A DNA stretch of 64,000 bases, from contig OZ245817.1 of the NCBI GenBank assembly GCA_965228475.1, forward strand, positions 3,840,001 to 3,904,000. The letters are read 5' to 3'. The translations under genes were made by a program, and so were the position numbers. The notes below the pieces were generated by a model. It did no database searches. It saw nothing but the letters and a program-made list of their open reading frames with translations, and was not told the DNA's origin. This DNA comes from Myxococcota bacterium (GTDB lineage: Bacteria > Myxococcota_A > UBA9160 > JAFDDA01). Positions 1 through 64,000 of the stretch are shown piece by piece. Each line of letters begins with the position of its first letter. Position 1 is the first letter of the stretch.

Positions 1-327
1 GGTCGAGAGCAGCTGTTCCGGGGTCTGATCTTCGCGGTCGTAGGCGCGCAGCCCTTCGAGGAATTCGTCGACCTGGTCGGCCATGCGGTCGGTGGCGGCG
101 GGCGAGAGGTCCTCGAGATCGTCAGAGTAGAAGTCGAGACCGTAGGGGTCGAGGATCCGGCCGTAGGAAAGCAGCATCGGGTGCTCGAGGACGAACTGGG
201 CCAGCACGCGCAGGTAGTAGTGCTCGATCTTCCAGGGCTTGCCGAAGAGCGTCGGCACGAGAAAGACCGCCGCCGCGAGCAGCAGCATGGCCACGACGGC
301 GGCGAGGGTCCGGCCGAGGTTCGCCAT
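1..327 (-). CDS. 5' part of probable DUF885-family protein (runs off window start)
   Basis: Manual translation MANLGRTLAAVVAMLLLAAAVFLVPTLFGKPWKIEHYYLRV...; N-terminal hydrophobic anchor; ATG overlaps TGA of upstream gene. Confidence 0.6.
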   Translation of the reverse strand, partial: MANLGRTLAAVVAMLLLAAAVFLVPTLFGKPWKIEHYYLRVLAQFVLEHPMLLSYGRILDPYGLDFYSDDLEDLSPAATDRMADQVDEFLEGLRAYDREDQTPEQLLST

Positions 328-1322
328 CAGGTTCCGCGCGGACCGAGGCCCGCCTTCTCGTAGACCGCGTCGATCACGCGCATGTTCGCGACGGCGTCGT
401 CGACGTCGGTCGGGAATGGGGCACCGTCCCGCACGGCCGCCTCGAAGGCGCGGAGCTGGAAGAGGTAGGTCGGCTCACGCGAGAACGTCTCGGGCCGCTT
501 GCCGTCACGCTCCGTGTCGAGGACGAGCCGGTGATGGACCTGGGGCCCGAGCGGGTTGAAGACCCGCAGCTCGCCCTCGTCGCCGACCACGCGCGCCCGG
601 ATCTCGAGCAGCCGGGCCGAGAAGAGCGAACATGTGATGCGGCCGGTCGCACCGCTCGCGAAGTCGAAGGTCGCCCGCATGAAGCGGTCGACCCGGGGCC
701 GCGCGAGCCTGGCTTCGGCCGTCACCACCTCGATCGGCTCCTCTCCCGCGAGGTGGCGGAGCATGTGGATCGTGTAGCAGCCCGTGTCCATGAGGGCGCC
801 GCCTGCGAGATCGAGGCGGTAGCGGATATCCCCGGGAAGCGGCAGCGGAATGCAGAGCGACGTCTCGACGTGACGGATCGTCCCGAGCAGCCCGAGCCGG
901 CAGATCTCCACCATGCGGCGCCCGAGCGGGTGGTAGCGCCAGTGGAAGGCTTCCATGACGACGCGGTCGCTCTTGCGCGCGGCCTCGGCCACGCGCTGGG
1001 CCTCGGGCGCGTTCGAAGCGAAGGGCTTCTCGCAAAGGACGTGCTTCCCTGCGGCGATCGCACGCTCGGTCCACTCGGCGTGGAGGCCGTTGGGCAAGGG
1101 GATGTAGACCGCGTCGAGGTTCGGGTCCTCGACGATCGCCTCGTAGCTCTCGAGCGCGCGCGGGATGCCGTGCTTGCGCGCGAAGGCGGCGGCGCGGGTG
1201 GCATCGCGCGCCGCGACCGCGCTCACTTCGACGCCGGGCACGTTGCGGGCCGGGCGCAGGAGCGCCATCGGGGTGATCCGCGCTGCACCGAGGACACCGA
1301 TGCGAAGGGGCTCGCGGCTCAA
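327..1322 (-). CDS. Gfo/Idh/MocA-family oxidoreductase
   Basis: IGVLGAARI Rossmann start, HVLCEKP, GGALMDTGCY motifs; TTG start after GAGGAG. Confidence 0.9.
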   Translation of the reverse strand: MSREPLRIGVLGAARITPMALLRPARNVPGVEVSAVAARDATRAAAFARKHGIPRALESYEAIVEDPNLDAVYIPLPNGLHAEWTERAIAAGKHVLCEKPFASNAPEAQRVAEAARKSDRVVMEAFHWRYHPLGRRMVEICRLGLLGTIRHVETSLCIPLPLPGDIRYRLDLAGGALMDTGCYTIHMLRHLAGEEPIEVVTAEARLARPRVDRFMRATFDFASGATGRITCSLFSARLLEIRARVVGDEGELRVFNPLGPQVHHRLVLDTERDGKRPETFSREPTYLFQLRAFEAAVRDGAPFPTDVDDAVANMRVIDAVYEKAGLGPRGT

Positions 1323-1390
1323 GAGGGATGGCTCCTCATGGACCCGGGAGTCTGACACATTCACGACGGGGATTGGAACGGGCACCGCGG

Positions 1391-1450
1391 CCCCATCGGC
1401 GCACCCGTCGCCCTATCGGCGCACCCGTCGCCCTATCGGCGCACCCGCCG
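1391..1450. repeat. 20-bp tandem repeat x3 spanning kinase stop codon
   Basis: CCCTATCGGCGCACCCGTCG unit, first and last copies with one mismatch each. Confidence 0.9.
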
Positions 1451-2419
1451 GGCACGCCAGGCACGCAGCTCGGTCACGAACTTGTGGACCGTCGCAAAGC
1501 GGTCGTCGGGGTCCTTCGCCACCGCCTTCATGCAGAGCTCTTCGAGGTCTTCGGGGATCGTCCGGTCCGGCGCGCGCTCCGAGGGCGGCACCGGGGTGAC
1601 GTTCCGGGCGTTGTCGCAGATCTCCTGCATGCTGTTCCCCTCGACCATGGTCTCGAGGGTCAGGCTCTCGTAGAGCACCGCACCGAGGCTGTAGAGATCC
1701 GAGCGGCCGTCGATGTCCGGGCAGCGTTCGATCTGCTCGGGCGACATGTAGGGCGCGGTCCCCTGGAGCTGGCCCTGCCCCGTCATGTGGATCGTGCCGC
1801 CCTCGATGCCCGCGCTCGACTCTTCGTCCTCTTCCTTGGCGTTCCACACCTTGGCCAGGCCCCAATCGAGCAGCATCACTTCGCCGAAGGGTCCCATGAG
1901 GATGTTCGCCGGCTTGACGTCGCGGTGGATGACGCGGTGGCTGTGGGCGTAGTCGAGAGCATGTCCGATCTGGATCAGAATGCTCACCATGCGGTCGAGG
2001 CCGTAGCCCTCGATGAAGTAGAACTCGGACTCGCGCGACTGGTCGATCACCTCGCGCAGGGTCATCCCGTGCACGAGCTTCATGGTGAAGTAGTACTGGC
2101 CGTGGTTGTTCCGGTTGAGCTCGTAGATCGGGATCGTGTTCGGGTGCTGCAGCATCGCGGAGACGCGCGCCTCCCGCAGGAAGCGCTTGGTCTCGAGCGG
2201 ATCGTTCACGAATTCCTTGCGCAGACTCTTCATCGCGACCGTGCGGCCGAGGTAGAAGTCCTTGCAGGACTGGATGACGCACTTGCCGCCCTTCGCAACG
2301 GTCTTGAAGCCCGTGTAGCGCAGGGACTTGTTCTGGACGTGGTCCGGAAGGGGTACGTCCGTGTCTTCGAGGTGGACGTCCGGGTAGTCGTCCTGGCTCT
2401 CCGGGAACTCGCGGGGCAT
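1433..2419 (-). CDS. Hanks-type Ser/Thr protein kinase (stand-alone kinase domain)
   Basis: VAMK, HRDVKPANIL, DWG, GTAPYMSPEQ, DLYSLG motifs; start chosen at MPREF. Confidence 0.9.
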   Translation of the reverse strand: MPREFPESQDDYPDVHLEDTDVPLPDHVQNKSLRYTGFKTVAKGGKCVIQSCKDFYLGRTVAMKSLRKEFVNDPLETKRFLREARVSAMLQHPNTIPIYELNRNNHGQYYFTMKLVHGMTLREVIDQSRESEFYFIEGYGLDRMVSILIQIGHALDYAHSHRVIHRDVKPANILMGPFGEVMLLDWGLAKVWNAKEEDEESSAGIEGGTIHMTGQGQLQGTAPYMSPEQIERCPDIDGRSDLYSLGAVLYESLTLETMVEGNSMQEICDNARNVTPVPPSERAPDRTIPEDLEELCMKAVAKDPDDRFATVHKFVTELRAWRARRVRR

Positions 2420-2551
2420 GGGCTGAACGTATCGGGCGCACGGCCACGGCGCCTCAGTTCCGGACCCTGCCCGGGCCGATCCGTGCCGTCTCGAGGGCCC
2501 CCTGGCCCGTCCTCGAACCTGGGCCACCCTCGGCCCGTTCGCGCTTTTCAT

Positions 2552-2590
2552 TGCACAATTCTTAGGCAGCCCCTGCCGCGGAATCGGGCA
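2552..2590 (+). promoter_or_regulatory. Tandem NtrC-type enhancer boxes
   Basis: TGCACAATTCTTAGGCA (2552-2568) and TGCCGCGGAATCGGGCA (2574-2590), both TGC-N11-GCA, 22 bp apart, upstream of a sigma54 promoter. Confidence 0.55.
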
Positions 2591-2649
2591 GAGATTCCTC
2601 CCGAACCGCCCGGAACGGCTGTAGAATCGCCCTGCGGCGCATCCCCGCC

Positions 2650-2664
2650 TGGCACGCGACTTGC
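2650..2664 (+). promoter_or_regulatory. sigma54 (-24/-12) promoter of glutamine synthetase
   Basis: TGGCAC-GCGAC-TTGC, exact consensus spacing. Confidence 0.8.
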
Positions 2665-2807
2665 CATAGTGGATCGTCATTCAGTGGGGGCTTCGGACGG
2701 GACGCCGTCCGGAACTGTGCAGCTCGGGGCCCATCGGTGCTCGAATCGCCCTCCCAGCTGATCAGCAACGGAATGAAAACGACCATCCTCGAGGAGGACG
2801 ATTCGAA

Positions 2808-3833
2808 ATGGGTGACAAAGCGAAGCTCGAATACATCTGGCTGGACGGCTACAAGCCGACCCAGAGTCTTCGCAGCAAGACCAAGGTGGTCGAGGACTTC
2901 TCCGGCAAGCTCAAGGACGTGCCGGAATGGTGCTTCGACGGTTCTTCCACCGAGCAGGCCGAGGGCAACGACTCCGACTGCCTGCTGAAGCCGGTCGCGA
3001 TCTACCCGGACCCGGGCCGGAAGAACGCCTTCCTCGTGATGACCGAGGTCCTGAACGCCGACGGCACGCCGCACGAGTCCAACGGACGCGCGACGATCGA
3101 CGACGACGACGACGACTTCTGGTTCGGCTTCGAGCAGGAGTACACGATCTGGGACGACGAGCATCAGCGCCCCATCGGCTTCCCGCAGCACGGGTACCCC
3201 GGCCCCCAGGGCCCGTACTACTGCTCGGTGGGCGGCCAGAACGCCATCGGCCGCGAGATCGTAGAGGAACACCTCGATCTGTGCCTCGACGCCGGCATCA
3301 ACGTCGAAGGCATCAACGCCGAGGTGATGATGGGCCAGTGGGAGTTCCAGGTCTTCGCCAAGGGCGCCAAGAAGGCCGGCGACGAGACCTGGGTGGCTCG
3401 CTACCTGCTCGAGCGCGTGACCGAGAAGTACGGCTACAGCATCAACTGGGAGCCGAAGCCCATCAAGGGCGACTGGAACGGCTCGGGCATGCACGCCAAC
3501 TTCTCGAACGAGCTGCTCCGCACCTGCGGCAGCCAGGCCGTCTTCGAGCAGATCTGCAAGGCCTTCGAGCCGGTCGTGGCCGAGCACATCGCCGTCTACG
3601 GCGCGGACAACGACCAGCGGCTCACGGGCCAGCACGAGACCCAGTCGATCGACAAGTTCAGCTTCGGGGTTTCGGACCGGGGTGCGTCGATCCGCATCGG
3701 CGCTCTGACCGTCGAGAACGGCTGGAAGGGCTGGCTCGAGGATCGGCGCCCGGCCTCGAACGCCGACCCGTACAAGGTCGCCGGCCGCATCGTGAAGACG
3801 GTGAAGGCGGCGAGCGAGCAGGTGAAGAAGTAG
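2808..3833 (+). CDS. glnII: Glutamine synthetase type II
   Basis: 341 aa; LEYIWLDG, FDGSST, GFEQEY, NAEVMMGQWEFQ, DWNGSGMH, RGASIR, EDRRPASN; GAGGAGG RBS. Confidence 0.93.
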   Translation: MGDKAKLEYIWLDGYKPTQSLRSKTKVVEDFSGKLKDVPEWCFDGSSTEQAEGNDSDCLLKPVAIYPDPGRKNAFLVMTEVLNADGTPHESNGRATIDDDDDDFWFGFEQEYTIWDDEHQRPIGFPQHGYPGPQGPYYCSVGGQNAIGREIVEEHLDLCLDAGINVEGINAEVMMGQWEFQVFAKGAKKAGDETWVARYLLERVTEKYGYSINWEPKPIKGDWNGSGMHANFSNELLRTCGSQAVFEQICKAFEPVVAEHIAVYGADNDQRLTGQHETQSIDKFSFGVSDRGASIRIGALTVENGWKGWLEDRRPASNADPYKVAGRIVKTVKAASEQVKK

Positions 3834-3859
3834 TTCACCGGCTTCGGTCGAGAACGACG

Positions 3860-3897
3860 CGGGCGTCCGGCGCGAGCCGGGCGCCCGTTTCCTTTTT
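3860..3897 (+). terminator. Rho-independent terminator after glnII
   Basis: CGGGCGTCCGGC-GCGA-GCCGGGCGCCCG hairpin followed by TTTCCTTTTT. Confidence 0.8.
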
Positions 3898-3908
3898 GGG
3901 GCCGGACG

Positions 3909-4517
3909 CTAGGCCTTCCGCGTCCACCACACCTTGTTGGCTTCGAGTCGGACGGGGTGCGGGTGGTTCGCGAAGACGCGGTCGACGGCGCGCTTCACGC
4001 CAGGGTGGTGGGGAGCGCCGTAGTCGTGGCCGGCGATGACGCCGCCGGCGCGCACCTTGGGCAGCCACGCGGCGAGATCGCGCAGGACCCACTCCTCGGA
4101 GTGATCCGCGTCGATGAAGACGAGGTCGAAGGATTCGTCGGCGAAGTCCTTGGCGGCCTCGTCGGACCAGCCCTGCCGGAAGGTGATGCGCGGTTCGTCG
4201 GCGAAGATGTCGGGGAGCAGCGGCGGCTCGAGGTCGATGGCGACGAGCCGCGCGACCTGGGGGCAGTAGCGCGCGACGTGGCGGGCGGTGCGCCCGGTGC
4301 GGGTTCCGATCTCCGCGATCTCGAGGGCGCCCCCTTCGAGCTCCTCGTGGACGAGATCGACGAGCACGTGCTGGCGGCGACGCTTGTCGCTCCGGTCCTC
4401 GGGGCGGAGCGGCACGCTGCGCTGGATCCGCTCCTGACCCTTGCGGCGCCGGAAGCCCACCAGCAGCGGCTTCCACGCATGGCGCAGGCGGCGGTAGATC
4501 CGTTTGCGGAGTTTCAT
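3909..4517 (-). CDS. Class I SAM-dependent methyltransferase (Methyltransf_24-like)
   Basis: AEIGTRTG, FDLVFIDADH, GGVIAGHDY motifs; start MKLRK chosen. Confidence 0.82.
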   Translation of the reverse strand: MKLRKRIYRRLRHAWKPLLVGFRRRKGQERIQRSVPLRPEDRSDKRRRQHVLVDLVHEELEGGALEIAEIGTRTGRTARHVARYCPQVARLVAIDLEPPLLPDIFADEPRITFRQGWSDEAAKDFADESFDLVFIDADHSEEWVLRDLAAWLPKVRAGGVIAGHDYGAPHHPGVKRAVDRVFANHPHPVRLEANKVWWTRKA

Positions 4518-4587
4518 CGGGCCCTCACCGCGGGCACGATACAAGACGATGCGGCGCCTTCGCTGCGCGGCGGAGCGCCCCGGGGCG

Positions 4588-4729
4588 CAGAAACGACAAG
4601 GCCCGTGCGCTGTCCGAGACCCGAGCCACCCCTGGAGAGTCTCAGCCCGCGCACGGGCCGCCATCGTTGTCGTTGTCTGCAAACCTTCCCAGGTTTTCGT
4701 TCCCAGGCGGCGTCTCCGCCTGATGACCC
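4588..4729 (-). ncRNA. Candidate sigma54-dependent structured small RNA or 5' leader
   Basis: Three hairpins (4704-4722, 4681-4696, 4592-4674) directly downstream of a consensus sigma54 promoter; ends in UUGUCGUUUCU. Confidence 0.5.
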
Positions 4730-4737
4730 GGTACTAG

Positions 4738-4753
4738 AGCAACCCCCGTGCCA
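4738..4753 (-). promoter_or_regulatory. sigma54 promoter
   Basis: Minus strand TGGCAC-GGGGG-TTGCT, perfect consensus. Confidence 0.8.
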
Positions 4754-4770
4754 GCCGGCGCCGTAAGCCG

Positions 4771-4794
4771 AAATCCTTTGAATTCAAGGGTTTA
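4771..4794. promoter_or_regulatory. AT-rich palindrome / IHF-like site upstream of sigma54 promoter
   Basis: AAATCCTTTGAATTCAAGGGTTTA; ATTCAA-GGGT-TTA has one mismatch to WATCAA-N4-TTR. Confidence 0.45.
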
Positions 4795-4947
4795 CGCGAC
4801 CGCTCCTGGGGCCGAACCCGGACGTTTTTCGGCACCCGGACCGGCAGGCTGAAGGCAATCGCGCCCTCAACTGATGCCGTTGCGGGCCTTCCGGTCGCTG
4901 GAAGCGCGTTGACCGGTGCAGGTGGAAAGTGCGGTTCCGGCCCGTGC

Positions 4948-6021
4948 TCACACGCCGGCGAGCTGGCGATAAAGGCCTCGCATCCGCCTGGCCGAGTCGG
5001 TCCAGCGAAGGGCCTGGACCCGGTCGAGTCCGCGCTTGCGCAGGTCCTGGGCCGCCGCCTCGTCGTAGACCAGCCGCTCGATGGCGTCGGCGATCGCGGA
5101 GACGGAGGTGGGATCCGGCCGAGCTGCCCCTTCGCCGACGACCTCCGGCAATGAAGCGGCCGAGGAGGCGACGGTGGGGGTCCCGACCGCCATGGCTTCG
5201 AGCACGGTGAGGCCAAAGCCTTCATAGAGGCTCGGCGCCGCGTAGACGCGCGCTCCAGCCATCAGGGCGACGAGCGTCTCGTCGTCGACCGGGGGCAGCC
5301 GCAGCGTGCGCTCCTCCATCCGGTGGCGAACGATCGCCTCCCGCAGGCCGCTCTCGCCATCGCTCGGATGCCCGACCAGCACCAGGCGCAAGCCCGGGAC
5401 ACGCGCAACGGCCGCGACCAGCCGCGGGAGGTTCTTGCGAGGCGTAACGACGGCCACGGCCAGCGCATAGTCACCCAGACGCTGCCTCATGCTGCGTGCG
5501 ACGGACTCGTCCGGTGGACGAAAGCGTTCGAGATCGACGCCGAGCGGCACGGGGTGGACTCGGGACGCCGGCAAACCGTACTGGTCGCAGACCTCTTCGG
5601 CCGTGAAGCGGCTGTACGTCACGACGTGGTCGGCGCGATCCACCGTTTCCCGGATTCGTTCGCTTCGCCGCGCGTGCCAGCCGGGCCTCACCCATTGCGG
5701 GTTGCGGACGGCATTGAGGTCGTGGACGGTGACCAGCTTGAGCAGGCGGCGCGGGGTGCGCGGCAGGTAGATCCCCATCGAGTGCAGCATCCGGTCGCCC
5801 CGGAGGAGTACCCGATTGACGGGGTCCTGGATCCACCGGAGATGCACGTTCTCCGCGTCGGGTCGGAAGAGGCCTCCGCGCTTTCGCCGCGAGAACCGGT
5901 AGCAGAGGTCGTAGCGTGTCTCGGGGTCGGTTCGAACCAGTTCGGTCACGAGGCTTCGGATGGCGCGCGGGATCCCACCGTGACGGTGCCCCGCGGCGCT
6001 ACTGACTTCGAGTGCGATCAT
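4948..6021 (-). CDS. Glycosyltransferase family 4
   Basis: VTVHDL, PRKNL, PSLYEGFGLTVLEAMAVG motifs; alternative start 6051. Confidence 0.9.
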   Translation of the reverse strand: MIALEVSSAAGHRHGGIPRAIRSLVTELVRTDPETRYDLCYRFSRRKRGGLFRPDAENVHLRWIQDPVNRVLLRGDRMLHSMGIYLPRTPRRLLKLVTVHDLNAVRNPQWVRPGWHARRSERIRETVDRADHVVTYSRFTAEEVCDQYGLPASRVHPVPLGVDLERFRPPDESVARSMRQRLGDYALAVAVVTPRKNLPRLVAAVARVPGLRLVLVGHPSDGESGLREAIVRHRMEERTLRLPPVDDETLVALMAGARVYAAPSLYEGFGLTVLEAMAVGTPTVASSAASLPEVVGEGAARPDPTSVSAIADAIERLVYDEAAAQDLRKRGLDRVQALRWTDSARRMRGLYRQLAGV

Positions 6022-6193
6022 GCGCGGCGAGGATTGCAACGCAGGTGCCATCCTCCGCGGGCCTCTCGTTCGACTCTGCGCTCGCCGGGACGCGCCGTAC
6101 TGCATGATCCGGCTGGGTCGCGCTGGCTCCGGCGGTGCCGTCGGAAAACCCACGCTCCGACTGCCGACATCGGCGCGGCTCACGGCGCGCAAT

Positions 6194-7195
6194 TCAGCCC
6201 GGCTCCGTGAAGCGCCCTCGCATCGACGCAAGGCCCGCGCGGCGCGCCGCGCGGTCGATCCCTGATGCGCGTTTCTCGTCGTCGATCCAGACATCGGTGT
6301 AGTGGCCGCGCGAACCGCACGCCCGCGCGCTCAGCTTGCGCGCCGCCCCTCCCCACCCGAACCGAAGCCTCCTCATGGGCCACGCGGGAATCGATCCATG
6401 ACCGCCCCCGACCCAATCGATGCGCCCGCCCTCCGCGAGCACTCCGCGAACGCGGGCTCGCGCGTCGAGATTCAGCGATGCCGAGCGCGGCGTCACGAGA
6501 AGGACCCGCCGTCGCGCATCCGGGTAGCGCTGGAAGTACCGCTTCCGGTTCGCGGCTCGGAGCGCGGTGGTCTCCGGAAGGGCCGAGAAGGAACCGTGGC
6601 CCGCGTGCTCGACCGCGGCGTGGGGATGCACGCCGATGCGCCAACCGCGTGCCGTCCACTTCCGCGACAGGTCCAGGTCCTCGAAGTATCCCCGGCCGAA
6701 GCTCCCGTCGAAGCCACCCACCTGGAAGAAGGCGCTGCGCCGCACGAGGAAGGCGTGGGCCCAGAGCCCGTAGCTGCGGACGTAGCCGGACTCGCGCTCA
6801 TAGTCCGAGAGATCTCTCCCACGGCCGTCTCTCGGTGAGACCGCGGCCAGGGAAGGGTCCCGGCGAAGCGCTTCGGCAAGGGGGGAGACGAAGTCGTCGG
6901 AGAGCACGACGTCCGAGTTCAGCACGAGCACGAACTCCGATCGCGTCCGCGTGAGACCCCGGTTCACGGAGCGGGCGAAGCCGGTGTTGCGCGGAACCGA
7001 GTGAACCCGCAGCCGAGGATGCTCGAGGGCCGCGAGACCCTCCCGAGTCGGCGTGCCCGAGGCATCGTCCTCGACGATGACCCGGGCGATGCGGTCCGGG
7101 ACCGAAGCGTACAGAGAGTCGATGCAGCGGCAGGCGTGCGCCACCGCGTTGTAGACGGGGATCACGACATCATGGCGCTCCGTGTCCCGGGTCAC
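6194..7195 (-). CDS. Glycosyltransferase family 2
   Basis: VVIPVYN, EDDAS, NTGFARSVNRG, LNSD, GYFEDLD motifs. Confidence 0.88.
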   Translation of the reverse strand: MTRDTERHDVVIPVYNAVAHACRCIDSLYASVPDRIARVIVEDDASGTPTREGLAALEHPRLRVHSVPRNTGFARSVNRGLTRTRSEFVLVLNSDVVLSDDFVSPLAEALRRDPSLAAVSPRDGRGRDLSDYERESGYVRSYGLWAHAFLVRRSAFFQVGGFDGSFGRGYFEDLDLSRKWTARGWRIGVHPHAAVEHAGHGSFSALPETTALRAANRKRYFQRYPDARRRVLLVTPRSASLNLDARARVRGVLAEGGRIDWVGGGHGSIPAWPMRRLRFGWGGAARKLSARACGSRGHYTDVWIDDEKRASGIDRAARRAGLASMRGRFTEPG

Positions 7196-7995
7196 GGAAG
7201 GGGCCGCCAGGCGTAGATCAGGAGGGTTGCACCGCGAAACGGGACCGCGGCGAACCCCGAAAGGGCCGGGTCGGCATCGATGTCCGGCGACGAAGCGCCC
7301 GCGAAGACCCGGGTCGTGAACCCCGCCTGGAACAACCCTTCGAGAGTCTCCGGCAGGGCCGACGCACCGGCGCCGCGCTCATGCCATTCACAGACGATCC
7401 GCCCGACCCGCTCGCTCGCCCCGCTCGCGACCAATCGACGGAGCACCTCGCCTTCCGCACCCTCGATGTCGAGTTTCAACAGATCGACGCGCTGGCTGCA
7501 CAAGTCCGCGATATCGAAGCACGGAACCTCGATTCCTCCCCGTGGGTGCAGGTGCCCCGTATCCCCGCCACGGGACTGGAATCGCATGCGGCCCCCCTCG
7601 GACCACACCGCGCCGGCGAGGCCCTCGGTCCGAGCGTCGCCCTGAGCGCGCAGGTTCGTCTCCAGAATCGCAGCGAACTCGGGATCCGCTTCGATGCAGC
7701 GAATCGTCGCTGCGGGGTAGCATCGTCGGAACCGGAGGGCGGCGAGCCCGAGGTTCCCTCCACAATCGAGGATGCTGGGGGAGCGATCCGCGACGTGGAA
7801 GTCGTAGACCCGGCGGTGGAAGATCTCCTTGAACTGGGCGTAGAGAGAGCGCCCGTCGACGTACTCGAATTCAGCGCCGAACAGCCGTGTCCGACCCGGC
7901 CGCCCTCTCGGCTCGTTGCGGAGGCGGCGCAGCCGGCGAAGTGCGGATCTCTCGTCTTCCCGCCGCGCCAGCGTGTGGCCGAGCCACCCGGTCAT
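7192..7995 (-). CDS. FkbM-family methyltransferase
   Basis: ILDCGGNLG, IEAD, LLKLDIEGAE motifs; ATGA coupling with upstream gene. Confidence 0.88.
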   Translation of the reverse strand: MTGWLGHTLARREDERSALRRLRRLRNEPRGRPGRTRLFGAEFEYVDGRSLYAQFKEIFHRRVYDFHVADRSPSILDCGGNLGLAALRFRRCYPAATIRCIEADPEFAAILETNLRAQGDARTEGLAGAVWSEGGRMRFQSRGGDTGHLHPRGGIEVPCFDIADLCSQRVDLLKLDIEGAEGEVLRRLVASGASERVGRIVCEWHERGAGASALPETLEGLFQAGFTTRVFAGASSPDIDADPALSGFAAVPFRGATLLIYAWRPLP

Positions 7996-9134
7996 CCGGA
8001 GGGAGCCTCGGGGGTGGACACGACGTTCTCCCCGTTCGCGAGGGGCCGATAGATCTCGTCCTCGAGGCGCGGGGCGACACGATCCCAATGAAAGCGGTCC
8101 CGAGCCCGGTTGCGCGCCGCCTCTCCGAAGCGGGCGCAGACCTCTGGACGCTCGAGCATCCCGGCCATCGCTCGAGCGAAGCCGTCGCGGTCGCCCACCG
8201 GGCACAGGAGCGCAGTCCGGCCCTCCTCCACGCACTCCGGATTCCCGTTCACCCGGCTCGTCACGGCGGCGATTCCGAGAGCCTGAGTCTCGAGCAGGAC
8301 CTGGTCCATGTTGCCACTCGCGTTGGGATGAAGGAGCAGCGAGGCCCCTTCCAGACGGGCCGGGAGGTCCTCGTTCGGCACGAAACCTCGGAATCGGACC
8401 CGCTCCGCAATGCCGAGCGCTCGCGCGCGCCCCTCGAAGTCGTGGCCGCGGGGCAGCGTTCCGAAGCACTCGAGCGTCGCGTTTCGCTGCTTCGGGATGC
8501 GTGCGAACGCATCGAGCGCGACCTCGACGCCTTTCATGTTGACCAGGACGACGCGTGGCGCCTCCTTCCCGCGCGGCATGGCCGAGGCGCCACCGGTGCG
8601 AAACCAATGGCTGCCGATCCCGTAGGGGATCACGTTGAAGCGGGACGGATCGACGCCGTAGCGGTCCCCGAGCGCACCTGCGAGCCAACGTGTCGGCGTC
8701 AGCCGGACCGGCGCACACTTCACCGCCATCGCGAGGTACTTCCAGCGCCAGTTGGAGGAACGAAGCGGTGCAGCAGAGACCTCGGGGACGTGGAACTGCG
8801 CGACCATCGGAAGGCGGCCGATGCCCGCCCGATGCGCTGCGCGGCTCCGAAGCCCGAGGAACGACCCGGCGACGTAGTGCGTATGGATCACATCGAAACT
8901 CGCGAGGCGCCGGAGCGCGTAGCGCAGTGGATAGAGGCGCTTGGCCCGGGCGCCCAGGTAGATCATCCGCACGCCGTCGATCGAGACCCGGTGATCCGGA
9001 CGGGCGACCTGCAGGAAGGTCACCCGGTGCCCACGGTCCCTGAGCGCTCGCACCAGCCCGTGGATGAACACGTGGGCCCCGAGAATGTTCGCCCGGTGGT
9101 GATAGCCGGCGACCAGCACGGACAGGCTCCTCAT
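7992..9134 (-). CDS. Glycosyltransferase family 4
   Basis: GT-B features: DVIHTH, VIPYGI, KGV, VLLETQALG. Confidence 0.85.
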   Translation of the reverse strand: MRSLSVLVAGYHHRANILGAHVFIHGLVRALRDRGHRVTFLQVARPDHRVSIDGVRMIYLGARAKRLYPLRYALRRLASFDVIHTHYVAGSFLGLRSRAAHRAGIGRLPMVAQFHVPEVSAAPLRSSNWRWKYLAMAVKCAPVRLTPTRWLAGALGDRYGVDPSRFNVIPYGIGSHWFRTGGASAMPRGKEAPRVVLVNMKGVEVALDAFARIPKQRNATLECFGTLPRGHDFEGRARALGIAERVRFRGFVPNEDLPARLEGASLLLHPNASGNMDQVLLETQALGIAAVTSRVNGNPECVEEGRTALLCPVGDRDGFARAMAGMLERPEVCARFGEAARNRARDRFHWDRVAPRLEDEIYRPLANGENVVSTPEAPSG

Positions 9135-9273
9135 GGTCTGGCTTCCTTCGCGCATGCCGGGCGCCCGCGGAGGGTGGCGCCGCGTCCGGGGGGAGCCGGA
9201 ACGCGGCGCCGGACAGGACCGCTACTTCCCGTCCGAGAAGAGACTCGCTCGCCTCGGCGTTGGTGAAGGGCAC

Positions 9274-9289
9274 TGCAACGCGGGTGCCA
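9274..9289 (-). promoter_or_regulatory. sigma54 promoter of glycosyltransferase operon
   Basis: Minus strand TGGCAC-CCGCG-TTGCA, perfect consensus, ~140 bp before the GT4 start. Confidence 0.8.
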
Positions 9290-9355
9290 GCGTCCTGCCG
9301 CTCCCGTGAAGCCAGGAGCCCGCACGAGAGCCGTCGCCTCCAAAACCCGCCTGCG

Positions 9356-9375
9356 GTCTGCCGAGATCGGCAGAC
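9356..9375. promoter_or_regulatory. Perfect palindrome, candidate enhancer (UAS)
   Basis: GTCTGCCGA-GA-TCGGCAGAC, ~70-85 bp upstream of the -24 box. Confidence 0.5.
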
Positions 9376-9508
9376 GGACCGCCGGAATCGGCGGGCCACG
9401 GGCGCTCCGAGCCCCTTCTCCTTCCGGCTCCTGGACGACACCGGGCACGGATGTTGCGAGTTGGATCCGACCGGGGCGGGCACCCGATTGGGTGCGCCGC
9501 GCGAGGCG

Positions 9509-9949
9509 TCAGTGCGTAGCGGAGATCTCGAAAAGGACCCGTACGGAGTCGTCGGCAACCGCCGGGTCGACGTAGCCGATCGCGGCGCGCTCGGTCGCGA
9601 CGAAACGGCGGACGGCCTCGCCCGAAGCGAGCGTCGCAGGAGGCAGGACTCCTTGGAAGTACTGGCGGTTCCAGTAGACGGCGAGTCGGCTCGGCGAGGT
9701 CTGCAGAACTCGCGAAACGAACTCGGCGCGGATCGCGCTTCCCGCCTCCCGGTTCACGGCCACGATCCGGGTCCCGTCTTTCCAGAAGCGCCGTTGCTTC
9801 AGGTAGACCTGGACGATCTCCGCCGCGTCCAGGCGATCGGATCGTTCCGGGTGGACGATCACGGCGATGCCCTCGGCCGTCGCAGAGCCCGCCGCGAGGA
9901 GCGCCGTGAGCGCGACGAGGCCGACGACGAGGGAGCGCAGCAGACCCAT
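9509..9949 (-). CDS. Small periplasmic PBP-like protein (phosphate-binding-protein-like half domain)
   Basis: Signal peptide; IAVIVHP...YWNRQYFQGVLPP...AIGYV pattern. Confidence 0.7.
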   Translation of the reverse strand: MGLLRSLVVGLVALTALLAAGSATAEGIAVIVHPERSDRLDAAEIVQVYLKQRRFWKDGTRIVAVNREAGSAIRAEFVSRVLQTSPSRLAVYWNRQYFQGVLPPATLASGEAVRRFVATERAAIGYVDPAVADDSVRVLFEISATH

Positions 9950-11101
9950 TCAGAACAGCACCGAGAGCGAAGCGGTGACGCCTTCTACGACGTCGTCGGT
10001 CACACGGTCCGAAAACCGGTAGCCCGCCTTGAGATTCAACCACGGCACGGGCAGCCAGCTCACACCGACGTCCCAGAGGCTCACGTCGTTGCCCTGGCCG
10101 TCGGGGTCGAAGTGCTCGAAGCGGGCGACGAGATAGACGTTGTCGAGGAAGGGCACAGCGCGGAGGTCGTAGACCCCTTGAACGTAGACGGACCACAGAT
10201 CGCGGTCCGGAATGCTCCCCTCGGAGAACACCGCTTCGCTGGTCACCTCGAGCGGGCCGAGCTGGACCATCCAATCGAAGCCCGCGAGGTAGCTCCATTC
10301 GTTCTTCTGCTCCGCGGCGAGCAGGGAGGCACCGATCGACCAGCCGCCGAGGGCGTTGCCATACTCGAGCCGGGCGCCGGCCGTTCGCTCGGCGGTCTCG
10401 AAGTCCGGGTCCGGGTCGAGGGGATCGATGAGCTGGGCGTAGACCCACCAACGAAGCGTTTCGTTCCCGGGATAGAACGTTCCGAACAACGCCGCGCCCG
10501 TCTGATGCTCTTCGAAAGCCCGGTCGATCTGGACGGGCTCGACGGCCGTCCAGACGAAGGGCTCTGCGGGAACCAGGTTCCAGCGCCCGACCGGAGTCTG
10601 GAACTTTCCGATCCGCAGGTTCAGTGCATCGTTGTAGATCCAATCCGCGTAGAGGCGCTCGACGACGATGTCGGGGTCGTGATCGAAGTCGTCCCGTTCT
10701 CGATCCCAGGAAGCGAGGTCACCGAACTCGACCTCGGCGAAGAAGCGGAGCGGCTCGATCGGCTCGAACAGGATGAGCAGGTTCACGCTATCGAGCTCGA
10801 CGGTCGTGCCACCCGGTGCTTCGTCGTCGATCTCGACGATGCTGAAGCCGCCGACGGTCAGCCCGGTATCGCCGAGCCGGATTCCCCGTCCCGCTCGATA
10901 CTCGAAGGCACCGAGCGGCGTGGAAAAGGAGAGCCGCGGCGGTGTGCCCCCGGCGCCAGGGCCGATCGGCAGCGTCGACTGAGCCTGCACACCCCCCGAA
11001 GCGAGCAGGACGGCGGAGACGAGCGCTCCCACGAGCCCGCGCTTCGACCGCTTCGGCAGAGTGGTAGATTCGTGTTGGGATGTCGTCACGGCACGGAACA
11101 T
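9950..11101 (-). CDS. Outer-membrane beta-barrel/porin-like protein
   Basis: Signal peptide ending VQA-Q, alternating beta strands, RIGKFQTPVG, C-terminal Phe; start uncertain (11101 or 11089). Confidence 0.7.
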   Translation of the reverse strand: MFRAVTTSQHESTTLPKRSKRGLVGALVSAVLLASGGVQAQSTLPIGPGAGGTPPRLSFSTPLGAFEYRAGRGIRLGDTGLTVGGFSIVEIDDEAPGGTTVELDSVNLLILFEPIEPLRFFAEVEFGDLASWDRERDDFDHDPDIVVERLYADWIYNDALNLRIGKFQTPVGRWNLVPAEPFVWTAVEPVQIDRAFEEHQTGAALFGTFYPGNETLRWWVYAQLIDPLDPDPDFETAERTAGARLEYGNALGGWSIGASLLAAEQKNEWSYLAGFDWMVQLGPLEVTSEAVFSEGSIPDRDLWSVYVQGVYDLRAVPFLDNVYLVARFEHFDPDGQGNDVSLWDVGVSWLPVPWLNLKAGYRFSDRVTDDVVEGVTASLSVLF

Positions 11102-12911
11102 GACTCGGCAACCTGAGGACCAGAGGGAAGGAACATCCTCCCTCGCGCGGACACGGACCTTTCTACCCGCTCGAACGATCGGGAACAAGCTCCTGTTGTT
11201 CGTCGCCGTCCTTCTGACGTCGTTCGGTGTCCTTCTCATCACCATCGCGGAGCGGCACGGCAGCGACTCGCTCGAGCGTGCGATCGGACGGGAGCTCGAA
11301 CGCGAGGCGCGCCACGTCGCCGGTCGACTCTCGTCCATCCTCCGCACGGAGCAGCGAACGCTCGCGAGTTTTGCACGGCAGGATTGGATGCGGGAGATTC
11401 GCGTCGGCGACATCGATAAGCGAATCACCCAGGCCCTGGTCACCCTTCGCGATGGCAGTCCGCTCCGGGTCGACTACCAGGTCGTGGATGAGGCGGGCCG
11501 GGTCGTCGCATCGAGCGACGCCGGCGCCCTCGGCCAAAGGTCGACGATCGGCCTCGGGGCCGGCGAGGCAAGGCTCGAGGGGGACCGGTTGTGGATCAGC
11601 GCCCGCATTCCCGACCCCGATGCGACGCAACGCTCGCTCGGCGTCCTGTTCGGCGTCCTCGACTGGAAACAACTGACCTCGTACACCGAGGAGGTCCGAG
11701 AAGAACTCGCGGGTCTCGGGCTCGCATCCGAGATCTTCGTATGCGACGCCGGGGGCCGCGTGCTCGGCGGTGCCTGGGAAGCGGCGCCCTCGGAAGCCGT
11801 GGCACGGATGCTCGCCGCCGTCGTCGCTGGGGACCGCATGTCGCCGCTCGCGAGCCCGTGGATCGTCGGACATGCCCGCTTCGCACCGGACCTGCCCGGG
11901 ACTCTGGCCGGACAGCACCTCATCGTCGTCGAGCATCGAAAATCCGCGCTCGCTCCGGTTCGCGCCCTCTCGGGGCGACTGTTCGCCACGCTCGGCATCG
12001 TTCTCCTGCTCGGCTTGGCGGTCGCGAGTTTCGGGGCCCGCCAGGTCGCTCGCCCGCTCTCGGAACTCACCGGGGCGATCCGCGGTCTTGCTCAGGGGAA
12101 AGCGGAGACCCGGCGCGTTCCGGTCCGGAGCGACGACGAGGTCGGCACGCTGGCTGCGGCTTTCAACCAGATGGCCGGCGACCTCGACCGGGCTCAGCGC
12201 GACCTCATCGAGGCGGAGAAGTTCGCGTTCGTCGGCGAGCTGGCCGCCGGCGTCGCGCACGAGATCCGGACCTCGCTCGGGGTCCTCCGGAGCTCCGCGC
12301 AGCTCCTCGAGCAGTCGCTGCCCACCGACGCGGACGGGCAAACCAGCGAACTGGCTCACATGCTCGGTGCCGAGGTGGACCGTCTCGCCTCCGTCGTGAA
12401 CGACCTCTTGACCCTGGACCGCCCCCACCCGCCGCGCCTCGCATCCGTCCGGGTCTCGGATCCGCTCGCGCAGGCCGTCGCCCTGGTCGCTTCGAGAGCG
12501 GCCGAGCGCTCCATCACGATCGAGCAGGTGCCGGCCCCCGACGAACCGGCCGTTCGCTGCGAGTCCGAGCTCATCCACCGCGTGGCCGTCAATCTCCTCG
12601 TGAATGCGATGGAGGCCGTGGGAGAAGGCGGTTCCATCGTGATCGAGACCCTCGACGGTCGCGGCGGCTGCGGGGGGTTCGAGATCACCGATGACGGACC
12701 TGGCGTTCCGCCGGAGCTTCGAGAGAAGATCTTCCAGCCGTTCGTCACCGGGCGAGCCGGCGGAGTGGGGCTCGGCCTGACGTTCGTGAAACGCGTGATC
12801 CACGACCACCACGGCCAGATCATGGTCCGGTCCGACCCTACGGCGGGAGCGACCTTCCGGGTCGAGCTGCCGCTCGCCGACGACCCGAGCGAACCCGAAG
12901 GCTCCGCGTGA
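11100..12911 (+). CDS. Membrane sensor histidine kinase (periplasmic sensor, HAMP, HisKA, HATPase)
   Basis: Two TMs, DEVGTLAAAFNQM HAMP, AGVAHEI H-box, NLLVNA, DDGPG, GVGLGL; start uncertain. Confidence 0.92.
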   Translation: MTRQPEDQREGTSSLARTRTFLPARTIGNKLLLFVAVLLTSFGVLLITIAERHGSDSLERAIGRELEREARHVAGRLSSILRTEQRTLASFARQDWMREIRVGDIDKRITQALVTLRDGSPLRVDYQVVDEAGRVVASSDAGALGQRSTIGLGAGEARLEGDRLWISARIPDPDATQRSLGVLFGVLDWKQLTSYTEEVREELAGLGLASEIFVCDAGGRVLGGAWEAAPSEAVARMLAAVVAGDRMSPLASPWIVGHARFAPDLPGTLAGQHLIVVEHRKSALAPVRALSGRLFATLGIVLLLGLAVASFGARQVARPLSELTGAIRGLAQGKAETRRVPVRSDDEVGTLAAAFNQMAGDLDRAQRDLIEAEKFAFVGELAAGVAHEIRTSLGVLRSSAQLLEQSLPTDADGQTSELAHMLGAEVDRLASVVNDLLTLDRPHPPRLASVRVSDPLAQAVALVASRAAERSITIEQVPAPDEPAVRCESELIHRVAVNLLVNAMEAVGEGGSIVIETLDGRGGCGGFEITDDGPGVPPELREKIFQPFVTGRAGGVGLGLTFVKRVIHDHHGQIMVRSDPTAGATFRVELPLADDPSEPEGSA

Positions 12912-12924
12912 GAGAGGCAACTCG

Positions 12925-14265
12925 ATGAAACGAATCCTGATCCTCGACGACGACCGGCCCACGCGGCGCATCTTGCAGATCCTCATCGAACGGATGGGCC
13001 TCGAGTCCTCCGCCTTCGAGGAGGCCGGGAGCGCGCTCGAGGCGCTCGAAGCCGAGACCTTCTCGCTGGTCCTGACGGATCTCAAGATGCCACGAATCGA
13101 CGGGCTCGAGTTCATGCGCAGACTGCGCGAACTCGACTCGGAGGTGCCCGTCCTCGTCCTGACGGCCTACGGAACCGTGACCTCGGCCGTGGAGGCCATG
13201 AAGCTCGGCGCCCTCGACTTCGTCGCCAAACCCTTCGACGTCGACGCCCTCGAGATGCTGATCCGGCGCGCGCTCGACGCCTCCCGAACGCGAACCGAGC
13301 ACCGCTATCTGCGCGAAGAAGCCGAGCGGGCCGCGGGGTTCGGCGAGCTGATCGGCGAATCGCCCGCGATGAAAGCGATCTACGGCCTGATCGAGAAGGC
13401 CGCGCCGGCCCGAAGCGCCGTCCTCGTCACCGGCGAGACGGGCACGGGAAAAGAGCTCGTCGCGCGCGCACTGCACGCCCGCAGCCCACGGGCCGAGAAG
13501 CTCTTCGTCCCGATGAACTGCGCCGCCATCCCCGGTGAGCTGCTCGAGAGCGAACTCTTCGGCCATGTGCGCGGAGCGTTCACGGGTGCCCAATCGGATC
13601 GTCAGGGTAAATTCGGCGCCGCCGACGGAGGGACGCTCTTCCTGGACGAGATCGGGGACATGGACCCTCGCCTCCAGGCCAAGCTGCTCCGCGCACTCCA
13701 GGAAGGCGTGATCGAGCCCGTCGGGAGCAACCGCCGTCTGACCGTCGACGTTCGCGTCGTCTCCTCGACCCACCGCGATCTCGAGCAGGCGATCCGCGAC
13801 GGCAGCTTCCGGGAAGACCTCTACTACCGCTTGAACGTCGTCCGGATCCAGATCCCCCCGCTGCGGGAGCGACGAAGCGACGTCCCGGCGCTGGCCGCGG
13901 CGGCCATCGCCGGCTTCGGGCGAGAACTCGGGCGGGGGCCCATCACGATCGCCGCCGACGCGCTCGAGACCCTCGCCGCCTACGACTGGCCAGGGAACGT
14001 CCGCGAGCTCCGCAATCTGATGGAACGGGCCGCCGTGCTCGTCGAGGGACAGCGGGTCGAGCGTGACCTGATTGCGTCCCTGCTCCCGAGTGAGTCGGAG
14101 CCCGGGAGCCGGGGGTTCGAGCTGGCACCCGTGGTGGCCGCAGCGGAACGCAAGGCGGTCCTGCGAGCCCTGGCGGAAGCCGACGACGACAAGGCCGCGG
14201 CCGCCCGCCTGCTCGGAATCGGTGAGCGCACGCTCTGGACCAAGCTCAAGAAGCACGGCCTCTAG
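12925..14265 (+). CDS. NtrC/AtoC-family sigma54-dependent response regulator
   Basis: Receiver (ILDDD, TDLKMP), GETGTGKE, GAFTGA, LFLDEIG, C-terminal HTH. Confidence 0.95.
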   Translation: MKRILILDDDRPTRRILQILIERMGLESSAFEEAGSALEALEAETFSLVLTDLKMPRIDGLEFMRRLRELDSEVPVLVLTAYGTVTSAVEAMKLGALDFVAKPFDVDALEMLIRRALDASRTRTEHRYLREEAERAAGFGELIGESPAMKAIYGLIEKAAPARSAVLVTGETGTGKELVARALHARSPRAEKLFVPMNCAAIPGELLESELFGHVRGAFTGAQSDRQGKFGAADGGTLFLDEIGDMDPRLQAKLLRALQEGVIEPVGSNRRLTVDVRVVSSTHRDLEQAIRDGSFREDLYYRLNVVRIQIPPLRERRSDVPALAAAAIAGFGRELGRGPITIAADALETLAAYDWPGNVRELRNLMERAAVLVEGQRVERDLIASLLPSESEPGSRGFELAPVVAAAERKAVLRALAEADDDKAAAARLLGIGERTLWTKLKKHGL

Positions 14266-14295
14266 GCAATCGAAGGAACGGGTGCCGACTCGGGC

Positions 14296-15651
14296 TCAGT
14301 GCAGATCGTCGAGCCCGTGGCGGCGGAGCTTGTTGCGCAGGCCGACGCGCGAGAGGCCGAGGGCCTCGGCCATGCGCGTGCGGTTGCCGTGGAAGCGATC
14401 GAGCGCGTCGCGCAGGACCTCGCGCTCCACCTGGTCGAGGCGCTCCTTGAGCGTTCCGGCGCGGACGGGCGCGTCTTCGACTTCGGGTGCGTCGCCGGCC
14501 CCGAGCCCCGCACCGACCTGCTCGCCGGGGGCCGTCAGGGCGATGGCGCGCTCGACGGCGTTGCGCAGCTCGCGGACGTTCCCCGGAAAGTCCTTCTGCG
14601 CGAGGTCTTCGAGGAACGATTCGTCGAGGGTGATCTTGCGCGCGTGGTCGTCGCCGAACTCCTCGGCGAAGTGCTGGGCGAGGAACGGGATGTCGACCCG
14701 TCGGCGGCGCAGGCTCGGCACGAACAGCGTCGCCGTATTCAGGCGGTAAAGGAGGTCCTGACGGAAGCTCCCTTCCTCGACCATCTCCTTCAGGTCGCGG
14801 TGGGTGGCCGAGACGACGCGGACGTCGACCTGCTTCACCTCCGTCCCGCCGACGGGACGGATCTCGCGGGCCTCGAGGGCGCGCAGGAGCTTCGTCTGGA
14901 AGGCCGGCGACGTATCGCCGACCTCGTCGAGGAGCAGCGTCCCGCCCTCGGCTTCTTCGAACAGGCCCCGCTTGTCCCGGTCGGCCCCGGTGAAGGCGCC
15001 GCGCACGTGGCCGAAGAGTTCGCTCTCGAGGAGCGTATCCGGCAAGGCGCCGCAGTTCACGGCGACGAAGGCCCGGCTCGCGCGCGGGCTTTCCTCGTGG
15101 ATCGCGCGCGCGACGAGTTCCTTGCCCGTGCCGGTCTCGCCGAGGATGAGGACGGGGATGTTCGACGTCGCGAGCCGGCGGACCTCTTCCATCAGATCCC
15201 GGATCGCCTTCGAGACGCCGAGCAGGGCCGGCGCACGTCGGTGGTTGTGTCGCGCTCCCTCGCCGACCTTCCCGGCGGTGGGAAGACCGTTGCGGAGGGC
15301 CAGCCGCAGCGCCGCCGGGGCCGGGTCCGCAGCGAGCACCGCGTGGGGCCGGAGCTCCTCGATCGCGAACTCCAGGGCGGCCTCGTCCGTCCCCTCGGAG
15401 AGCAGGATGATCGCGCGGCCCGCCGGGAGATCCCGCAGCGCGACGAGATCGCGGGCGTCCTGGCCGGGGTCGAGCTGCACGACGGCGGCGTGGGCATCCA
15501 CGAGGGGGCCCCGCGTCCCGAGCGCCTCGGGCGCCACGGGGCGCACGGCGAACTCGGGCACCAGGGCGGCCGCGATCGCCTGCTGGCGGCGCGGCTCGGT
15601 GGCCACCGCCAGGACGAGGGCTCGGGGTGGCTTCGTCTCGGGCTTTCCCAT
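14296..15651 (-). CDS. sigma54 enhancer-binding protein with degenerate receiver-like N-terminus
   Basis: GETGTGKE, GAFTGA, LLLDEVG, Fis-type HTH; N-terminus lacks the DD/D acidic pocket. Confidence 0.9.
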   Translation of the reverse strand: MGKPETKPPRALVLAVATEPRRQQAIAAALVPEFAVRPVAPEALGTRGPLVDAHAAVVQLDPGQDARDLVALRDLPAGRAIILLSEGTDEAALEFAIEELRPHAVLAADPAPAALRLALRNGLPTAGKVGEGARHNHRRAPALLGVSKAIRDLMEEVRRLATSNIPVLILGETGTGKELVARAIHEESPRASRAFVAVNCGALPDTLLESELFGHVRGAFTGADRDKRGLFEEAEGGTLLLDEVGDTSPAFQTKLLRALEAREIRPVGGTEVKQVDVRVVSATHRDLKEMVEEGSFRQDLLYRLNTATLFVPSLRRRRVDIPFLAQHFAEEFGDDHARKITLDESFLEDLAQKDFPGNVRELRNAVERAIALTAPGEQVGAGLGAGDAPEVEDAPVRAGTLKERLDQVEREVLRDALDRFHGNRTRMAEALGLSRVGLRNKLRRHGLDDLH

Positions 15652-15716
15652 GCCGGGCTCATCGGCCGACCGGCAACGCGGGTGAAGTTTCCCTTGGGGC
15701 GGGCGCCCGGGCGGGC

Positions 15717-16115
15717 TCAGTGGACGGCGCGCGGCTCCCGCAGCTCGAAGCGCGCGACCCGCGCATCGAAGTGGCTGCCGTCCTCACGGACCATCTGGTA
15801 GGTCCCTTCCATCGTGCCGAAGGGCGTCTCGAGCGGGCAGCCCGAGGTGTACTCGAAACCGTCGCCCGGCTCGAGCACGGGCTGCTTGCCGACCACACCG
15901 TCGCCCTGCACCTCGCGCACCTGCCCGGTGCCGTCGGTGATGAGCCAGTGGCGCGAGAGGAGCTGGACGGTCCCCTCGCCTTCGTTCTGGATCTGGATCG
16001 TGTACAGGAAGAACCACTCGTTGCCGAGCGGGTTCGAGTGCTCTTCGGAGTAGCGGGCCGCGACGTGCACGCGCACGCCTTCGGTGCAGGCCTCGGATGT
16101 GGTCTCCACGCTCAT
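15717..16115 (-). CDS. apaG: ApaG protein
   Basis: VQLLSRHWLITD, GDGVVGKQP, FEYTSG, GTMEG. Confidence 0.95.
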   Translation of the reverse strand: MSVETTSEACTEGVRVHVAARYSEEHSNPLGNEWFFLYTIQIQNEGEGTVQLLSRHWLITDGTGQVREVQGDGVVGKQPVLEPGDGFEYTSGCPLETPFGTMEGTYQMVREDGSHFDARVARFELREPRAVH

Positions 16116-16143
16116 GGCCGGGAGACTAGCAGCGTCCGGAGAC

Positions 16144-17382
16144 CTAGCTTCCCGTCGGCACGTCCCGGAAGGCGATCTTCTTGTCGACGCGCATCTCCGG
16201 CGGGAGGCGCAGCACGCGCTCGGCGATGATGTTCTTCAGGATCTCGTCGGTGCCGCCCGCGATGCGGAGGCCCGGCACGCCGAGGTAGGTGTTCTGCCAC
16301 AGGGCTTCCTGGAGCGACGCTTCGTCGTCGAGCAGGCCCCCGGCCGCGCCCTGGAGCTCGATCGCGAAGTCCGCGATCTCCTGGGAGAGCGGCGCGCCGA
16401 CGGCCTTGCCGATCGAGCCCTCGGGGCCGGGCGTCTGGCCCTGGGAGAGCGCCGAGAGCGTGCGCAGGCCGGTGTACTGGAGACCCTTCGAGCGGATGTA
16501 GAAGCTCGCGAGCCGCTGGCGCACCGCGCTGTCCTCGATGGCGGGTTTGCCACCCCGGCGCACCTCGCGCGCGAGGCGCAGGAGTTCCTTGAAGCGGCCG
16601 CCGCCTCCACCGGCGCCGATCGCCACGCGCTCGTTCATGAGCGTCGTGAGCGCCACGCCCCAGCCGTCGCCCTCGCCGCCGAGCTGGTTCTCGGCGGGGA
16701 CGCGGACGTCCGTGAAGAAGACCTCGTTGAAGCCCGAGCCGCCGTTGATCTGCTTGATCGGGCGCACCTCGATGCCGGGCGAGCGCATGTCCACGATGAA
16801 GTACGTCAGGCCCGCGTGCTTCGGCACGTTCGGGTCCGTGCGCACGACGATCATGCCCCAGTCACAGAAGTGGGCGCCGGTGCTCCAGATCTTCTGGCCG
16901 TTCAGGACCCACTCGTTGCCGTCGCGCACCGCGGTGCTGCGCAGCCCGGCAAGGTCCGAGCCCGCGGCCGGCTCGCTGAAGAGCTGGCACCAGATCTCCT
17001 GGCCGCGCGCCATGTCCGGGATGTACTTCTTCTTCTGCTCGTCGGTGCCGTGGGTCATGATCGTCGGCCCGAGCATGCCGTGGCCGATCGTGTAGATCGG
17101 GACCGGCGTCTTGAACTTCGCCTCTTCCTGGTTGTAGACGACGTTCTCCATGCGGCCGAGGCCCTGCCCGCCGTACTCCTTGGGCCAGGTCAGGACGGCC
17201 CATCCGGCGTCGTACTTCTTCGCCTGCCAGGCCTTCGCGGCCGCGATGTCCTCGTCGGTCTCGCGCTCGCCGAGGGCACCCGCGTTGATCGCGTCGGGAT
17301 CGATCGGTTCGGCGTTGTCCGAGAGCCAGGCGTTGGCCTTCTTGCGGAATGCGGCTTCTTCGGGCGTATCGTTGAAGTCCAT
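16144..17382 (-). CDS. Acyl-CoA dehydrogenase family protein
   Basis: WCQLFSEPAAGSDL, NGQKIWST, FNEVFF, IAGGTDEI. Confidence 0.93.
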   Translation of the reverse strand: MDFNDTPEEAAFRKKANAWLSDNAEPIDPDAINAGALGERETDEDIAAAKAWQAKKYDAGWAVLTWPKEYGGQGLGRMENVVYNQEEAKFKTPVPIYTIGHGMLGPTIMTHGTDEQKKKYIPDMARGQEIWCQLFSEPAAGSDLAGLRSTAVRDGNEWVLNGQKIWSTGAHFCDWGMIVVRTDPNVPKHAGLTYFIVDMRSPGIEVRPIKQINGGSGFNEVFFTDVRVPAENQLGGEGDGWGVALTTLMNERVAIGAGGGGGRFKELLRLAREVRRGGKPAIEDSAVRQRLASFYIRSKGLQYTGLRTLSALSQGQTPGPEGSIGKAVGAPLSQEIADFAIELQGAAGGLLDDEASLQEALWQNTYLGVPGLRIAGGTDEILKNIIAERVLRLPPEMRVDKKIAFRDVPTGS

Positions 17383-17442
17383 GGCGGGTGTCCTCGCTTG
17401 CTGGATGCGTTCTTGGGGGTGGGCGAGTGGTTCGGGTGGCGA

Positions 17443-17523
17443 GCGGTTCCGGTGAGCTAACGGCGGTTCCGGTGAGCTAACGGCGGTTCCGGTGAGCTAA
17501 CGGCGGTTCCGGTGAGCTAACGG
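17443..17523. repeat. 20-bp tandem repeat x4 spanning acyl-CoA dehydrogenase stop codon
   Basis: GCGGTTCCGGTGAGCTAACG x4, identical copies. Confidence 0.95.
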
Positions 17524-18632
17524 GATTCGGCGCGGTCGATGCGGTCGATCAACCGCTCGTTCCAGGCCGCCGGGCTTCCGAGCGTCACCGAGAGCGATTT
17601 CGCCCGGCGATAGAAGAGGTGGCAGTCGTACTCCCAGGTGAAGCCGACGCCCCCGTGGAACTGGATCATCTCCTGGGACGCGAGGTCGAAGGCCTCGCTC
17701 GCGGCGGAGCGGCTCGCGCAGGAGGCCAGGGCGAGTTCGTCGCCGAGGTTCTCCTGCAGCGTGTAGGCCGCGTAGTAGGCGTTGCTGCGGGCGACCTCGA
17801 TCGCGCAGTAGACGTCCGCCATGCGGTGCTTCACCGCCTGGAAGGAACCGATCGGCCGCCCGAAGGCGTAGCGGCTCATGATCTGGTCCTTCGTGATCTC
17901 GAGCGCGCGGTCCGCGCCGCCGATCTGTTCGAAGGCGGTGAGCACGGCGGCCACGTCGAGCAGCGTCTCCGCCTGGGCGAAGCCCTTCGCGGCGTCGCCG
18001 AGCACCTCGGCCGGAGCGCCGTCGAACTGGAGCTTCGCCTGGCCGCGGCTCGGATCGAAGGAGTCGAGCGACGTGCGCACGACGCCCTCGGCCTCGAGAT
18101 CCGCGAGCACCAGGACGAGGCCGTTCTCGCCGCGGGCGAGCACGACGGCGAGACCGGCGATGCCGCCGTCGGCGACGGGCCACTTCTCGCCGGTGAGCTT
18201 GCCGTTCTCGAAGCGGAGCGAGACGTCGTCCGGGTGGAGATCGCCGGGCCCCTCGAAGAAGGCCCCGGTTCCGATGACGTCCCCGGCGACGAGCCGCGGC
18301 AGGTGCGCCTTCTTCTGGGCGTCGCTGCCGAACCGCACGAGCGCTTCGGTGGCGAGGTAGACGGAGGAGGAGAAGGGGATCGGCGCGAGCGCGCGGCCGA
18401 CTTCCTGGGCGAGCAGCACGAGCTCGAGGTGCCCCATGCCGGCGCCACCGTACTCCTCGGGGACCGCGGTGCCGAGCCAGCCCATCTCGGCCGCTCCCTT
18501 CCACAGATCGGGCTGGTGGGTGGCGTCGGATTCGAGGACGGCACGGCAGACCTCGAGGCCCGAGTGCTCCTCGAGGTAGTCGCGGGCGGTCTTCTGGATG
18601 AGCTTTTGATCTTCGGAGAAGTCGAAGTTCAT
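17517..18632 (-). CDS. Acyl-CoA dehydrogenase family protein (partner subunit type)
   Basis: MNFDFSEDQ start, RYAFGRPIGSFQAVKH, HGGVGFTWE. Confidence 0.92.
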   Translation of the reverse strand: MNFDFSEDQKLIQKTARDYLEEHSGLEVCRAVLESDATHQPDLWKGAAEMGWLGTAVPEEYGGAGMGHLELVLLAQEVGRALAPIPFSSSVYLATEALVRFGSDAQKKAHLPRLVAGDVIGTGAFFEGPGDLHPDDVSLRFENGKLTGEKWPVADGGIAGLAVVLARGENGLVLVLADLEAEGVVRTSLDSFDPSRGQAKLQFDGAPAEVLGDAAKGFAQAETLLDVAAVLTAFEQIGGADRALEITKDQIMSRYAFGRPIGSFQAVKHRMADVYCAIEVARSNAYYAAYTLQENLGDELALASCASRSAASEAFDLASQEMIQFHGGVGFTWEYDCHLFYRRAKSLSVTLGSPAAWNERLIDRIDRAESR

Positions 18633-18646
18633 GATGGGGCTCTCTG

Positions 18647-18700
18647 TTGATTGATGAATCAGTCGAGTCGCCATTATAGACCGCGGCCCGGCTGTGCCAA
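18647..18700 (-). promoter_or_regulatory. sigma70-type promoter with downstream imperfect palindrome (candidate repressor operator)
   Basis: TTGGCA-16bp-TATAAT (18700-18673); TTGATTGATGAATCAGTCGA at 18647-18666 is 14/20 self-complementary. Confidence 0.6.
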
Positions 18701-18724
18701 GCTCGCGCGCCGGAGGTCTGCAGC

Positions 18725-19528
18725 ATGAAACTGGGCGTAACCCTGCGAAACATGGGGCCTCAGTCGGTCCCCGGGATCCTGGTTCCGTGTGCCCTGGCGG
18801 CGGAGGCGGCGGGCCTCGAGTCCCTCTGGATCACGGACCACCTGGCCATCCCGCCCGACGATGCGGAAGGCTCGGGCGGCCGCTACACCGACCCGCTCAC
18901 CACCCTCGCCTACCTCGCCGGGCGGACCGAGCGCATCGGGCTCGGCACCGGCGTCCTGATCCTCCCCTACCGCCGGCCGCTCCCGGTCGCGAAGGCCGTC
19001 GCCACCGTTCAGGAGTTCTCGGGCGGCCGGCTCCTGCTCGGCGTGGGGATCGGTTGGATGGAGCCGGAGTTCCGGGCGGTGGGGGCGCGCCGCCAGAACC
19101 GGGGCGCCGACAGCGACGCCGCCCTCGACCTGCTCGTGCGCTGCTTCGCGGGCGACGAGGTCGAAGCGAACGGGCAACCCTTCCTGTTCAAGCCGCGCCC
19201 CGTCCGGCCGCCGATCTACGTGGGCGGTGCAGGCGAACACGCCCTGCGCCGGACCGTCCGCTTCGGGGACGGCTGGCTGCCCATGGGGTCGGACCCGAAG
19301 AAGATCGCACCCGCCGCGCAGCGCCTCGAAGAACTCGCTCGCGAAGCCGGACGCCCGACGCCGGAGATCGTCGTGATGGGCGGCCTGCCCCTCGGCGACG
19401 GCGCCCGGGCCGAAGAGCTGCTCGCCGAACTCGCCTCGCTCGGGGTGACCCGCTTCATCCAGGGCCTGCGCTACGAGACGGTGGAGGAGTACGAGCGATC
19501 GATCGAAGGCGTCGCCCGGCTGCTCTAG
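18725..19528 (+). CDS. LLM-class oxidoreductase, probable F420-dependent type
   Basis: SLWITDH, DPLTTLAYLAG, LGVGIGW, PPIYVGG, GDGWLP. Confidence 0.82.
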   Translation: MKLGVTLRNMGPQSVPGILVPCALAAEAAGLESLWITDHLAIPPDDAEGSGGRYTDPLTTLAYLAGRTERIGLGTGVLILPYRRPLPVAKAVATVQEFSGGRLLLGVGIGWMEPEFRAVGARRQNRGADSDAALDLLVRCFAGDEVEANGQPFLFKPRPVRPPIYVGGAGEHALRRTVRFGDGWLPMGSDPKKIAPAAQRLEELAREAGRPTPEIVVMGGLPLGDGARAEELLAELASLGVTRFIQGLRYETVEEYERSIEGVARLL

Positions 19529-20364
19529 CCGGGTTCATCCTTCCGCGGCGGAATGCAGAGAAGCTGGGATCCCCCGCTCGCGAGCAGCTCCCCGCTCTCG
19601 CTCCAAACCCGCCCGACCGTGCCGATCAGGCCGCCGCTCGCCGTCGGCGAGACCTGGTCGGCCAGCAGCCACGCGCACCCGGGCGCGCTGCGATGGAACC
19701 AGACCGTGCAATCGAGGCTCGGCGCCGTGAAGTCGGTCGCGGGGTGGGCCTGGACCGCGGCGGGCCAGGAGTACGTATCCACGAGCAGGGCGAGACGCCC
19801 GGCATCGACCCACGGATCCTCGAAGGTCGAGCGCGGAACGAAGCGGAGCCACTCCTGCATCTCCGGGTGCCGCGCTTCCGTCCGGGGGCCGACGCGGTCC
19901 TCGTGGATCGGGCGCACCTCGAAGTTCTGCCAGAACGGGAAGCTCGTTCCCTCGAGGCCTTTCCGGCGCGCGATCTCCTCGCGGGTCGCGAGCTCTGCGG
20001 GCGGAGGCACCGCCGGCATCCCGGCCGCTTCGTGGGCCAGGCCCGGACCCTCTGCCGCGGTCCGCACCATGGCTTCGATGACGGGCCGGCCTTCCTGGGT
20101 CATCGCGACGCGCAGGGCCTCGGCCCGGCGACCCATGCGGATCGGGGTCACCGTGACGTCGACCTTCCCGAACCGGGCGACCGAGAGGAAGTGGACGTAG
20201 AGGGAAACGGGCCGCGCGATCTTCGCCTCCCGGCCGACGGCACGCAGGGCGATGGCCGCGAGGTAGCCGCCGTTCGGCCCCCAGATCTCCCAATCACGGG
20301 AGAGTGTCGCGGTGTATTCGCCTTCGGCGCCGCGGATCCCGGTGTCCCGTTCGAAATCGCCCAT
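19525..20364 (-). CDS. TesB-like acyl-CoA thioesterase family protein
   Basis: WEIWGPNGGY, APSLDCTVWFH; GGAGG RBS before MGDFERD. Confidence 0.8.
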   Translation of the reverse strand: MGDFERDTGIRGAEGEYTATLSRDWEIWGPNGGYLAAIALRAVGREAKIARPVSLYVHFLSVARFGKVDVTVTPIRMGRRAEALRVAMTQEGRPVIEAMVRTAAEGPGLAHEAAGMPAVPPPAELATREEIARRKGLEGTSFPFWQNFEVRPIHEDRVGPRTEARHPEMQEWLRFVPRSTFEDPWVDAGRLALLVDTYSWPAAVQAHPATDFTAPSLDCTVWFHRSAPGCAWLLADQVSPTASGGLIGTVGRVWSESGELLASGGSQLLCIPPRKDEPG

Positions 20365-20466
20365 GCCACCTCCGCGCGCCGTCCGCGCCCGCGACGGTAG
20401 CAGCGGGCCCTGGCGATCGCGGGCCGCTTCGATCGCAGGCCGCTTCGATCGAGATAGACTCCGAGC

Positions 20467-21942
20467 GTGCGCCCCACCCTGCTCGGCCTGCTCGCCTCGC
20501 TCCTCGCGGCCCCCGCCGCACCCGGCTCCGCCGACGAGCTCTTCGACGTGCGCGAGCTCCCGGTGCGCGGCCGCATCGTGGCGACCGAGCTCGTGGAGCT
20601 CGACGGCGACGGACGGACGGACCTCGTCACCATGAACTTCCGCGGCCTGCCGCCGGACGAGCGGCGCGAGATCCACGTCCGCTTCGGTCGCGACGCCGGC
20701 TTCAGCCTGGCCGCGGACGAAGTCCTGCCGCTGCCGCCCGACGCCGCGGCCTACGACGTCGCCACGCTCGAGGAGGGCGCTCCGGCCGAGCTCCTGCTGC
20801 TCCGGGGAACGCGCGTGACCCGCCTCTCGCTGCGCGGCCGCAAGCCAGGCTGGCGGGACCTGCCCCTCGGCGGGCCGAGCCTCGCCGTCGTCCCCGACGA
20901 ACGCGGCCTCGACCGCCTCCGCCTCGTGCGCGAAGGCCTCGGACCCGGACCGATGCTCACGGTGCCCGGGCTCGGCGAGATCATCCTGCTCTCTCCCTCG
21001 GGCACCGTCGTCGCGCGGCTCGACGCCGGCGGCCGGGCGAACTACTTCGTGCCGCCGCGGCCGGGGCCCCTGATCAGCGAGAGCGAGCTCGAGGTCTACT
21101 TCGACCAGCCGCGCACCTCCGTCGGCGACGTCGACGGCGACGGGCTCGCGGACCTCGTCGCGACGACGCGCCACGCGCTGCGCGTCTTCCGCCAGGCGGA
21201 GGGTGGGCGGTTCCCGAAACGCCCGGACCGCACGATCCCCCTGCGCCGCATCTCCGATGCGGACCACATCCGCGGCTCGGGTTCCGTACGCGTCGAGGTG
21301 GCGGACCTGAACGGCGATCGGCGCGCAGACCTCCTCCTGAGCCACGCCAGCGAAGGCCTGCTCGATGCGCGCTCGGAGACCACGCTCCACTACAACCGCG
21401 AGGGCGAATGGAACCTCGTCCGGCCGGACCGGCGCTTCGTCACCGAGGGCGGCTTCTCGACGGAGTCGCTGGCCGACCTCGACCGCGACGGCCTGCCGGA
21501 GCTGATCTCGATCCGCATCCCGCTCGGCGTGTTCGAACTCGCGGAGATCCTGCTCACCCGCTCCGTCGACGCGAACGTCGCGATCCGCACGGCCACCCTC
21601 GAGGGCGGCTTCGCGGAGAAGCCGATCTACCGGCGCAAGTACTCCGTCCCCTTCAGCTTCGAGACCTTCCGCCCGCGCGGCTTCCTCGGCTACTTCGATG
21701 CGGACTGGAACGGCGACGGGCGCAACGATCTGCTGCTCTCGGGCGGCGGCGAGGCCGTCGAGCTCCACCTCGGGCGCGCCGAGGGTGGGTTCGAGGCCTC
21801 GGGCCCGCGTCAGAAGATGAACACGGGAGGCCGCATCCGGACGGGCGACATCGACGGCGACGGGCGCCCGGACTTCGTCCTGTTCGACCCGCGCCGACCG
21901 AACGCACCGCTGCGCATCGCACGCAACGCCGGGCGGCTCTAG
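20467..21942 (+). CDS. Secreted FG-GAP/VCBS-repeat protein
   Basis: Signal peptide; repeated DxDGDGxxDL motifs. Confidence 0.82.
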   Translation: MRPTLLGLLASLLAAPAAPGSADELFDVRELPVRGRIVATELVELDGDGRTDLVTMNFRGLPPDERREIHVRFGRDAGFSLAADEVLPLPPDAAAYDVATLEEGAPAELLLLRGTRVTRLSLRGRKPGWRDLPLGGPSLAVVPDERGLDRLRLVREGLGPGPMLTVPGLGEIILLSPSGTVVARLDAGGRANYFVPPRPGPLISESELEVYFDQPRTSVGDVDGDGLADLVATTRHALRVFRQAEGGRFPKRPDRTIPLRRISDADHIRGSGSVRVEVADLNGDRRADLLLSHASEGLLDARSETTLHYNREGEWNLVRPDRRFVTEGGFSTESLADLDRDGLPELISIRIPLGVFELAEILLTRSVDANVAIRTATLEGGFAEKPIYRRKYSVPFSFETFRPRGFLGYFDADWNGDGRNDLLLSGGGEAVELHLGRAEGGFEASGPRQKMNTGGRIRTGDIDGDGRPDFVLFDPRRPNAPLRIARNAGRL

Positions 21943-21950
21943 CCGGGGGT

Positions 21951-21990
21951 CACGGCGACGCTAGGGCGTCCACGGCGACGCTAGGGCGTC
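21951..21990. repeat. 20-bp tandem repeat x2 at alcohol dehydrogenase stop
   Basis: CACGGCGACGCTAGGGCGTC x2 plus degenerate flanks. Confidence 0.9.
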
Positions 21991-23030
21991 ACCGCGACGC
22001 GCCCGACGATGCGGCCCTCGCGCAGGTCCTCGAGGGTGGCCGTGGTCTCGTCCATCGAGCGCGTCTCCACCGGGATCGGCGGAATGCGCCCGTCGCGCGC
22101 GAGCGCCATCAGCTCGCCCATCTCGGCGAGGCTCCCGACGTAGCTCCCCTGCACGGTGACGGCCTTGATCGGAAAGAACGGAAGCGGCACGGCGAAGGAG
22201 CCGCCGAACAGGCCGACGATCACGAGCTTGCCGCCGCGGGCCAGCGTGTTCCAACCGAAGCCGGAGGAGGATTCCGCACCGACGAAGTCCACCGCGGCGG
22301 CGGCGCCGCCGCCCGTCCCGGCCATGACCTCCTTCACCGCACCCGGGTCGCTGCTCTTCACCACATGGTCGGCCCCGGCCTGCTTCGCCGCGTCGAGCTT
22401 CGCTTCGTCGATGTCGGCGACCCAGATCTCCGTGTCGAGGGTCTCGCGCGCGAGGGCGAGGCCGGCCATGCCGACGCCGCCCGCGCCGATGATCAGCAGC
22501 TGGCGCCCGGTGACGAGCGATCGGGTCTTCGCGAGCGCGGAGTACGCCGTGATGCCCGAGCAGGCGTAGGTGCCCGCGAGCGCCGCCGGGACGTCGCCGT
22601 ACTCGAAGAGGTAGCGGCCGTCCGGAACGAGGACGTGGTCGGCGTAGCCGCCGGGTCGGCCGACCCCGAGCGCTCGGGAGGCCGGGCAGAGGTGTTCGTC
22701 ACCGGAGGCGCAGATCGCGCAGGCGTTGCACCCGATCCACGGGTAGACGACGCGACGGTCGCCGACGGCCGCGCCGGAGGCCACGGGCCCGACCGCGACG
22801 ACCTCGCCGACGATCTCGTGGCCGAGCGTGAAGGGCAGCGGGCGCCCGCGCGAGACGTCGAGCTTGTTCCCGCCGCCGAGGGAGAAGAAGCCCTCCCAGA
22901 GATGGAGGTCGCTGTGGCAGACGCCGCAGGATTCGATGCGGACGAGGACCTCGCCGCCCGAGGGCTCCGGGGTGGCGTCTTCGTTCCAGGCGAGGGGTTT
23001 GCCGCACTCGACGACCTGGTGACTGCGCAT
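21981..23030 (-). CDS. Zn-dependent alcohol dehydrogenase
   Basis: CGVCHSD, GHE, C-x2-C-x2-C-x7-C, GAGGVG; AGGAG RBS. Confidence 0.93.
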   Translation of the reverse strand: MRSHQVVECGKPLAWNEDATPEPSGGEVLVRIESCGVCHSDLHLWEGFFSLGGGNKLDVSRGRPLPFTLGHEIVGEVVAVGPVASGAAVGDRRVVYPWIGCNACAICASGDEHLCPASRALGVGRPGGYADHVLVPDGRYLFEYGDVPAALAGTYACSGITAYSALAKTRSLVTGRQLLIIGAGGVGMAGLALARETLDTEIWVADIDEAKLDAAKQAGADHVVKSSDPGAVKEVMAGTGGGAAAAVDFVGAESSSGFGWNTLARGGKLVIVGLFGGSFAVPLPFFPIKAVTVQGSYVGSLAEMGELMALARDGRIPPIPVETRSMDETTATLEDLREGRIVGRVAVTP

Positions 23031-23101
23031 GATGTCTCCTCCGGGTGGGCCGCCATCATAGGGCCGCACGCTCCCCGACGGAATCGCGATACCTTCCGGC
23101 C

Positions 23102-24946
23102 ATGCGAAAAACGGCTCTGCAGAAAGCGACCGCACTCCTTCTCCTCACCGGGCTGGCGCTCGGCTGCCGTCCGGCCGAACTCTCCGGGCGCACGGACGAA
23201 GCGACGAAGCGGACCCTCGCCCTGGGCGAGCTCACCGGCTTCGTCCACGAGAACGGAAGCCACGCCTGGCTCGGCATCCCCTTCGCGAAGCCCCCGGTCG
23301 GCGACCTGCGCTGGCGGGCGCCGCAGCCGCCCGAACCCTGGAAGGACACGCTCGAGGCGACCGAGTTCGGCCCGTCTTGCGTCCAGTTCGCCAGCCCGGC
23401 CGGCGGGCGCGACGGCGCGGACTCCGGAGAGCCGACGGGCAGCGAGGACTGCCTGTACCTGAACGTCTTCGCGCCGGCCTTCGCGCCGGAGGAGGTTCCG
23501 AAGGCCGGTGCGCGCCTGCCCGTCATGATGTGGATCCACGGCGGCGGGAACACGATCGGCGATGCCGTGCTCTACGACGGCAGCGAGCTGGCGCGTCGCC
23601 ACGGCGTCGTCTTGATCACCGTCCACTACCGGCTCGGCGTGCTCGGCTGGTTCTCCCACGAAGCCGTGCGCGGGGACGGGACGACGGCCGACGATCGCTC
23701 CGGGAACTACGGCACGCTCGACTTCATCCGCGCGCTCGAGTGGATCGAGCGCAACGTCGCCGCCTTCGGAGGCGACCCGCGGAACGTCACGGTGTTCGGC
23801 GAATCCGCCGGCGGCTCGAACACGGCGAGCCTGCTGGTCTCCCCGCGCGCGGCCGGACTGTTCCACCGGGCGATCATCCAGAGCGGGGGGTTCCGCACCG
23901 TCTCGCGCGCCGAAGCGGAACGCTGGCACGACGCGAAGGACCCCGGACACGAGTTCAGCGCCAACGAGGTGCTCGCGCGCTGGCTCGTCGGGGCCGGGCG
24001 CGCGGCAGACGTCGCGGCCGCCCGCCAGCTCATGGCCGGGCTTTCGGCCGGGGAGATCGCGGCCTTCGCGCGAAGCCTCGCCCCCGAGGACCTCCTGGCC
24101 CCCTTCGACGCGAGCGGTCTCGGCGGCATGTACCAGACGCCGCGCCTCATCCGGGACGGACGCGTTCTGCCCCTGGCCGACCCGCTCGACGTCCTGCGCG
24201 CCGGCCTGCACAACCCGATGCCCGTGATGCTCGGGACGAACCTCCACGAGAACCGTCTCTTCAACCTATTCGTCTCGGAGCACGTCTCGCGGATCGGCGG
24301 CCTGCCCGTCCGCATCAAGGACCTCCGCGCCTACGAACTCGAGAGCGACTACCCCTCCCTCATGTGGAAGGCACTCGGCGTGGACGAACCGGCGCAGCTC
24401 CTCGCGGCGAGCCAGGCGCCGGGCGTCTTCGGCTACCGCTTCGACTGGGACGATTCGGCGAGCCTTCCGTGGGTCGATTTCGGCGAACTCCTCGGCGCGG
24501 CCCACGGGCTCGAGATCCCCTTCGTGTTCGGCCGCCTCTCCTTCTTCGGCCTCGGCTGGCCGATCTTCGACGGCGACAACGAAGCGGCCGACCGCGCGCT
24601 CTCCGACGCGATGATGTCCTACTGGACGCAGTTCGCCGCCACCGGCGACCCCGGGCGGGGACGAGCCGGAGACCTCCCGGCCTGGAGCCCGTGGGGCGCG
24701 GGCGGCGGCGCGCAATACGCCGTCCTCGACACCGACCGCGACGGTGGGATCCGGATGCTCGACGATGCCGTCGACCGGCAGGAAGTCGTCCGCCGCCTGG
24801 CCGCCGACGACCGCTTCACCTCCGACGACGAACGCTGCTCGATCTACCGGGGCATGGTGGTCTGGGGAAGCGGGATCACGCGCGAGGCCTACGCCGGCCT
24901 CCTCGGCGGCCACTGCCAAAGGAACTTCCCGATCGAAGCGAACTAG
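23102..24946 (+). CDS. Type B carboxylesterase, lipoprotein
   Basis: Lipobox LALGC, SEDCLYLN, HGGG, GESAG, AHGLE. Confidence 0.92.
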   Translation: MRKTALQKATALLLLTGLALGCRPAELSGRTDEATKRTLALGELTGFVHENGSHAWLGIPFAKPPVGDLRWRAPQPPEPWKDTLEATEFGPSCVQFASPAGGRDGADSGEPTGSEDCLYLNVFAPAFAPEEVPKAGARLPVMMWIHGGGNTIGDAVLYDGSELARRHGVVLITVHYRLGVLGWFSHEAVRGDGTTADDRSGNYGTLDFIRALEWIERNVAAFGGDPRNVTVFGESAGGSNTASLLVSPRAAGLFHRAIIQSGGFRTVSRAEAERWHDAKDPGHEFSANEVLARWLVGAGRAADVAAARQLMAGLSAGEIAAFARSLAPEDLLAPFDASGLGGMYQTPRLIRDGRVLPLADPLDVLRAGLHNPMPVMLGTNLHENRLFNLFVSEHVSRIGGLPVRIKDLRAYELESDYPSLMWKALGVDEPAQLLAASQAPGVFGYRFDWDDSASLPWVDFGELLGAAHGLEIPFVFGRLSFFGLGWPIFDGDNEAADRALSDAMMSYWTQFAATGDPGRGRAGDLPAWSPWGAGGGAQYAVLDTDRDGGIRMLDDAVDRQEVVRRLAADDRFTSDDERCSIYRGMVVWGSGITREAYAGLLGGHCQRNFPIEAN

Positions 24947-26229
24947 GGCTGGCGCTCGTTCGGGTCCGTGAGGGGGACGCTCAAGCCCGAGCCCGTCTGC
25001 GCCACGCCATCCCGCTGGCCCTCGGGCATCTGCTGCACGACCTGGCGGCCGAGCGCCTGGAGCACGGGGATCTCCGGATCGGCGAGCTCCTTCATCCACT
25101 CCTTGCGCTGCATCGCCTTCTCGAGATGCGGCGCGAGCGCCTCGAGCTTCTTGCGCTCGCGCTCCGCCTCCTGCTCCTTGAACTCCGGGAGCACCCGGTC
25201 CGCGAACAGCTCGAGCGATTCGCAGATGTGGTCGTGCTCGTTCTTCCCACCCTGCTGGATGAAGATCACCTGATCGACGCCGACGTCCGCGAAGGAGTTC
25301 AGGTGGTCGCGCAGCTGGTCCGGCGTCCCGATGCCCCGGTCGCCCCCGGCCCGCGGAAGCGAATCCCGGGCGGCCTCGAACTTCTGCCAGATGTCCGTCC
25401 GGCCGGGCGTGTGCTCGCCGAAGATGTAGTGGTGCGCGAGCGCGTAGCCGAAGAAGCGGAAGCCGTCCTCGCCGCGGCGCCGCGCCTCCTCGGCGTCCTC
25501 GTGGCACGAGAAGCCCGTCACCATGGCGATGTTCGGGTTGATCGCGTGGCCGATCGGGACGCACTCGTTCTTCAGGGTCTCGTAGTAGTCGTCGACCCAC
25601 TTGCGGGCCTCCGACGGGTCGATGAAGGCGAAGGTCAGCGCACCGATGCCGCAGCGCGCGGCCATCAGGATGGTCTCCCGGTTCGAACACGCGACCCAGA
25701 GGGGCGGGTGGGGCTTCTGCACGGGCTTGGGCACGACGTTCCGGCACGGCATGTCGAAGAACTCCCCCTGGAAGCCCGGGTAGGGGTTCATCGCCATCAT
25801 GTTCGCGGTCTGCTCGACGCACTCGCGCCACATGGCGCGCTTGCGCTCGGGGCTCACCTGGAAGCCGCCGAGCTCGGCCAGGGAAGAGGACTCGCCGGTG
25901 CCGAACTCGACGCGGCCGTTCGAGACGAGGTCGAGCGTGGCGATGCGCTCGGCGACGCGCGCCGGGTGGTTGTACGCGGGCGGCATCAGCACGATGCCGT
26001 GACCGAGACGGATCTGCTTCGTCCGCTGGCTGCAGGCGGCCAGGAAGACCTCCGGCGCCGAGGAGTGCGAGTACTCCTCGAGGAAGTGGTGCTCGACCTC
26101 CCAGGCGGAGTCGATGCCCAGGCGATCGGCGAGTTCCACCTGGTCGAGCGCCTGCTGGAAGAGCTCCCGCTCCGAACGCTCGGTCCACGGCCGCGGCAGC
26201 TGATGCTCGTAGAAGATCCCGAACTTCAT
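24943..26229 (-). CDS. LLM-class flavin-dependent oxidoreductase
   Basis: MKFGIF, VEHHF, RVAERIATLD, PKPVQKPHPP. Confidence 0.88.
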   Translation of the reverse strand: MKFGIFYEHQLPRPWTERSERELFQQALDQVELADRLGIDSAWEVEHHFLEEYSHSSAPEVFLAACSQRTKQIRLGHGIVLMPPAYNHPARVAERIATLDLVSNGRVEFGTGESSSLAELGGFQVSPERKRAMWRECVEQTANMMAMNPYPGFQGEFFDMPCRNVVPKPVQKPHPPLWVACSNRETILMAARCGIGALTFAFIDPSEARKWVDDYYETLKNECVPIGHAINPNIAMVTGFSCHEDAEEARRRGEDGFRFFGYALAHHYIFGEHTPGRTDIWQKFEAARDSLPRAGGDRGIGTPDQLRDHLNSFADVGVDQVIFIQQGGKNEHDHICESLELFADRVLPEFKEQEAERERKKLEALAPHLEKAMQRKEWMKELADPEIPVLQALGRQVVQQMPEGQRDGVAQTGSGLSVPLTDPNERQP

Positions 26230-26384
26230 GTCGTCCCCTTCCAGCGCGCGCGATCTGCGAGCATCCTACAGGACGCTGCCGCACGCCTGCGGTAAACCTG
26301 CCGGTCGAAGGCCGAGGCGCTCCCGGAGCGGGCAGAGCCTCGGCGACGCCTCAAGGCGAGCGGACGGAGGGCCGTCAAGAGTTC

Positions 26385-26987
26385 ATGCGGAACCTGCTGG
26401 TCATCCTCGTTGCATGCTTCGCGCTGCACCAGTACTGGACGGGCCGCGCCATCGAGCCCGGCCCGGGCATGGTGGCGCCCTTCGAGCCCGTGCAACGCAC
26501 CCTCGACCCGAAGCCGAAGTTCGAGTTCAAGGGCTACCGCATGACGTCTCTCGCAAGCTTCGAAGTGGAGGCGCGCGTGCTCTCGGCCAAGCGCTACTCG
26601 CACGATGCCAGCGCGAAGCTCTCCCCCATCGACCTCGCCCTCGGCTGGGGTCCGATGTCGGACAGCACCGTGCTCGAAGACATCGACATCTCCCAAAGCG
26701 GCCGCTTCTACCGCTGGGAGACGCGCCGGCCCAAGATCGACGTCGAACTGATCGGGCGCCACAGCGCGAACATGCACCTGATCCCGGCGGACGACTCCGT
26801 CCTCGCCGCCCTCGACGGCGTGCGCCCCGGCCACATCGTTCGCTTCGAGGGCGATCTCATCCAGGCCGAAGGTGAGAACCGCTGGCGCTGGAAGAGCTCC
26901 CTGACCCGACGCGATGCCGGGGGCGGCGCATGCGAAGTGGTGTTCGTGCGGCGGCTCGAGCTGATCGACCCGACCGCACGCTCCTGA
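26385..26987 (+). CDS. Conserved hypothetical exported protein
   Basis: N-terminal hydrophobic segment; SPIDLALGWG, SANMHLIP, GGGACE; plausible codon usage. Confidence 0.65.
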   Translation: MRNLLVILVACFALHQYWTGRAIEPGPGMVAPFEPVQRTLDPKPKFEFKGYRMTSLASFEVEARVLSAKRYSHDASAKLSPIDLALGWGPMSDSTVLEDIDISQSGRFYRWETRRPKIDVELIGRHSANMHLIPADDSVLAALDGVRPGHIVRFEGDLIQAEGENRWRWKSSLTRRDAGGGACEVVFVRRLELIDPTARS

Positions 26988-27037
26988 CGCCCCCTCGTGA
27001 TTTCCTGACTCACGACATCCTGACGCCCCCCTCGTGA
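26982..27037. repeat. Direct repeat (36-bp period) containing upstream TGA
   Basis: TCCTGACGCCCCC(C)TCGTGA at 26982 and 27018; partial TCCTGAC at 27003. Confidence 0.8.
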
Positions 27038-27081
27038 AGCGCTGGGGCGCGAACCCGGCCGGGGGCTATTCTCTGGGTCGC

Positions 27082-28479
27082 ATGCCGCCCGAACTCGATC
27101 GTCGTTCCTTTCTCCGCGGGAGCGCTGCGCTCGCCGCATGGTCCGCGACGACGTTGGCCCGCCCCTTCGAGGCCCTGGCCGCGCGCGGCGGGCCCGGGCG
27201 CGGATACGGCCCGCTCGCCCCGGTCCGCGACCAGACGACCGGACTCCCGCTGATCGAGCTGCCCGAAGGGTTTCGCTACGCGACCTTCGGCTGGACCGGC
27301 GACGCCATGACCGACGGCCGGCCGACGCCGCCCGGCCACGACGGCCAGGCCGCCTTCGCCGCGCCCGACGGCAAGATCCACCTGCTGCGCAACCACGAGC
27401 TGATGCTCGACCGGCGCATCCCGAACCGCACGTCCTTCGCCCCGGCGGAGCTCACCTACGACGCGGGCGAGGCGCCGGGCGGCGTCACCGCCGTCACCTT
27501 CGACCCGAAGCTCGAGCGCGGCGTCCGCACGGAGCCGCGCCTCTCGGGCACGATTCGCAACTGCGCCGGCGGGCCGACGCCGTGGGGGACCTGGCTCACC
27601 TGCGAGGAGAACGTCGACGGTCCGGGCGCCGGGGGAAACGCCGCGCTGCTCGAGAAGCCGCACGGCTACGTCTTCGAGGTCACGGCGAGCGGCGACTCCG
27701 CGCCCCGCCCGATCCGCGGCCTCGGCCGCTTCCTCCACGAAGCGATCGCGATCGATCCCGAGACGGGCATCGCCTACCTGACGGAAGACCGGGACTCCTC
27801 GGGCCTCTACCGGTTCCTCCCGAACCGGCCCGGCCAGCTCCACGCGGGCGGACGTCTCGAGATGCTCGCGGTGCGCGGCAAGCCCGGCTTCGACACGCAC
27901 CGCAAGGCGCGCGTCGGCCGCTGGCTCGACGTCGTCTGGGTGCCGATCCACGAACCGGAGCGCGTCCACGGCGACCCTTCCGCCCGCGACGGCCTCGGCG
28001 TCCACACCCAGGGCCTCGGCGAGGGCGGCGCGCGCTTCCGGCGCGGCGAGGGCATCTGGTACGGCGGCGGCCGCTTCTTCTTCACCGCCACGAGCGGCGG
28101 CTCCGCCGGCATGGGCCAGGTCTTCGAGTTCGACCCGGCGGGCCAGCGGCTCCGCCTCGTCTTCGTGAGCGAGGGGCCGGACCACCTGAACCGGCCCGAC
28201 AACATCACGGTGAGCCCCCGCGGCGGCATCGTGCTGTGCGAAGACGCCAAACGCCGGCGCGCCTACCTGCGCGCCTTCGGGCCCGACGGCGGCCTCTTCG
28301 ACCTGGCGCGCAACGCCGTCGTCCTCGCCGGCGAACGCAACGGGCTCCGCGGCGACTACAGCAAGAAGGAATGGGCCGGGGCGTGCTTCTCCCCCGACGG
28401 CCGATGGCTCTTCGCCAACGTGCAGTGGCCGGGGATCACCTTCGCCATCACCGGGCCCTGGGAACGAGGTCCCCTCTGA
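27082..28479 (+). CDS. Tat-exported PhoX/DUF839-family alkaline phosphatase-like protein
   Basis: DRRSFL Tat motif, RNHE, NCAGG.TPWGTWLTCEE, HEA, PDN. Confidence 0.85.
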   Translation: MPPELDRRSFLRGSAALAAWSATTLARPFEALAARGGPGRGYGPLAPVRDQTTGLPLIELPEGFRYATFGWTGDAMTDGRPTPPGHDGQAAFAAPDGKIHLLRNHELMLDRRIPNRTSFAPAELTYDAGEAPGGVTAVTFDPKLERGVRTEPRLSGTIRNCAGGPTPWGTWLTCEENVDGPGAGGNAALLEKPHGYVFEVTASGDSAPRPIRGLGRFLHEAIAIDPETGIAYLTEDRDSSGLYRFLPNRPGQLHAGGRLEMLAVRGKPGFDTHRKARVGRWLDVVWVPIHEPERVHGDPSARDGLGVHTQGLGEGGARFRRGEGIWYGGGRFFFTATSGGSAGMGQVFEFDPAGQRLRLVFVSEGPDHLNRPDNITVSPRGGIVLCEDAKRRRAYLRAFGPDGGLFDLARNAVVLAGERNGLRGDYSKKEWAGACFSPDGRWLFANVQWPGITFAITGPWERGPL

Positions 28480-29717
28480 AACCCCTGCTCCGGTTCGCTC
28501 GCATCCCGAGCGTCGTCCTCTCGCTGCTCGCGCTCGGCTGTACCGTGACGCCGCCCCTGCCGCCCGGAGACGAGCCCCTCGTTCCGGCGAGCGCTCCGGT
28601 CTTCGATCACACCCTCGAGGACGTCCGGCTCGACGAGCTCGACCTCTCGCGCTTCTGGACCGAACGCACCGGCCCGCGCGAGCCCATCGTGATCCACCAC
28701 CGCACCTTCGCCGAGGTGGCCGAGGGCGTGCGCCACGGCGTGGTGAACATCTACACGCGCCGGGTCGAGAAGCGGCAGTTCCGCATCGGCGTCCACCCGA
28801 ACGATCTCCTGCCGATCCGCATTCCGATCGCTTCGCGGCTCCTCGACGTGATCCCGTTCCAAGTGCCGGTCCCCTTCCAGAGCGAGGGCTTCGCGCTCGG
28901 CTCGGGCTTCGTGGTGAACGACGGCGGCTACGTCCTGACCAACGCGCACGTGCTCGCCAACGCCACGGACGTGCGCGTCGTGTTCGCCGATGGCCGGCGC
29001 GAGTACCCGGCGCGCATCCTCGGGCGCGACCGGCTCACGGACACGGCCCTGCTGCGCGTCGAAGGCGAGCTTCCGGCGCGCCCGCTTCCCCTCGGCCGCT
29101 CGAACGAGCTCGACGTGGGCGAGATGGTGATGGCCGTCGGCAACCCGCTCGGACTCTCGCACACGGTCACGCAGGGCCTCGTCTCTGCGACCGAGCGCAC
29201 CGTGCCCGGCGAGAACGCCCCCTTCGTCGACTTCATCCAGACGGACTCGGCGATCAACCCCGGAAGCTCCGGCGGACCGCTCTTGAACCTCTACGGCGAG
29301 GTCGTCGGCATCAACACGGCGATCGTCTCGGACGCGCAGCTGATCGGCTTCGCCGTACCGATCGACACCGTGAAGCGCGTGCTCCCGCTCCTGATCCTCG
29401 GCGAGGCGCGCCGGGGCTGGCTCGGGGTGACGGTCGGCGCCGAAGACCCGGAGGTGCGCATGGAGCGCCTGTCCCAGGGGCGGATCCCGGGCGCCCCGGT
29501 CGAGGCCGTCGAAGCGGGAAGCCCCGCGGCCCTCGCGGGGCTCGAGGCCGGCGATCGGATCATCGGCATCAACGGCGAGATCACGCCGGGCCTCCAGGCC
29601 CTCCAGCGCCAGACCCTGGGGCTTCTGGCCGGGGAGACCGTCCGCCTGCGCGTCTCGCGCGGCGACGCCGAGCTGCGGCTCGAAGCCACCCTCGTCGCGC
29701 CGCCGCCGGAATCCTGA
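28476..29717 (+). CDS. HtrA/DegP-family serine protease with PDZ, lipoprotein
   Basis: LALGC lipobox, TNAHV, IQTDSAINPGSSGGPL; start uncertain (CTG overlapping upstream TGA). Confidence 0.88.
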   Translation: MKPLLRFARIPSVVLSLLALGCTVTPPLPPGDEPLVPASAPVFDHTLEDVRLDELDLSRFWTERTGPREPIVIHHRTFAEVAEGVRHGVVNIYTRRVEKRQFRIGVHPNDLLPIRIPIASRLLDVIPFQVPVPFQSEGFALGSGFVVNDGGYVLTNAHVLANATDVRVVFADGRREYPARILGRDRLTDTALLRVEGELPARPLPLGRSNELDVGEMVMAVGNPLGLSHTVTQGLVSATERTVPGENAPFVDFIQTDSAINPGSSGGPLLNLYGEVVGINTAIVSDAQLIGFAVPIDTVKRVLPLLILGEARRGWLGVTVGAEDPEVRMERLSQGRIPGAPVEAVEAGSPAALAGLEAGDRIIGINGEITPGLQALQRQTLGLLAGETVRLRVSRGDAELRLEATLVAPPPES

Positions 29718-29725
29718 ACCGCCCC

Positions 29726-31516
29726 TTGCCGCGCTCCGACCCGTTCGACGCCCCGCTCCGCCGCACCCTCCCCCTCGCCACGAAGCTCCTGTTCAGCGCG
29801 CCGAGCTTCGCCGGCGCCGCGATGGTGATCCCGATCGCGGTGCACATGACGAAGTTCTACTCGGACACGGTGCTCGTCCCGCTCGGCGTGCTCGGCATGG
29901 CGATCGCCTTCGCCCGCGCCTTCGACGCCATCACCGACCCGCTCGTCGGCTGGCTCTCGGACCGGACGCACACACGGTTCGGGCGGCGGCGGCCGTGGAT
30001 CTTCCTCGGCGGCCCGCTCTGCGGCATCGCCTTCTACTTCCTCTTCAGCCCGCCGGCCGGGCTCGATCCGGGCGGCGGCGGCGCGTGGTTCATCGCCTGC
30101 TACCTGCTCTACTTCCTCTTCCACACGGTCTACCTGGTTCCCTACCTCGCACTCGGCGCCGAGCTCAGCCTCGAGTACCACGACCGCACGTCGCTGTTCG
30201 CGATCCGGGAAGCCTTCGTCGTCGCCGGGACGCTCTTCGCCGCGGTCCTGCCCGGCCTGTTCACCGCCCGCATGGGCGAGCGCGAAGCGTTCTCGCTCTT
30301 TGCCGCGATCTTCGGCGCACTCGTCGGGATCCTCTACGCCGGGCTCGCCGTCCAGGTCCGCGAGCGCCGCGAGTTCTCCCTGCGCGCGGACAACCCCTTC
30401 GTCCCCGGCCTGCGACGCTCGCTGCGCAACCGGCCCTTCCGCCTGCTGCTCGGCATCGCCCTGTTCAACGGCATCCCCGGCACCCTCACCGGAACGCTCC
30501 TGCCCTTCTTCAACCAGTACGTCGTCCAGCCCGAAGACACGGCCTGGTGGCTGACCGCGACCCTCGGCGCCTACTTCGGCTCGGCGTTCCTCTTCATCCC
30601 GGTCTGGATGACGCTCACGCGCCGGCTCGGGAAGCGCAAAGCGATGATGGCGGCGCAGATCCTCGCCGCGAGCGTCTCGCTCCTGATCCTCGGCATCGGC
30701 CCGGGCGACAATGCCCCCCTGCTCGTCTTGCTCCTGCTCTCGGGGTCCACCTTCGGCGCCCTCTCCTTCATCATCCCCGCGATGAAGGCCGACGTGATCG
30801 ACCACGACGAACTCCACACCGGGCGGCGGCGCGAAGCGCAGTACACCGCCCTTTGGTCGATCCTCCCGAAGTTCGTGAACATCCCGGCGGCCGCGATCCC
30901 GATCGCCCTGCTCGCCACGCTCGGCTACGTCCCGAACCAGCCCCAGACCGAGACGGTCGTGACGGCCCTGCGCTGGATGTTCGGCCTGACCCCGGCGGTC
31001 TGCTTCCTCGTCGGCCTCTGGATGACGTGGCGCTTCCCGATCGAAGCGGAGACCCACGCCCGCATCCTCGACGGCATCGACGCCCACGCCCGCGGCGAGC
31101 CCGCCCTCGACCCGGTCACCGGGCGGACCCTCCCCCCGCCCGGAGCCGAACGCGTCGACGACGACACGGCCTGGTACCTCGACCACTTCTCGCCCCGCGA
31201 ACTCGCGGCGGCCCGCGAGGGCGGGCAGCCGGCCCTGCTCCGGCGCGTGGTTGCGGCCACGGGCCTCTCGGCCGGGGTGGCCGTGGTCTTCGGCGTCTCG
31301 GTCTTCGCGACGCTCCGCGACCTCTCCCAGGAGCCCGGTGTCGGCAGCGTCGGCGCCGTGGTGGTCGCGGGTCTCGGGCTCTGCGCGGTGATCGTGCATG
31401 CGATCCGGCTGGCCGCCGCGCGCGGCTTCGAGGCGCGCGGGATCCAGGCGGAGACCCTGGGGGTCCACCACGCCGAGGTGCTCGAAGCCCGGCAGGCCCA
31501 GAAAAATCCGAATTAG
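29726..31516 (+). CDS. MFS transporter, GPH (MelB-like) family, with C-terminal extension
   Basis: DAITDPLVGWLSDRT..RFGRRRPW, ADVIDHDE..GRRRE. Confidence 0.88.
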   Translation: MPRSDPFDAPLRRTLPLATKLLFSAPSFAGAAMVIPIAVHMTKFYSDTVLVPLGVLGMAIAFARAFDAITDPLVGWLSDRTHTRFGRRRPWIFLGGPLCGIAFYFLFSPPAGLDPGGGGAWFIACYLLYFLFHTVYLVPYLALGAELSLEYHDRTSLFAIREAFVVAGTLFAAVLPGLFTARMGEREAFSLFAAIFGALVGILYAGLAVQVRERREFSLRADNPFVPGLRRSLRNRPFRLLLGIALFNGIPGTLTGTLLPFFNQYVVQPEDTAWWLTATLGAYFGSAFLFIPVWMTLTRRLGKRKAMMAAQILAASVSLLILGIGPGDNAPLLVLLLLSGSTFGALSFIIPAMKADVIDHDELHTGRRREAQYTALWSILPKFVNIPAAAIPIALLATLGYVPNQPQTETVVTALRWMFGLTPAVCFLVGLWMTWRFPIEAETHARILDGIDAHARGEPALDPVTGRTLPPPGAERVDDDTAWYLDHFSPRELAAAREGGQPALLRRVVAATGLSAGVAVVFGVSVFATLRDLSQEPGVGSVGAVVVAGLGLCAVIVHAIRLAAARGFEARGIQAETLGVHHAEVLEARQAQKNPN

Positions 31517-31558
31517 ACGTCGGATTTTCTTGAACCCGGCCCGGGGCCCATTTACCCT
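31503..31558 (+). promoter_or_regulatory. Inverted repeat (terminator or operator) plus sigma70-like promoter
   Basis: AAAATCCGA-8bp-TCGGATTTT, then TTGAAC-17bp-TACCCT before the ferritin-like gene. Confidence 0.4.
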
Positions 31559-31615
31559 TCCCCCTCGAATTCGCCGGCTCCGAGCCCGCGAGACGCGCCC
31601 ACGAAGGAGACCCGC

Positions 31616-32635
31616 ATGGCCGAGGCACCCGTCGTCAACCAGATGGAGCAGCTCGACAAAGAGCTCGAAGTCATCCTCACGTCCTTCGACACCAACTACG
31701 TCTGGAACTACGGCGACCTCAAGCAGGGTCTCCGCGACCTCTACGAGAAGGCCAAGCGCGAGCAGTGGAACTCGACGACCCAGCTCCAGTGGGACACCCA
31801 GGTCGACCCCGAGAGCGAGATCGTCCCGACGCCGGTGAACCCGCTCGAGGACTTCGGCCCCTACATGAAGCTCAACGAGAAGGAGAAGAACCGGCTGCGC
31901 CATGCGCAGATCGCGCTCCAGCTCTCGCAGTTCCTCCACGGCGAGCAGGGCGCGCTGATCGTCGCCTCCCAGCTCGTCGGCGGCGTGCCGTGGATCGACG
32001 CGAAGTACTACGCCGGAAGCCAGACGATGGACGAGGCGCGCCACGTCGAGGTCTTCAGCAAGTACCTCCACGACAAGCTCGAGTGGGAGTGGCCGATCAC
32101 GCCGAGCCTGAAGGAGCTGCTCGACGCGACCATCCAGGACAGCCGCTGGGACTTCAAGTACCTCGGCATGCAGATCATGATCGAGGGTCTCGCGATGGCG
32201 GCCTTCGGCAGCCTCTACCGGATGTGCCAGGAGCCGCTGCTGAAGGAGCTCCTCCACTACGTGATGCGCGACGAGTCGCGCCACGTGGCCTTCGGCGTGG
32301 TGTCCCTGCAGGACTACTACAAGGACATGCCGGCGAACGAGCTCGCCGACCGCGAAGACTTCATCATCTACTCCGCCGAGCTCATGAAGAACCGCCTGGT
32401 CGGCAGCCAGATCGCCGACGCGATGGGCTGGGACCAGGACGCCGTCCAGGAACACGTGCTCCAGTCCCAGGCCGGCCAGCTCTTCCGCAAGATGATCTTC
32501 ATGCGCGTGGTGCCGAACCTGAAGCGGCTCGGCCTGCTGACCCCGAAGGTCCGCCAGGCGTTCACGGAGCTCGAGATCATCCAGTTCGAGGACTTCGACG
32601 CGGAAGCCGACGACCGCGCGCTCGGGCTCGCCTGA
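31616..32635 (+). CDS. Ferritin-like diiron protein (AurF/R2-like fold)
   Basis: HGEQGAL, DEARH, IEGLA, DESRH diiron ligands; AAGGAG RBS. Confidence 0.85.
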   Translation: MAEAPVVNQMEQLDKELEVILTSFDTNYVWNYGDLKQGLRDLYEKAKREQWNSTTQLQWDTQVDPESEIVPTPVNPLEDFGPYMKLNEKEKNRLRHAQIALQLSQFLHGEQGALIVASQLVGGVPWIDAKYYAGSQTMDEARHVEVFSKYLHDKLEWEWPITPSLKELLDATIQDSRWDFKYLGMQIMIEGLAMAAFGSLYRMCQEPLLKELLHYVMRDESRHVAFGVVSLQDYYKDMPANELADREDFIIYSAELMKNRLVGSQIADAMGWDQDAVQEHVLQSQAGQLFRKMIFMRVVPNLKRLGLLTPKVRQAFTELEIIQFEDFDAEADDRALGLA

Positions 32636-32867
32636 CCGCCGAGCCCGCACGCGAAGCTCGGGCGAGGAGCGCGGCCGGTCGGCCGGATCTGTCGCAGCAT
32701 CGCGCGTGCGCAGGCCGTCGGCACCGCCGTCGCAAGGCTGAAGAAATCACGATGAAACCGAGCGCCTAGGGGCTCAGACCCCGGCGCCAACGGTCCGATG
32801 GGTGGGGTGTGAGTGTCACCCCCCGAGGCATCCCGCGCGCTCGGCTCGCACCCGGCCTGGTCCGGCC

Positions 32868-34469
32868 GTGAAGCCCGTCTCCCCGCCGAGCTGGCTGCCG
32901 GTGCGGCCCGGCGAATGGCCCCTGGTCCTCGCGACCGGGACCTTCGCCTTCCTGGCCGTCGCCCTCGCCATCGTGCTGCGCACGTGGTCGGACGCGGTCT
33001 TCCTCACGTACTTCGACGTCTCCTGGGTTCCGTGGCTGTTCGTCGCGGCCGCGGTGGTCTTCGTCCCCGCGACCTTCGGCTACGCCTGGATGGCGCCCCG
33101 GCTCGGTGCGGTCTGGCTGAACACGCTGCTCCTCGGCGCCTTCGGCATCGCGACGGTCGCCTGCGCTCGCTACGCCCAGGCGCCCTTCGGCGTCTTCGCC
33201 GCCGTCCTCGTGGTGAGCGTGTTCTCGCCGCTGGCGAACGTCATCTGTTGGAACACCATCCTCGATCGCCTCGACAGCCGGCAGTCCCGGCGCCTCGTCC
33301 CCGTGATCGGCGGCATCTCGACCTTCGGCGCCATCGGCGGCGGGGCCCTCGGCGGCGAGCTCGCGGCAATCCACGGTCACGAGGCGCTCGTGTGGATGTC
33401 CTTCGCGCTGCTGCTCTTCATGACGCCGCTGCCGCTCGTGCTCTCGGCCCCCCTGCGCCGGCGCGCGCCGCGGCACTCACCAGGCATCCAGGAGGGCTTC
33501 CAATCTCTCGCCCGCAACCGGCTGATCGGCGTGGTCGCGATGGCGACGTTCCTGATGGCGCTCTCGACCAACGTCATCGACTACCAGTTCAAGGCCCACG
33601 CCCAGGCGGCGCTCCCGAAGGAAGCGCTCGGCACCTTCTTCGCGCGCTTCCACGGCGGGACGAACCTCGCCGTGCTCGCCGTCCAGTTCTTCGTCGCGCC
33701 CGTCGTCATGCGCCGCTTCGGCGTCGGACTCGCCTTCGCGCTCCATCCGGCGATCCTGATCGGCGGCGCCGTCCTGACGCTCTTCATGCCCGTGCTGGCG
33801 GCCGTCGTGGCCCTGCGCTTCGCGGACACGGTGCTCAAGTTCACCTTCCACAAGAACTCGAACGACCTGGCCCTCACGCCCGTCCCCGCCCACGACCGTC
33901 ACCAGGCGATGGTGTTCCTGAAGGGGGTGGTCTACCCGCTCGGCGGCATCGCGGCGGGCGTGCTGCTCGCCGGCTCGGCGGCGCTCGGCTTCGACCTCAT
34001 GGCCTCGGCGGGCTTCTGGATCATGCTGCTCTCGAGCCTCTGGCTCCTGCTCGCGCGCCAGGTCCGCATGAACTACCTGCAGCAGATCGGCGAGAAGCTC
34101 TCGATCGACCTGCACCCGGTCCGCGCCCCGTCTCCCGAGCCGCCGCGCAACCTGATGAACGCCGTGAAGGGGCAGGTCGTGAAGATCCGCGAGCTCCAGC
34201 GCTCCCTGCGCGAGACGCGCGACCCGGAGGTCGGCACGGCGATCCAGCGCGCGCTCGACGATCTCTTCGGCACGATGGGGGACCTGATCGGCGACCCGCG
34301 CGCCGTCGAGGCCGCCGCCCAGCGCTACCTCTACGGGGACGGCTCCGAGCGCGCCAGCGCCGTCGAGTTGCTCGACACGCTGCTCGACACGCACCGCGTC
34401 CCCGACGCCACCGACCTGCTCGACTCGCTCTCGCGCGACCGCATGCGCGGGCTGCTCGCCGTCAGCTAG
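32868..34469 (+). CDS. Multi-pass membrane protein, nucleotide-transporter (TLC/NTT)-like, with short helical C-terminal tail
   Basis: ~12 TMs; VRPGEW start, W..ILDRLDSRQSRRL, IDYQFK pattern. Confidence 0.6.
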   Translation: MKPVSPPSWLPVRPGEWPLVLATGTFAFLAVALAIVLRTWSDAVFLTYFDVSWVPWLFVAAAVVFVPATFGYAWMAPRLGAVWLNTLLLGAFGIATVACARYAQAPFGVFAAVLVVSVFSPLANVICWNTILDRLDSRQSRRLVPVIGGISTFGAIGGGALGGELAAIHGHEALVWMSFALLLFMTPLPLVLSAPLRRRAPRHSPGIQEGFQSLARNRLIGVVAMATFLMALSTNVIDYQFKAHAQAALPKEALGTFFARFHGGTNLAVLAVQFFVAPVVMRRFGVGLAFALHPAILIGGAVLTLFMPVLAAVVALRFADTVLKFTFHKNSNDLALTPVPAHDRHQAMVFLKGVVYPLGGIAAGVLLAGSAALGFDLMASAGFWIMLLSSLWLLLARQVRMNYLQQIGEKLSIDLHPVRAPSPEPPRNLMNAVKGQVVKIRELQRSLRETRDPEVGTAIQRALDDLFGTMGDLIGDPRAVEAAAQRYLYGDGSERASAVELLDTLLDTHRVPDATDLLDSLSRDRMRGLLAVS

Positions 34470-34515
34470 GCCGGTCTCCAATACAGACGGGTTCCAGACG
34501 GGGCTGCGGCGCGCC

Positions 34516-35619
34516 CTAGAGCGACTCGTAGCCCTCGTTGACCCAGGCCTCGAGATCTTCCGGGATGTCGGCATCCGAGTTCGCGTAGCGCTCGGCGGCT
34601 TCGGCGCCCTGGGTCTGGGTCCACATCTCCTTGAAGTGGCCGGCGGTCCGCTCGTCGTAGAGGCCGATCTTGCGAAGCGTCGGAATGATGAACCCGGAGA
34701 CGGGCCCGTAGCGGCCGCCCGTGCGGGCGAGCTGGTCGCGGATCAGATCCCGCTCGCTCGCGAGCTTCATCATGGCTTCGATCGGGTCGACGCCGGCCTG
34801 CTCCCAGACGGACTCGATGCGCTCGCGCATGGTGTTCCCGGCGCGCGAGGCCATGAGCATGCGCGTCGCCTCGAAGGCGTAGTCCGAGAGCTCTACGCGC
34901 TCCGGCTCGGAGAGCGTCGGCACCATCCGCGCGAGGTACTTGATGCCGTATCCCGTGTGGCGCGCCTCGTCCCGCGAGACGTAGGTGAGAAGCTTCTTCA
35001 GGAGCGGCTCCTCGGTCTGGTTGCGCATGTCGCGGAAGAAGTAGAGCGCGAGTCCCTCGGTGACGACCTGCATCCCCACCGCCTTCTTCATCCAATCCTC
35101 GGTGCCGAGCACTCCGTCGAGAAGCTCGCGCAGCCCGGGCGAGATCTCGTGGACCTCCTCGAGCTTCTGGATGTACGCGGCGAACGCCTCGACGTGGCGG
35201 GCTTCGTCGAGGGTCTGGGTGGCGGCGTAGAACTTGCCGTCCATGTGCGGCACCGCGTTCACGAGCTGCGCCGCCACCATCAACGCGCCCTGCTCGCCGT
35301 GCAGGAAGTTCGAGAGCATGAACGCGGCCGACGTGCGCGAAACGCTCCAGCGGACGTCGAGGGAGAGGCTCTTCCAGAAGTCCGTTTCGGAGATCGGGAT
35401 CCCGCCCATGGAGAAGGTCTGCGTGAAGGCCTCGCGGTCGATCTCGCTCTCCCAATCGAGGTCCCGCAGCGCGATCCACTGGCGCTCGAGGGCGTTGGCG
35501 TAGAGCGTGCGGATCTCCTCGACCTCGGGCTCGTAGTTCCACTGGTAGAGCGCGGTCAGCGCCGCGCGCGTGCTCGAGGTGTTCGGGTGCGTTTCGGGAA
35601 GCTCGGGAGCGTGACTCAT
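34516..35619 (-). CDS. Ferritin-like diiron protein (paralog of 31616-32635)
   Basis: FLHGEQGAL, DEARH, TEGLA, DEARH; ATGA coupling with upstream hydrolase. Confidence 0.85.
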   Translation of the reverse strand: MSHAPELPETHPNTSSTRAALTALYQWNYEPEVEEIRTLYANALERQWIALRDLDWESEIDREAFTQTFSMGGIPISETDFWKSLSLDVRWSVSRTSAAFMLSNFLHGEQGALMVAAQLVNAVPHMDGKFYAATQTLDEARHVEAFAAYIQKLEEVHEISPGLRELLDGVLGTEDWMKKAVGMQVVTEGLALYFFRDMRNQTEEPLLKKLLTYVSRDEARHTGYGIKYLARMVPTLSEPERVELSDYAFEATRMLMASRAGNTMRERIESVWEQAGVDPIEAMMKLASERDLIRDQLARTGGRYGPVSGFIIPTLRKIGLYDERTAGHFKEMWTQTQGAEAAERYANSDADIPEDLEAWVNEGYESL

Positions 35620-36650
35620 GATGCGACCTGTCTCGCCGCCGAGGGCCGTGCGGCGGTGCGAGCGTGGAAGGCGGCGATGGCGCGGTCGTGCCACGGGATG
35701 CGGGAATCCTCGGAGTGGAAGCCGACGTGGCCTCCACCGGCGGGAAGCAGCGGCTCGAGGTTCGAGTTGCAGGACCAGTCGAAGCCGCTGTAGAGCTCCC
35801 CGGGGATCCAGGGGTCGTCGAGGGCGTGGATCAGCAGCGTCGGCACCGGGATCTCGGCGAGGAAGCGCCGGGCGTGGCTCTCTTCGTAGTAGTGGGCGGC
35901 GTCGCGGAAGCCGTTGCGCGGCGCGACGAAGCGCTCGTCGAACTCCCAGATCGAGCGAACGGTGCGCACGGCCTCCCGCTCCTCGTCGGTCGTCCGAGCG
36001 CCCTCGCCGAGGGCTTCGTTGCGCATGCTCGAGAGCATCCAGGCGTGGTAGATGCGATTGCGCGGACGGAGGAAGTTGCGGGAGCTCTCGGCGAGGTCGA
36101 TCGGCGCCGAGACCGACGCCCCGGCGACGATCGGGAAGTCCCGCCCGGACTCGGCCAGGAACTTCAGCAGCGCGTTGCCACCGAGGGAGTAGCCGACGAG
36201 CAGCAGGCCGTTCCGGTCGAGCCCCCGCGGCAGCGCCGCGAGCACCTCCCGCAGGTCCTCGGTCCGGCCGGCGTGATACTGCTGGCGACACGAATCGCGC
36301 GAGGGGCCCGCACCCCGCAGGTTCAGGCGCAGCACCGTGTGCCCGGCCTCGAGCCAGAAGGCCGCGCTCGCGATCAGGTACGCGCTGTCCTCGCAACCCG
36401 AGAGGCCGTGGATCAGGACGACACAGGGTGCATCGGAAGCCGGCTCGGGGGGATGATCGAGCCGGCCGAGCAGCACGTCGCCATCGAGCATGGGAAAACG
36501 CACGCGCTCGGTCCGGGCGGCGCGCGGCTCGGTGACGGGCCCGCGCAGCATGTTCCGCACGGTCTGGAGGTCGGCCCCGAGCCAGGGACGGCGGGCCCGG
36601 AAGGCCGGCATCGGCCCGGAACCCATGGCCGAGAACGTCGCTTGCTGCAT
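35616..36650 (-). CDS. YheT-like alpha/beta hydrolase
   Basis: HGLSG, GYSLGG, DDP, GGHVGF. Confidence 0.88.
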   Translation of the reverse strand: MQQATFSAMGSGPMPAFRARRPWLGADLQTVRNMLRGPVTEPRAARTERVRFPMLDGDVLLGRLDHPPEPASDAPCVVLIHGLSGCEDSAYLIASAAFWLEAGHTVLRLNLRGAGPSRDSCRQQYHAGRTEDLREVLAALPRGLDRNGLLLVGYSLGGNALLKFLAESGRDFPIVAGASVSAPIDLAESSRNFLRPRNRIYHAWMLSSMRNEALGEGARTTDEEREAVRTVRSIWEFDERFVAPRNGFRDAAHYYEESHARRFLAEIPVPTLLIHALDDPWIPGELYSGFDWSCNSNLEPLLPAGGGHVGFHSEDSRIPWHDRAIAAFHARTAARPSAARQVAS

Positions 36651-36742
36651 CGCCGATCATTGTGACGGCGACGCCTGGGTGTGACAACATGTTTGGCCTC
36701 GCGTGGGCCGGCGTCCCGGAGGGGGCGGCGGCCGGAGGGGCG

Positions 36743-37135
36743 ATGTCACAGCAGGCGATCGAGGTGATCCTGACGAGCCGGCTGGCGGCGCACCTCTCGA
36801 TGGCGACGTTCCTGGTGGACGCCGAAGGCCGCCCCCTGCACATGAACGCGCGCGCCCACGAGATCCTCGGGGAACGCCTCGAGGACACCCGCGACATCAC
36901 GGCGCGCGACCTCGCGACCCTCTTCGAGACCCGCGACATGGACGGCAAGCCCATCCCGGCCGAGAAGCTGCCGCTCGTCATCGCGCTCGAGAAGCGCCAC
37001 CCCTCCCACGCACGCCTGCGCGTGCGCGGCGTCGAGGGTCAGGACCGCGACGTCGCCGTCACCGCCATCCCCCTGGTCGGCCAGGGGAGCCGCTTCGTCG
37101 GCGCCATCGCCTTCTTCTGGGAGCTCCCGAAATGA
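36743..37135 (+). CDS. Stand-alone PAS-domain protein
   Basis: FLVDAEG...MN..A.EILG PAS pattern; GGAGG RBS. Confidence 0.7.
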   Translation: MSQQAIEVILTSRLAAHLSMATFLVDAEGRPLHMNARAHEILGERLEDTRDITARDLATLFETRDMDGKPIPAEKLPLVIALEKRHPSHARLRVRGVEGQDRDVAVTAIPLVGQGSRFVGAIAFFWELPK

Positions 37136-37974
37136 AAGTCACGCTGTGGGGAACGCGCGGAAGCATTCCGACTCCGGGCCCGGAGACGGCACGGTTCGGC
37201 GGCAACACGAGCTGCGTCCAGGTCGAAGGCGATGATGGGACGAACCTCGTCCTCGACGCCGGGACCGGCATCCGCCGCCTCGGCGACGCGATCGATCACC
37301 TGAACCGCGTCGACCTGCTGCTCTCCCACCTGCACATGGACCACATCCAGGGCCTCGGCTTCTTCGCGCCGCTCTACGACCCCGAGACCGAGGTGCACAT
37401 CTGGGGGCCGGCGAGCACGACCCAGGGACTCGGCAGCCGCCTCACGCGCTACCTGGCACCGCCCCTGTTCCCGGTGCTGCTGCGCGACCTGCCCTGCGAA
37501 CTGCACCTCCACGAAGTGCCGTGCGGACGTTTCCAGATCGGGGGGTTCACGGTGGAAGCCGCCATGGTCTGCCATCCCGGGCCGACCGTCGGCTACCGGA
37601 TCCGCGAGGGAGACCGGACGCTCTGCTACCTCTCGGACCACGAGCCGGCCCTCGGGCTCGAGCGCTTCGACCTCGACGCCCTCGAACCCGATTGGGTCTC
37701 GGGCTACGACCTGGCCGAGGGCGCGGACCTCCTGATCCACGACGCCCAGTACACGGACGAAGAGTACGAGGAGCGGGTCGGCTGGGGACACTCTTCGGTG
37801 TCGCAGGTGCTGACGTTCGCGCGCCTGGCGCGCGTGAAGCACCTCGTCGCCTTCCACCACGACCCCGCCCGTAACGACGAAGCCCTCGAGCAGGTGATTG
37901 CCCGCGCCGAGCGCAGCGCGGACGTGCCGTTCAAGATCACCCCCGGCGCCGAGGGTCAGACCTTCGAGCTCTGA
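37132..37974 (+). CDS. Metallo-beta-lactamase-fold hydrolase (phosphodiesterase-like)
   Basis: WGTRGS, GGNTSC, SHLHMDH, HDAQY, GHS, HHDP; ATGA coupling. Confidence 0.85.
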   Translation: MKVTLWGTRGSIPTPGPETARFGGNTSCVQVEGDDGTNLVLDAGTGIRRLGDAIDHLNRVDLLLSHLHMDHIQGLGFFAPLYDPETEVHIWGPASTTQGLGSRLTRYLAPPLFPVLLRDLPCELHLHEVPCGRFQIGGFTVEAAMVCHPGPTVGYRIREGDRTLCYLSDHEPALGLERFDLDALEPDWVSGYDLAEGADLLIHDAQYTDEEYEERVGWGHSSVSQVLTFARLARVKHLVAFHHDPARNDEALEQVIARAERSADVPFKITPGAEGQTFEL

Positions 37975-37989
37975 GGTGCGGCGCGGCCG

Positions 37990-39069
37990 CTAGGCCGGGC
38001 GTTCGTGGATCAGGATCTTGCGCACGCCGTCGAAGAGGACCTGGATCTTCCCGGGGCCTCCCGAGCCCTGCACCACCCCGTTGCCGAGGGTGCTGTGGAT
38101 GATGCTGTCTCCCGACGCGTAGCTCTCGGTGATCTTGTAGGCGCGCGGCGGACGGCTCGGGTCGGCCTCGACGAGCTCTTCCTTCGCCTCCACGGCCTTC
38201 TTGCGCGGCTTCGACTTGGGCTTCTCGCGCCCGGCCGTCGCCTCCCAGGAGAGCACCAGGCGCGGCGGCTCCCGCAATGCCGGCGCCTCTTCGCCCTGCT
38301 CGTCCTTCTCGATGTCCCAGGCCGGCGCGGGGCCGGCGAGCTCGAGGCCGAGGTACTCGACGCTCGTGCCCGTGGACTCCTCGGCCTCCTTCGCCAGGCG
38401 CAGCAGCTCGCGGATCCACACGCCGCCCTTCTGCACCGAGCGCTTGCGAACGAGCTCCCAGTAACGGCGCGTCGCGACGAGAATGAGCGCCGGCGGCTCG
38501 TCCGAGATCTCGCGGCCGAAGCGCTCGGCCGCTTCCGCGCGCATGGCTTCGGCGTTCGCGGCGGCGGCGGCGGCGTCCGAGAGCCCTTCGAGCAGGAAAC
38601 GCAGGGGCGTGTCGCCGGTCGAGCCGCGCGTGGCCTCGGGCGCCACGTACTTGAGCTTCACGACGGCGAGGCGGTCGTCGAGCAGGCCGACCATGTCGAG
38701 GTGCGAGGTCCCCTTGTCCTCGCGCTTGGCGCGGACCGGCACCCGGTGATCGAGCAGGTCGAGCACGTGATCCGGATCGTCGGGCAGGACCTTCGGCATC
38801 CACAGGCCGCGCTCGGCGCCGCGGCAGTGCGCCACGAGCGCCGCGGCCAGATCCTCCGCGTCCCGCTCCTTCGCCTTCGTCCGGCGCCGCGCGGGGTGCG
38901 GCTCGAAGAAGGCCTTGCCCGCCTCCGCGCGCTTGGGCGCTTCGGCGACGGCGCCCTGGAATGCGGCGCCCAGGCGCTCGCCGGTCAGCTCCGCGGCGGC
39001 CTTCGGAAACTCGCTGGCCAACCGCACCGACCGCTCCGCGGCCATCTCCATCAAGGGGTTTTCGCTCAA
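37990..39069 (-). CDS. Hypothetical protein: PD-(D/E)XK-like domain plus C-terminal Tudor/KOW-like domain
   Basis: HLDMVGL...VVKLK and C-terminal GDSIIHSTLGNGVV...IQVLFD; TTG start after purine-rich RBS. Confidence 0.55.
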   Translation of the reverse strand: MSENPLMEMAAERSVRLASEFPKAAAELTGERLGAAFQGAVAEAPKRAEAGKAFFEPHPARRRTKAKERDAEDLAAALVAHCRGAERGLWMPKVLPDDPDHVLDLLDHRVPVRAKREDKGTSHLDMVGLLDDRLAVVKLKYVAPEATRGSTGDTPLRFLLEGLSDAAAAAANAEAMRAEAAERFGREISDEPPALILVATRRYWELVRKRSVQKGGVWIRELLRLAKEAEESTGTSVEYLGLELAGPAPAWDIEKDEQGEEAPALREPPRLVLSWEATAGREKPKSKPRKKAVEAKEELVEADPSRPPRAYKITESYASGDSIIHSTLGNGVVQGSGGPGKIQVLFDGVRKILIHERPA

Positions 39070-39167
39070 GCCCCTTCCCTCCTCATCCACGTCTCGTGGT
39101 GACGGACAAGGGTATGGAATCACGGTCCGCTTGAAAACGTCGTGGGAGCGTCATTCTTGGCGTTCGC

Positions 39168-41876
39168 TCAAGGTTCTTCGCGTTCGGGGAGCTCGGCCAG
39201 CCACTCCCGCATGGGCGGCGCGAGCGTCTCCCGCGCTTGGATGCAGCGCTCGATGTCCTCGAGGGCGAGCGCGAGGTTGAGCTGGCGGCCGGGCAGCGCG
39301 GGTTTGCCCTCGAAGAAGCGCTCGACGGCCTCGTGGTCGCGCTCGCTGCAGAGGCCCGAAGCCATGCGAGGCAGGCTCGCGCCGCGGATCCGGCCGAGGC
39401 GGGCCACCAGCGCGTCGTGGTTCGCCGCGGTCCACTCCCAGACCGCCCGACGGGCAGTGCGGCGGGTGCCGCCGGCCACCCCGCCCCACTCCGAGGCACG
39501 CAGCGTTCCGTCGAGCACCAGCTCGAGACTCCGGACGGCCAGGGCCGGATCGTCGAAGCTGCCGAGCGCGGAGACGAGACGCTGGCGCCGTGCCGGGCGG
39601 TCGGCCCGGACGAGCGCGGAACGGACCCGCTCCCAGTGGGCCGCGTCCCCTTCCCAGGATGCCATCGGGACCAGGACGCGGAGTTCTTCGACCGTGTAGC
39701 CCTTTGCTTCGCCCGCGAGGAACGCATCGGCGGCGCGACGCGCGCGCTCGAGGATGCGGCGGTCCCGGCCGAGATCTCCGAGCGCCGGCAACAGCCGCGC
39801 GCGAAGCTGCCCGGCGTCGCGCGATTCGCTCACGGCCGGCACGAGGCCGATCTGCTCGAGATACGGGCCCAGGGCGCGCGTCACGAAATGGGCGAAGGCC
39901 TCCCCGTCCGCTTCGTCGAGGGCGCGCGACAGCGACCACAGGCCCGGCGTGATCGCCTCGGCCATCCGGCGGTGGCCGTCCTTCGAGAGCGCGAGCAGCC
40001 CGTCGAGGTAGGTCGCGGTCGAGACGTGGCCCGCTTCGAGGAGCGCGCGCAGGCCGCCCGGGAGCGCGAGCCGTTCCGAGAGCGCGAGCCGTCGCCAGTG
40101 CGTGCGGACGAGCGCCGCCTGCGCCTCCTCCGGAAGCCGCCAGCGGTAGTAGCCGAGCTCCCCGGCGTTCGGATGGATCCAGCTCGGACAACGGTCCGTC
40201 GGAAGCGCGACCGTCTCTTCCTCCTCGCTCAACAGGAAACACGCGCGGCCGCCGCCCCCGGCTTCGGGCTCCCAGCGCATGCAGACGGGAAGCGCCCAGG
40301 GCTCCGCGCGCGTGTCCCGGCCCGCGGGCTGGTAGCGTTCCTGGGAGAGTTCGACCGTGGCCGGCCCGTCGGTTTCCCCCGCGTCGCACTCGAGTTCCGC
40401 GGTGACGAGCGGCGCGCCCGGCCGGTCCACGAGGCTTCGCACGACGCTCGCCACGAGCTTTCCCGTCGCGCGGTCGAGGGCGGCGAGCAGCTCCGCCGTT
40501 CCGCCGGAGCCGTAGGCGTGATCCTCGAGATAGGCCCGGACGCCCTCGCGGAAGGCCTCCTCGCCGACCCAGGCCTCCACCATGCGGAGAACGGCGGCAC
40601 CCTTGCCGTAGGTGATGCCGTCGAAGGCGTTGTAGACGTCGCCCCCCGTGCGCACGGGCTGGCGGACGGCGCGCGCGTCGCGCTTGGAGTCGAGATACAT
40701 CACGTACTGGAGGTGGGCGGACGCGCCGAGCCCGGCCTCGAGCTCGGGCGAGAGCGCATCGACGACCTTCGTCTGCATCCAGGTCGCGAAGGACTCGTTC
40801 AGCCAGAGATCGTCCCACCAGGGAAGCGTGACCCAGTTCCCGAACCACATGTGGGCGAGCTCGTGGGCCATGGTGATCTCGGTCCACAGGCGCTCGCGCT
40901 GGGTCGCGAGGACGGGATCGTGCAGCAGGCCCTGCTCGCGGTAGGTAACGAGGCCGACGTTCTCCATCGCACCGAAGCTGAACTCCGGCACCGCGATCTG
41001 GTCGAGCTTCGCGAAGGGCATCGGGTGGCCGAACCAATCGACGAGGTACTCGAGGATGGGACGCGTCTTGCCGGCGGCGAAGGCTCCGAGTTCGCCCCGG
41101 CCGTGGGGCGTCAGGATCCGCATCACCGGGCCGCCGCCCTCGCCCTCGGGAACCGGCACGGCATCGAACTCGCCCACCGCGAGCGCCAACAGGTACGTCG
41201 GGATGGGCTTCGTCTCGTCGAAGATGAAGGTGCGCTCTTCGCCCCGCGTCACGCGGCTCACCATCGGACCGCTCGAGACGGCCATCATGTGACGCGGCAC
41301 GCGCAGCTTCACGCGGAAGGGCGTCTTGAACTCGGGCTGGTCGAAGCTCGGAAAGACGCTGCGCGCCGAGAGCGGCTGGAACTGGGTGAAGGCGTACCAG
41401 CGCTCGCGGTCGAGCACGCGGTAGAGGCCGTGGGACACCTTCGCGAAGTCGGCCTGCCAGGCGATCTCGATGCGCGCGCGGCCGGCGGCGACGGCTTCCT
41501 CGAGCACGAGGAGGAGCCCCCCGTGCAGGCCCGGCACGGGCCGCGCCGGGAGCTCCCGCCCGCCGGAGACGACGCGCGCCGAGACGAGCTCGAGCCGCTC
41601 GGCGTGGAGCGCGATCTCCCGGGTCGGCCGCGAGAGCTCGACCTCGATCCCGACCTCGCCCGAGAAGCGCTCGCCGCGCGGGTCCACGCGGAGATCGAGG
41701 TCGTAGCGGCGGGGGACGACGCTCCGGTCGAGCCGGACCCAGCCATCGACGGTCGCCGGCTCGGGAGCCGGCGCCGGGCCCGTGGGCGCCACGCCCCCAC
41801 AGGAGATCCACAGCGCCGCCAGGACCACCCCGGCCAGCGCGCGCGCTCTCGAAGTCCCTCTCACGGCGGGGAGCAT
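39168..41876 (-). CDS. pepN: M1-family aminopeptidase (ERAP1-like C-terminus), probable lipoprotein
   Basis: GAMEN, HELAHMW..LWLNES, YGKG. Confidence 0.92.
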   Translation of the reverse strand: MLPAVRGTSRARALAGVVLAALWISCGGVAPTGPAPAPEPATVDGWVRLDRSVVPRRYDLDLRVDPRGERFSGEVGIEVELSRPTREIALHAERLELVSARVVSGGRELPARPVPGLHGGLLLVLEEAVAAGRARIEIAWQADFAKVSHGLYRVLDRERWYAFTQFQPLSARSVFPSFDQPEFKTPFRVKLRVPRHMMAVSSGPMVSRVTRGEERTFIFDETKPIPTYLLALAVGEFDAVPVPEGEGGGPVMRILTPHGRGELGAFAAGKTRPILEYLVDWFGHPMPFAKLDQIAVPEFSFGAMENVGLVTYREQGLLHDPVLATQRERLWTEITMAHELAHMWFGNWVTLPWWDDLWLNESFATWMQTKVVDALSPELEAGLGASAHLQYVMYLDSKRDARAVRQPVRTGGDVYNAFDGITYGKGAAVLRMVEAWVGEEAFREGVRAYLEDHAYGSGGTAELLAALDRATGKLVASVVRSLVDRPGAPLVTAELECDAGETDGPATVELSQERYQPAGRDTRAEPWALPVCMRWEPEAGGGGRACFLLSEEEETVALPTDRCPSWIHPNAGELGYYRWRLPEEAQAALVRTHWRRLALSERLALPGGLRALLEAGHVSTATYLDGLLALSKDGHRRMAEAITPGLWSLSRALDEADGEAFAHFVTRALGPYLEQIGLVPAVSESRDAGQLRARLLPALGDLGRDRRILERARRAADAFLAGEAKGYTVEELRVLVPMASWEGDAAHWERVRSALVRADRPARRQRLVSALGSFDDPALAVRSLELVLDGTLRASEWGGVAGGTRRTARRAVWEWTAANHDALVARLGRIRGASLPRMASGLCSERDHEAVERFFEGKPALPGRQLNLALALEDIERCIQARETLAPPMREWLAELPEREEP

Positions 41877-42013
41877 GGCAGGAAGCACGCGGCCTGCAAC
41901 GCAGCGGCCGCCACCCGAGCCCGTGGGCCCGGGCACACGAACCTCCAGCGATCAATCAAACGACGTCTCGGCCCGCCCGCCCGGACGTGTAAAAGCTCTG
42001 TAAGGGCGCCGGA

Positions 42014-42036
42014 TTCGAACCCCGCCGGGGTTCGAA
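42014..42036. promoter_or_regulatory. Perfect 10-3-10 inverted repeat in divergent intergenic region
   Basis: TTCGAACCCC-GCC-GGGGTTCGAA, ~20 bp before desaturase start. Confidence 0.45.
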
Positions 42037-42055
42037 AGTGTGTATCTAACGGGCG

Positions 42056-43192
42056 ATGCAGAATTCCGCGCCCGCCTCGGCTCCGGTTGGCACACCGGCC
42101 GGGACCCCCCGAAATCAGTCCGAGAGCACCTCGCCCGACAAGAACTGGAAGAAGGTCGCCGCGGCCTACGCCCGGCCGGACTGGCCGCGGGCGCTCTGGC
42201 AGCTCGCCAACACCGCCGTGCCCTTCGCGGCCGTGTGGATCGCCGTCTGGCAGCTCTCGGAGATCTCCTGGTGGCTCGTGCCGCCGGTCTCGCTGCTCGG
42301 CTCGGGCCTGCTCATGCGGCTCTTCATCATCCAGCACGACTGCGGCCACTGCTCCTGGTCGCCGTCCCAGCGCTTCAACAACCTCGTCGGCGCGGCGATC
42401 GGCGTCCTCACGATCACGCCGTACTCCTACTGGCGGCGGGTCCACGGCATCCACCACGCCACCAACGGCGACCTCGACAACCGCATCGCCGGCGACATCC
42501 CGACCATCACCCTCGACGAGTACCTGGCCCGCGACCGCATGGGCCGCCTCCGCTACCGCATCTTCCGCTCGCCGGTCGTGCTGTTCCTGTGCGGTCCGAT
42601 CTACCAGTTCTTCCTGAAGTACCGCTTCCCCTACGAGGGACTCCCGGACCCGAAGGGCCCGTGCCTGCGCAGCGCGATGTGGACGAACGTCGCGATCGTC
42701 GGCCTCCTGGCCCTGCTCCACCCGGTGATGGGCTGGCAGAAGGCCCTCCTCATCCACTCGGTGATCCTCTTCCCGGGCCTCGTGCTCGGCGTCTGGCTCT
42801 TCTACATCCAGCACAACTTCGAGGAGACCTACTGGCGCCGGCACGGCCAGTGGGACTACGCCACGGCGGCGCTGCGCGGCAGCTCCTTCTACCAGATGCC
42901 GCGCCTGCTGAACTGGCTGACGGGGGACATCGCCGTCCACCACGTCCACCACCTGAACTCGCGCATCCCGAACTACCGGCTCCGCGAGGTCCTCGCGGAC
43001 CACCCGGAGCTCGAGGACGTGAGCCGCGTAGAGTGGTGGCCGAGCTTCCGCTGCGCGTTCCTCCACCTCTGGGACGACGAGACCCAGCAGATGGTGGGGT
43101 TCCGCACGGCCCACGCGCGCGAGCGCGCCGGCGAATGGGTGCCGTTCAGCCCTGCGAACCCGTCCGGTTCGTCGGCGACGGAGTCGGCCTAG
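42056..43192 (+). CDS. Membrane fatty acid desaturase
   Basis: Three His boxes HDCGH, HGIHH, HHVHH. Confidence 0.92.
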   Translation: MQNSAPASAPVGTPAGTPRNQSESTSPDKNWKKVAAAYARPDWPRALWQLANTAVPFAAVWIAVWQLSEISWWLVPPVSLLGSGLLMRLFIIQHDCGHCSWSPSQRFNNLVGAAIGVLTITPYSYWRRVHGIHHATNGDLDNRIAGDIPTITLDEYLARDRMGRLRYRIFRSPVVLFLCGPIYQFFLKYRFPYEGLPDPKGPCLRSAMWTNVAIVGLLALLHPVMGWQKALLIHSVILFPGLVLGVWLFYIQHNFEETYWRRHGQWDYATAALRGSSFYQMPRLLNWLTGDIAVHHVHHLNSRIPNYRLREVLADHPELEDVSRVEWWPSFRCAFLHLWDDETQQMVGFRTAHARERAGEWVPFSPANPSGSSATESA

Positions 43193-44204
43193 CCCCCGCA
43201 TCGCTCGTCTGCAGCGGAATCGGCCCGGAGTCTGAATCGCTCGTCTGCAGCGGAATCCGCTTGTAGCGGAGCTTCCAGGGCGGAGCCTCGGCCGGGGCGC
43301 CGTCGGCCTCCAGGTACGGATAGATGAAGTAGTTCAGCGGTTCGCCCGCCTGGCGCGGCGCGAGCACCAGATCACGCCCGATGTTGAACGCGATGCGGTC
43401 CGCGGGGATGCGGCCGAAGTACTGGTCGTGCAGGCCGCTCTTCGAGGCCTCGCTCGCGTCCATCGGAATCCAGCCGCGCTCGGGCAGGTGGATCTGGGCC
43501 CAGCAGTGATAGCCCGGGATCTCGCCTTCCTCGGCGCCCGGCGGGATCGGGAAGCCCATGACGAAGCGCGCGGGAATCCCCTGGCTCCGGGCCATGCCGA
43601 GCAGCACGGAATGGAAGTCGGTGCAGTTGCCGTACTTCGAGGCGCAGGCCCAGACGGCGTCGCCCTTCCCCCAGCCCTTGCCCTTCTTCGCGTACTTCAT
43701 GTTCTTCACGACGTAGTCGTACATGGCGCGCACCTTGGCGTCGGGCGTCTCGGCGTCCTCCGTCACCTTCTCGCCGAGGTCCGCGATGACGCCGCCGAGC
43801 GGGATGAGGCGGTCGGCTTCGAGGTGGCGTTCGGGCGCGTCCGGGCTGTCGCGGACGATCTCCTTCGACGGAAGCCCGGCGCTCGCCTCGCGGATGGCCT
43901 CGAAGCGGCCGGTCAAGCGTCCCGCGACGGGACCGGTGCCTTCCAGGTAGACCATCCGGTTCCCGCGATCGTCCCAGGTGACCTGGTGGGCCACCGGCGA
44001 TTCGATCGCGAGGTCGATCTCGTGCTGGTCGTAGGAGAAGTTCGGAAGCGGAACCCAGAGGCGCCACGGTCCCTCGGGGAGCTTCTCGAGCTCGACCTCG
44101 AACTGGAGTTCGTAGTGGGCGGGGTCGACCCAGGGGTCGAAGCCACGCGCCGGACCGGCGACGAAGAGGGCCGTGGCGACTGCGCAAAGAAGGATCGATT
44201 TCAT
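43146..44204 (-). CDS. Exported transglutaminase-like domain protein
   Basis: Signal peptide; GNCTDF, YHCW, W.PMD Cys-His-Asp triad. Confidence 0.87.
   Translation of the reverse strand: MKSILLCAVATALFVAGPARGFDPWVDPAHYELQFEVELEKLPEGPWRLWVPLPNFSYDQHEIDLAIESPVAHQVTWDDRGNRMVYLEGTGPVAGRLTGRFEAIREASAGLPSKEIVRDSPDAPERHLEADRLIPLGGVIADLGEKVTEDAETPDAKVRAMYDYVVKNMKYAKKGKGWGKGDAVWACASKYGNCTDFHSVLLGMARSQGIPARFVMGFPIPPGAEEGEIPGYHCWAQIHLPERGWIPMDASEASKSGLHDQYFGRIPADRIAFNIGRDLVLAPRQAGEPLNYFIYPYLEADGAPAEAPPWKLRYKRIPLQTSDSDSGPIPLQTSDAGARPTPSPTNRTGSQG
43200..43257. repeat. 22-bp direct repeat, 36-bp period, at gene 3' end
   Basis: ATCGCTCGTCTGCAGCGGAATC at 43200 and 43236; encodes IPLQTSD twice. Confidence 0.9.
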
Positions 44205-44248
44205 GGGCGCGAAGCATACAATTCGTCGGGCCGGAGGAAATGGCCGCC

Positions 44249-44767
44249 ATGGCGCTGACCCTTCATTTGCTGCGACACGCGAAGTCGAGCTGGGCCGACC
44301 CCGGCCAGTCGGACCACGACCGCCCCCTGAACTCCCGGGGACGGAAGGCGGCCACGGCGATGGGCGAATTCCTGGCCCGGGAGGGGCCGGCCCCGGACCG
44401 GGTGCTCTGCTCCTCCGCCGTCCGGACGCAGGAGACCCTCGAGCGCGTGAGCGCGGCCTTCGCCCGGAGCCCCGCCGTCGCCATCGAGGAGGGCCTCTAT
44501 CTCGCCTCGGCGGGCGAGCTGCACGCCTTCATCCGCCGCCAGAAGGCCCGCACGGCCTGCCTGCTCGTGATCGCCCACAACCCGGGCATCGGGGACCTGG
44601 CACTCGGCCTCGCGGGCAGCGGCGAGGAGGAGCCCTGGCACAGGATGCGGCAGAAGTACCCGACGGCCGCGCTCGCGACGCTCCGCTTCGAGATCGAAAG
44701 TTGGGCGGAAGCCGCCGTCTCCGGCGGCGAGCTCGTGCGCTTCGTGGTCCCGCGCGAACTCGTCTAG
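44249..44767 (+). CDS. sixA: Phosphohistidine phosphatase
   Basis: LLRHAKS, DHDRPLN, IAHNPG. Confidence 0.88.
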   Translation: MALTLHLLRHAKSSWADPGQSDHDRPLNSRGRKAATAMGEFLAREGPAPDRVLCSSAVRTQETLERVSAAFARSPAVAIEEGLYLASAGELHAFIRRQKARTACLLVIAHNPGIGDLALGLAGSGEEEPWHRMRQKYPTAALATLRFEIESWAEAAVSGGELVRFVVPRELV

Positions 44768-44849
44768 GCAGGCGCGAGAAAGCCCGGCGGCTTGGCCTAC
44801 ACTGCGCCGCGGTGGCCGTTCGCGGGAGCCCGCCACCCAGGAGACGCCG

Positions 44850-45638
44850 ATGATCCTCGACCAGTTCAAGCTCGACGACCAGGTCTGCCTCGTGACCGGC
44901 GCGAGCCGCGGCATCGGGCGCGGCATCGCCCGGGGCTTCGCCGAAGCGGGCGCCCACGTCGTGGGCGCGGCGCGCTCGGAGGAGACCCTCGCCGAGCTCG
45001 TCGCGGAGGTCGAGGGGCTCGGCCGCAAGGCCCTGGCCGTCCCGTGCGACGTGAACGACCCGGCGAGCCTCGACGCGCTCGTGAAGCAGGCGCTCGACCA
45101 GTTCGGCCGGATCGACGTGCTGGTGAACAACGCCGGCGGAACGCCGCCGACCCCCCTCCTCCAGCTCGAGAACGAGAAGTTCGAGGAGGCCTTCCACTTC
45201 AACGTGACCACGGCCATGCACCTCTCGCGCGAGTGCGTGCGCCACATGGTCGAGCGCGGCGAGGGCGGCTCGATCATCAACATCAGCTCGGGCCTCTCGC
45301 ACATGGTCGAGCCGGGCTTCGTCGCGTACGGAACGGCCAAGGCGGCGCTCTCGCACATGACGCGCCTCATGGCCCACGAGCTGGCGCCCCACGTCCGGGT
45401 GAACGCCCTGGCCGTCGGCGCGACGCTGACGGACTCCCTCGGCATGTTCCTGAACGAAGACATCCAGAAGCAGATGTGCGATCTCACGCCGATGGGACGG
45501 CTCGGCACCGTCGAGGACATCGCCCAGGCGGTGCTCTACCTCGCCGCGCCGGCCTCGTCCTGGATGACCGGCAAGATCCTCGAGATCGACGGCGGCACCG
45601 TCGCCTCGAACTGGCCGATCAAGATCCCCGCCTTTTGA
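44850..45638 (+). CDS. SDR-family oxidoreductase
   Basis: TGASRGIG, NNAG, YGTAK. Confidence 0.93.
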   Translation: MILDQFKLDDQVCLVTGASRGIGRGIARGFAEAGAHVVGAARSEETLAELVAEVEGLGRKALAVPCDVNDPASLDALVKQALDQFGRIDVLVNNAGGTPPTPLLQLENEKFEEAFHFNVTTAMHLSRECVRHMVERGEGGSIINISSGLSHMVEPGFVAYGTAKAALSHMTRLMAHELAPHVRVNALAVGATLTDSLGMFLNEDIQKQMCDLTPMGRLGTVEDIAQAVLYLAAPASSWMTGKILEIDGGTVASNWPIKIPAF

Positions 45639-46075
45639 CGGATCCGGAGAAGCTCCGCACGACCTTCGCTGCAACCTTCGGAGTCGGCGATGCTTCCTTC
45701 CGCGCGGCCGGCGGCGTCGAGGGCATCGAGCGCCTCGCCGACGACTTCTACCGCGTCATGGAGGAGTGGCCCGAGGCGCGGACCATCCTCGGCATGCATC
45801 CGCCCGACCTCACGGAGGCCCGCGACCGGCTCGCGCGCTTTCTCTCGGGCTGGCTCGGCGGACCGAGCCGCTACGCCGAGAAGTACGGCTCGATCAGCAT
45901 CCCCGGCGCCCACGCGCACCTTCCGATCGAAGCCGAAGACCGCGACGCCTGGCTCGGCTGCATGGAGCGCGCGATCGCCCGCCAGCCCTACGAGCCGGAG
46001 TTCGCCGCCTACCTGTTGGCCCAGCTCGCCATTCCGGCCGAGCGGATCCGCCAGGTCTGCGAAGGCGAGGACTGA
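45635..46075 (+). CDS. Group II truncated hemoglobin
   Basis: GG..GIERLADDFY, FLSGWLGGP..Y, AHAHLPI, AWL.CM; TTG overlapping TGA. Confidence 0.82.
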   Translation: MTDPEKLRTTFAATFGVGDASFRAAGGVEGIERLADDFYRVMEEWPEARTILGMHPPDLTEARDRLARFLSGWLGGPSRYAEKYGSISIPGAHAHLPIEAEDRDAWLGCMERAIARQPYEPEFAAYLLAQLAIPAERIRQVCEGED

Positions 46076-46090
46076 GCCCGCCCCGAACGC

Positions 46091-47344
46091 CTAGGTATCG
46101 ACGTCCGCCTCGCCCTCGGAGCGCGCGATGATCGCGGCGCCGCAGGAATCGCTGAAGACGTTGACGGCGGTGCGGCCCATGTCGAGGGGGCGGTCGATCG
46201 CGAGCATCGCGCCGACGATCAGCTCCACCTCGGGCCCGCGCAGGTTCACGGACTCGAGCACCAGGAAGATGATCACGAGGCCCGCCGAGGGCACCGCCGC
46301 CGCCCCGATCGAGGCGAGCAGCGCCGTCACCACGACCACGAGCTGCTGCGACATGCTGAGGTCGACCCCGAGCACCTGGGCGATGAACAGGACCCCGGCG
46401 CACTCGTAGAGCGCCGTGCCGTCCATGTTCACCGTCGCGCCCATGGGCAGCACGAAGGACGTGATGCGGTTCGAGACCCCGACCTTCTGCTCGACGGCGC
46501 GGATCGTGACGGGAAGCGTCGCCGCCGAGGACGACGTCGAGAACGCCATCGTCAGCGGGTTCACCATGTTGCGGAAGTGGATGCGCGGGTCGATGCCGCC
46601 GAGAAATCGCAGCAGCAGCGGCAACGAAACGAACAGGTGGATCGCCAGCCCGAGGGCGATGGTCAGCATGTAGAGCGCGAGGGCCTGGAACGCCTCGAGA
46701 CCCGAGGTCCCCGCCACGCGCGCGATCAGCGCGAACACGCCGATCGGCGCGAGCCGGATGATGCCGGAGGTCAGCGCCATCATGGCCTCGAAGGCGCTCT
46801 GGAAGAATCCGACGATGCGCTCGCGATGCTCGTCCGGCAGGCCGCCCGTCGCGATCCCGAACAGGATGCAGAAGAAGATCACGGCCAGCATGTCGGGCTT
46901 GGCCGCGGCGTCGACGACGTTCAGCGGCACCATGTCGAAGAAGAGGTCCGTCACCGAGCTCGGCGTCGAGAGTTCGGGGATCGCCTTGCCCTGGGTTCCG
47001 GCGATGTTCGCGCCCTCGCCCGGCGTGAGGAGATTCACGACGAACAGGCCCGTCAGCACCGCGAGGGCGCTCGAGAGCACGTAGTAGCCGAGCGTCTTGC
47101 CGAACAGGCGGCCGAAGTTCCGTCCGCCGCCGAGCGAAGCGACGCCGGTGATGATCGACGTCACCACGAGCGGGATGATGATCATCTTGAGGAGACGCAC
47201 GAACAGCGTGCCGATCCAGCCGACGCGCTCGGCCACCGCTTCGCCGCCGGCGAGGCCCGCCACGAGGCCGGCGCCCATGCCGATGAAGATCTGCCAGTGG
47301 AGGCGTCGGAACCAGGGAAGCTCGCTCGGGTCGGGTGCGCTCAC
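46091..47344 (-). CDS. Dicarboxylate/amino acid:cation symporter (DAACS)
   Basis: FSTSSSAATLP, GATVNMDG, DMGRTAVNV. Confidence 0.93.
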   Translation of the reverse strand: MSAPDPSELPWFRRLHWQIFIGMGAGLVAGLAGGEAVAERVGWIGTLFVRLLKMIIIPLVVTSIITGVASLGGGRNFGRLFGKTLGYYVLSSALAVLTGLFVVNLLTPGEGANIAGTQGKAIPELSTPSSVTDLFFDMVPLNVVDAAAKPDMLAVIFFCILFGIATGGLPDEHRERIVGFFQSAFEAMMALTSGIIRLAPIGVFALIARVAGTSGLEAFQALALYMLTIALGLAIHLFVSLPLLLRFLGGIDPRIHFRNMVNPLTMAFSTSSSAATLPVTIRAVEQKVGVSNRITSFVLPMGATVNMDGTALYECAGVLFIAQVLGVDLSMSQQLVVVVTALLASIGAAAVPSAGLVIIFLVLESVNLRGPEVELIVGAMLAIDRPLDMGRTAVNVFSDSCGAAIIARSEGEADVDT

Positions 47345-47358
47345 GCTGCGACCCTACT

Positions 47359-47417
47359 GGCTCGCTTGCGCTTTGCGCAAGGAGGGGCTCGCTTGCGTTT
47401 TGCGCAAGGAGGGGCTC
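47359..47417. repeat. 27-bp tandem repeat x2, each unit with an internal hairpin
   Basis: GGCTCG-CTTGCGY-TTT-GCGCAAG-GAGG x2 in divergent promoter region. Confidence 0.9.
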
Positions 47418-47470
47418 ACGAGCGCCGGGCGCAACCAGAAGGCCCGGGGGCGGAGTGGTAGATTCCCGGG

Positions 47471-49702
47471 ATGCAGCCGGGCCGGGCCAGCGTGGAGCAC
47501 GAAGTCGTCCTGGTGGGCGCCGGGCACGCCCACGTCCAGATCCTGCGCCGCTTCATGATGAAGCCGGTCCCGGGCGTCCGGGTGACGGTCGTCCTGGACC
47601 GCCCCGAGGCGGTCTACTCGGGCATGGTGCCGGGCTTCGTCGCGGGCCAGTACACGGCCCACGACCTCACGATCGACCCCGTGCCGCTGGCGCGCCGCGC
47701 GGGGGCGCGCGTCGTCCTCGCCCCGGCCACGCGGGTGGACGCCGGCGCGCGCCGGATCGAACTCGAAGGCCGCCCCTCCCTCGCCTACGACGTCGCGAGC
47801 CTCGACGTCGGCTCGAGCGTTCGCGGGCTCGAGCTGCCCGGCGTCCGCGAGCACGCGCTGGCCACGCGGCCGATCGGCGGCCTGGTCGCGGGGGTCGAAG
47901 CGGCGATCGCACGGGCCCGCGCGGCCCGGGGTGAAGCGCCGCTCCGGATCGCGGTGGTCGGGGCGGGCGCTGCGGGCGTCGAGCTCGCCTTCTGCCTGGG
48001 TGCGAGGCTCCGCCGGGAGCGCGTCGCCCACGCGACGTCCGTCTTCACCGCGGGCGACGAACTCCTGCCCGGCCAGCCCGCCCGGGTCCGCGACCGCCTC
48101 GCCCGTCTCCTCGCCGCGGAAGGCATCACGCTCCGGACGGGCTTCGCCGCGACCGCGGTCGAGAAGGATGCGCTGCACGGCTCGGTCGGAGGAAGCGCCG
48201 TCGTCGAGCCGGTGGACCTCGTCGTCTGGGCGGCCGGTGCGGCCCCGTCGGAGCTCCTGCGCGAATCCACCCTGCCCGCGACCGAGGCCGGCTTCCTCCG
48301 GGTGCGCGAAACGCTCCAGGTCGTCGACCAGGATGCCCTCTTCGCCGTCGGCGACTGCGCATGGCTCGACGCCCATCCCTGGATGCCGCGCGCAGGCGTC
48401 CACGCCGTGCGCGAGGGTCCGACCCTCGACCACAACCTGCGCGCGCTCCTCGCGGGGCGCCCGCTGCGCAACCACGAACCCCAGCGCGACTTCCTCACCC
48501 TGCTGAACCTCGGCGAGGGCCGCGCCTTCGGCATGAAGTGGGGCCTTGCCGTCGAGGGCCGCGCGGTCTTTCGCCTGAAGGACGCGATCGACCGGCGCTT
48601 CATGCGCCGCTTCCAGGTGCTCGACGAAGCGGGCGCACCGAGCGCGCACTTCCCCTCGGCCGAAGCCATGGGCATGGACGCCGAAGAGATGGCCTGCGGC
48701 GGCTGCGCGGCCAAGGTCGGCGCGCGGCCCCTCGAGGCAGCCCTGGCCCGGCTCCCGGCGCCGCCCGAGGACGCCTCGGTCCTGCTCGGCCTCGAAACCC
48801 CCGACGATGCGGCGCTCGTCGCCGGCCCGGGCGGCGGCGCCACGCTCACCACCATCGACGGCTTCCGCCCTTTCACCGACGACCCGTTCCTCGTCGGGCG
48901 CGTGGCCGCGATCAACGCCGCCTCGGACGTCCTGGCCAAGGGCGGAACGCCGCGCCACGCACTGGCGCTCGTGACCGTCCCGCCCGATGCCGAAGCCGAG
49001 ACCCTCGCCCAGGTCCTGGCCGGCGTGCGCGCCGCCCTCGACCCGCTCGGAGCGAGCCTCGTCGGCGGTCACACGACGGCGGGCGAGGAGCTCTTCGTCG
49101 CACTCTCGATCCTCGGCGCCGTCGAGGAGGACGCCACGCTGCTCCCGCTCTCGGGAGGGCGGCCCGGCGACGCCCTGATCCTGACGCGCGCGCTCGGCAC
49201 CGGCGTGATCCTCGCCGCGGACATGCAGGGCCGCGCCCGGGGGCCGTGGGTCGCCGAGACGCACCGGCAGATGGTGCGCCCGAACCCGCGCGCCCGCGGA
49301 GCCCACGCTGCGACGGACGTCTCGGGGTTCGGTCTCGCCGTCCACCTCGGGGAACTCGCCGAGGCGAGCGGCGTCGGCGCGCGCGTCCGGCTCGGCGCCC
49401 TTCCCCTGCTGCCCGGCGCCGAGGCGCTGTTCGCCGCGGGCCTGCGCAGCACGGCCCACCCGCAGAACGTCGCGGCGGCGAAGGTCCGCGCCGAGCCCCC
49501 CGCCGCCGACGACCCGCGCCTGGCCGCGCTCTTCGACCCCCAGACCTCGGGCGGCCTGCTGCTCGCGACCGGCCCCGAGCAGACCGAAGCGACGCTCGCG
49601 CGGCTCCACGCCGAGGGCCATCGCGACGCCTGCGTGATCGGCGAGCTCGTGCCCTTCGTGAGCTCGAGCGGCTCAGGCCCGCGCATCGACGTTCAACCTT
49701 GA
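47471..49702 (+). CDS. selD: Selenide,water dikinase fused to N-terminal pyridine nucleotide-disulfide oxidoreductase
   Basis: N-terminal GAGHAH and GAGAAGVE; C-terminal CGGCAAK, DDAA, INAASDV, GGHT, TDVSGFGL, DPQTSGGLL. Confidence 0.9.
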   Translation: MQPGRASVEHEVVLVGAGHAHVQILRRFMMKPVPGVRVTVVLDRPEAVYSGMVPGFVAGQYTAHDLTIDPVPLARRAGARVVLAPATRVDAGARRIELEGRPSLAYDVASLDVGSSVRGLELPGVREHALATRPIGGLVAGVEAAIARARAARGEAPLRIAVVGAGAAGVELAFCLGARLRRERVAHATSVFTAGDELLPGQPARVRDRLARLLAAEGITLRTGFAATAVEKDALHGSVGGSAVVEPVDLVVWAAGAAPSELLRESTLPATEAGFLRVRETLQVVDQDALFAVGDCAWLDAHPWMPRAGVHAVREGPTLDHNLRALLAGRPLRNHEPQRDFLTLLNLGEGRAFGMKWGLAVEGRAVFRLKDAIDRRFMRRFQVLDEAGAPSAHFPSAEAMGMDAEEMACGGCAAKVGARPLEAALARLPAPPEDASVLLGLETPDDAALVAGPGGGATLTTIDGFRPFTDDPFLVGRVAAINAASDVLAKGGTPRHALALVTVPPDAEAETLAQVLAGVRAALDPLGASLVGGHTTAGEELFVALSILGAVEEDATLLPLSGGRPGDALILTRALGTGVILAADMQGRARGPWVAETHRQMVRPNPRARGAHAATDVSGFGLAVHLGELAEASGVGARVRLGALPLLPGAEALFAAGLRSTAHPQNVAAAKVRAEPPAADDPRLAALFDPQTSGGLLLATGPEQTEATLARLHAEGHRDACVIGELVPFVSSSGSGPRIDVQP

Positions 49703-50760
49703 GGCGAGGCGCTCGCACTTCCGCCTGGGTCGCCCTCCTCCTCGCGACGGCGCTCGGTTCTCCCGCGCTCGGCACCGACCCGGCGCGGCCCGCCCTCGAT
49801 GCGGAAGCCCCCCCGGCCTACCTGCTCGACGAGCCCGGCACGGTCGAGATCTCCCCCGAAGCCTGGTCCGCGAACCCCGGCCGCTTCGACTTCCTGCCGG
49901 GCGAGCGGCTCGACTTCGCCATCCGCTACCTCGGGGTCCCGATCGGCCGGGTCTGGCTCGAGGTCGCGCGCTTCGTCGAATGGGAAGGACGCCGCGTCGC
50001 GCACCTCGTGGCCGGCGCGAAGACGAATGCCTTCTGGTCGACGTTCTACCGCATCGACGACCGCTCCGAAGCCTTCGTCGACCTCGACCGGGCCGTCACC
50101 CTGCGCACCCGCACCCACACGCTCCACGGCCGGCGCCACGAAGTCTTCGAACAGATCGACTTCGACTGGGACACCCACTTCGTCCACATCCGGGAAGAGA
50201 AACGCCACCGAAGCCGCCTGCGGGAAGAGGGCTTCGACTTCGGCCCCTTCGTCCACGACCCCTTCGATCTCTTCTACGTGCTGCGCTCCCTGCCCCTCGG
50301 GCTCGAGACGAGCGCGCGCTTCCCCGTCTACGCCAACCGCAAGATCTACGCGTTCCACGTCGACGTGATCCGCAAGGAAACCCTCGAGGACGGCCCGCTC
50401 GGCCCGGGCGAAGTCTTCGTCCTCCGGCCCTACGACCTGCTCGACGGGGAACCCGCCGGGAGCGGCGCCGGGGAGGTCTTCGTGCGCGACGATGCGCGCC
50501 GCCTGCCGGTGCGGCTCGTCGGCTGGTTCCGCACGACGAGCCACTTCCGCGTCGCCGGCATCCGCGCGGACCTCGTGGCGTACCGCGAGCGCCTCCCGGG
50601 CTGGCCCGCGCCGCCGCCGCTCCGGCCGCGCCGGGACCCGCCGGTGATCGAGCCGAGCGAGGACGGCCGCCCGCAGTGGACGCCGCCCGCCGCGGTCCGC
50701 GAAGCGCGGGAACGGCGCGGCACCGCCCCCTACCACCGCAAGACGGATCTTTCCGGGTAG
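49699..50760 (+). CDS. Exported DUF3108-like protein
   Basis: Signal peptide; GERLDFAIRYLGVPIG, DP...FY.LR, D..RLPV; TTG overlaps selD TGA. Confidence 0.65.
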   Translation: MRRGARTSAWVALLLATALGSPALGTDPARPALDAEAPPAYLLDEPGTVEISPEAWSANPGRFDFLPGERLDFAIRYLGVPIGRVWLEVARFVEWEGRRVAHLVAGAKTNAFWSTFYRIDDRSEAFVDLDRAVTLRTRTHTLHGRRHEVFEQIDFDWDTHFVHIREEKRHRSRLREEGFDFGPFVHDPFDLFYVLRSLPLGLETSARFPVYANRKIYAFHVDVIRKETLEDGPLGPGEVFVLRPYDLLDGEPAGSGAGEVFVRDDARRLPVRLVGWFRTTSHFRVAGIRADLVAYRERLPGWPAPPPLRPRRDPPVIEPSEDGRPQWTPPAAVREARERRGTAPYHRKTDLSG

Positions 50761-50810
50761 CGCCGTCCCGCACACGCCGCCGGTGATAGAATGCGCTCCG
50801 AGGAGGTTTC

Positions 50811-52031
50811 ATGGCGCGGCCCGAAGACGTCGGACTCTCGAGCGAGCGGCTCGCCCGCATCGACGACCACCTGAAGCGGCGATACATCGACCCGGGCAAG
50901 ATCGCGGGCGCCCTGACCACCGTCTGGCGCCGGGGGCAGCTCGCCTACCAGTCGCCGATCGGCATGGCAGACCTCGAGCGCGGCCGCCCGATGCGCGAGG
51001 ACACGATCTTCCGCATCTACTCGATGACGAAGCCGATCACCTCGATCGCCCTCATGCAGCTCTACGAACGCGGCGACTTCCAGCTGAACGACCCGGTGCA
51101 CCGCTTCATCCCCTCCTGGCGGGACCTCGGGGTCTTCCAGATGGGGAGCTTCCCGGCGTTCCTGACGAGACCCTGCGATCGCCCGATGACCGTCCACGAT
51201 CTCCTCACCCACCAGTCGGGCCTGACCTACGGCTTCCTCCACCAGAGCAACGTCGACCACGCCTACCGCAAGCTCGGCATCGGTGACCTCGAGCGCACGC
51301 AGGACACCCTTGCCGAGACGTGCGAGAAGCTCGCGCGCGTGCCACTCGAGTTCTCCCCGGGGACGGCCTGGAACTACTCCGTCGCGACGGACATCTGCGG
51401 CCACCTCGTGGAACTCATCAGCGGCGAGCCCTTCGACGCCTACCTCCAGCGCCACGTCTTCGACCCGCTCGGCATGGAAGACACCGGCTTCTTCGTGCCG
51501 CCGGAGAAGGCCGACCGCCTGGCGAGCTGCTACGAGCGCGGCCCGGGCAAGAAGCTCCGCGTGCAGGACGACGCCACGACGAGCCCGTACCTCGAGAAGC
51601 CGAACTTCCTCTCGGGCGGCGGTGGCCTCGTCTCGACGGCGGCGGACTACCTGCGCTTCTGCCGCATGCTGCTCGGCCAGGGAGCGCTCGAAGGCGAACG
51701 CGTGATCGGCCGGAAGACCCTCGAGCTGATGACACGCAACCACCTGCCCGGCGGCGTGGACCTCCAGGAGCGCGCCCTCGGCGGCTTCAGCGAGAGCCCC
51801 TACGCGGGCGTCGGCTTCGGGCTCGGCTTCTCGGTGCAGATCGACAACGCGAAGGGCGCGGTGGTCGGATCCGAGGGCGAGTTCGCCTGGGGCGGCGCGG
51901 CGAGCACCGCGTTCTGGGTCGATCCCTCGGAGGAGCTGATCGTGCTCTACCTGACCCAGTTCATGCCGTCGCGGACGTTCAACTTCCGCGGGCAGCTGAA
52001 GGCCATCGTCTACGGCGCGATCGACGACTGA
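50811..52031 (+). CDS. Serine hydrolase, beta-lactamase class C/esterase family
   Basis: YSMTK, LLTHQSG, WNYS, WGGA. Confidence 0.9.
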   Translation: MARPEDVGLSSERLARIDDHLKRRYIDPGKIAGALTTVWRRGQLAYQSPIGMADLERGRPMREDTIFRIYSMTKPITSIALMQLYERGDFQLNDPVHRFIPSWRDLGVFQMGSFPAFLTRPCDRPMTVHDLLTHQSGLTYGFLHQSNVDHAYRKLGIGDLERTQDTLAETCEKLARVPLEFSPGTAWNYSVATDICGHLVELISGEPFDAYLQRHVFDPLGMEDTGFFVPPEKADRLASCYERGPGKKLRVQDDATTSPYLEKPNFLSGGGGLVSTAADYLRFCRMLLGQGALEGERVIGRKTLELMTRNHLPGGVDLQERALGGFSESPYAGVGFGLGFSVQIDNAKGAVVGSEGEFAWGGAASTAFWVDPSEELIVLYLTQFMPSRTFNFRGQLKAIVYGAIDD

Positions 52032-52043
52032 TCCCCGCGGCCG

Positions 52044-52508
52044 CTAGCCCTGGGCGTAGTACGCCCGGAGCCGCGCGTGCCTTCGCACGAAGATGAACCG
52101 GTAGACCCGCTCGAGCACCCGGCCAAGGGGCGCGAACCTCGGCACGAGGCTGCAGACGTCGCGGACCTCAACGCCCCCCTCGACGGCGGTCACGCTCCGC
52201 CGGTGCCGCCAGACACTCAGCAAGCCGTTCGAGGACACCTCGTCGAAGAAGGCGGGCGCCTCGACGCCGCGCAGGGCGAAGCGGTGGGCGTCGATGGGAA
52301 GCACCCCCAGCGCCAGGAAGTACGAGGTGAAGTGGCTCTTTCCGTCGGCGGGGACGTCCTCGACGGTCGGGTAGCGCGCGGGATGGGTCATCCGGACGAG
52401 GGGCGCCAGCTCGTGGTTGACGCCCTCCCAGGTGGCGATGCGGTCCCACACGTCGCGCTGCGACGCATGGGCGAGGTGGGACGCGATCTCGAACCCGAAT
52501 TCCGTCAC
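52044..52508 (-). CDS. Hypothetical protein, SRPBCC-like
   Basis: VWDRI..WEGVNHEL, WRHRRSV, F..RH pattern. Confidence 0.6.
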   Translation of the reverse strand: MTEFGFEIASHLAHASQRDVWDRIATWEGVNHELAPLVRMTHPARYPTVEDVPADGKSHFTSYFLALGVLPIDAHRFALRGVEAPAFFDEVSSNGLLSVWRHRRSVTAVEGGVEVRDVCSLVPRFAPLGRVLERVYRFIFVRRHARLRAYYAQG

Positions 52509-52580
52509 GGAGGCTCCCTGGTACCGAATGGCTCACCCCCGAGCGGTGACACATGCGGGCCCGAGCTGCCACCCAATTGC

Positions 52581-53291
52581 ATGAAGAACCGCACCCTCTT
52601 CCTGATGATGGGCCTCGCCGCCCTGTCGTTCTCCCAGCCGGCCCTGGCGCTGAACTTCGCGTGGACGGGTACGACCATCGACGCGCCCGTCGACGACGGG
52701 ACTGGCGTGTTCGCGGGCAACGGGGCGTTCTCTACGTTCTCCGGCACGTTCCAGACGGGCGATACCTGTGGCGCCGGCTGCTCGATCAGCAACGAGCCGG
52801 GCGAATCGGACTACGAGTTCTCCCTCGGAAGCCAGTTCGGCGGCACCCTCAGCGATGGCGTCGTCAGCACGAGTGGCGACGTCTCCTACATCAACGTCCA
52901 GGACAACATCGCACTCGACGCCGACGAGGCGGCGCTCCTGAGCTTCCTGCTCGGCGCGACGGTCACGGCCGGAACCGAGGTCGACGTCTGGACGATCGGA
53001 GCCGAGGACGACGCGGTCTACTTCGACGAAGAGCTCATCGACGGCGGCTACGTGGAGGTCGTCTTCATCTCTCTGGACACCGACCTCTTCGACGACACCT
53101 CCTTCCGCCCGGCTCCGCCGGACGCCTCCGAGGTGGATCTCGTCGCGTTCCTCATCGAGGAAGCCGAGATGGGCGAGCAGATCTACAACGCCTTCGGCAC
53201 GGTCGATTCCTTCGCGACGGTCCCCGAGCCGGGCCTCGCCCTGCTCCTCGGCGCGGGCGCCCTCGGCCTCGCACGCCGCCGCCGCGCCTAG
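52581..53291 (+). CDS. PEP-CTERM sorting-domain protein
   Basis: Signal peptide, acidic body, C-terminal VPEP-hydrophobic-RRRRA. Confidence 0.88.
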   Translation: MKNRTLFLMMGLAALSFSQPALALNFAWTGTTIDAPVDDGTGVFAGNGAFSTFSGTFQTGDTCGAGCSISNEPGESDYEFSLGSQFGGTLSDGVVSTSGDVSYINVQDNIALDADEAALLSFLLGATVTAGTEVDVWTIGAEDDAVYFDEELIDGGYVEVVFISLDTDLFDDTSFRPAPPDASEVDLVAFLIEEAEMGEQIYNAFGTVDSFATVPEPGLALLLGAGALGLARRRRA

Positions 53292-54500
53292 CTAGGAAGG
53301 CCCGGGCCCGAACCGCTCGATCAGGCGGAAGATCGGAACCGCCACGCGGCGCAGCGCCGGCGCCACGGCCCGGGCGAGCGCGCCCGGCTCCGCCGTGTTC
53401 CGCGCCGACCCGAACTCCTTGAGGCCGAGCTCCTCCTGGAGATCCCCGGCCAGCGTGTTCACCGGCGCGTCGAGCGGGATCCCGGTCGAGTCCGCGATGC
53501 GCGTCATGCGCTGGAAGTTCCCGACCACGGCCGCCGCGTCGACCAGCCCCTCCGGGCCGACCGCATCGAGCAGCACCTGCCGCGCGGCGGCGAGCTCGGC
53601 CTCGCTGCCGCGCACCGCCGCTTCGGTGAAGGCGAGCAGCTCCGGAGCGTGCGGGATCCCGCTGTCCGCCGCGGCCGCGTCGTCCGTGACGGCGCTGACG
53701 TCGATCTCCGCACCTGCGTTCTCGCCGCTCACCCGGAGCAGCAGGGAGTGCGAGCTCGTTCAGTAGAAGCACTCGGCCAGCGCGGAGACCCGGCCCGCGA
53801 CCAGCTCGATCTGCCGGCGGTCGAGCGTGCGGCCGCGGTCGAGATCCATCATCTCGGCGGGCGTCAGGTAGTGCGCCGCCGAGAGATCCTTCAGCTGCCG
53901 CACCTCGTCCGGCACGAGCGAGAGGGCCTTCAGCACGTTCCCCGTCTTGGGCATCCCATCGAAGAGATCCTGCTCGGCCCCGCGCGCGCCGCGCTCGGTC
54001 ACCCAGGGAACCCACGCCTCGCCCTCCACCGCACCCGGCGGGCGGTAGCGGCTCGGCGTGCCCGCCTCGGGTTCGCGGAAGGGGCGCGGCGGCACGCCGA
54101 TCCCGCGGCAGAAGGCGTCGATCGAGACCACGGTCACGATGACGCCGATCGTCTCGACGTAGTGCTCCTTCGAGAGCCCCGCCGCCATGACCTTCTCGAA
54201 CCAGACGTGGGAGAGGCGGCTCGGGTCGTTCACGACCTGGTGCACGACCTCGACCACGGCGGCCGGCACCGCGAACTCCGAATCGTGCTCGCCCTCGACG
54301 GCCAGGGGCGAGAGCGCCTCCTTGCGCTTCGCACAAAGCGTGCAGGCGGGTGCGCTGCGCACCTCGCGCGCGATGGCCGTCCGCTCGAGGCCGTTCCACC
54401 AGGTCCCGGCCTCGGCCAGCCGCACGAAGGCCCGGTGATGGGCCTGCTGAAGATCCTTGCGGACGGGGATGGCGGCGTCGGAATAGGAGGTGTCGAGCAC
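53292..54500 (-). CDS. Tandem AhpD/CMD-like peroxidase, probable selenoprotein (UGA 53760-53762 = Sec)
   Basis: Two ORFs in the same frame joined by one TGA giving ECFY-U-TSSH; equivalent ACTLC in the N-terminal repeat; SECIS-like hairpin follows. Confidence 0.78.
53706..53754 (-). promoter_or_regulatory. Bacterial SECIS-like stem-loop
   Basis: GCUGCUC-CGGGU-GAGCGGC upper stem, loop begins 25 nt after UGA; lower CGCAC/GUGCG pairing. Confidence 0.65.
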
Positions 54501-54556
54501 GGCACTAGGCTGCCCTTCTACACCCTTCGATGTCAAGGCGGGGCCGGCCGACGGAC

Positions 54557-55798
54557 TCAGGGCGCGGGGAGCGTCGAGTCCGGCGGGGCGAGGAGATCGA
54601 GAATCTCGTCGTGGCTCCGGCGCGCATCCTCGCGCCCGAGCTCCACCAGCTGCGAGGTGTAGCAGCCGTCGAAGTAGAGATAGGAGAGCAGATCGGCCTC
54701 GTCGTCCGGCACGCCCTGTCGCGCGAGGCGCGTGAGGAGGCTCGCGAGCACGCCCATGTCGCGGGCATTGCCGCGGCGGGCGTGGCACTCCGCCGCGAGC
54801 CGGCCGAGGTCTTCGCTCGGGCGCAGCACCACGCTGCTCACGGGTCGGTAGCCCGCGCCGCGCTGCTCGCGCACCACGGGGTTCATCCGCTCGAGGTAGT
54901 CCGGGCCGAAGGCCCGCTCGCCCTGGGCGATCATCGCGTTCACGAGCTCGATGCGCTGGAGCTCGTACTCGAGCTGGTCGAGCGTCAGGGCGTCGAGGAC
55001 CTTGCCGAGCATGAAAGCCGGCTGGGTCACGACCTCCTCCGGGTACGGCTCGACGGCGGGGGCGGTGTCGCGCGAGCGGCGCAGCGACACGACGAGGATC
55101 CGGTCGCAGCGCAGGCGCAGCGCCGGGGAGAGCGGCGTGTTCATGCGCAGGCCGCCGTCGACGTAGTAGTTCCGCCCGATGCGCACGGCCGGGAAGAGGA
55201 ACGGGATCGCGGCGGAGGCGCGCACGTGCCGCGCGGTGATGGTCTCGCGGATGGCGTGGGAGTTCGGGTCGTGATCGAAGGGGTGGGTGTCCGCGAGCGG
55301 TCCGTCCATGAAGACCGTGACGCGCCCCGCCCGGATCTCCGTGCAGGAGATGCAGAGCGCCCGGCCGCCCTCCGCGGCGAGGTTCTCCTGCAGGTGGGTC
55401 CAGGGGACGCGCTCCTCGACCATCTCTTCGAGCGGCGTCACGTCGACGAGGCCGCCGATCACCTGACGGCGCGCGGCCGCGCCTTCCCGGGCGCTTCGCC
55501 GGAAGCCGAGCAGCCGCAGCGGGACGCCGACGACGTCGGTCCAGTCGAGCTCGAGCACGTCGGCGACGGACATCCCGGTCCAGGTATCGTCGAGCCGGCG
55601 CGCGCGATGCTCGGAGTCCATGTGGCTGCTCGCGAGGGTGTAGGCCGCGTGGATCGCACCGACCGAAGTGCCCGAGGCGACCGAGAACTCAAAGGTCCGG
55701 GGAAGCTGCGGGTAGACGTACTCGTACAGGTAGGAGAGCACCCCGGCCTCGTAGGCGCCGCGCGCCCCGCCGCCCGCCAGCACGAGCCCGGCCCTCAT
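54557..55798 (-). CDS. Patatin-like phospholipase
   Basis: GGGARG, GTSVG, DGG motifs. Confidence 0.92.
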   Translation of the reverse strand: MRAGLVLAGGGARGAYEAGVLSYLYEYVYPQLPRTFEFSVASGTSVGAIHAAYTLASSHMDSEHRARRLDDTWTGMSVADVLELDWTDVVGVPLRLLGFRRSAREGAAARRQVIGGLVDVTPLEEMVEERVPWTHLQENLAAEGGRALCISCTEIRAGRVTVFMDGPLADTHPFDHDPNSHAIRETITARHVRASAAIPFLFPAVRIGRNYYVDGGLRMNTPLSPALRLRCDRILVVSLRRSRDTAPAVEPYPEEVVTQPAFMLGKVLDALTLDQLEYELQRIELVNAMIAQGERAFGPDYLERMNPVVREQRGAGYRPVSSVVLRPSEDLGRLAAECHARRGNARDMGVLASLLTRLARQGVPDDEADLLSYLYFDGCYTSQLVELGREDARRSHDEILDLLAPPDSTLPAP

Positions 55799-58017
55799 CG
55801 CGGACCTCCGCGCGCCTGATCGACGAAGATCGGCGAGGACCATGCTCGCTCCTGCACCAGGGCGAGACAGTCGTCGGCGGCGTCCGTGCGCCAGCCCCCG
55901 TGGCACGGCGTCGTCGAGACGACCCGCCCGGCTTCATCGCGCACGGCCCGGACGTTGGCGCCATTGATGGCCGGCGTCGGTTCCTGCAAAGCGCGCACGT
56001 AGTAGACCGCGTCGCGGCCGGCGCGCGGGAACGTCGGATCCTCGAATGTGACGCGGCAGCCGCCGGGGCCCGGTTCGCACGGCAAGGTGCGCCACGGATC
56101 TTCGATGAGGAGCGCGAGCGGCTCGGCGGCGTTCGCCTGGGGCCGCACGCGCACGACCTCGATGGCGGTGATGGCGTGGCGCTCGTCGCTCGGGTGGTGG
56201 CACTCGCCGCGGCAGAGGTGTTCGAGCCGCTCGGCCGAGAGCCCGCGGACCGAGGTCTCCGGGCAGCCCGGCTGCTGCTCGAAGGCGCCGAGGGCGCGGA
56301 CCTCGAAGCGCGGCGCTTCCGAGAGCACGGCCTCGCCGCCCATCGGCACGGGTGCGGCGGGATCGTTCACGAGGTCGAACCAGAGCAGGATGCGCGGGCC
56401 GCTCGTTCCGTAGACCCGGCGCTCCATCAGCGCTTCGAAGATCGCCTCGCGCGTGCGGTCGCGGGCGTGGACCGCCGCGAGACCGCCGGGGTAGAGGAAG
56501 CTCGCCGTGCGCTCGACGTCCATCAGGCCGCGCAGGCTGCGGTCCGGCCGCGTCGCTTCCTGGGCGCGCCGGGGGTCCTGCTGCTCCCCCATGATGAACT
56601 CGCGCGTCAGGCGGTCCACGAGCGGGGAGGCGATGCCGCGCGCGTCCGTGAAGTCGGTGCGTCCGACCTGCTTGTAGCCGGTGCCGGGCCGGCCGTCGTG
56701 GTTGTCGCTCGAGCCGACCAGGCCGAAGCGGAAGCGAAGCCGCTCTCCCTCGGCGTCGCGATCTTCGCCGGAGAGCGCCAGCGCCGCCTGGGCGGACATG
56801 CCGGGGCGGAGGTTCATCGCCGGTTTGAAGCAATCGCGGCACTGATCGCAGTCGAGCCAGTCCTCGGGCTGGGTGTCCGGGATCGCGAGGTGCGGCTCCG
56901 TGCTCGCCGCCGCGGCGAGGCGGCGCGCCTCGAGGACCCGTTCCTCGCAGACGTCTTCGGGCAGGTCCCCGCAGCGCTCGCGGATGATCTCTCCGGCGCG
57001 CCAGCAGCACGGCAGGTAGCCGGGGCTCGGCTCGGGGCAGTACGGCGCCTCGGCCTCCGGGTCCGGCTCCGTGAAGCTGCGGAAGGCCTCGCTGTTGCCG
57101 TGCCCCGAATAGACTTCGAGCAGACGCTGCATGTCCGGGCGGTGGGAGGCTTCGTCGAGCTGCACGGCGAGGCTGGCGCGCGGCGGCGCGTGGATTCCCC
57201 AGGCCAGGCCGTGGGGGATCACGAGGGTCGGCAGGCCCCATTGGGCGAGCTTCTCGAACAGCACGTCCGGCGTCGGCGCGTTCTCCCGGCAGTCGGCCGG
57301 CAGCTCGCGCACGTCGACCCCGGCCGGGCAGTCTTCGATGCGCGTCATCCGCTCGACCCACCAGAGGAAGTCCGCGTAGTCCGAGAAGCCGAGGCCCGGC
57401 AGCGCCTTCATCACGCGCACCGCCTTCATGCCCGCGCCGGGCGCGCGGTTCATCGTCGCGTCGGGGAGCGAGGTGATCGGGCGCGTCGGGAGCTCGGCAT
57501 CGTCGAGCCCGGGGAAGATCACGTTCTTGTGTCCGTAGTGCTCCTCGGGCCGCGGGCCGGCCTGGGTCCACTCCCAGCCGACGAAGGCCACGAGGTCCGG
57601 GTCGGCGGGGTCCGCCGCCACGGCGTTGCACTGGCGGATGGAGTCCTTCGTCGCCTCCCACCGCTCCGGAGTCAGGCCCTCGGCGTGGTCGTTGATCGAG
57701 AAGAAGTCGAGGGCCGAGCAGTAGCGCGCGAAGTCGCAGGCATCGGCGGGCGGGTGGGCGCCTTCACTCCCGAACAGCGGGAGTTGGAAGACGAAGGAAT
57801 CGATCGAGTAGCTCGTGTGGACGTGGAGGTCGCCGAACAGGATCGGCCGCTCGCCCGAGACCTCGAGCGCCGCCCGCGCCTCGGCCTGGACGCGCTCGGC
57901 CGCTTCGACCTCGTGCGCGGGGCGGGCCGCCCCCTCGATCTCACCGGGGGAGAGGTCTTCTCCGCCACAGCCGAGGGCGAGAAGCGAGAGTGCCAGCCCG
58001 AACCCTGCCCTCTTCAT
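55795..58017 (-). CDS. DUF3604-like PHP-fold metallohydrolase lipoprotein
   Basis: LALGC, GDLHVHTSYS, NDH, SSDNH, YYVR, ERAWSSPI. Confidence 0.82.
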   Translation of the reverse strand: MKRAGFGLALSLLALGCGGEDLSPGEIEGAARPAHEVEAAERVQAEARAALEVSGERPILFGDLHVHTSYSIDSFVFQLPLFGSEGAHPPADACDFARYCSALDFFSINDHAEGLTPERWEATKDSIRQCNAVAADPADPDLVAFVGWEWTQAGPRPEEHYGHKNVIFPGLDDAELPTRPITSLPDATMNRAPGAGMKAVRVMKALPGLGFSDYADFLWWVERMTRIEDCPAGVDVRELPADCRENAPTPDVLFEKLAQWGLPTLVIPHGLAWGIHAPPRASLAVQLDEASHRPDMQRLLEVYSGHGNSEAFRSFTEPDPEAEAPYCPEPSPGYLPCCWRAGEIIRERCGDLPEDVCEERVLEARRLAAAASTEPHLAIPDTQPEDWLDCDQCRDCFKPAMNLRPGMSAQAALALSGEDRDAEGERLRFRFGLVGSSDNHDGRPGTGYKQVGRTDFTDARGIASPLVDRLTREFIMGEQQDPRRAQEATRPDRSLRGLMDVERTASFLYPGGLAAVHARDRTREAIFEALMERRVYGTSGPRILLWFDLVNDPAAPVPMGGEAVLSEAPRFEVRALGAFEQQPGCPETSVRGLSAERLEHLCRGECHHPSDERHAITAIEVVRVRPQANAAEPLALLIEDPWRTLPCEPGPGGCRVTFEDPTFPRAGRDAVYYVRALQEPTPAINGANVRAVRDEAGRVVSTTPCHGGWRTDAADDCLALVQERAWSSPIFVDQARGGPR

Positions 58018-58505
58018 CGCAGCGGCACGAGCTCCTGGGCGAACGCTTCCCGCAACGCCTCGACCCGCCGGCGGTTCACGCCGCCGTCGGACCAGCCGAG
58101 CCGCGACGCCGAGCGCACGTGCACGACGCCGCCCTCTTCGTCGACGAGCAGCTCGAGATCGTCGATGAAGCGCAGGAGGGCGCTTCGGTACTCGGCGCGC
58201 AGGTAGATGCGCTGGCGCTCGACCACCTCGGCGCGCGGGTCCGCCTCGATCAGCGCCGCGAAGCGGTCGAGCGTCTCCTCGGCCCCGCCCTCGATCGGGA
58301 TCGGCGCGACGCGGCCGTCGGCGTTCCAGTTCTGGCTGGAGACGCAGTTGGGCGACTGCGGACACGGCTTCAGACGAAGGTCGAGGTGGCTCGTCGGCTC
58401 GTACAGCGCATCGTAGGAATCCGTCGAGCGGCATCCCGTCGCGCTGCCGAGGACGAGACCCGCCAGGGCGAAGACGAGAACGGAGCGCCGGGCCGGAACG
58501 CGCAT
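58014..58505 (-). CDS. DUF1499-family protein
   Basis: PCPQSPNCVSS, FIDDLE, RSASRLG.SD.GVNRRR. Confidence 0.85.
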   Translation of the reverse strand: MRVPARRSVLVFALAGLVLGSATGCRSTDSYDALYEPTSHLDLRLKPCPQSPNCVSSQNWNADGRVAPIPIEGGAEETLDRFAALIEADPRAEVVERQRIYLRAEYRSALLRFIDDLELLVDEEGGVVHVRSASRLGWSDGGVNRRRVEALREAFAQELVPLR

Positions 58506-58525
58506 GCCCCAAGGGTACCCCTCGT

Positions 58526-59134
58526 TCAGAACGGCCAGAACCCCCCCTTGCCGAGATCGTCGCGACAGCTCGCGAGCTGGCGCCCGTAGCGTTCTGCCCG
58601 CGCGGCCACCTTGCGCGCCACGCCGTCGAGCCAGGGCTTTCGCCCGTGGGACCCACGCTTGTAGCCGGCCGGGCCCTCGTGGTACGCGAGGTAGAGCCGG
58701 TACGCGTCGGTCCGGGCCACGCCGGTGATGCGCTCGATGACGTTGCCGTACCAGCCGATGAAGTCCGCGACGTCTTCGAAGTCGTCGCGGTCCGCGCCGC
58801 GGTTTCCCGTGCGGCGCCGGTAGTCGCTCCAGGTGCCCTCGGTGACCTGGCCGTAGCCGTACGCCGAAGACTGGCGCTTCCAGGGGATCACCCAGAGAAG
58901 CTTCCTGCGCGGCGGGCGGGAGTCGTGCCGGAAGCGCGACTCCTGGTGGACGATGGCGAGCTGCGTGCCTTCGGGAACGCCCCAGCGCTCCGCGGATTCG
59001 CGCGCGGCGTCCCACCAGCTCTCGTGCTGGCGGAAGATCGCGCAGGCGTCGTCCGGGTTGCGCGGCGGCCCCTTGGCGCAGCCCACGAGCAGCGCAGCCG
59101 CGGCGAACGCAGCGATGGCGGCTCCTCGCCGCAT
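58526..59134 (-). CDS. Transglycosylase SLT-like lipoprotein
   Basis: LVGC lipobox, QESRF, SSAYGY.Q, YLAYHEG. Confidence 0.8.
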   Translation of the reverse strand: MRRGAAIAAFAAAALLVGCAKGPPRNPDDACAIFRQHESWWDAARESAERWGVPEGTQLAIVHQESRFRHDSRPPRRKLLWVIPWKRQSSAYGYGQVTEGTWSDYRRRTGNRGADRDDFEDVADFIGWYGNVIERITGVARTDAYRLYLAYHEGPAGYKRGSHGRKPWLDGVARKVAARAERYGRQLASCRDDLGKGGFWPF

Positions 59135-59168
59135 GAGACCCCCCAACGACGGGAGGATAGAACGGGCC

Positions 59169-60035
59169 CTAGAACTTGGCGATCACGCTCTCGCCGAAGC
59201 CGCGGAGGGCCGCGACCTTCTTCTCGAGGGGCACCGTGTCCGCCTCGTAGGCGTTGCGGAAGCCGACGATGCAGTCCGTGATGCCCTTGTCCTCGAGCCG
59301 CCGCGCGCCGTCCACGGTGAAGCCGTCGAGGGAGATCACGTGCAGCTCGAAGGGCTCGTTCTCGCGGCCGTACTCCTTGCGGAGCTCCGCGAGGCGCGCC
59401 AGGTGGGCGTCGAGCTCCGCAGGATCTCCGCCCGCGTGCATCCAGCCGTCGCCGGCCCGCGCGGCGCGGCGCAGGGCCGCGTCCGAGTGCCCGCCGATCA
59501 GCAGCGGGATCGGCTCGCTCGGCGCGGGGCAGATCTTCAGCGCCGGGATGTCGAAGTGCTCGCCGTGGAACTCGAAGTACTCGCCCGTCCACAGGCCGCG
59601 CAGGATCTCCATCATCTCGTCCATGCGCTTGCCGCGGCCCTTCCACGCGACGCCCGAGGCGGCGAAGTCCTCGGGCCAGGGCGAGATGCCGATCCCGAAG
59701 CCGAGCCGGTTGCCCGAGAGCGCGACGATCGACGCCGCCTGCTTCGCGACGAGCACGGGCTGCCGGATCGGGAGCTTCATCACGAAGGTGGTGAACCGGA
59801 TGCGCTCGGTGACCGCGGCGAGGGCCGAGATGAGCACGAAGGGCTCGATGAAGGGCTTGCCTTCGAGGAAGCTGCGGTCGCCGTCCCCGTAGTAGGGGTA
59901 TTTCGTATCGGACTCGCGCGGGTAGCAGAGGCTGTCCGGCACGGTGAAGGAGGAGAACCCGGCCTGCTCCGCCTCGATGGCGAGCGTCGTCAGCTGGGCC
60001 GGATCGACCATGGATTCGGCGAAGGAAAAGCGCAT
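59169..60035 (-). CDS. LLM-class oxidoreductase, probable F420-dependent type
   Basis: VPDS, EPFV, GIGISPWPE, GGHS, GDGW. Confidence 0.82.
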   Translation of the reverse strand: MRFSFAESMVDPAQLTTLAIEAEQAGFSSFTVPDSLCYPRESDTKYPYYGDGDRSFLEGKPFIEPFVLISALAAVTERIRFTTFVMKLPIRQPVLVAKQAASIVALSGNRLGFGIGISPWPEDFAASGVAWKGRGKRMDEMMEILRGLWTGEYFEFHGEHFDIPALKICPAPSEPIPLLIGGHSDAALRRAARAGDGWMHAGGDPAELDAHLARLAELRKEYGRENEPFELHVISLDGFTVDGARRLEDKGITDCIVGFRNAYEADTVPLEKKVAALRGFGESVIAKF

Positions 60036-60076
60036 GGGGCGGGTGTAGCATAGGCCCGAACGCCCAAGGAGAAGCC

Positions 60077-61009
60077 ATGGCCGCCTCGGAATGGACCGCC
60101 CGCGACCTCCCGGACCTGACCGGCAAGACCTACCTCGTGACCGGAGCGAACTCCGGCCTCGGCCTCGAAACCGTGCGCGCGCTGGCCGGCGCCGGCGGCC
60201 ACGTCGCCCTCGCCTGCCGGGATCTCGGCAAGGCCGGCACGGCCATCGACGCGATCAAGGCGGATCAGCCGAAGGCTTCGCTCGAGAGCCTCGAGCTCGA
60301 CCTCTCGAGCCTCGCCTCGGTGGAAGGCTTCGCGAACGTCTGGCTCGCGAGCGAGCGCCCGCTGCACGCGCTCGTGAACAACGCGGGCGTGATGGCGCTG
60401 CCCGAGCGCCGCACCGCCGAGGGGTTCGAGATGCAGCTCGGCACCAACCACCTCGGCCACTTCGCGCTGACGGGCCGGCTGCTGCCGCGCCTGCTCGCGA
60501 CCGAGGGCGCGCGCGTCGTCAACGTCAGCAGCCACATGCACAAGTTCGGCCGCATGAAGTGGGACGACCTCCAGAGCCGCAAGAAGTATTCGAAGTGGGG
60601 GGCGTACTGTCAGAGCAAGCTCGCGAACCTGCTCTTCACCTACGAACTCCAGCGCCGCCTGCACGATGCGGGCAGCCACGTCCTGGCCCTGGCCTCGCAC
60701 CCCGGCTACTCGGCGACGAACCTCCAGACCGCCGGGCCGCGCATGGAAGGGTCGAGCCTCATGGAACGCCTCTCCCTGCTCGGAAACCGGCTCTTCTCCC
60801 AGGACGCCGCCACCGGCGCCCTCCCCTCGGTCTACGCCGCCGCCGCGCCGGACGTCGCCCCGGCGGCCTACTACGGCCCGAGCCGCTTCGGCGAAGTCTG
60901 GGGCCCGCCCAAGCGCGTCCAGTCGAACAACGCCTCCCATGATCGGGAAGCCCAGGGGCGCCTCTGGGAGATTTCGGAAGAGCTCACGGGCGTGACGTAC
61001 GCGTTCTAG
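60077..61009 (+). CDS. SDR oxidoreductase (retinol-dehydrogenase-like)
   Basis: TGANSGLG, NNAGVM, NHLGHF, YCQSK. Confidence 0.92.
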   Translation: MAASEWTARDLPDLTGKTYLVTGANSGLGLETVRALAGAGGHVALACRDLGKAGTAIDAIKADQPKASLESLELDLSSLASVEGFANVWLASERPLHALVNNAGVMALPERRTAEGFEMQLGTNHLGHFALTGRLLPRLLATEGARVVNVSSHMHKFGRMKWDDLQSRKKYSKWGAYCQSKLANLLFTYELQRRLHDAGSHVLALASHPGYSATNLQTAGPRMEGSSLMERLSLLGNRLFSQDAATGALPSVYAAAAPDVAPAAYYGPSRFGEVWGPPKRVQSNNASHDREAQGRLWEISEELTGVTYAF

Positions 61010-61023
61010 CGTACGATCGGATC

Positions 61024-61707
61024 ATGCTCGAGGAGTTCGCGCCCTCTCTCTATACGGCGGACGGCCCGACGGTGCCGTTCCTCGGCATTCCCTACCCGAC
61101 CCGCATGGCCGTTGCGAAGCTCGGCGATGGCAGCGCGTGGGTGTGGTCGCCGATCGCGTTGACGCCCGAGCTCGAGCGGGCGGTGGAGGCGATCGGGCCC
61201 GTTCGCCAGATCGTCTCGCCCAACAAGATCCACCACCTCTTCCTCGGGGAATGGACGGAGCGCTGGCCGGAAGCCCAGGTCCACGCGCCGCCGGGGCTCG
61301 CGAAGCGGAAGCCGGAGCTCCGCTTCGATGCAGAGCTCGGCGACGAACCGGCTCCCGCCTGGGCCTCGGAGATCGATCAGGTGATCTTCCACGGCTCGCT
61401 GGCCATGGAGGAGGTCGTCTTCTTCCACCGTGCATCGCGCACGGCGATCGTCTGCGATCTCGTCCAGCGCCACGACCCGGCCGGGCTCTCGGGCTGGAAG
61501 GGGATGCTGATGCGGCTCGACGGTCTCGTCGGGGACGCCGGCAGCACGCCGCGGGAGTGGCGTGCGAGCTTCCTCCGCCGCCGCCCGGCGCGGGCGGCCC
61601 GCGAGCGGCTCCTCGGCTGGCAGCCGGAGCGGCTCATCATCGCCCACGGCGCCTGCGCGCAGAGCGGCGCCACCGGCATCCTCACGCGCGCGCTCGCCTG
61701 GATCTAG
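61024..61707 (+). CDS. DUF4336-like protein
   Basis: TRM, SPI, SPNKIHHL, EVVFFH..S.T.I..DL. Confidence 0.78.
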   Translation: MLEEFAPSLYTADGPTVPFLGIPYPTRMAVAKLGDGSAWVWSPIALTPELERAVEAIGPVRQIVSPNKIHHLFLGEWTERWPEAQVHAPPGLAKRKPELRFDAELGDEPAPAWASEIDQVIFHGSLAMEEVVFFHRASRTAIVCDLVQRHDPAGLSGWKGMLMRLDGLVGDAGSTPREWRASFLRRRPARAARERLLGWQPERLIIAHGACAQSGATGILTRALAWI

Positions 61708-61822
61708 GTTCCAGCGAGCGGGGCGCATCCTCCCTCAGAACTTCCCGTTGACGCTCTTCCATTCCCCGGGCGGAGGTCGCAGTCCGCGATCCACCGCTCC
61801 GAAACGGGATAGAGTCAGCCGC

Positions 61823-62569
61823 ATGGTCTGGTCGGAAGCAGAGATCGAACGGTTCGTCGAGGAGGGGTTCCTGATCCTTCGAGACGCCTTCGCCCGCGAA
61901 GTGGCCGAAGAAGGGCGCGAGTTCATCTGGCAGAAGATGGGCCTCTCTCCGGACGCCCCGGCCGATTGGAGCGAACCCATCATCCACATCCAGGAGGGGT
62001 TCAGCTGCGCGCCGTTCGACCGCGTGATGAATCCACGCCTGGAAGCCGGCCTGTCCGAACTCATGGGCCCGGGCCGGGGCGTCCTTCACGGCTACCTCGG
62101 GTGGTGGCCCGTGCTCTTCCCGGGCTTCGAGGGCCCCGGAGGTTGGCACGTGGACGGCCACTTCCAACACCATCTGACGTCGCGGGAGCAGGGTCTCGTC
62201 ACCCTTCTGCTGTTCTCGGACATCGAACCCGGCGACGGCGGGACGGCGATCTGGCCGGGCTCCCACCACACGATCGCTCGCATGCTCGCCGAAGCGGAAC
62301 CGGACGGGCTCTCCCCCGAAGCGTTGAACGCGAACCTGCCGGAGGTGGATCTCGACCAGGTCGTCGAAGTCACGGGCAAGGCCGGCGACGTCGCCATGCT
62401 CCACCCGATGTTGATCCACGGGTTCAGCGCCAACCGCGGGCGCCGCGCCCGGTTCGCCTGCAACCCGCAGTTCCCGCTGAAAGACGCCTTGAAGATAGAT
62501 CGCCCGGACGGCGCCTACTCCCCGGTCGAGCGCGCGATCCGCGCCGCGCTCGGGCGAGGCTCCGACTAG
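61823..62569 (+). CDS. Phytanoyl-CoA dioxygenase (PhyH) family Fe(II)/2OG enzyme
   Basis: F.EEGF, WHVD, GGT..WPGSH, GDV..LHP..IH. Confidence 0.82.
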   Translation: MVWSEAEIERFVEEGFLILRDAFAREVAEEGREFIWQKMGLSPDAPADWSEPIIHIQEGFSCAPFDRVMNPRLEAGLSELMGPGRGVLHGYLGWWPVLFPGFEGPGGWHVDGHFQHHLTSREQGLVTLLLFSDIEPGDGGTAIWPGSHHTIARMLAEAEPDGLSPEALNANLPEVDLDQVVEVTGKAGDVAMLHPMLIHGFSANRGRRARFACNPQFPLKDALKIDRPDGAYSPVERAIRAALGRGSD

Positions 62570-63039
62570 GCCCCCGCGGCGCTCCTGGCCAGGGCCAGCG
62601 CCGCGAGGCCGAACGCCGCGATGGCGAGCGCCGTACGCCCCCAGTGCCACCGCGCCCAGCGGCCGAGCTCCGCACCGACCGCTCCCGTCGGAATCGACGC
62701 CTCGGCGAAGCTCGCGTTGGCCTTCTGGAAATAGAGCGGGAAGCTCGCGAGCACCGCGAGCGTCAGGACCGTCGAGGCGAGGAAGAGACCCTGCCCCTCG
62801 AGACCGGCCAGCCAGCCCGAAACGGTCGCGACGACCACGAGCAGCGTGCTGGCGACCTCGAGCGGGCCGAAGAACTTGAGCAGCAGGCTCGCGTGATCGC
62901 GATACCACGAGAGGAACGCAGCGGGATCCTGGGCTCGCCACATCGGAACCAGAACACCTGCTTCCGCCAGAAGCGCCCCCGCGGAGAGGCCGAGCGCAAG
63001 AACGGCCAGAACCCCCGCGGCGAATGCGATCCACTCCAT
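62566..63039 (-). CDS. DUF1772/anthrone oxygenase-like membrane protein
   Basis: 4 TMs; N followed by RWARWHWGRT. Confidence 0.7.
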   Translation of the reverse strand: MEWIAFAAGVLAVLALGLSAGALLAEAGVLVPMWRAQDPAAFLSWYRDHASLLLKFFGPLEVASTLLVVVATVSGWLAGLEGQGLFLASTVLTLAVLASFPLYFQKANASFAEASIPTGAVGAELGRWARWHWGRTALAIAAFGLAALALARSAAGA

Positions 63040-63078
63040 CTCGAGACTCCTATCGCCCCACCCGACGGCGCCGGCCGT

Positions 63079-63471
63079 TCAGGAGGGATCTCCCTCGAAC
63101 TGCTTCGCCCCCTCCGGAATCACGCACCAGGACGGCTTGCTCGCCACGTGCTCGTGGAAGCTGATCTCGACGTCGGCGCCCTCGTCGAAGCAGTTCACGG
63201 ACACGGGGAACATGCGCTCGCTCGAGGTGATCTCACCGAGGGCCGTTCCGCACGTGCCGCAGAAGCAGCGGACGTACCGAAAGGATGCCTCCGGCTGGTA
63301 CTCGACGATGCTCTCGCGCCCCTGCTCCAACGTGAACGCCTCCGCTTCGACCATGGCGAACGGGGTCGCGCCGACCTTACGGCATCGCGAGCAGTAGCAG
63401 GCGCCGACGAAGCGGGGTTCGGCCGAGATCGAGAAGCGGACTTCGCCGCAGCAGCAGCTCCCCTGGATCAT
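63079..63471 (-). CDS. GFA/Mss4-like Zn-binding protein
   Basis: GSCCCG, CYCSRCRK, FCGTCG. Confidence 0.88.
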   Translation of the reverse strand: MIQGSCCCGEVRFSISAEPRFVGACYCSRCRKVGATPFAMVEAEAFTLEQGRESIVEYQPEASFRYVRCFCGTCGTALGEITSSERMFPVSVNCFDEGADVEISFHEHVASKPSWCVIPEGAKQFEGDPS

Positions 63472-63487
63472 TCGAAATCCTCCCGGA

Positions 63488-63874
63488 TCAGCCGACGTCG
63501 CCGGGCAGGCTGGCGAGCACGACGACGTAGCCGTCGGGATCCCGCAGCCAGCACTCCCGGTGGCCCGCGTTGGCGTTGACGTGTGGTTCTTCGACGATCT
63601 CCGCCCGGAGGTCGCGCGCCCGGCCGACGGCCGCGTCGAACGCCTCGGTCTGGAACCAGAGCAATGCGCCGTTTCCGTAGGGCTCCCGCTCGGGGTCGCC
63701 CATGTGGGGGTGCGCCTCGGGCTCCCAGGCGTGGAGCTGCAGAACGATCTCGCCGCCGTGGAGGAGCCGTTCGTAGCCTCTGCCCCCGTGGCCGCTCGAG
63801 CAGCCGAGAACCCGCTGGTACCAGCGGCTGCTCGCTTCGACGTCGCGCACGGCGATGAGCGGTTGAGGACGCAC
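63488..63874 (-). CDS. VOC/glyoxalase family protein
   Basis: VRDVEAS..WY..VLG, RDPDGY. Confidence 0.85.
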   Translation of the reverse strand: MRPQPLIAVRDVEASSRWYQRVLGCSSGHGGRGYERLLHGGEIVLQLHAWEPEAHPHMGDPEREPYGNGALLWFQTEAFDAAVGRARDLRAEIVEEPHVNANAGHRECWLRDPDGYVVVLASLPGDVG

Positions 63875-63941
63875 GCGAACCCTCCCGAACCGACCTTATC
63901 ACGTCGGGCGCTCCCATCCGGGGGATGCGAAGCTCTGCGGC

Positions 63942-64000
63942 ATGGAACCCCTGGTGATCCGCCTCGCCGAGCCGCCCGAGCTCGAGGCCGCGACGGAAGT
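63942..64000 (+). CDS. 5' end of a CDS, possibly GNAT acetyltransferase
   Basis: MEPLVIRLAEPPELEAA resembles GNAT N-termini; only 19 codons visible. Confidence 0.35.
   Translation, partial: MEPLVIRLAEPPELEAATE

Follow-up and report, generated by a model that had tools for sequence, protein, structure and literature searches.

Between a GT4 glycosyltransferase gene and a methyltransferase gene, the window (the whole stretch analysed, 64,000 nucleotides) holds an intergenic region for which the earlier note had proposed a sigma54-transcribed small RNA with several hairpins (Table 1). The source genome (5.0 Mb, 70% GC) is referred to below as G000; positions in the window are on the minus strand unless stated. 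The hairpins, the U-rich tail, two copies of CCUGGGAA (at 4707 and 4693) and four GGA motifs described in that note are all present, and the ATG at 4517 indeed lies 210 nt from the predicted +1 (4727). The region folds strongly: for 4585-4728 the folding energy is -82 kcal/mol (z = -5.9) and 0/200 shuffles do as well. Judged by sequence, the element has its own promoter and 3' end, both RNA ends being predicted ones, and no conserved reading frame. The gene is single-copy in a search of G000.

Table 1. Features of the predicted RNA gene and its surroundings (positions in the window)
Feature	Position	Strand	Remark
Methyltransferase (Methyltransf_24)	3909..4517	minus	directly downstream in G000 only
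TATCGT, -10-like box	4536..4541	minus	could be the methyltransferase's own promoter
Predicted non-coding RNA, ~135-140 nt	4589..4727	minus	ends deduced from sequence
Pyrimidine-rich (U-rich) tail	4589..4599	minus	
P3, long stem with inner CUGAGAC/GUCUCGG helix	4600..4659	minus	
A/C-rich linker	4660..4680	minus	CAACGAC and ACGAUGG conserved
P2 hairpin, AAACCU-GGGA-AGGUUU	4681..4696	minus	open GGGA loop
CCUGGGAAGG in P2	4693-4684	minus	10-nt complement to the S seed CCUUCCCAGG
Second CCUGGGAA copy	4700..4707	minus	8-nt complement to the S seed, G000 only
P1 hairpin, UCAGGCGG/CCGCCUGG	4703..4723	minus	
Sigma54 -24/-12 promoter, TGGCAC-N5-TTGCT	4738..4753	minus	kept in 4/4 sequences reaching it
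AT-rich, presumably IHF-like box, TAAACCCTTGAATTCAAAGGATTT	4771..4794	minus	
Enhancer dyad 2	4900..4914	minus	161 nt upstream of TGGCAC
Enhancer dyad 1 (GGAA-N7-TTCC type)	4924..4938	minus	185 nt upstream of TGGCAC
GT4 glycosyltransferase	4948..6021	minus	upstream neighbour; belongs to the block that now lies between activator gene and RNA
Sigma54 enhancer-binding protein, 451 aa	14296..15651	minus	AAA+ with GAFTGA, Fis-type HTH

Among 61 related genomes searched, a single one, G001 of the same genus as G000, has a full homologue. A pattern scan of metagenomes returned eight matches, three of them homologues (L027, L028 and L031) and five due to chance; a scan of species genomes returned 17, one of them true (L088, labelled Deltaproteobacteria MAG). 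L088 is counted once together with G001, and the homologues besides that of G000 are four. With a model built on the five sequences (R1) strong matches appear in 2/150 genomes of the order, at a sensitivity limited by scoring only 21 candidates per genome. Viral sequences gave 0 matches for the RNA. When 401 genomes of the phylum were searched for promoter plus P2, the sole further match, L080, proved to be the promoter of a pilin gene. The RNA family looks confined to one genus-level group, as far as these sequence searches reach. The lineage is uncultured as far as the data show.

Within this group the RNA is highly conserved. Its blocks are 91-100% identical vs 49-63% for synonymous sites of the neighbouring genes (at 4-fold sites, identity is 0.49-0.52 for the activator gene, 0.54-0.63 for P450 and methyltransferase genes). 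P2 with its 5' flank is identical in all pairs (18/18); the pattern used for searching contained P2, so that its invariance was built in for L027, L028 and L031, and only G000 and G001 count as independent. The P3 block has 61-67/67 identical positions in all 10 pairs; three one-sided changes occur in P3, pairing being kept in all, and its 18-nt apex, which holds CUCC, is invariant. Among homologues one pair of P1 is altered on both sides. In total, 148 of the 149 alignment cells are paired, with one two-sided and four one-sided changes. Covariation is not significant (99/500 shuffles reach it, with five sequences). No sequence difference was seen between the three contig sets compared. The AACGACAA/UUGUCGUU extension and the second CCUGGGAA are peculiar to G000 among the homologues compared. 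The tail at 4589-4599, which a simple scan for terminators passed over, is likely a weak intrinsic terminator. In G001 and L031 a second hairpin with its own tail comes 3' of P3, and the G000 tail resembles the second-hairpin tail of L031, as if the hairpin had been deleted between GGGCC repeats. Directly 3' of the RNA, L028 carries a 25-nt unit three times in tandem, which repeats the 3' tail of the RNA. We hold with high confidence that the element is a real, conserved, sigma54-dependent non-coding RNA gene.

This RNA is undescribed in Rfam 15. An Rfam scan, which the earlier note had proposed as a check, gave no match to any family, Pxr included: at gathering score there is none in the window and none for the four homologues. 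With the threshold relaxed to E 10, the only family overlapping the locus is mir-3926 (E 1.2). At this threshold the Pxr model (RF01812) finds nothing over window 1-12000, and its best scores in G000, 15-16 bits for a cut-off of 80, lie elsewhere. The cobalamin riboswitch model (RF00174) does not match at 4589-4727; it gives 113 bits for a true riboswitch of G001. Resemblances to kink-turn, T-box and SRP motifs, considered by consensus only, were dropped. The window contains neither tRNA nor tmRNA. A search of literature listings turned up no paper about the RNA, nor any about sponges in this lineage.

The perfect sigma54 motif that the earlier note had singled out is retained in the four homologues, G000 included, that reach it; L027, cut off before the promoter, was left out of this count. 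The strict form TGGCAC-N5-TTGC occurs 27 times in G000. Upstream lies an AT-rich box (TAAACCCTTGAATTCAAAGGATTT, 4794-4771) which, going by the consensus, we take to be IHF-like. The box is there as claimed and its AT-richness is kept, but the palindromic form exists only in G000: a TAA-N4-TTG...GATTTC-like stretch is found in G001 and L031, and a looser one in L028. Another box, GGTGCC followed by a GA(A/G)(A)ATCGTC-like sequence, is found between the enhancer and the IHF-like site (4821-4837, minus strand) in G000, G001, L028 and L031. The window has three further strict sigma54 promoters, at 2650 (plus strand, glutamine synthetase) and at 6050 and 9289 (minus strand, glycosyltransferases).

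The two enhancer dyads keep fixed distances from the promoter. The best sites for dyad 1 are at -184 to -186 in 4/4 homologues whose sequence extends upstream, as well as in G006 and in 6/6 promoters of the genus g21; dyad 2 is at -159 to -162 in the same four homologues and G006, and at -160 in 4/6 g21 promoters. Hence a 15-bp dyad stands at -185 +/- 1 in 11/11 promoters from three families, and a second (-159 to -162) in 9/11. The same sigma54 activator gene is found near 10 of these 11 promoters; for L031 it is not within the 5 kb of sequence examined. The dyad sequence is GGAA-N7-TTCC-like at this locus and in G006, and GACAAC-N3-GTTGTC-like in g21, where the recognition helix of the activator orthologues differs too. 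The tandem dyad pattern occurs three times in G000, once at the RNA promoter. Dyads plus promoter were found in 4/193 genomes at five places (control: 0), two of which precede other protein genes.

The activator gene encodes a protein whose N-terminus has a predicted five-strand receiver-like fold, without a Pfam receiver match in this domain; its best structural matches are NtrX, NtrC4, NtrC1, FleQ and LuxO. The end of the gene lies 202 nt upstream of the promoter in L028, ~1.5 kb in G001 and 9.5 kb in G000. Orthologues are present in 20/193 genomes of the order. At 7 of the 19 orthologue loci outside G000 a sigma54 promoter lies within ~250 nt downstream (G006 and the six g21 genomes). That of G006 drives a secreted-protein gene. 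In 6/6 g21 genomes (L107-L111, L128) a C-rich RNA of ~80 nt follows the activator orthologue at 190-220 nt on its 3' side; it has a terminal GC stem with one compensatory pair, and is devoid of the S-complementary site described below. For this g21 RNA no Rfam match was found at the five loci scanned, and neither model R1 nor alignment scores, set against 117 controls and shuffles, support homology with the RNA at 4589-4727. Because of the fixed distances of the dyads, the orthologue loci and the tandem-pattern search, the RNA promoter is very likely real and the protein encoded at 14296-15651 is likely its activator, as predicted from sequence. Since related boxes are seen at -102 to -135 of PEP-CTERM-type promoters in G000, the activator may cross-talk with these promoters. 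At G000:C1:3071242 (+) and L142, a sigma54 promoter and a structured leader precede a cysteine-rich small conserved protein (MKRGVGYCEN...), in two families.

The genes around the RNA change from locus to locus. Upstream neighbours differ in 4/4 loci showing them. On the 3' side a P450 gene follows in G001, L027 and L031, and the truncated gene of L028 begins like a P450. A methyltransferase gene comes after the P450 gene in L027 and L031; G000 would therefore have lost P450 yet kept the RNA (the best match of the P450 in the G000 genome is 49%). Each downstream gene is preceded by a -10-like TAnnnT box, 7-8 nt from the ATG in the four relatives (TATGCT/TATCCT) and 18 nt in G000. Such a box 6-9 nt before the start is found for 424 of the 4390 G000 genes obtained with a simple gene caller, which suggests that leaderless transcription is frequent in this genome. 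Between the glutamine synthetase and methyltransferase genes lies a terminator hairpin (3836-3895, plus strand), with a weak Rfam match to BjrC68, below cut-off. The changed neighbours, the -10-like boxes of the downstream genes, and the extra hairpin with its tail favour a stand-alone RNA gene. The stand-alone sigma54-dependent small RNA that the earlier note put forward is supported by these sequence comparisons.

P2 of this RNA is complementary to a small C-rich RNA, here called S, encoded by two G000 genes (G000:C1:964214, plus strand, and 4270940, minus strand). G000, G001 and G002 have two copies of S each, and every copy ends in a terminator. A 16-mer of S is found exactly in 34/70 genomes of the order (control: 0), and S has no Rfam match. 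Upstream of S genes (also L160-L164 and L193-L197) a conserved TGACAC-N16/17-CCAC resembles a promoter for an alternative sigma factor. The match with S emerged post hoc, when the RNA was compared with six candidate strands at four loci. Complementarity between P2 and the S seed is 10/10 nt in G000 and G001, with both S copies. Between the 26 invariant windows of the RNA and the 15-nt core of S, 7.5e-4 perfect 10-mer matches would be expected, a figure that has to be multiplied by four for the loci tried. The net RNA-S pairing energy is -10.1 to -11.1, matched by 2, 4, 0 and 2 of 60 shuffled RNAs; three of these four pairings go through P2, and in one the best duplex joins the P3 apex with a stretch like the promoter of S. 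Opening P2 costs ~6 kcal/mol, its GGGA loop being free.

The site is not the strongest one for S. Its duplex energy in G000 (-21.3) ranks 62nd among the 357 TGGGAAG sites of the genome, and stronger duplexes are computed for several PEP-CTERM leaders (-25 to -29) and for another decoy candidate (-31.5). With the best S copy the P2 site of the relatives reaches -23.6 to -24.3: in all four, bases following P2 lengthen the S duplex. These are lost in G000, which has instead the second CCUGGGAA, for which a pairing of -15.0 kcal/mol with S was computed. Both P2 and S are invariant; compensatory changes linking the two were not observed. Of three further candidate small RNAs in G000, two pair weakly with the RNA; for the third, at 4577119, a possible match between its 3' flank and the P3 apex gives -12 kcal/mol.

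The RNA carries the same site as the predicted mRNA targets of S, which are PEP-CTERM-like leaders. Within 45 nt of the start, TGGGAAGG is found for 5/109 PEP-CTERM-like genes vs 8/4281 others (p = 9e-6), where the PEP-CTERM-like genes were chosen by a simple pattern and the targets of S are themselves predictions. CCTGGGAAGG has 23 occurrences in G000, of which 13 fall in intergenic DNA, which makes up 9.7% of the genome; among the 13 are both S genes (with the word on the opposite strand), a cobalamin-riboswitch-like site and the RNA at 4589-4727. CUGGGAAGG is also present in cobalamin riboswitches, and the word thus recurs for other reasons: the cobalamin-riboswitch-like leader at G000:C1:2524595 (+) has a full 10-nt S site, and its G001 counterpart is the one scoring 113 bits above. 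Further intergenic S sites away from called starts are at G000:C1:4132258 (-), 369154 (+), 3095141 (+) and 4621819 (-); 4132258 repeats AACCU-GGGA-AGGUU and 4621819 has three spaced copies of CTGGGAAG. A sigma54 promoter followed by an S site was found in 5/70 genomes, corresponding to the present RNA twice, to short hairpin RNAs (G000:964000 and one in G015), and to two mRNA leaders, one of which belongs to a PEP-CTERM protein gene. The G015 locus (L187, G015:C109:256-370, plus strand) is an independent RNA of decoy-like build, made up of a sigma54 promoter, a hairpin, a single-stranded 12-nt complement of the S seed and a terminator; no exact S 16-mer turned up in this genome. Homology of the RNA to the two other decoy-like RNAs was rejected, the scores being only 13 bits (E 0.02, out of register) and 5.4 bits.

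These matches suggest that the RNA is a decoy, or sponge, for S, which would free mRNAs of PEP-CTERM surface proteins from their predicted repression; we give this reading a probability of about 50%. The activator would bind the dyads at -185 and -160 and open the promoter once its receiver-like domain is triggered by a signal. An RNA of ~135 nt would be transcribed, ending at the tail after P3. The GGGA loop of P2 would catch the S seed and zip up into the 10-bp duplex, a predicted pairing for which the complementarity is observed; in the relatives the duplex would extend further, and in G000 the second 8-nt site would be offered to S. S would be titrated or destroyed, and repression lifted from the leaders bearing the same site. 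Homologues of KhpA/B, whose domains are present in 3/3 genomes tested, could assist; Hfq and ProQ were not found by homologue search. P3, the most conserved part of the RNA, is unexplained by the decoy reading. More tentatively, one may picture a layered circuit in a lineage without Hfq, in which S, often duplicated, would repress PEP-CTERM mRNAs and unrelated sigma54-driven decoys with their own enhancers would release it on different signals, the present RNA being the decoy of a dedicated pseudo-receiver activator.

Other roles have to be weighed against this. The RNA could pair with mRNAs in trans through the linker or the P3 apex, as Pxr might, the match with S being due to chance or only allowing S to control the turnover of this RNA. 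The layout is that of pxrR-pxr as described in PMC5568312 and PMC10217877, the linker words and the 18-nt apex with CUCC are invariant, and the RNA at the matching g21 promoter is C-rich and seed-like. Scans in G000 nevertheless failed to single out targets. With the linker, the top five of 4390 translation-start regions reached -12.8 to -11.1, and 5/6 shuffles equalled or surpassed these five taken together; with the P3 apex the top-ten mean was -29.85, and 23/40 controls were as good. We consider this role rather unlikely. Both strands of P3 are conserved in sequence and compensatory changes are nearly absent, as is often the case for helices read by proteins; this would fit an RNA that binds a protein, e.g. 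KhpA/B (domains of which are encoded in the genomes tested) or a nuclease, P3 being the binding site. But the exact complement to S is then left unexplained and no partner was identified, and we hold this to be improbable. The earlier note had also put forward a sponge for CsrA/RsmA on account of the GGA motifs. Their number was correct, but they are not enriched: four in the G000 RNA for a shuffle mean of 3.6 (P = 0.49), and 2-4 per RNA in the family, not above shuffles (P 0.49-0.97), compared with the 22 GGA given for CsrB in PMC7652899. GGA does lie in the loops of P1 and P2, and the P1 loop of the 4/4 relatives, ANGGA with a variable N, resembles the ANGGAN loop described in the same source, but each RNA has 0-1 ANGGA and that of G000 none. 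The genome check that the earlier note had advised did find csrA in G000; the gene is located in a flagellar cluster beside a fliW-like gene, and FliW is described as a protein antagonist of such CsrAs (PMC7652899). Moreover G001 (89% complete) has the RNA and neither a csrA nor a flagellin match, whereas G002 (81% complete) has csrA and no match for the RNA. A sponge for CsrA appears very unlikely.

The region could also act in cis, as a leader or attenuator of the downstream gene. It is on the same strand as the next gene in 5/5 loci, its tail is weak as a terminator and escaped the scan, and P450 comes next in three relatives, probably in the fourth. These points are outweighed by the retention of the RNA in G000 despite the loss of P450, by the -10-like box in front of every downstream gene, by the lack of a sigma54-driven copy before 29 other P450 and 4 other methyltransferase homologues, and by the fact that no conserved antiterminator was seen. 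A role in cis is thus of low probability, and the attenuator of the methyltransferase suggested by the earlier note is a weak proposal, P450 being the next gene in the relatives. Finally, a small peptide or an N-terminal extension could be encoded from the ATG at 4664, a case that the earlier note had named as one against its own reading. This ATG and ~16 codons recur in 5/5 sequences, and in G000 and L031 they share the frame of the next gene. The frames have 251, 58, 229, 65 and 300 codons, most changes are non-synonymous and in G000 a 1-nt indel puts the frame out of register: the frame is not conserved as protein, and coding is hardly credible.

If the decoy reading is true, the locus would provide a complete chain, from the activator to the enhancer, the sigma54 promoter, the decoy RNA, S and the mRNAs of surface proteins, in a lineage without a match for Hfq or ProQ and for which the literature search found no RNA work. 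It would add a post-transcriptional layer to the control of PEP-CTERM genes, which PMC1569441 describes solely in terms of sigma54 promoters and PrsR. One orthologous sigma54 promoter having three different products in three families would also make a clean case for the origin of small RNA genes. The reach of the finding is limited to the one genus-level group in which the RNA is found.

Among known systems the closest layout proposed by the earlier note was that of Pxr, a likeness in architecture without claim of homology. It does hold: an activator gene, a sigma54 promoter and a multi-hairpin RNA follow each other, without a match to the Pxr model. In Myxococcus xanthus, Pxr and PxrR (Nla19) are likewise described as a gene for an enhancer-binding protein, a sigma54 promoter and a small RNA of three hairpins (PMC5684412, PMC5568312, PMC10217877). 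In our family the promoter is directly downstream of the enhancer-binding-protein gene in L028, and separated from it in G001 and G000. Unlike the activator at 14296-15651, which has no Pfam receiver match, PxrR is presented as a response regulator with a cognate kinase. Pxr also differs in being 108 nt long, processed and confined to Cystobacterineae, according to these sources and PMC11928866; its own targets are still predictions in the account of PMC11928866. CrcZ with CbrB is another reported case of a sigma54-driven small RNA behind an enhancer-binding protein (PMC8657755). CsrB and RsmZ share with the present RNA the GGA in hairpin loops, but have many of them by the description in PMC7652899, while here two are conserved, and the RNA and csrA do not track each other across the three genomes tested.

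In function, if the decoy reading holds, the RNA would work like two known sponges. In Vibrio cholerae, the gene of the sponge QrrX is reported to lie directly behind that of its own activator QrrT, with dyads at the promoter, and QrrX to target several paralogous small RNAs via a conserved seed (PMC9732341). By the same source, however, QrrT is LysR-type, QrrX needs Hfq, for which there is no match here, and it is the targets, not the sponge, that are under the LuxO activator. In Bacillus subtilis, RosA is described as a stand-alone sponge of RoxS and FsrA (PMC8216469). It differs in being 229 nt long, driven by sigmaA and repressed by CcpA, with sponging experimentally shown (PMC8216469), whereas for the G000 RNA everything is predicted: ~135 nt, sigma54 with an enhancer-binding protein, and one conserved site inside a hairpin; no homology is claimed. 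What the two would have in common is the use of G-rich stretches pairing with the C-rich seeds of other small RNAs, and the addition of a second transcription factor to the regulon, as RosA is described to do.

Follow-up and report, generated by a model that had tools for sequence, protein, structure and literature searches.

A two-domain AhpD-like gene of the NF041238 family from a Myxococcota genome, with a conserved in-frame UGA predicted to encode selenocysteine

AhpD-like selenoproteins carrying a CxxU motif have been described since 2005 (PMC1088965, PMC2398784), and at the second position of the CxxC redox motif pairs of selenocysteine (Sec) and cysteine homologues are reported to be the rule (PMC1088965). 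One such family, 'hypothetical protein 1' of the Sargasso Sea selenoproteome, comprised four Sec sequences with a CXXU motif together with Cys homologues, and the passages on it in PMC1088965 offer no functional evidence. A 2026 review (PMC13188914) equates this family with NF041238, and its table lists the 'AhpD-like 1/2' and 'CMD domain-containing' selenoproteins (COG2128 / PF02627 / TIGR01926) as separate families of one domain with abundant Cys homologues, which have in common with the gene described here a CxxU in a CMD fold.

The AhpD-core 'peroxidase-related' proteins of solved structure (2prr, or YP_296737.1, 6k40, 2oyo, 2pfx and 3c1l) are single-domain chains of ~190 residues with a Cys-Cys pair, and they share the CMD fold and an E(-12)...C-x-Y-C...H(+4) arrangement with the C-terminal domain (C-domain) of the present protein. 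Mycobacterium tuberculosis AhpD (1gu9), whose partners are AhpC and the lipoamide system, belongs to the same fold class and has a CxxC...H centre. The E/C/Y/C/H set constitutes the catalytic dyad and proton relay of YP_296737.1 and AhpD, with the motif of the mycobacterial enzyme lying at a different place in the chain (PMC4674687). Human Sestrin2 (5cuf) has been described as two AhpD-like domains related by two-fold pseudo-symmetry, one of them catalytic and the other diverged.

Here we analyse a gene on the minus strand of a 64,000-nucleotide stretch of DNA (the window). It matches NF041238, or 'hypothetical protein 1', over its full length and has in common with it the CFYUT signature, the CxxU motif, a hairpin downstream of the UGA and homologues with Cys; no defining feature separates the two, and the gene is a member of that family. 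It differs from the AhpD-core proteins in being a fusion of two such folds and in having a predicted Sec as its second redox residue. Taken together, the locus most probably represents one 402-residue NF041238 selenoprotein gene in which UGA-247 would be read as Sec by means of the hairpin, encoding a two-domain CMD/AhpD redox protein; we put the probability of this reading at roughly 0.87. The assignment to an AhpD-type selenoprotein, which an initial annotation had proposed from the nucleotide sequence, is supported. The features of the locus are collected in Table 1.

Table 1. Positions in the window of the predicted selenoprotein gene, its elements and two upstream neighbours
Feature	Coordinates	Strand	Basis or remarks
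Whole selenoprotein gene (predicted)	53292..54500	-	402 codons; probable GTG start 54498-54500, TAG stop 53292-53294
UGA, predicted selenocysteine codon 247	53760..53762	-	TGA conserved at the same codon in homologues; TGC in L121-L123
C-domain catalytic segment (predicted), E232-x11-C244-F-Y246-U247-T-S-S-H251	53748..53807	-	invariant in 21 sequences; aligns with 6k40
C-terminal canonical CMD/AhpD domain, residues about 160-345	53466..54023	-	PDB profile search, Pfam CMD, TIGR01926, structural matches
N-terminal divergent CMD/AhpD-fold domain, residues 1 to about 150	54051..54500	-	modelled alone; structural matches
N-domain C53-T-L-C56 (CxxC)	54333..54344	-	C53/C56 invariant, as are H72/H87
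Basic C-terminal tail, poorly conserved, one long helix (residues 374-397)	53295..53465	-	alignment and model; absent from paralogue L021
SECIS-like hairpin, 17 nt after the UGA	53723..53743	-	8 bp; comparative pairing and covariation
Hairpin 5' arm, UGCUGCUC	53736-53743	-	part of the SECIS-like hairpin
Hairpin loop, CGGGU	53731-53735	-	family loop pattern C-G-K-G-N, G residues in loop
Hairpin 3' arm, GAGCGGCG	53723-53730	-	part of the SECIS-like hairpin
Patatin-like phospholipase	54557-55906	-	upstream, same strand; 56 nt from its stop to the selenoprotein start
DUF3604 protein, 953 residues	55795-58656	-	upstream, same strand

One reading frame and its conserved internal UGA

The minus-strand open reading frames at 53760-54788 and 53292-53732, which the initial annotation had taken for one frame of ~402 aa split by a single TGA at codon 247, do lie in the same frame with one TGA between them, and both the coordinates and the length were reproduced: a single 402-codon frame occupies 53292-54500 and is interrupted only by the TGA at 53760-53762. 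Translation across this codon gives ...ELVAGRVSALAECFY-U-TSSHSLLLRV..., with the motif E-C-F-Y-U-T-S-S-H at the junction. Translation probably starts at the GTG at 54498-54500, the position at which the aligned homologues also begin, and the TGA is then codon 247; a TTG (54534-54536), twelve codons further upstream, may serve as the start instead. No purine-rich stretch precedes the GTG of the 'downstream ORF' (53730-53732), which falls within the loop and 3' arm of the hairpin, in line with the earlier remark that it has no clear ribosome-binding site. The presence of one frame with an internal TGA is confirmed. A scan of positions 53000-56200 for sigma-70 promoters and intrinsic terminators returned no matches.

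The stretch containing the TGA showed no differences in contigs from three public runs belonging to two studies, at least one of which runs may be the source itself. A sequencing or assembly error as the origin of the codon was ruled out by these identical contigs together with the same TGA in all homologues examined.

Family membership was assessed with NCBIfam NF041238, an equivalog model ('AhpD_rel_CFYUT', alkylhydroperoxidase-related (seleno)protein) with a curated cut-off of 175 bits. The read-through product scores 469.1 bits (E 9.9e-141) over profile positions 1-356 of 357, spanning both former reading frames, and in a six-frame search of the genome the gene scores 461.8 bits with one TGA inside the match. 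The Pfam CMD match around the motif is marginal (23.2 bits against a cut-off of 23) and that to TIGR01926 is sub-threshold (32 versus 81.8 bits).

Exactly one TGA is found in all 41 above-cut-off matches to the family in 61 genomes of the same order, and the CFYUT motif recurs in 21 of 21 order-level loci. When 401 genomes were sampled across the phylum, 45 had the family, all of them in the class of the window genome, and 61 of their 62 matches contain one TGA; the exception spans only profile positions 1-157, before the site. With one genome taken per species, a scan retrieved 551 relatives, of which the best 80 loci contain 90 CFYUT sites and belong, by title, to Myxococcota/'Deltaproteobacteria', Binatia, Dehalococcoidia/Chloroflexota, Gamma- and Alphaproteobacteria, Methylomirabilota, Limnocylindria and others. 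A pattern that permits Cys found no TGC or TGT among 85 matched sites, all of which are TGA, as are the three loci that the pattern missed. Conservation continues past the TGA (F329, R334, T339, G340, I341, L343 and D344 are invariant in the 21-sequence alignment), and the two halves of the protein are always linked and in frame. Overall, the conservation of the TGA is far beyond chance.

Cysteine forms exist outside this set. Three metagenome loci (L121-L123) have TGC at the site (NQCFYCTTSH...), and L121 and L122 retain the CxxC of the N-terminal domain (N-domain); the codon is TGA in L124-L127 and TGC or TGT in L128-L130, which are more distant. The comparison with homologues that the initial annotation had called for therefore turned out in its favour, with the TGA kept at the same codon, some relatives carrying Cys, and the halves linked and in frame. 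The L123 contig has its frame broken 52 codons upstream of the motif, unlike the near-identical L121 and L122, which may reflect a frameshift or an assembly error. A cluster representative of 402 aa (P0126) reads QSFYGTTLH, with S...G where the others have C...U/C; it is perhaps redox-dead, unless the sequence is in error.

Additional copies were also observed. The genome itself encodes a second paralogue at 4913339-4914376 on the minus strand (L021:1492-2565), a protein of 357 residues and 39% identity with its own in-frame TGA and hairpin and without the basic C-terminal tail. Tandem copies on one strand, spaced by ~1.1 kb and each containing a TGA, occur in Dehalococcoidia/Chloroflexota MAGs (L074, L085, L087, L091, L093, L099, L105, L111 and L113) and in one Binatia locus (L054); in the second copy of these pairs the hairpin loop differs (GGUCG) and the motif reads CFYUTISH.

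Two AhpD-fold domains in one chain

The AlphaFold2 model of the full-length protein is all-helical (pLDDT 93.9, pTM 0.93) and shows a molecule built as an intramolecular pseudo-dimer, each of its two domains having the CMD/AhpD fold; the AhpD fold that had been anticipated, with structure prediction as its check, is found in both halves. In a profile search of the PDB, residues 192-339 match the Deinococcus radiodurans AhpD 6k40 with an E value of 1.6e-11, and 2oyo, 2pfx and 3c1l are matched as well; the E...C-V-Y-C...H of 6k40 aligns residue for residue with the catalytic segment of the C-domain. Structural superposition (VIA-align) of this domain on CMD-family chains yields Z scores of 12.8-7.7, the top ones being 12.8-12.4. 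Foldseek ranked 2prr and 6k40 best in the PDB (probability 1.00, TM 0.70 on the target), with no match at E <= 0.001. M. tuberculosis AhpD superposes with Z 7.7 on the C-domain and 6.9 on the N-domain, and is only a distant match in sequence (E 0.14). Among the 21 aligned sequences the invariant residues of the C half comprise E232, C244, F245, Y246, U247, T248 and H251, with more up to D344, and those of the N half are C53, C56, H72, H87, D92 and R95.

The N-domain is more divergent. Modelled alone (pLDDT 93.0) and compared with 48,161 chains, its eight best matches all have the CMD/AhpD fold (2pfx, Z 8.4; 2gmy, 7.4; 3lvy, 7.1; 1gu9, 6.9; 6ohi, 6.7; 2q0t, 6.0; 4g9q, 5.9; Sestrin2, 5.0), and the next, unrelated chain scores 4.1; such values are modest for helical proteins, and the argument lies in the uniformity of the top rows. 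The profile search additionally placed residues 65-140 on residues 114-189 of 2oyo, its C-terminal half. Of the catalytic set this domain retains only the CxxC, the Tyr and His of the relay having been lost. The initial annotation had aligned by eye the N-terminal repeat ...REVRSAPACTLC with ...GRVSALAECFYU; a profile-profile alignment of the two halves (hhalign) recovers the same register, with C53xxC56 placed on C244xxU247, at a statistically weak level (E 0.022, probability 2%).

With the whole chain as query, VIA-align ranks human Sestrin2 first, superposing 237 residues over model residues 1-342 with an rmsd of 3.2 and Z 16.1. The catalytic domain of Sestrin2 is N-terminal and has a single Cys, whereas here the C-domain is the predicted catalytic one, with Cys and Sec, and the N-domain keeps its CxxC. 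The likeness is structural only, as a Pfam scan at E up to 1 returned CMD and not the Sestrin family (PA26).

The hairpin, the selenocysteine machinery and the proposed redox cycle

Published bacterial SECIS models carry rules for spacing and for the apical loop. The hairpin following the UGA is a stem-loop a short distance downstream, with G in its apical loop. Its support is comparative, because folding of the single sequence gave a structure no stabler than that of shuffled sequence (z 0.69) and Rfam at its gathering threshold reported nothing in the whole window. In the 21-sequence alignment 98.2% of the cells pair. Extending the set to 111 sequences (100 distinct) gives 93.5%, with four of the eight pairs changing on both sides; in 26 rows a C-G pair becomes A-U, at the cost to the protein of a Leu-to-Met and a Gly-to-Val/Ile exchange. 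Pairing falls to 27-56% when the partner is shifted by one to three columns, and the covariation score was reached by none of 500 shuffles. The Cys forms, without the G+C-rich hairpin, have only a weak A+U-rich one (-5.2 kcal/mol versus -11 to -20 in the Sec forms). The analysis would thereby supply a clean, covariation-supported candidate SECIS for NF041238.

The genome, a single 5.0-Mb contig, encodes SelA (530 bits), SelB (311 bits) and SelD (257 bits), all over their cut-offs, and a tRNA-Sec of 69.9 bits, likewise over cut-off, which ARAGORN calls SeC with anticodon tca. The search for selA, selB and selC by which the initial annotation had proposed to check its reading thus finds all three, and selD too.

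Two other ways of understanding the TGA were weighed. Were it a genuine stop, the locus would comprise either two distinct genes or a pseudogene cut short by a nonsense mutation, in keeping with the two reading frames of standard ORF calling and with public gene calls that end at this codon. Against this, the TGA is kept in every complete homologue across several phyla with the downstream part in frame and conserved, Cys forms read straight through the site, a covarying hairpin follows it, the Sec machinery is present in the genome, and the downstream GTG, lacking a ribosome-binding site, is buried in the hairpin; we consider a true terminator extremely improbable here. Hardly any more credible is decoding of UGA-247 as Trp, Cys or Gly, whether by near-cognate decoding or by a reassigned code, given a complete selA/selB/selC/selD set and a SECIS-type hairpin whose spacing from the UGA is canonical, whose loop contains G residues and which is lost in the Cys forms. 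In addition, TGA is the true terminator of the same gene in 12 of the 21 homologous loci, and the site falls on the last residue of a CxxC, a place at which Sec in one homologue is regularly matched by Cys in another (PMC1088965).

A different question is whether a real selenoprotein might perform other chemistry, for instance as a reductive dehalogenase resembling Bmp8 or as another thiol/selenol-dependent CMD reductase. The debrominase Bmp8 (6ohi) does rank second among the structural matches, with 178 residues aligned at an rmsd of 2.9 and Z 12.8, CMD-fold enzymes are chemically varied, no ahpC-type neighbour is conserved, and Dehalococcoidia MAGs carry the family, frequently in tandem. However, Z scores of 12-13 are tied among several CMD chains, the closest sequence relatives with solved structures are AhpD and 'peroxidase-related' proteins, and every aligned sequence retains the complete E/C/Y/C(U)/H relay known from the AhpD-core peroxidase-related proteins, so that we regard such an activity as rather unlikely.

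On the preferred reading, that of an AhpD-type selenoprotein, the hairpin 17 nt after UGA-247 would recruit SelB and Sec-tRNA(Sec), and Sec would be inserted instead of termination. The C-domain would then present a complete AhpD-type centre, with Glu232 twelve residues before Cys244, followed by Tyr246, Sec247 and His251. By analogy with the AhpD-core enzymes, this centre would most likely reduce an oxidised substrate by alternating between a selenol/thiol state and a selenylsulfide joining Cys244 to Sec247; the most plausible substrate would be a hydroperoxide (bulky or lipid) or else an oxidised peroxiredoxin. The CxxC of the N-domain is predicted to be a second, auxiliary redox or structural centre, and may act as a second dithiol or bind metal together with H72 and H87.

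A more speculative extension, which we consider possible rather than probable, is that the family is a prokaryotic counterpart of the Sestrin architecture, a self-contained two-centre redox enzyme in which Cys53/Cys56 and His72/His87 would form a resolving dithiol or a Cys2His2 metal site that recycles or gates the Cys244-Sec247 selenylsulfide, with a bulky lipid hydroperoxide as substrate. The choice of substrate follows weak hints from neighbouring genes (patatin phospholipase, enoyl-CoA hydratase, SDR and alpha/beta-hydrolase), each present in at most 10 of 101 loci. In the class of the window genome every family copy seen is predicted to use Sec at the site, and on this view Cys would be unable to take its place.

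Genomic context and state of annotation

Clustering of open reading frames around 101 loci identified no conserved operon partner in more than 10 of them, and thus no conserved neighbour that would hint at a substrate or a reductant, the large clusters being antisense shadow frames of the gene itself. The commonest neighbours are enoyl-CoA hydratase (10 loci), SDR (~10), DUF3604 (8, in varying orientation), histidine phosphatase (7) and alpha/beta hydrolase (7). Apart from DUF3604 and one Ndh-SelD, the neighbours in the window recur only in a genus mate (L023).

Several other genes of the window deserve mention in their own right. The convergent plus-strand frame at 52077-53291, whose end abuts the stop of the selenoprotein gene (53291 versus 53292), has no Pfam match; its product contains an internal signal-peptide-like MKNRTLFLMMGLAALSFSQPALA and ends in VPEPGLALLLGAGALGLARRRRA, which we take to be a PEP-CTERM-like sorting tail. 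A further plus-strand frame (44792-46075, 427 residues) carries a bacterial-like globin domain only at its C-terminal end (303-399), with no Pfam match in the N-terminal 300 residues. At 47471-49702 on the plus strand, 3.6 kb from the selenoprotein gene, lies an Ndh-SelD fusion of 743 residues, in which a pyridine-nucleotide-disulfide oxidoreductase is joined to selenophosphate synthetase, with Pyr_redox_2 and AIRS domains and a Cys-type C-G-G-C-A-A-K; a similar fusion adjoins the homologue in L038, and Ndh-SelD fusions are mentioned in PMC2398784.

Public gene calls largely stop short of the UGA. In a collection of 5.8 billion proteins, all 120 of the best relatives listed, the call for the window's own gene among them, are ~245 residues long and end in C-x-x right before it, which bears out, for the N-terminal part, the expectation in the initial annotation that the gene would be mis-annotated elsewhere. 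Likewise, the C-terminus reads C-[FYW]-[FYW] in 93 of the 150 best cluster representatives and is a C-x-[YF] variant in about a dozen more. Another 22 of the 150 are full-length with C printed at the site, where the actual residue may be Cys or Sec, since the database prints U as C in full-length representatives and the two were told apart at the DNA level only for L121-L130.

The suggestion that the selenoprotein had been hidden does not hold for the family, which is already known: its cataloguing dates from 2005, publications list it, and a curated NCBIfam equivalog model is named after the motif. A pipeline that uses NF041238 should call the gene correctly, and as a discovery the gene matters little. 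For the double-CMD, Sestrin-like architecture and the invariant N-domain CxxC, we found no description in the open-access literature searched.

The practical value of the analysis lies in showing that most public gene calls of NF041238 are truncated at the UGA. Beyond annotation, a fusion of two AhpD folds that resembles Sestrin2 in its model and carries an invariant second CxxC suggests experiments on a widespread, never-studied enzyme, whose hosts are largely uncultured Myxococcota, Binatia and Dehalococcoidia.
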